This document shows, piece after piece, positions 1-64,000 of a stretch of 64,000 bases of DNA; position 1 is the first letter of the stretch; each line of letters starts with the position of its first letter. The notes below the pieces were generated by a model, which was given only the letters and a program-made list of their open reading frames with translations, had not been told where the DNA came from and ran no database searches. The DNA is from Podarcis liolepis (taxonomy: Eukaryota). A program made the translations under genes and the position numbers. The stretch lies in NCBI GenBank assembly GCA_965112155.1, contig OZ218113.1; one strand, 5' to 3'.

Positions 1-100
1 AGACCCTCAGGCTGGCCTACCTCCCAGGGTGGTTGTGAGGATAAAACGGGAAAAGAGAAGCATGCACCCCAGCTTGAGCTCTTTGGGTATAAATATAATG
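1..100 (+). mobile_element. Squam3-like SINE, 3' portion
   Basis: cctacctcccagggtggttgtgaggataaaa...gagctc...gggtataaat; similar to the copy at 14403. Confidence 0.6.
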
Positions 101-512
101 AAATCCTGCAAGAAAGCTAAGCAAGAAATGTGCCTCCATAACCAAATATATTTAAATGATGCTAGACTAGATGGGACCCAGCGGGACTCTGATGTTCTTA
201 CTCTTGAGGAACCCACCTCACAAGGGGCTTTGTCTGAAGCAATTTTTATCTTTTCAACACCTTTAAATTTGTGCAGCTTTTTAGTAGCGGATTTTTGCCT
301 TCCTGTTCCTTGTTTTATATTAACATCTCCCCTTTACTTATTAATGTTCTGCAGTTGTGTTTTAGCAGTGAAATCTTAGGAGAAAGTCCTATTGCTTTAT
401 CAAATTAAAGACGAGCAGTGTTTGACCTCCCCCAATGGCGTGCCTTTTCTATTGAAATGTGGGTAAAATCCGCCAAAGGGCTTTGTACCAAGCTGAGGCA
501 TAGCTGGGGGTA

Positions 513-608
513 CCTAACGCGCATGCTCAGATATTTTCTCGCTCGCCCTCTGCCTGGGCTGCCTGTCGCTTTGGAGGTGCAGAAGTGGCGCCTAACGCGC
601 ATGCTCAG
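513..608. promoter_or_regulatory. Two copies of CCTAACGCGCATGCTCAG (513-530, 591-608), NRF1-like sites
   Basis: Perfect 18-bp direct repeat containing GCGCATGC, the NRF1 core. Confidence 0.6.
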
Positions 609-925
609 GCCTTTCTTTCGCCGCCCCCTCTCTAGTCTAATGGTCTTAGCTAGCGGAGGGTGTCCACACTAACGCCTCATTTCTTTATATTTCTTATCGC
701 GCTTTTCTGCGTGAACAAGAATATACAGCATATCTTTTTTTAAAAGCGCATAGCGAGTCCAGAGTTAGAGCTGCGGCTCCCGCGGTGAATAACTGGGTCA
801 TATTCTACGCAGGCGAACGTCGCGGGCAGCCCCTACCCCCCCCCCCGTCGGGCTGGCGCTTTGTGCAATGGCGTTTTCTGCGCGGGTGTCATGGCTGCCT
901 TCTCCGCCAGGACCCCTCGGAGAGG

Positions 926-934
926 CGCCATTTT
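926..934 (+). promoter_or_regulatory. YY1-like motif CGCCATTTT near probable TSS
   Basis: Matches the YY1 consensus CGCCATNTT, common just downstream of CpG-island TSSs. Confidence 0.5.
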
Positions 935-1042
935 AGAGTTCCTGAGGCGACCCGGAGCTTTCCCTGCCGCCGAGTTCGGAGCTGCCGCAGCCGCAGCCGC
1001 CTCCTCCTCCTCCTTCGCCCTTCTCTCGGCTCGCCCGCGGCG

Positions 1043-1143
1043 ATGAGCGTGGTAGACCATGTGCGGGAGATGGCGGCCGCCGGGCTCCACTCCAACGTGC
1101 GGCTCCTCAGTGGGCTTCTGCTCACCATGAGCGGCAACAACCC
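1043..1143 (+). CDS. ANAPC7: ANAPC7 coding exon 1
   Basis: ATG 1043; MSVVDHVREMAAAGLHSNVRLLSGLLLTMSGNNP; donor CC|GTGAGT. Confidence 0.95.
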
Positions 1144-4100
1144 GTGAGTTGGGGGGCGGCGGCGGCGCCGCGACTGCAGCCCCAGAAAGGGCTGGTTTCC
1201 CTCGCGCTTCCCCCCCCCCCGACCGAGCGGCGCCCTCCTGCTCCGCCTCGGCTCCCTCGCGTCCCCCCGCCGTCACGACACCCCTGCCAGGCTGGGCGAA
1301 AGCGCGCCTGAGCTGAGGCTTCGGCCAGGAAGGGTCGGGGCCTCCTGTCCCTTTTTAAATGTGACAAAATACATGACAAGAACAAAAACCCATTGGCAGT
1401 TGCACCCATTTTGTGCCCCCTCCTTATAGTTTCGTTCCCCCCCCTTTCTTTTGTTATAATTGTTAACAATAGATTGTTGGTTGGCAATGGCATCCATCTG
1501 CCTGTGAGACAATGGAAGAGTTTGCCTTTGGGAGTGAAGTCAAATCCTTAATAATAATAATAATAATAATAATAAAGCAGCCGAGTGATGTAGGACATCA
1601 CTGGGGCTGTGCTGAGAGTGTGAGGTGGGGAACCTGTGGCTCCCCAAATGTCGACTGGGCCCCCAACTCCCCCCATTTTGACTTCATGAAGTGAAGAAAA
1701 AGAGAGGAGGGAGACTTGCAGCATCTTCATCACCGTTCTGTTTGCATGCTGCCCTTCCCATAATTAAAACCGCGCTCAAGATTTATGTAACTGCAAAAAT
1801 ATAACAGAAAGTAGGCATGAGCAGTAAATTAAAACCATCTTGGTAAGTATGCAGCAAAATTTAAGCAGCCCCCACATAAGTGACAATGAGGTCTTTAATG
1901 ATAAAGATGCACACACACACACACACACCAGTAACAGCAAAAAAGCACATCAGAAATTAAATTGCAATGTCTGGAGGGCCATAGGCTCTCTGGCCCTGGC
2001 CTGAGGTCACCAGTGAGTGGGATGACCAAGTGGGGATTTGAACCCAGGTCTTCCTAGCCCTGGAGTCTGTAATGAATGACTGCAATCAGTGCCACATTTT
2101 TTGCAGGAAATACGGCCTGCCTGCAGACACAACCACTCAGAAGAGGAGAGTTAAGCTCCATCCTACAAACCCTGTTTACTTGGGAGTAAGCCCTATTGAA
2201 TTCCACAGGGTTTACTTCTAGGTAGACACATTTAGATGGGACGCGGGTGGCGCTGTGGGTAAAACCTCAGCGCCTAGGACTTGCCGATCGCATGGTCAGC
2301 GGTTCGAATCCCTGCGGCGGGGTGCGCTCCCATTGCTCGGTCCCAGCGCCTGACAACCTAGCAGTTTGAAAGCACCCCCGGATGCAAGTAGATAAATAGG
2401 GACCACTTACTAGCGGGAAGGTAAACGGCGTTTCCGTGTGCGGCTCTGGCTCGCCAGAGTAGCTTCGTCACGCTGGCCACGTGACCCGGAAGTGTCTGCG
2501 GACAGCGCTGGCTCCCAGCCTATAGAGTGAGATGAGCGCCACAACCCCAGAGTCTGGCAAGACTGGCCCGTACGGGCAGGGGTACCTTTACCTTTACCTA
2601 GACACATTTAGGATCACACTATTAAAAGAACTTCATGGATGGTAGCTTTTTCATTTTTTCAGTTGTTTGGCCCCATTTTCCCTCTTCCATCTTTCTTTAT
2701 ATTGTTTATTTATTTCATAAAAATTATACATTACGTCATTGTAAAAAAAACCTCAGAGTGGTTTACAGAAGACAAAACAGTAAAATCAAGAAAAAATCAC
2801 AACCAGACTTTAAAACATACAAAGGTTAAAATACTAAAGCAGATTAAAATTGCCACAACTTTCTAAGCATCTGGGTAGGCTTGTCTAAACAGGAGTGTTG
2901 TTAGCAGGTGCCGCAAAGCGAGCAGTGATGGCGCCTTCTTGACTTTAATAGGCAGGGAGATCCAAAATGCTGGTGCTGCCACACTAAATGACCAGAGTTA
3001 GAAGAACAGGTATTACGTGGCACCTGCAGTAGTGCCAATTCTGATACCCAATGACTGCTGATAATACTTCACGCAGCTAATTAAGAGGACTACACTAAAT
3101 CTGTTCAGGCTGCAGTTTGTTGCACACTTCCTAAACACAGTAGTAAATCCCAGTAAACATCCATAGGCCTGTGCTGCATGTATTTAAACAGTTTTTGGGC
3201 ATCTTTACATTAACTAAGCACAAATTAATGTATTCTCAAAAGATTAGGCTCATTTAATCAACCTGTTTAGAATTTAAGGTGCTACAAGACTTTTTGATTT
3301 TTGTTGAAATAACTGACATGCTTGCTACACCTACCCATACTGATTTAAAAGCCTAGAGGGCGCTGGTACTTTGGGTTAAGAATTAGACCATCAAAAACAT
3401 AATTTCCCTACTGTGGGTTATTGGTAGGTCCAATACATTTGAACGCCTGTGGCGTGTGTGAAATGGCAAGCTGGGCACTGCATGGTATCTCAATGGTATC
3501 TCAGGGCTTCACCCTTCTCTCCAGGATTTACCCTTCACCCTTCTCTCCTCTCCAGGATTTAAGTACAAGAGACCTTGGAAATGAGTTGAACCCTATAGAA
3601 TACTAGTATATTTTAAAAAGGCATCTTCAGCATCAGTGCAAAAGGCACCAACAGGGACATTTGGCTCAGGGACACACACCTTTCCATTTATCTTCACAAG
3701 AATTCTGTAGAGTAGGTTAGGCTCAGAGAGTGGAGAGCGAGTGGCTGGCTTACCCAAGGTCATCTTCACAGTAGACAGGCAGTCAAGTTGTGTATCCATA
3801 GCAGTGACCAGAGGAGAAATGACCACTCGGAGGAGTGCAAAGAAAAGAAACACCATGGTGCATTTGCAGCATCACAACTGAACGCCTTCATCTGCCCCAA
3901 CTGCAACAAAACATGTGTATCCCACATCTGTCTCTACAGCCACAGCGGGCACTGCAACCTTCCAGCAGATTGACCTCACCCTCAAAGGCTCAATCCTCCA
4001 TTGTCTCCCGAGACAGATGGATGCCAACCAAGCATGATAGCATTTATGTGATGCTTTATCAAAGGTCTTTATAGTTGTTATCTCAGTAAATCTTACAAAA

Positions 4101-7100
4101 GCTTTATAAGTACAGTGGTACTTTGGTTTAAGAACAGCTTAGTTTATGAACAACTTGGATTAAGAACGCTGCAACCCCAGAAGTAGGTTTGGTTTGTGAA
4201 CTTTGCCTTGGAAGCAGAACATGTTTCGCTTCCTGTTGAGTGTGTTCCATTTGTAAATTGAGTCCCCCACTGCTATGAGAAAGCATGCCTTGGTTTAAGA
4301 ACGCTTTGGTTTAAGAATGGGACTCTGGAACGGATTAAGTTCATAAACCAAGGTACCACTGTAGGTACCTATTTGTAATACTAATAGTACTACCAATAAA
4401 CTGCCCTGTTACCTTCAGATGAAGGGTGGTATAGAAATTTAATAAATAGTAATAGTTGGAAGAGGTATCTTAAAATAATAGTTTGCTTAAGGTCACTTGG
4501 TAAGTTCATAGTTTCCTGGATGACAGATAAAGTTTAGCAACTTTATAGATTTTGGGGGTGCTTATTGCTGTCGTTGTAGGATAGCATTGCATAGTCAGAA
4601 AATGGAATGGACAGGTGGTTTCTGAATACAGACATGTTTCTGTTTATTGTTTTCACCTTTCAGTAGTTCAGGGATGTTTGCTTCAGGATTTCCTCATGTG
4701 GTCAGCTAACACTGGTTTGTCTTGTGTTTCTTACAGTGAGTTATTTTCTCCATCGCAGAAGTATCAGCTTCTTGTATATCATGCAGATTCTCTCTTCCAT
4801 GACAAGGAATATAGAAATGCTGTCAGCAAGTATACAATGGCTTTGCAGCAGAAGAAAGCACTGAGTAAAACTTCAAAAGTGAGACCCTCAACTGGGAATG
4901 CTGCATCTGCTCCTCAGAGCCAGGTGTTCATAGCTTAAATTCTGATTATAGCTTGGTGCCTCAGTGCAAGAGTCTTGCATTCACTGTTTATTATACATGG
5001 CAAAAGATATCTGAAAAGTTTTTTCCTCCTGATGTGAGTTCTGGGAGAAATATAATTGAATGTGGTTTAACACTCGCCTTGAATAGACAGAATGGGGTGG
5101 CAGAGACTTGGAAGCCTAAGAAAGATGTTACGGTCTTGTAGTTTTCCTTCATAATGTATGTGGAAAGTGTCCCAGCCTTGGAGTAAACTCCTGAAAAGTA
5201 AAGATTACCTCTGACAACCCCAAGCACCCTACAACACACAACTTGGTCTTTCCTAGATCTTGACTATCCTCTCCATATATCAGGGTTGGGAACTTGTGGC
5301 CCTCCAGATGTTATTGGACCACTGTTGTATTTTGTATGTTGTCTTTTTAGTGCCTGCCTTCTGAAATTGAAGTGAAGTACAAAATGGCGGAGTGCTATAC
5401 AATGCTGAAGCAAGACAAAGATGCTATTGCTATACTTGATGGAATCCCTTCAAGACAGAGAACCCCAAAGGTAGTACTTTCCTAGCTAAGTTATGCTTGG
5501 AAGCCTTTGTCTGAGATATGGATACAATTTATAGGGTTGTAACCAATGCTATTCCTACTCAATAAATCAATTGACATTAATGGACCTAAGACAGCCATGT
5601 GCCTCAGTGGATCTACTCTCAGGAAAACTAGTACGGAATACAACCCATTCTTTGTACACCCTTTGGCTGACACAAATCCCCAGGTTTTTTTGAATAAAGG
5701 TAAAAACTTGCCATTAATAACTGCAAGCCCAGAGAGTTGTGCATCAACAGGTGGAATTAACAAATCCAAAGTGGTGCAAAATGCTATGTCTTATGTCAAC
5801 ATTAAAACATGATTGTTCTCATCATTGGATTTCTCTGGGTTGCAGATTAACATGATGCTGGCAAATTTGTACAAGAAGGCAGGTCAGGAACGCTCTTCTG
5901 TGACGAGTTACAAAGAAGTGCTGAGGCAGTGCCCACTAGCCCTTGATGCCATCCTAGGTAGCCACTTTTCTTCCCATCCATGATTATTGTTGAAAATTGT
6001 GATTGAGACGTTGGCATATCTGAACAGTCTTAGCGTGGGCAGGTGAACAAAATATGAATTAGTGCAGTCTGCCATTGGCCTCCTCATGAGTTACAACATT
6101 AAAGGGGTGCTTGTTATGACTGCATATATTGTGTCTTAGAAGACGTAAGGGCTGGGAGAGGCAGTAACAATAGCATTGCAGTGCTCTTTCTGATCTGAGG
6201 GAAGAGTGTGGTGCTAGAGATGGCAAGACAATTGGTGTGGATAAGTTTTACAAAATGCACCTGTCTGCAGGACTTGATCACTGTAGTCCAGCAGTAGGGA
6301 ACCTGTGACTCTTCAGATGTTGTTGGTGGTCAGTTCTCATCGCTTACCAATGGCCATGTTGGCTGGGACTTATAGGAGTGCTCAAAACTCCCATTGTTCT
6401 AGGTGCTTTTTGCCACATGGAATTTCATTAGCCTGAGCAGTTTCTGAGCTCTGGGCGCAGTACTGCACCTAAGATTTCAGATTAAAACTGCAGAGTGGAA
6501 GGAAGGGAAGACCTTTTCCTGCCTCCCCATTTCCAGCTACTCTCTGAAGACTGGAGAATAGATCCTCTTAAGAATATTAGGGGGTGGGCAGGGGAAGGAC
6601 TAGATCATGTGAAAAATGAACAAAATATTTTAGTTGCAGTTCATTCATTTTTAGCTTTGTATTCTTGTTATTAAAAAAGCTTGCCTAGACATTCCGTTGT
6701 TGCACCCATAACCTAGGTTTAAGGTGACATTTAGCTCCTAGCTTTCATATCTCAGTTTCTAACACTGATCCAGCAACATTTGGAGGATCACAGGTTCTCC
6801 AGTCTTTGGTCAATTATCTGCTGTTGTCGGTGCCTGAGGACTTAATTTCCTTGCGACTACCAAGAACATTTTGTCAAAATGGTGGTCACAACAGCTGCTG
6901 CTTCTCATTTAGGCTTGCTGTCGCTCTCAGTGAAAGGTGCAGAAGTCGCTTCCATGACAATGAATGTGATCCAGAGTGTCCCAAACCTGGACTGGCTTTC
7001 AGTATGGATCAAGGCATACGCATTTGTGCACACAGGTGATAATACCAGAGCAATCAACACCATCTGGTAAGAATCTAGAGCAAATGCAAATGAGCTTTCT

Positions 7101-9385
7101 CAAAGAACCTCTAGCCTGGTATCTTGTAAGATATACTACTTGGGTATTGAAGGCTGCTTCCCCTTTGCAGCAAGACAGTTACAATGCTAAGTGTTTGAAT
7201 GCTTAACAGCTCGTGGAATTTAAATCCCACATATATGTGTCTTTTAAAACAAGGATGGGGAACCTGTGGTCAACTATTAGTCATGCTGTTGAAGGTGCCA
7301 CAGCCGCTGCCCCCCCCCCCCGGAAGCCAGAGTTGCATGCCTTACCAGGTTGCACAACTGCAGCAGCGGCCCCCCCCCTCCTACCATGGGCAAAGAAGTC
7401 TATACCCCTTGGGCACCAAGCTGACCTAGAAACAAGCTGATTGTGGTTGCATTCTTAGTGTTGTTAGAGGAGTGTGTGCGGCCCAAGTATTATTTGGAGG
7501 TGTTCCACTGTGAAAGAAAGCAAAGCGTACACCTTTCTCTTACTGACTTTATTTGTCTCATGCCCTTCCTTTTAATCCTCTTTGGGTGGAAGATGCTTTG
7601 AATCTAGACGTGCTGTAGTGGAGAATGATAAATTGTGACATGTAGATATGTTTGCCTTAAGGAAATGAACCTTTCTCCATAAAATAGAATAAAAATGCTC
7701 CAAGAGGTTCCAATATATTGATCTTATCTTTCAATTTGTTCTTCCCACAAAAGCTCGCTGGAGAAAAAGTCACTGCTGAGGGACAATGTGGATATACTAG
7801 GGAGTTTAGCTGATCTTTATTTCAGAGCGGGTGACAATAAGAACGCAATTCTAAAATTTGAACAGGCGCAAATGTTGGATCCTTATTTGATAAAAGGTAA
7901 GTCTCTAGAAAATATGGAGACCTTGTTAGAATAATTTGTATTCTGTATTCAACTTTTATAGTGCAATCCTATGCATGTTTATTCAGAAAAACATGCTACT
8001 GAATTCCCATGTAGGTATTTGTAGTACTGCAACCTTAACTATATTTTTAACAGAGCAAAAATTTTCACTAGTTTTATTTTTTGTTGGTAAGGTTGAAAGA
8101 AAAACTAGTACAAATGAGGCAAAGAGAGGGATTTTTTCCTTCTGTCCTTATACTTAACTAAAATAAGAAATGGTTAAACCTCAAAAACACTTGTAATTTG
8201 TTGAAGACACATTTATATTGTAAACCGCTGATGCAACAACAGCATTGTGTCAATGAAATACATTTGTGGTTAATGGTACAAAAATAAAAGATGTTATATT
8301 TCAAATTTGTGTTGAGCAAATTCCCAGCCAATGGGATTCCTTTGAATGGCAGGTCTGCTGTTTGTTTCCCCCACAAATTGTACATTTGGATCACTGTGGA
8401 GCTCCAAATAATGTGGAAAATACATGACAACTGATTAGAACTGGAGCAACCAGTTTTATGGAAAATATTTTTGCATCTTCATTTTGAATTTATGCTAGTG
8501 GATACGTGTATAGAATATAGAAGTTGAGAAAACATTTGGATCTGTTCCTGCCTTTTAGGTGAAAGCTGTGAACAGTCTTGTCCTCTAGTTTTCCTTGATC
8601 TTTTTTCCTTTGTAGCTTTTGTGTGTGTGTGTGTCCAACTCTTTCATGCTTTGTCTTTAGGGATGGATGTATATGGCTACTTGTTAGCCCGCGAAGGTCG
8701 CCTGGAGGATGTGGAGAATCTCGGCTGCCGGCTCTTCAATATTTCTGACCAGCATGCTGAGCCGTGGGTGGTATCAGGGTAATGGGCTGCTTCTTGCTCC
8801 TGTTTGGCTTTTACATTGAACTTTCTGAAGGCAGAATCTACCCTATTAATGAGGAGAGTCAGATGATCTTGGGTTTATTGCTAATGGCTTAGTGTTGGGC
8901 AGCAAAATCTTGACTGACACAGAGTTGGTGAATTCACTGAAGTCTGTGGGAGTTCGACCAAAGCTTTGTGTAGGATGTCCTGGAGTCTCCCTAACTGGCA
9001 TACTATTGAAATGCCACTTTCAAAGCACCTCTTGCTATTCTTGAAATTCGAAGAGGTGTTGGATCTAAAAATATCCAAAGCCACTGTCTGAAATAAAATT
9101 CTTCAGGGAGCTAAATAGCCTTTAATATATTTTGTAACACAGCCTTCTCAGCAACACCGCTCAAGGCAGATTACAAAAATTACAAAACGTACTTAAAATC
9201 TTCCCTTAAAAAACACTTTGTTGTGGTGTCTAAAAGCTGGTTGTCTACAGTAGAAAATTATTAATGTGTTTCATTACTTTGGAGGCATCACTAAAAAGTA
9301 GGTCACATTTCAGAATGCTGAAGCTAAAATTACATTTCCTGATAGCAATAGGCATTTCCGCTTTCATTAGATAGAACACATTATT

Positions 9386-9444
<59 letters not shown>

Positions 9445-21213: not shown

Positions 21214-21460
21214 TGTTATGTACTGAAGTTCTCACCCTGGGCCAGCAGGGGGATACTGTAGATAGTTATACAAATGAAGGATCAAAAGTGACGTTCAGTG
21301 ATTGGATAGTTTTAGAAAGTTGTTACTTTCTAAAAGGTACTGGAGCTCTATATAAGCAGGCTGGCTGAGGCCTTCAGTTCAGTTCTGTTCCAGCTTACAA
21401 ATAAAGAGCTGCTTTGGAGAAATTGCTGTGTCGTCTGATATGTTCACCCACTACTTAATA
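21214..21460 (+). mobile_element. Solo LTR (247 bp) with 5-bp TSD
   Basis: TGTTA...TAATA termini; perfect TSD GTTTC (21209-21213, 21461-21465); ATTGG 21301, TATATAAG 21349, AATAAA 21400. Confidence 0.8.
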
Positions 21461-21945
21461 GTTTCCACTCCTGTGATTCCAAGGAGAAGGAGCCAGAGTG
21501 GGGCTTCTGACGAGTTGTTGGAGGTGGCCAGGTGGGCGATGATGGTGCAGTCTCAGCAGTCAAAGTTTGAGGGTGGCAAGGCATGATGGAAGTATCCTAC
21601 CTTCCTCCTCCGATCTGGGAGGGGTCAAAGCCCCCTGCCCCCCATTGGCTTCTTCCTCTTTTGGACCTTGGTGGAACGGCTGCTTCCTTGAAGTTGCTTC
21701 CTTTCTCCCCTCCCCAGGCAGTAAAATGGTACCCCACCTCTGCCATGCCTGAAATTAAACTGCTGGTGGGAGGAGGACAAGAATGACAGTGAGGAGGATG
21801 AAGAGCATGAAGATGACAAGGAGGACCAGGAGGAGGAGGTAGAGGTCTTGGTCAGGCAACTGCTGCAGGATGGCGAGGCTTATTTTCTGTGCCTGCCTTT
21901 GCAAGGGGGATGGAGGCTCTATGCAACTGACCTCATAGCCAGACA

Positions 21946-22214
21946 AAAGAGAAGAAGAAGAAGAAGAAGAGAAGAGTTTGGATTTGATATCCCGCCTTTC
22001 ACTCCCTTTAGGGAGTCTCAAAGCGGCTAACATTCTCCTTTCCCTTCCTCCCCCACAACAAACACTCTGTGAGGTGAGTGGGGCTGAGAGACTTCAGAGA
22101 AGTGTGACTGGCCCAAGGTCACCCAGCAGCTGCAGGTGGAAGAGCAGAGACGTGAACCCGGTTCCCCAGATTACAAGACGACCGCTCTTAACCACCACAC
22201 CACACTGGCTGCCC
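21946..22214 (-). mobile_element. Full-length Squam3 SINE with (CTT)n tail (lacertid-type)
   Basis: Minus strand GGGCAGCCAGTGTGGTGTGGTGGTTAAGAGCG...CCGGGTTCACG...GCGGGATATCAAATCCAAACTCTTC(TTC)n. Confidence 0.85.
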
Positions 22215-22921
22215 CTGCCCACTTTCCTCTCTCCCCCAGAACCTTCTTGTTATTTTTTACAACAATGAATACCACAATAAATAATTATTAAACATTTATC
22301 CAGTAGTATATGTATATATAAGAATACTTAAAGCAATACAACAGCCAGATAAATTTCCAAGTGGGGCTAGGATATATGAGCAGTAGTTAAAAACAACTAA
22401 ATTAAGAGGGGCAGTAAGGAAGGAAATTCAGCTCATTTAAGGATTAAATAAGAACCCATGGAGGGATGTGTGGGGAAGTCGGAGAATGATGATCGCTCTA
22501 AAGTGCATGTATGGAAAATGCATAAAAAATGAATGTTCATAAGTGCACAATGTAAACACACATAAGTACATAAACCACATATCTTAAATATTACAGGAGA
22601 GCAATCCTGAAGCCATCTTGACTTTCTTAATGACCCCAAATATTTCCTCTGCTGTAGAAGGGACTATCTTGGGAAGAACCTTTCCCAATAGTTATTTTCA
22701 CTGACAAATCCTTCAAATCCAGTCAAAATAGCATGTTTTGTGTATGAGCAGGGGAGGTTCAGAAACAATTGGTAGTTACAATTTTCAAAAGAATGACCCA
22801 GACGGGTCAAGAAAAGGCAATCAGGAAACATTATCATGTATCTTGCTTGACGGACAGGAGACAAGACACACACTCAAATTTCTTCCAGTAGCACCTTAAA
22901 GACCAACTAAGTTAGTCCTTG

Positions 22922-22959
22922 GTATGAGCTTTCGTGTGCATGCACACTTCTTCAGATAC
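22922..22959 (-). ncRNA. Mirror copy of the minimal hammerhead motif on the minus strand
   Basis: Exact reverse complement of 22969-23006. Confidence 0.7.
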
Positions 22960-22968
22960 ACATCTTGT

Positions 22969-23006
22969 GTATCTGAAGAAGTGTGCATGCACACGAAAGC
23001 TCATAC
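22969..23006 (+). ncRNA. Minimal type I hammerhead ribozyme motif (Penelope-type)
   Basis: GTAT-CTGAAGA-A-GTGTGC AT GCACAC-GAAA-GC-TC-ATAC: stem I GTAT/ATAC, core CUGANGA, stem II, GAAA, palindromic AGCT in place of stem III, CUC cleavage triplet. Confidence 0.7.
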
Positions 23007-23349
23007 CAAGAACTAACTTAGTTGGTCTTTAAGGTGCTACTGGAAGGAATTTTTTTATTTTGACTATGGCAGACCAACACGGCTACCTATCTACTACTCA
23101 AATTTCTGTCGCATTTCTGCCTCTTTCTGTGACATTTATATGATGCTTTTGGGTGGTCTTTGGCTAAGGGTTTGGGCAATTTCTAAAGCCGTTAAAGTAT
23201 GTTACACACCTTTGTTCTGGGTCCTCACCCGCAGCGGTGGCGGGGACTCTATTGCAGAAGAAAAAAATAGTATCTGCCTTGCTTTGACTGCTTCCTGCCT
23301 CCATCAGTTCTTCTCTGACTAATAAGAGGGGTAGAAAGCTATGCATGGT

Positions 23350-23568
23350 AGAAGAAGAGGAGTTTGGATTTGATACCCCGCCTTTCACTCCCTTTAAGGA
23401 TCTCAAAGCGGCTCACATTCTCCTTTCCCTTCCTCCCCCACAACAAACCCTCTGTGAGGTGAGTGGGGCTGAGAGACTTCAGTATGACTAGCCCAAGGTC
23501 ACCCAGCAGCTGCATGTGGAGGAGCGGAGACACGAACCCGGTTCCCCAGATTATGAGACTACCGCTCT
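23350..23568 (-). mobile_element. Squam3 SINE, 5'-truncated
   Basis: Highly similar to 21946-22214. Confidence 0.85.
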
Positions 23569-23780
23569 GGTGTGAGTTTTCCTCCCATTTGCATAATACT
23601 AGAATCCAGGGTCACAGAGTTCTACAGTGTTAAGAACAGATCCATTTAAAGCACATCCAACAAGGTGGATGTACAGGTTACAGAGGTCATCCCTCATACG
23701 GCTTGCAATTATTAAAACTAACAAAGCAAGTCTTGGTCAAACAGTTAAAATACAGCTGCAAAAAAGGAAAAAGAAAAAAG

Positions 23781-23951
23781 AATTCCTTGATTCATGTGGG
23801 TACAAATAATACTGCCACACACAGCCTGCAACGCACAGCAAGGGACCGTGAGACCCTGGGCAGGGAGCCGAAGGGACTTGGGCCACAGGTGGTTTTTTCA
23901 TCACTCCTTCCTGTTGAAGGTTGTAGCCCAGGAAGAGAGAGGAAAATACTC
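23781..23951 (+). mobile_element. CR1 ORF1 SGNH-esterase fragment
   Basis: LIHVGTNNTATHSLQRTARDRETLGREPKGLGPQVVFSSLLPVEGCSPGRERKIL (HVGTN block typical of CR1 ORF1 esterase). Confidence 0.7.
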
Positions 23952-24035
23952 TGATGTCTTTAAATCATGGAGATTTAATTGAGTGGGTAGAGCTCATACA
24001 GTTATTTTGTTTGTGTGAGCTCTACCATAAAGGTG

Positions 24036-24102
24036 TTTCCTGCTTGGCAGGGGGTTGGACTTGATGGCCCTTGTGGTCTCTTCCAACTCTATGATTCTAT
24101 GA
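24036..24102 (+). mobile_element. CR1 3' terminus
   Basis: ggcagggggttggacttgatggcc...ttccaactctatgattctatga; (ATTCTATG)n tail. Confidence 0.8.
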
Positions 24103-25124
24103 AGCCAGTGGCTGGTGCCCATTGGGACTGGTAGGGCAGAATATAGGGAGACTGACAGTAGACGGCACCAGAACCAACTAATTTTGGCCCCTTCATCCCT
24201 GATGAGGGCAACACTGAGGAGGAAGTTGACAAGGAGTGACCTCCCCCTGGAGAAAGGAGGCAGGCAGAAGATTGGTGGGCCATTCACCCTGCTGGACCAG
24301 ACTCCACTACATAAAGCACTTGACAGGTTAAGTACTCTGACTTGGGAGGATGATTATTTCACCACACAGAAAACTTCCTGTGCTTTAAAGATTTTAACGT
24401 CTTGTGTATGAATAGTTGTACACTCTTTAGAAAATTAAATAAATAGAAATATAAATAATTCAGTTGGGACACAAGATGGTTTGTGTCTCTCACTTTTTTT
24501 ATACAAACAATGGAAAACATTTTTTGTTTTGTTTTGAAAAAGGTGATTATATAGAGGTTGTCTTCTAACACACTCTCTCTACCCCAGTCATGCCACACTC
24601 CAAGAGGAACGCTATGTCGTTCTAAGAGGAAGAAGTGTTGCCTTGGCATTGCTAGGAAATCGTGCGCAAGTAATGCCACAAACTTAAAAGTGTGAAGAGC
24701 TTGGAAGGAAATCTCACTGGAACCGATGTCACAGATCCAAAGCAGCAGCAGCCAAGGGCTTGGGCCTGTGTTAAGTGGCATTCTCTTGCCTTTGAATGAC
24801 ATGTGCCCAGGCCGTATCACAAATGGGGTTTGAAGTCCTCTTCAACTTCAGAGGGCATTTTCTGTGCAACGTGCCATTCTAACAAGCCCAATTCAAAAGC
24901 TTCCTTCTTTGGTTCTTTGGATCCCAGCCAGTGCAATGTACTTTTATTCCTGAGAGCCAGCCAATCCACACATTACATAGAATGAAAAGCAGAATTCTGA
25001 ACTCTCCCACCTGAGCCTGTGGTTGGGATTTAATAGCTCTGAATATTCTCCCATGTAAGAAAAGCTCCCTAAAATGGGAACTGGGCTCGACTTAAAAAGA
25101 AAAGAAAAGCACTCTCTCAAAGGA

Positions 25125-25256
25125 CAGTGATGGCCAAACTCGGCCCTCCAGATGTTTTGGGACTACAACACCCACCATCCCTAGCTAACAGGACTAGTGG
25201 TCAGGGATGATGGGAATTGTAGTCCCAAAGCAGTTGGGCCAAGTTGGCCATCACTG
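25125..25256. mobile_element. hAT (Charlie/URR1-like) MITE of the abundant gggactacaac...gttgtagtccc family
   Basis: Perfect 13-bp TIRs CAGTGATGGCCAA / TTGGCCATCACTG; related degenerate copies near 5281, 6290, 12580, 26980, 29105, 29885, 30960, 33641, 36223. Confidence 0.8.
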
Positions 25257-25261
25257 TCATA

Positions 25262-25465
25262 GAGGATAGAGCTCTCAGTGGCTCCCAGCCACAATGGCTA
25301 CATGCCACCTACAGGATCAGAGGCAGACTGGCTCCGAAGGCTGGGAATCTCAGGTGGGAAGAGTCCTGATCCACTCAGGCCCTGCTGGCCGGTTGGCCAC
25401 TGAGAGAACAGGCTGGTGGGATGGATGGGTTACTGGCCTGATCCAACAGGCTGGTCTCTCTCTTT
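25262..25465 (+). mobile_element. CR1 3' UTR fragment
   Basis: ...ggttggccactgagagaacaggctggtgggatggatggg...ggcctgatccaacagg. Confidence 0.6.
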
Positions 25466-25706
25466 CTGAGGTTCTAGTTCAGTATATAAAAGGAGCAGAC
25501 ATTTTTTGCTTTAGTATGCAGGGAACATTAAAAATGTGCACTCTCCAATAGTTTGAAGCAGTGAAGTCCAGAATCCTACCACCTTACTCTGCATCATGTG
25601 CAGGACAGGCTCTCAGTAAACGTGTTTAGAATTAGCTTACAAGGAAGCTTGCGTGTTCCTAAACGCATATCCAAACAAACACAAAAACTATGTATCATAG
25701 AATAAG

Positions 25707-25712
25707 TTTATT
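25707..25712 (-). terminator. Distal polyadenylation signal of ATP2A2 (SERCA2a 3' end)
   Basis: TTTATT on + = AATAAA on -, at the end of the TE-free AT-rich UTR-like block; U/GU-rich sequence follows on the minus strand. Confidence 0.7.
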
Positions 25713-25877
25713 TTACCCGAAACCAGGATGGCAGGTGTGATGCTTATCACCATCAGCATTGAATCAGACAATGTTATTTACAACTTCTAACAAAGAAAAA
25801 AGGTCACACATGCTGTTTTATGAACTAGGTTCATTATTAGGCTTTTGTTGTTAAGATAAAATGCACCACAACATGTG

Positions 25878-25885
25878 TATTGCAC
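25878..25885 (-). promoter_or_regulatory. miR-25/32/92 8mer seed site (GTGCAATA) in SERCA2a 3' UTR
   Basis: TATTGCAC on +. Confidence 0.6.
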
Positions 25886-26327
25886 CGGTGTGTGTCTACG
25901 GCTTTAGATTTAAATAAGTTACATTATTACAGTGCAAAATAGACCTATCTGCACACTCCAAGATATTTTTTTTAAGCTGAAGTTATGGAATTGAAGGTTT
26001 AACAGTTTCTTAAACGTTCAGCAACAGTACCGTTGTCAACGAACCTGTATAAATAGAATTGCATATTGTACAGAGCTGTTTTTAAGTGTTATGTTGAGAT
26101 ACAATAGAGATTATCAGCTACTTACAACTGAAAGCATGCATTACAGTCCAATATTGTACATTTTATAAACTATGACATTTTACACAACGAAGTATGGAAA
26201 GAAAAAGAAAAAAGATAAAACTTGGCGAATCACCACTCATTAATTCTTGCTCAGCAGTTTAGGGAGACTTGTCTTCATGCAACCCCAAAACTTCTTCGCA
26301 GAGGTCTGTTTTATCAGTTAAAAACCA

Positions 26328-26335
26328 TATTGCAC
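26328..26335 (-). promoter_or_regulatory. Second miR-25/32/92 8mer seed site in SERCA2a 3' UTR
   Basis: TATTGCAC on +. Confidence 0.6.
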
Positions 26336-26557
26336 ATTGGTAGATCTGTATATAAACTGAAGCTTTTTTAGAGCACCACACACTTCCTTCGTGGAACACG
26401 AGTTTTCAGTTCTATTTTTTTTTCTCCCTCCTTAAGGAGAGATTTTTATTTTCCCATTTACAAGACTCATGCAGATGTTTTCGGTAAATGCGTTCCTAAA
26501 GACGCATGCAAGAAAATTAACCTTACAATTCTGCAAAATTTGTCTAGGACTAAGTGA

Positions 26558-26571
26558 TTACTCCAGTTTTG
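26558..26571 (-). CDS. ATP2A2: ATP2A2 muscle-type SERCA2a terminal exon, coding part (A-K-L-E-stop)
   Basis: Minus strand: CACTAAC branch point (26619-26613), (CT)n pyrimidine tract, tttacag|CA AAA CTG GAG TAA. Equivalent to mammalian AILE*. Followed by an ~870-nt UTR to AATAAA. Confidence 0.9.
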
Positions 26572-27678
26572 CTGTAAATAAAAAGAGAGAGAGAGAGAGA
26601 GAGAGGGAAAACGTTAGTGAAAAGGATGGATAAAGAAGGCTTAATAAAAGCAAGGACATTATTGTAATTTTTAAAAGGCTCAAAAGCGATAGAATTAAAT
26701 TATAACAGTCTGATAAGCATCCTCTCATTTTCAAATGGGAGAATACATGTTAATTGGAAAAGTATGACAGAGAATTAAAAGCTGGAAGGACGTCTAGTTA
26801 AGAGATTTCCACTCGCTATTTGCCCCATAAGCCAATCCTTAAAACTTTAGCCAAACTGCCAAATCTTTTTATTTAGTAGCTGTTGTACAAGGGAGGCTAA
26901 AGATACTGTACTTCGTAAAATTGTCCATTTCCAGGACACAGGGACAAATTTCCCTTTCACTGTTAAGTTACTAAGATGGGGGGCCTGCGGACTTGCCAGA
27001 TACTATTGTACTCCAACTCCCATCAGCTCCAGCCATACTGGCCAGTGACCAAGGAGGAAGGGAGCTGTGGTCCCAACAGCCTCTGAATGCTTCCCATGCC
27101 TTCCACAAGCCCTTCCCTCCCAAACCTTTAGTGAGGTGAGAAAAAAATGCTGTTGCCAAAGCCCTGGAGTAACCAAAATATGTTCACACATCCTTTTTCA
27201 TCACTTGTTGGTTGTTAATGGCTTGTCTGCGGTGAATTAAGAGTTACAGATTAGCCACAGCATGTTGGAGCTCTCAGGCCCTAACAAATTCCTATCATTC
27301 AATTTCCTAGTATGCAAGTAACTTTGCAGCAAAAAGAGAAGTGGTTCTGTTAGTCCATTTTTGCTTCCTTTACGTATTCCCACCTAGCAAACAGGTCAGT
27401 CTGGCTGCCTATCCATCCAACCAGTCTCCCTTTCAGATTCTCCCCAGGCAACAGCACTGCTTCTCATTCAATGTTTGTTTGTAAACTTTCTCTCAATTTC
27501 TAATAATTTTGTGGTATTTTGTGGAGGTCTTTCAACTGCAAGTCCCCTTAGCATAGGATGTCTAGGATGCCCCAGTAGTTTGGAATGCAGCTGGCACCTT
27601 GGAAATTATTAAAAGGAAAGAAGTACAATAAGGAATTAAGCTATTTCCCCAGCCTGTCTCTCCCTGACCCCCCAAATA

Positions 27679-27904
27679 CAGTGGTACCTCGGGTTACATA
27701 CGCTTCAGGTTACAGACTCCGCTAACCCAGAAATAGTGCTTCAGGTTAAGAACTTTGCTTCAGGATAAGAACAGAAATCGGGCTCTAGCGGCGCTGCAGC
27801 AACAGGAGGCCCCATTAGCTAAAGTGGTGCTTCAGGTTAAGAACAGTTTCAGGTTAAGTATGGACCTCCGGAATGAATTAAGTACTTAACCCGAGGTACC
27901 ACTG
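27679..27904. mobile_element. Tc1/mariner (Tigger-like) MITE
   Basis: Perfect 18-bp TIRs CAGTGGTACCTCGGGTTA / TAACCCGAGGTACCACTG; TA TSD. Confidence 0.88.
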
Positions 27905-30900
27905 TATACTAAAAAGGTGAGACAACATAAAGACTGCAGGGCTAGTCCATCTGCTGAAACCTTCTTCCTTCCAGAAAAGCTTTGCCACCAGAACCACTGG
28001 CATGCCAGCCTTGTGCTCATGGAGACATACAAGAACCAGGAGCGGAGGGGGGGGTGACACACCTCCTGCCCTTTTCATCTTTTAATTTCAAAAGAGATTG
28101 TTTACAAGGCAGAGTCCTGTTGAGACCCCACCCACCACCTTTACTTGCCCAGAGTTAACATGTGGACATTGATGGCTGGCAGAATGGAAGGCAGAAACCC
28201 CCAACAATAGGGGGAACTAGAGCCAGCGATGGCCTCTGCCTGAGCCAATGACAGACAGCACCAACTCATTCTCAATTTGCCCCCTTCCTCCTCTTCTGCA
28301 ACGTCAACGCTGAGACTAAGGAGGAGGAAGCTGACAACCAGCCCCCAGCCCCCCGCTCCCTGGTTTTCTTTGAGTAAGAGGCTGGTTGAAGACACACCAA
28401 CATCGCTGGTGCATTGCCTGGTTGGCCAGCTCCATTGCACGTGGCCATTTTGTGCCAATTGGTGCCCTGGGCATGTGCCCCAAATCCTTACACCTGCCTT
28501 GTTCAGAACGAAGCTTGCATCATGATTCAGCCCCTGCCCTATTTGCTTCTGCTGTTCTATAGCAATTTTCAACTCAGTTATTGTACAACTGCAGTATCCT
28601 GTCCCACAGTGTTTGTGTTAGAAAATATGCAATCTTTTTACTCTCTGTGTTAGTGTTTCATTATTATTGTTTGTTTTAATGCAATAAGCAGAAATTAGGG
28701 AAACGATGGTTAAGAAGTGCAAAAAGTAAAACAAGACAGGTGCAAGGACAGACAACTTGGGCTGTTTTTAGCTACGCCTCACCCATCCAGTTTGCTCATC
28801 GTTCAAGCCTCTTATTGGCTGCGTCCTTGGGAGACACTAGAACTGCTGTACTGCATTTTATCACCACAGAGTTAAGATTCCCCAATATTAAACACTAATT
28901 TAAGCGAAACCAAAGCTGCTTTGCATTCAGTTTAAACAATAAAAAATCCCCTGTTGATTTAAGACACCACTTGTACTGGTAAACAAATGGGGAGAAAATA
29001 AACACAATTTGGCCGTTCTTTTAACATCTAAATTGTTGAATGTTTATCGGAAAAGAAAGCTTCACTCCAAAATGCTGTGGACTAAGTCAAGTTATTAATC
29101 AAATGTATCCTCCAGATGCTTTGTGGGTTGCTACTCCCACCCCCCCTGCCCATGAGCCACGTTGGCTGGGGCGGACGGGAGTTGTGAAATCCAACATCAC
29201 CTAGAAGGCACCAGGTTGGAGGACGGATGGTCAACCTCAACTGGCAGCATCTGCACAAGGTTTCAGGCAAAGGTGTTTCCCATCGTTGCTGCACTGAGGG
29301 GGCTTTAATTGAACCTGGGGTCCTATGGAGGAAAAGTATGTCCTCCCTGAATGGTGACTCTGCTCCATCAGGTTTTTAACATTAGAGCCACAGGTTCAAT
29401 TCTAAGCTTACTGGATGGCCTTAGAAAAGTTACCATATTCACCCAACCCGTGGTGGTGTGAGAACCACCGAAGGTTGCACTGGGCTTTAAGAGATTAGGG
29501 TTAAGTTCTGCTTGGAAAGACAACAACTCCTTATTCAGTGAGAAGGGGAAGGCACCCTGTGCCCCTTTCCAAAGGGGTCACTGCAAGGTTCAAAGCACTT
29601 TGAAAAAGCTTCACTAATGGAAAAGTTGATGACTAGCCATCTTACCTCCTGGCAGAATGTGTGCTTCCCTTGGGGAAATATATTGCTTACCATAACTGGC
29701 CTTGTGAATTGCAAATATCATTTAACTAGATGGCTTACCATACCACAAACATATGTTTTATTATCTCCCTAATTCAGTCAAAAGGGGGGTGAGTGACGAA
29801 GGAGCAAGGCCAGTGTGCTGGAGCTGTGCTTCAGAGATTAACGTTGAAGCTATTCTATACCAAGTAGGCTATTGACTCATCTACCCCAGCCTATGTGGTT
29901 GGACCTCAACTCCCATCATCCCCTTTGACCATAGTGGTTGGGACTGTTGGGATTTGAAGTCTGACGCCATTGGGATGGTCACAGGATTCTGTGCCCCCGC
30001 CCTACACAGCTATGCAGATGTCTCCTCATCTGGGTGAGAAACACTGAGACAAGAACAGTCTAAACCAACTGAAAAGCACAGTGAGAAATGGAAGGCAGAT
30101 CAAAACACAACAGATTTTTTAAATTAAAAAAAAATAAACAACTGTCTACCTTCACAAACACTCCAAGCTGTTAACAATTTGGGCCAAATTGATATCCGTG
30201 CAAGAACCCTCTTACAAGTGGGCTTGAAAGTTACTGGTCTGCTCCATTGCTTTTCAGAAACAGCAATTTTGGTAACCTGCCCTTACCTGTGTGGCCCTTC
30301 AAATGTGGCTGGCATTCCAACTGCCACCAGCCTCTGCCACCAGCATCGTCCAAGCTCACTGCCACTTGTAAAGATGAGTAACTGAAATAGGGACTTCCAC
30401 CGTGGTTTCTATTTTCATTTGGTTAGGCTGGGCTTTTCATGTGTACATTCACACACAGAAGAGTCCAGACATTCAGGATTCTTGTTCTCCAAATATGCTT
30501 AGTGTTTAGTAAGGGACCTCTGAAAGTTTTAGCTTCCTCTTAACTCTGCTCTTTCTCCCTTCCAGACCTTCATGGGAGATACTGCTTCCCAGAACATTTG
30601 CACAATGCCATTTCTTGCTTCCCTCTTCAAAACCTCTCCCAGCCTCCTGTGAGGTCTTTGGCATACCTGCTTAGTCCTCCTAAATCCATGTAACTGAGAA
30701 AGAGTTTTCTCTGCTCAAACCCCCTCCTGTCAAATCTGAGATTATAACCCCATCAAGGAAGGGACCTGTACTCTTTTACTTTGAGAATGTTAAATACTGA
30801 GATACATTGGGGCTGTCTTTGGGTTCACTTTTTGTGAGGAGCAAGGGAGGAACAGCTGAAGGAAACCAGAGACCTACAGCTAGACAGAATATGGCCAATA

Positions 30901-31009
30901 TGGTGCAGGTGTCAAGAAGCCAGAAGCTGATGCTTCTGGGCCTGCCTATGAATGGCTAATCCGTGGCCTTGAAGATGCTGTTTGACTCCCAGCTTCCATT
31001 AGGCCCACT

Positions 31010-31139
31010 GAGTTGGAAGGGGCTCCAAAGATCATTTAGTCCAACCCCCTGCAACATAGGGATGTGTAGCTATCCCGTACAGGGATCAAACCTGCAACCT
31101 TGGCATTATCAGCACCATGCTCTACTTAACTGAGCTACC
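31010..31139 (-). mobile_element. tRNA-Ile-like head plus CR1-tail SINE (PomSINE/Squam2-like), nested in a hAT MITE
   Basis: Minus: ggtagctcagttaagtagagcatggtgctgataatgccaaggttgcaggtttgatccctgtacggg...gcagggggttggactaaatgatc...ccttccaactc. Confidence 0.7.
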
Positions 31140-32894
31140 TTTGGCAGTGTTTTTAGCCCCAATGAGTAGCACAGAATGGTCAGAGACAGAGTTGTAGTCC
31201 AGCAATATCTGGCAGGTCACAGAAGTCAGCCTGCACTGATAATATCGTGCTGCTTCCCATTCCCAAGCTCAGGCAAAACCAGACCAAGGCAAGGGGGTGT
31301 GGAGATAGCATGTGCACTAAGGTCAGCACTGGAGTCTAGATTTAGGATGACATGAAAACTTCGCCTAAGAAGGCTGCTTACTGCTGTGCTCCTAACACAC
31401 TCCTGAGTTGCAAGGTCCTCATTTTTAACGTCTGCTGGTGAAACCTTCCACCTGCAAGGGATTTCACTTTACACCCCAGAGCACTTTGAGCTTATCCATC
31501 ACTAAGCATTCTGTGCTAGTCACAGAGTCTTAAAAGGACTCTTGCCAAATTTTAATCCATCCAGCTCCTAAACGAAGAGTGCCCTAGCAGGTGACTGAAA
31601 AACACTGCAAAGCCAGCATGCTATCTGCTGTTTTGACAGAACATGTCCCCCAGTCCCTCGGGATTCAACCGTGTTATGTTCATTCGACTGCTCCGTTGCT
31701 GTTTTTGTGGGACACAAGAAGAGTCTCTACTCACTGAGAACTATTAAGATACTTTTCTGTTACAAACACAATACCTGAGAGAATGTAACTGGAAGACCTT
31801 TGGCCTTCTGAAGTTAATATCTGTTATCTGGAATGGTTCATGACACCTTTATAACAAAACAAAGAAGTCCAAGAGCATCAAAGTACAGTATGAAAACTAC
31901 AAGAAGCTAATTGGGACCCATGTTCAAGGATGCCTATTACTTTTGAGATGTGGGGAAGATAGATCAGATTATCTAAAAAAGCTTCCACTGCAGCAAAGCC
32001 ACCCTGGAGGTGCTGACGGTTGCTAAGGAAGAGTTTAATGTGAGTTTAGGAAGGGGAAACACTGTTAATTCTCTAATACTTTCAGGGCACAGGTCTTGCT
32101 AGCTTAGTTCTAAAGATTTAACCCAATAGAAATTGGGGGTGCAAAATATGCTTGTTCTTCGAGACATCTGAGCCTTATGATACTGGAGGCAGAATGTGAA
32201 GAGTGGTGATAATAATGTAGCACAGCAGAATATCTGACAAAACGCAGCATGGAATGAAGGGAAAATTAGCATTTATTCTTTGACATGTATACAGCATATG
32301 CTATCTTTTTTTAACACAGCACATCACCACTGGAATGGTGAAATGGAAGAGAGATACTCACTTCAGTCGATGAATGTTGGAAGGCATTGGAGAGAAACAC
32401 CACACAGTTAGGACTGTTAATGAACTTACACATTGTTGATACAGGACTCAATTTGGAGGGGGGGAAACACAACATGCGGTAACATTTATCGCAATAGAAT
32501 GATGGTGGTTAGTGCCACATTAAAAATAAAAATAGTTCTATACAATATGTTCATTTGGTCATGTGGTATTTACAGATTTTACAAAAACACACACAGAGAC
32601 GTAACACGCACACGCACACAAATTTGTTACTTTGCCACTTCAGGGTAAGATGTGGCCAGCAGACTATATCCCAAGATGTGGCACTGAGAGTTAAGAGACC
32701 TAACCAAAAAAAGACCCTGTGAGAACTCCAGCTGTGCAAACGCAAGTCCTTTGTTTCCAGGTCCCATTATGAATGCCCCCACTTAAAAAAAAAAGAACAC
32801 AAAAAATATTGACGCATGGATTTTGCTAATTAAAATGGAGCAGCCTCCAAGGTATAAATGAAATGAGAAACAAAATTTTCTCAATTAAAAAAAG

Positions 32895-32908
32895 TTTATT
32901 TTTTTATT
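32895..32908 (-). terminator. Proximal (SERCA2b) polyadenylation signals, two tandem AATAAA
   Basis: TTTATT at 32895-32900 and 32903-32908, ~1 kb after the SERCA2b stop; U-rich downstream. Confidence 0.7.
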
Positions 32909-33640
32909 TTTTGCTTTGCCTGAAGTCTATCCAGGTAGCCTTTTACCTTTCCTGCTTCTCCCCCACCATCCCAAAGTGGGCAATGCTGGTGAAAATGCTG
33001 TTACAATAAAAATACATAAGATATTTAAATAAATAATATTTTTCTTTTTTAAAAAAATCTACATGTGATGGGGGGGTTGAGGAGGAGAACAGTAATAGGT
33101 TGCCCCTGGAGTGGTATTTTCTGCACCAGCAAAAATAAGCATACCTCTTACAAATACAGGTGTAAACAAGATTCAGTTGTTATTTAAAAATATTGGAAAG
33201 GGCAAAAAAGGGGGGGTAGATACTGAGGTAGCGTATACATCTGCCCAGTGCAGAAAAAAACCAGCTGAATGACAAATTAAGATTAGGTGACCATGCAGAA
33301 GACAGAAACAATTGCATGCTTTTTAGTTTAAGAAAACACACACAAAAACATTCATTCCCTAAAATCTGCTACCAATTACAGTTTACTCAATATAGTGTCC
33401 ACTGGCACTCCCCCCGCAAAGCACTTTTTTTGTTTGTTTTTACAAGGATGAGTTGACTATTAAACAGAACACTGTACATGCTTCTCCTCTACAAAAAATA
33501 TTTGCATAAAATAGTGTTAAATTTCTCTGTACATGTCAATGGACACCCTAGATGTGTATAAAAGGGGGTGGGGAGAAATGCTACTCCCCCACTGGAGTTG
33601 GGTCAGGGGAAGTAAAAGAAAAAACCCAAAACGTCTAGAT

Positions 33641-33781
33641 CAGCCCTTCCACAACCTGGTGCCCCTCCCAGGTGTCTGGGGTACAACTCCCATTGGGCCT
33701 AGCAAGCACAGGTGGGCTGGCTGTGGCTGATGGGAGTTGTAACAGCAGGTATCTGGAGGGCGCCGGGATGGGGAAGGGCCG
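33641..33781. mobile_element. hAT MITE inside SERCA2b 3' UTR
   Basis: TIR cagcccttcc / ggaagggccg; internal tacaactcccat / atgggagttgta; left flank gtctagat. Confidence 0.7.
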
Positions 33782-33914
33782 GCATAGAATATGGAACCTC
33801 AGACACCGGCAAATATGTTCATGTGAAAATTCAGCAGAATAAGACAATTGCTTTAAACAATAAAAAAATTGATTTAAGTTAAACATCTCTCTGTCAAACT
33901 GTTATCTCTTCAGG

Positions 33915-60855
<26,941 letters not shown>

Positions 60856-61746
60856 TTAGGCAAACAATCTTCGTTCATTTACTGACATTACCAGATGCTG
60901 TTGCAGCAAGGGGAGCAGCCTGCAAAACATCACTTTCAAATGCAATCTGCAAACCAATGCCCTCTACTTCATTTCATTTTCTTGCAAATGTGTTTTCTTA
61001 CAATTTGGGAAAGACAAGGGTAGTTTTCACTTGGGGATAGTTCGATAAGAACCTCTTTTCATAATCATAGAGAGATCATTTTCTCATATAAAAAACAGAC
61101 AGGCTGCATCCTGTGTCATTTTAGAGCAAGCAGCCTAAAACCCAAAAGCGTAATTCTTATAGTTAGTGATTAAGCATTAAGACAAGACAGATCAGAATCA
61201 CTTCTTTGGAAATAAGCTTCTATCCCTCCCACAACAATTAGCCACTGTTTGGCTAGATGCGTTCATAACTACAACTGGATATATCGATAGTTACTACAAC
61301 AACTCTGGCATCCAAGTTTGAAGAAAACAATTGTCCTCAAAGCCTCCTATTTGTACTTATAAAAGAAAAGTGTAGTGCATGACTTGCTAACAAAGTAACT
61401 GCTATTAGCTGAACATAGTGACATTTTTGGCATTTTAAAAGAACATATTAACACGTCATAACCAGTGTTAGAAACTGGGATAGAAAAGCTATTTGCCACA
61501 TGGAACCTCTGCTGTGGGTGCAAAAACAGAATGGCTAGCCACCCCCCCCAAAACGTAGCAGCACTTTTTATTAATTTGTTTGAAATGCATGAACTAATGC
61601 ACAATTCACACCAGTGACACATTGTTAGTATCACATTTTAAATGGCAATTCTTAATTGAACACCACAAACATGAATGGGGCTCAACCCCTGTAATTGTGG
61701 CCAAAACCATAAGCCAGTTGAATAATTAATATTTACAAATACCAGC

Positions 61747-61773
61747 ATTATTATTATTATTATTATTATTATT
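61747..61773. repeat. (ATT)n microsatellite
   Basis: Direct reading. Confidence 0.85.
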
Positions 61774-63640
61774 TAAAGGGGGGAGCGAAGAGGCATGTGG
61801 AAGGCAGCAGCCAGTGATCTAGCAGAGATCTCATTTTGGGATGGGGAGGCGAGGTGAGGCAAAGCAGCATGGAAGGCAGCAGCCGGCGATCTTACTTTGA
61901 AGTCAGGCAGGAAGGTATTTCTAGCAGCGGCAATTTTAACCTTGAATCTCAGTCACCATACGCAGCACCAAGACTTCTCAAATTGCTCGCAATCAGACCA
62001 TTCGCAGTTACAAAATGCACCTGGTTCCCGGCTAATTTTGAATGCTGCTCATAAATATTTCAGATGGACTCTGCTTTTGTCCACAAAAACTGAATCTGAT
62101 TATGTTAACAGTGGTTTATGCCTGTAGTTATTTAATAAGGACTTTGCAGTCAATAATATTGTCTATTTCCAGACAGTTTAATGTTAAAATCTTGCCAAGT
62201 TATTATAGGTCACCAACAGAAAAAAAAAGTTCAAGTAGCCAACAGTTCCAGCTCTAATATCTACACTGAAAGTCAAATGAGAAGTACCTATCCATGACTC
62301 ATATTGCCAGTATATTCAGATACAGCAATAGTGCAAAAAAATCTTTACAACTTCCAAGTTTACACTGAAGAGAAATACATGTTGGCAGGAATTGCTACTT
62401 GCCCCAACCCATAAATCATAACTTTTCCAGATTCAACATTAGCAGATATCAAAAAATGTTTTGCATATTGTTCCATTGCAAAACACTTTATCTAACTGCT
62501 TCAACAAAGTGCTGAAAATCAAGTGTCTTTTCTGCCAATCCAGCAACTAAAGAATTAGCTTTCTGGGGAAATGTTCATATTGTTAACAATATGTTACATG
62601 AGGCAAAAGTTACATTTGTCTCCCTTCCCAGTGCCCATTCAGAATTGTAACATGAGCATACTTGTCGTTATTAAGCCACCCAGATAGACCACTTTAAATA
62701 GAAAATGTTCTTTTGGAATTTATCTGAGTGACTATTTTTAACAATCCATCTGTGAGAGCAATTAAAAGATCTGTACTATAGGGACATCCTGCTCACACTT
62801 TCTGCTCCAGATTAAATTCATGCATTCAACTGCTTATAGCATCTGCTATTTAGAATAGTCAACTACCTTGTACATTCCAAGCAGAGAGAGACTTCAATAA
62901 TCACCTATCATATACCATTTGGGGATTTGTAATACACATTGGCTGGGTGTATTTTTGTGGTATAGGCTTCAGGAAGACATTATTGGATTGTAAACGGATG
63001 AGCTGCTTGAAACCAACTAAAAGAAACACTGCCTATAAGTTATTAGAATCTGGTAGCTCTGGCTTGGCAGTGGTTTTATACCAATATCTTATTACCATGG
63101 TTTCAGGGGACAGTCATTCTCATTTCACCATACTTTCAGAAATAGCCAACTGGGGCCCTTCCTTTTCAAACATTTCTCAGATCCCAGATTTCTCTTGAAT
63201 CCTGCATAGCAATAATCTCCAATGCACAAATTGGGGGTGAGGGAACTCACTGTCTGTCAGGATATGAAGGCTGTGGGCCCTACTATACAAAAGCCTGATA
63301 CAGAAATAACTTGCTACAAAATGAGTGACCAGTTTATGTATTGGGGCAATTTATGTATTCATACCGGCAACTACTTGAGATTTGACAAATATAAATATGT
63401 TAAAGTGCATTTAAGACGCAAGCTGTTCAATGAGCCAGCAAAAGGAAACAGTCAAAAAATAAAGGGTTTTCAAGGTTCTAGTTAGAACTAAGTATAAAAG
63501 AAAATCTGCTAATGTGTGCTGTGAATGTGGCCCAAATCTGCTGCCTGGTGGTCTGCTGTTGTATGCATTCTCTTCAGTTAAGGTGGTGCCAGAAGGATAT
63601 ATGTAATATGAAGGAAAGAGGGTGTAGTGAGACTCTAGAG

Positions 63641-63891
63641 CAGGGGTCAGCAACCATTTTCTGCCATGGGCCAGTCCACTGTCCCTCAGACCTTGTGGGG
63701 GGCCGGACTATATTTTGAAGGGAAAAAATGAATGAATTCCTATGCCCCACAAATAACCCAGAGATGCATTTTAAATAAAAGGACACATTCTACTCATGTA
63801 AAAACACGCTGATTCCCGGACCGTCCGTGGGCCGGACTGAGAAGGCGATTGGGCTGCATCCAGCCCCCGGGCCTTAGGTCGCCTACCCCTG
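63641..63891. mobile_element. hAT-Charlie-like MITE
   Basis: caggggtcagcaacc / ggtcgcctacccctg; TSD ctctagag / ttctagag (NTCTAGAN Charlie target preference). Confidence 0.82.
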
Positions 63892-64000
63892 TTCTAGAGC
63901 TTGAATGCAGAGTGGAAGGAAAGGGGGGCCTTTTTCTGCCTCCCCATTTCCAGCTACTCTCCGAAGACTGAAGAAAGGACCCACATAAGAGTATCTGTGG

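What the first reader, a model, noticed from the sequence alone, without database searches (positions are those of the whole stretch)
22872..23107. Penelope-type palindromic insertion carrying a hammerhead ribozyme on each strand
Seen: 81-bp inverted arms (one mismatch, C22917/A23011; 3-nt loop) bounded by a perfect 12-bp TSD, so the insertion is young. Each arm encodes GTAT-CTGAAGA-A-[GTGTGC AT GCACAC]-GAAA-GC-TC-ATAC on one strand (+22969-23006, -22959-22922). Established: Penelope-like elements carry minimal type I hammerheads with a palindromic stub for helix III, thought to cleave as dimers, and they often integrate with an inverted terminal segment. Inference: the element sits between two convergent genes, ~2.7 kb past the SERCA2a poly(A) signal. 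Read-through from either side first transcribes the antisense copy and then the ribozyme, so the RNA should fold into an ~80-bp duplex that hides the ribozyme. It could therefore act as a self-masked ribozyme, a dsRNA (Dicer/ADAR) substrate, or a cruciform-prone site.
Basis: partly seen in the sequence, partly recalled or inferred. Interest (0 to 1): 0.72.

Follow-up and report, generated by a model that had tools for sequence, protein, structure and literature searches.

The report
Twin-primed Penelope retrotransposon mini-palindrome
This 212-base mirror-image insertion is one of more than 1,500 similar by-products of a Penelope-like jumping gene with intact copies in this genome, and the ends of its sister copies suggest it was likely built on landing, when both cut strands of the target DNA copied the start of one RNA, rather than being a purposeful self-masked ribozyme.

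Summary
The palindrome, 12-bp target duplication and two minimal hammerhead motifs are real. The insertion is positions +2 to +129 of a Neptune-type Penelope-like element with intact 926-aa ORF copies, plus an inverted copy of +2 to +79. The genome has 11,949 exact hammerhead cores and 1,548 back-to-back pairs with varied junctions, so palindromes are made per insertion. Sister copies point to twin priming on one RNA: 50 of 51 two-armed insertions have one long and one short 3' end; the short arm reaches further 5' in 28 cases against 8; arms share subfamily variants (229 vs 14 discordant); targets read AC-N12-GT; 64 of 160 arms stop at a TATA/Inr-predicted start, 2 at the cleavage site. Contigs from two other samples stop aligning at the duplication's end, as an empty site would. 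No transcription of this locus was shown; family-wide RNA shows likely A-to-I editing. The architecture is published; I did not find this mechanism in print. The scan reached the same twin-priming reading before on four other stretches of DNA.

The parts
22870..22871 (+). AC of the symmetric target motif AC-N12-GT (host DNA)
   Evidence: among 26 other 12-bp TSDs, A at -2 in 18 and C at -1 in 15
22872..22883 (+). Left copy of the 12-bp TSD; its last 8 nt can pair with element RNA +80..+87 (7 Watson-Crick pairs, one T.G), the inferred primer of the short arm
   Evidence: family short-end microhomology 1.51 vs 0.58 nt; contigs of X3 and X7 stop aligning at 22883
22884..22961 (-). Short arm: inverted copy of element +2..+79; C22917 is the derived base
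   Evidence: most laid records carry T at 22917
22922..22959 (-). Minimal type I hammerhead motif, left arm
22962..22966 (.). 5-nt non-element junction between the two arm 5' ends (hairpin tip), at the predicted transcription start
   Evidence: junction letters differ among the 50 places listed
22967..23095 (+). Long arm: element +2..+129 (hammerhead, U-tract, tail)
   Evidence: 131/132 identical to intact copy L130 over 22967-23098
22969..23006 (+). Minimal type I hammerhead motif, right arm; predicted cleavage 3' of C23002 (element +37)
   Evidence: cleavage not tested
23047..23095 (+). Unmirrored tail between the two inferred RT start regions; holds the element's first ATG (23066) and codons MADQHGYLST
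   Evidence: tail concept from PMC3846280 and PMC11167929
23096..23107 (+). Right copy of the 12-bp TSD; first 3 nt also match element +130..+132
23108..23109 (+). GT of the symmetric target motif (host DNA)
   Evidence: among 26 other 12-bp TSDs, G at +1 in 19 and T at +2 in 23

Best explanation
The insertion is a promoterless, ORF-less fragment of a Neptune-type Penelope-like retrotransposon, and its palindrome was likely made during integration by twin priming on one RNA. SHOWN: the long arm is element +2..+129, the short arm is +2..+79 inverted, and a 12-bp TSD inside an AC-N12-GT site flanks them. INFERRED steps: (1) A probably dimeric RT-GIY-YIG protein nicks both target strands 5' of GT(T), 12 nt apart. 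(2) One 3' end primes reverse transcription at the tail end (about +130), the other about 35-50 nt upstream near the U-tract, here shifted to +79 by an 8-nt primer-RNA match. (3) Both cDNAs run to the RNA 5' end just upstream of hammerhead stem I (TATATA at -30, Inr-like TCAGT), the upstream polymerase leading. (4) The two cDNA 3' ends are joined with a few extra letters and each is copied, giving a head-to-head palindrome with the tail on one side. The template was uncleaved RNA. The two hammerheads are passengers, predicted to be buried in the duplex if the locus is read through.
For: Parent: 926-aa ORF with RVT_1 and GIY-YIG, 3,008-bp tandem unit. Copies: 11,949 exact cores; 1,548 back-to-back pairs with varied junctions. 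Sample from C1:0-5.25 Mb, 109 insertions: 50 of 51 two-armed copies have one end at +126..129 and one at +66..107 (p=3e-15 against independent choice). The short arm reaches further 5' in 28, the long arm in 8, 14 ties (p=0.001). Three copies have a long arm that is only tail, with little or no overlap with the short arm. Clean single-armed copies with a TSD of 9 bp or more exist for both ends (15 short, 9 long), so both are start sites. No pair mixes a start-site end with a far-upstream end (0 vs 9.0 expected; 0 of 20,000 permutations). Arms share subfamily variants: 229 shared, 14 discordant, against 74 and 291 expected. Independent ORF-selected set: 21 of 22 rows one-long-one-short; the 22nd is part of the same compound insertion as another row. 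TSDs are 12-14 bp in 58 of 74. 64 of 160 arms begin at -8..+8 and 2 at +36..+40; genome-wide 30-mer counts step from 3,825 (-33..-4) to 11,949 (+8..+37). In vitro, an Anolis Poseidon protein cuts and extends both strands, starts at two sites bracketing the tail, is predicted dimeric, and uses uncleaved RNA (PMC11167929).
Against: This copy is a tie (+2/+2), so its own mechanism is inferred from sister copies. Shared variants also fit fold-back or later gene conversion between arms. The 14 discordant sites cluster in a few pairs (L124 5, L114 4, one C1 pair 2), which fits two RNAs or recombinants there. Eight pairs are nested. Deletions at palindrome centres after insertion could create some staggering. 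No cap-derived G excess before arm starts (35 of 119, p=0.84), so the start site rests on motif spacing and the end peak only. In the Poseidon assay the RT start site did not differ between top and bottom strands, and priming needed no homology, whereas I infer short primer-RNA matches. The C1 sample is the first 5.25 Mb of one contig, selected by exact-match patterns; arm ends near -8..-1 are blurred by chance matches.
Confidence: 0.7

Rival explanations
1. One cDNA primed at the tail runs to the RNA 5' end, folds back and copies itself (or self-primes on an antisense template, as proposed in PMC3846280), stops near the U-tract and joins the other target end; later trimming at the centre alters the arms.
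For: Explains shared variants, the absence of mixed pairs, ties such as this copy, the 8 nested pairs, and snap-back-like junction letters.
Against: Predicts nested or balanced arms, but 28 are staggered against 8 nested, some by more than 1.5 kb (L099, L112, L116, L139). Cannot make tail-only long arms or the 15 clean short-only copies with TSDs without extra deletions.
Confidence: 0.17
2. Twin priming, but on two separate RNA molecules held by a protein dimer, possibly paired through the palindromic hammerhead (14-nt stem II palindrome or AGCU helix III stub).
For: Two monomers are predicted to pair through the 14-nt palindrome (-33.0 kcal/mol against -8.0 for one monomer). A few pairs carry clustered discordant variants. 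Minimal hammerheads are thought to act as dimers.
Against: Two free RNAs should pick start sites and 5' extents independently; found 50 of 51 one-each, 0 mixed pairs and 229:14 shared variants.
Confidence: 0.08
3. A non-autonomous palindromic element (MITE- or retrozyme-like) that copies itself as a unit.
For: At least 1,548 similar palindromes; animal retrozymes are proposed to derive from PLE pLTRs (10.64898/2026.07.22.740005).
Against: Junction letters and both outer ends vary among copies; this copy is not a tandem array; it lacks the TATA region; 2.5-kb palindromes follow the same end rule.
Confidence: 0.03
4. A host-used switch at the ATP2A2/ANAPC7 boundary: self-masked ribozyme, Dicer/ADAR substrate or terminator.
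For: Lies 2.6 kb past an AATAAA of the putative SERCA2a last exon; hairpin buries both ribozymes; family RNA shows likely A-to-I editing.
Against: Apparently absent in two other samples; thousands of equivalents exist; raw RNA reads of a related species gave zero depth over flank bins 22642-22849 in about 12% of one run (weak, since species and tissue differ); one mismatch only, so no time for a conservation signal.
Confidence: 0.02

Closest known systems
EN+ Penelope-like insertions with an inverted 5' pLTR and a 30-40-nt tail at one end (Pen2a_Av, PMC3846280; scheme in PMC8557442)
   Same: Head-to-head inverted pLTR copies, tail on one arm only, short TSD, TATA and Inr-like motifs in the pLTR.
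   Different: Here no ORF or promoter remains and both arms stop at the predicted start site. PMC3846280 favoured self-priming on an antisense template; the copy statistics here favour two primers on sense RNA.
Poseidon_Ac (PAc) of Anolis carolinensis in vitro (PMC11167929)
   Same: Two internal RT start regions bracketing the tail; hammerhead next to the ORF start; no sign that cleaved RNA is the template.
   Different: This family has the Zn-finger-like linker (Neptune/Nematis type) and a GT(T) nick preference, not ATT. The main text I read does not explain inverted arms or assign one start site to each strand.
Minimal hammerheads of metazoan PLEs (PMC4209133)
   Same: Intact core, extra base between positions 9 and 10.1, G10.1-C11.1, palindromic helix III stub, 4-bp helix I, pLTR location; opposite-strand pairs 100-700 bp apart were noted in Schistosoma.
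   Different: Helix II is 5 bp plus a 4-nt loop (a 14-nt palindrome); the pair here is 9 nt apart.
LINE-1 twin priming
   Same: Second target strand primes on the element RNA, giving a 5' inversion inside a TSD.
   Different: L1 inversions are of non-overlapping segments and the second site is variable; here both sites are nearly fixed and the arms overlap, so a palindrome results.
Non-LTR retrozymes (10.64898/2026.07.22.740005)
   Same: Short, non-coding, type I hammerhead, PLE pLTR origin.
   Different: Retrozymes are head-to-tail tandem arrays; this is head-to-head and made per insertion.

Membership tests
EN+ Penelope-like element | Parent has one ORF with RT and C-terminal GIY-YIG | tested here: met
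   926-aa frame, RVT_1 E=1.4e-11, GIY-YIG E=2.1e-5
EN+ Penelope-like element | Tandem or partial-tandem units forming pLTRs, often with an inverted 5' copy | tested here: met
   3,008-bp tandem spacing in L129-L131; inverted arms
EN+ Penelope-like element | [quoted passage not shown] | tested here: met
   50 of 51 pairs; tail is 49 nt in this copy
EN+ Penelope-like element | RT phylogeny inside the PLE clade | not tested
   no tree built; no named reference proteins fetched
Neptune clade | CX2-5CxxC linker upstream of GIY-YIG (shared with Nematis) | tested here: met
   C-X4-C-X2-C in the translation; definition from PMC8557442
Neptune clade | Phylogenetic separation from Nematis | not tested
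   Neptune preferred because a vertebrate survey reports Neptune and Poseidon as the widespread groups
Minimal type I hammerhead | Core CUGANGA / GAAA / UH with stems I and II | tested here: met
   stem pair probabilities 0.79-0.98 in the monomer
Minimal type I hammerhead | Extra base between 9 and 10.1, G10.1-C11.1 pair, palindromic 15.2-16.2 | tested here: met
   A22980; G22981-C22994; AGCT 22998-23001
Minimal type I hammerhead | Self-cleavage as dimer or with protein | not testable with these tools
   no pile-up of copy starts or read starts at +38; published activity is low or protein-assisted
Rfam hammerhead families | Covariance-model match | tested here: not met
   none among 36 matches at E<=10
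Non-LTR retrozyme | Head-to-tail tandem units each with a hammerhead | tested here: not met
   head-to-head, single unit
MITE / self-copying palindrome | Fixed ends and fixed internal sequence among copies | tested here: not met
   junctions and ends vary
miRNA precursor | Rfam gathering score; discrete small RNA | tested here: not met
   best 69 bits against 90; small RNA not examined

The most novel reading that the evidence does not exclude
Penelope-like elements integrate by a symmetric double nick (AAC-N12-GTT) and obligatory twin priming on a single RNA: the tail is the ruler spanning two RT active sites, the upstream RT leads, the downstream RT follows by strand displacement, and the two cDNAs are joined end to end. 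This one cycle would explain the inverted pLTR, the one-sided tail, the 12-bp TSD and start-site-centred mini-palindromes, and would make the family a factory of thousands of 80-95-bp hairpins that feed A-to-I editing.
Probability: 0.5. Interest if true: 0.7.

Novelty: new member of a known kind. Interest (0 to 1): 0.45.

Why it matters
The locus itself is an ordinary, apparently unfixed transposon fragment. Its sister copies matter: how PLEs form tandem and inverted structures was called unresolved in 2021 (PMC8557442), and the 2024 in vitro work explains the tail but, in the text I read, not the inversion. The copy statistics give four sharp predictions (12-nt stagger at AC-N12-GT, one start site per strand, one RNA, run-off at the start site) that an existing assay format can test. 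A young family with intact, near-identical ORFs is good material for that test. Family-wide editing signals suggest such by-products are a real source of dsRNA.

Tried and rejected
BLAST-type DNA search of the own genome returned nothing because common words are skipped; patterns were used instead. One search used a pattern with the wrong spacer length (0 matches), corrected. Rfam gave no hammerhead hit. Cap-G test negative. Splice-acceptor reading of the CAG at -1..+2: no common upstream exon among junctions and no skipping joint among the 15 joints shown of 16; not favoured. Cleavage product as template: rejected (2 of 160 arms start at +36..+40). First shared-variant test was inconclusive at polymorphic sites (4 shared, 15 discordant) because most of these lay at +84, an alignment artefact of the T-tract; redone without +82..+91 and with longer arms. 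RNA coverage cannot locate the start site, since 86-92% of laid reads run on into unlike flanks, i.e. come from read-through of short genomic copies. No RNA holder on record was listed for the locus; this is not evidence on expression. The search of earlier findings by sequence found nothing. No protein tree, structure or complex prediction was run.

Full report
OBSERVATION. The sequence at 22872-23107 is as described. The arms are 81 nt with one mismatch and a 3-nt loop, the hairpin has z = -21.7, and a 12-bp direct repeat flanks the unit. The hammerhead core pattern occurs twice in the window against 0.11 by chance. It is the longest of the 16 inverted repeats listed for the window. Rfam gave no hammerhead match among 36 hits; the miRNA hits are below threshold.

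WHAT IT IS. The 30-nt core has 11,949 exact matches in the 1.57-Gb genome, with 0 for the reversed control. A neighbouring frame in one locus led to copies with an intact 926-residue frame holding RT, a C-X4-C-X2-C linker and GIY-YIG, in 3,008-bp tandem units. That is an EN+ Penelope-like element of the Neptune/Nematis linker type (definition in PMC8557442); no tree was built. Numbering from the A of TTCAGT, which has TATATA at -30, the right side of the insertion is element +2..+132 at 131/132 identity and the left arm is +2..+79 inverted. It has no promoter region and only the first 10-11 codons of the ORF. The motif fits the published minimal hammerhead: intact core, extra base before stem II, G-C closing pair, palindromic helix III stub, 4-bp stem I.

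NOT A SELF-COPYING UNIT. 1,548 places have two cores back to back within 30 nt, and the 50 listed show many different junctions. Outer ends and TSDs also differ. The palindrome is therefore made at each insertion.

COPY STATISTICS. I fetched the places listed up to C1:5.25 Mb and kept arms of at least 24 nt, 89.5% identity and a 3' end at +60 or beyond: 109 insertions, 51 two-armed and 58 single. Four later places's list were not fetched. (a) 3' ends fall in two groups, +126..129 and about +90..102. Fifty of 51 pairs have one of each (p = 3e-15 against independent choice). In a separate ORF-selected set, mostly from other contigs, 21 of 22 rows do; the exception is part of a compound insertion shared with another row. 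(b) The short arm reaches further 5' in 28 pairs, the long arm in 8, with 14 ties (p = 0.001). Three long arms are tail only. Of the 58 singles, 15 short and 9 long ones have a TSD of 9 bp or more and no inverted remnant; 27 had neither a TSD nor a remnant that I could find, and 7 had an inverted remnant. (c) No pair joins a start-site end to a far-upstream end (0 against 9.0 expected). Arms share diagnostic variants 229 times and differ 14 times, against 74 and 291 if independent. (d) TSDs are 12-14 bp in 58 of 74. The 26 other 12-bp cases show AC before and GT(T) after; this window reads AC-N12-GT. (e) TSD 3' ends match the RNA at the short start by 1.51 nt against 0.58 (0 of 5,000 shuffles; 65 of 74 used); here the match is 8 nt with one T.G. 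(f) 64 of 160 arms begin at -8..+8, 9 at -60..-9, 42 at +9..+60, and 2 at the cleavage site. Genome-wide 30-mer counts are 3,825 upstream of +1, 11,949 over the core, 15,732 just after the cleavage site and 12,886 further 3'; variant sites make these only roughly comparable.

MECHANISM. Points (a) and (b) need two primers, (c) needs one source, (d) suggests a symmetric double nick, and (f) suggests run-off at the RNA 5' end. The simplest joint reading is twin priming on one uncleaved RNA, with the two cDNAs joined at their 3' ends. The Anolis Poseidon protein shows the needed chemistry in vitro: both strands cut and extended, two start sites around the tail, a predicted dimer, uncleaved template (PMC11167929). 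Against: this copy is a tie and cannot decide alone; shared variants also fit fold-back or gene conversion; 8 pairs are nested and a few pairs have clustered discordant sites; there is no cap-G excess (35 of 119); and the in vitro paper saw no strand difference in start site and no need for homology.

LOCUS AND FUNCTION. ATP2A2 lies on the - strand and ANAPC7 on the + strand. A short exon at 26571-26558 looks like the SERCA2a end (recalled analogy) and an AATAAA lies 2.6 kb from the insertion. Contigs from X3 (same species label as the best holder) and X7 align to the left flank up to exactly 22883 and run on for 50 and 61 unaligned letters, as an empty site would; those letters were not shown, so this is indirect. 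Raw RNA reads of a related species had zero depth over 22642-22849 in about 12% of one run, which is weak evidence. If read through, the hairpin buries both ribozymes. Family-wide, four changes (22896, 22897, 22908, 22924) are under 0.2% in two DNA runs, 3.5-8.3% in contigs of a presumed RNA run, and 11-23% on one read direction in raw RNA reads, each A>G on the inferred RNA strand (strand inferred). That is likely A-to-I editing of the family, but DNA and RNA come from different animals, six further rows were not shown, and it is not tied to this locus. In the related species, element reads pile on +1..+130 with the same junction positions and almost none over the ORF start.

LITERATURE. Seen: PMC11167929 parts 1-2 of 4 (abstract, main text, start of methods); PMC4209133 abstract, Results, Discussion; PMC8557442 passages and section 15; PMC3846280 passages; 10.64898/2026.07.22.740005 part 1 of 5 and passages; PMC6155905 passages. 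No supplements were read. L1 twin priming, TATA/Inr spacing and ADAR behaviour are recalled. The inverted pLTR with a one-sided tail is published. Searches listed no paper whose title or abstract start points to twin priming for PLE inversions; most listed papers were not opened, and the library lacks most subscription papers. Four earlier AI notes of this scan on other DNA reached the same reading. I had recorded mine before seeing them, and they are not independent support.

VERDICT. A real, young, ordinary member of a known class; a host function is unlikely. Interest 0.45, for the testable integration model that the sister copies support.

Noticed in passing
window 21970-22188 and 23356-23568: Two copies of a roughly 220-bp interspersed repeat (89-98% alike in three blocks) on either side of the insertion.
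   Followed up: no
window 25148-25237 and 36228-36349: Related short imperfect hairpins, MITE-like.
   Followed up: no
window 56389-56608: GC-rich nested inverted repeats, including a perfect 27-bp arm pair with a 2-nt loop.
   Followed up: no
window 26571-26558 (-): Putative SERCA2a last coding exon reads AKLE-stop where mammals have AILE-stop (recalled).
   Followed up: partly
L127/L128 (G000:C1:101116500-101130900): Compound insertion with two intact 926-aa frames in opposite orientation and several partial units.
   Followed up: partly
L187, L197, L199 (C1 about 20.97, 30.93, 31.70 Mb): A small subfamily has T instead of C at the hammerhead cleavage base, linked to a second variant, in both arms.
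   Followed up: partly
window 22896, 22897, 22908, 22924 (family-wide reads): Strand-consistent A>G changes in RNA but not DNA runs, likely A-to-I editing.
   Followed up: partly
L126-L145: Many copies with long open frames are 99-100% identical to L130, so the family looks recently or currently active; at least two subfamilies differ in the tail.
   Followed up: partly
window 22981-22994: Stem II is a perfect 14-nt palindrome predicted to pair two RNAs (-25.2 kcal/mol), much stronger than the helix III stub (-2.5).
   Followed up: partly
L043, L044, L046: Some copies sit in or beside LTR-retrotransposon-like open frames.
   Followed up: no
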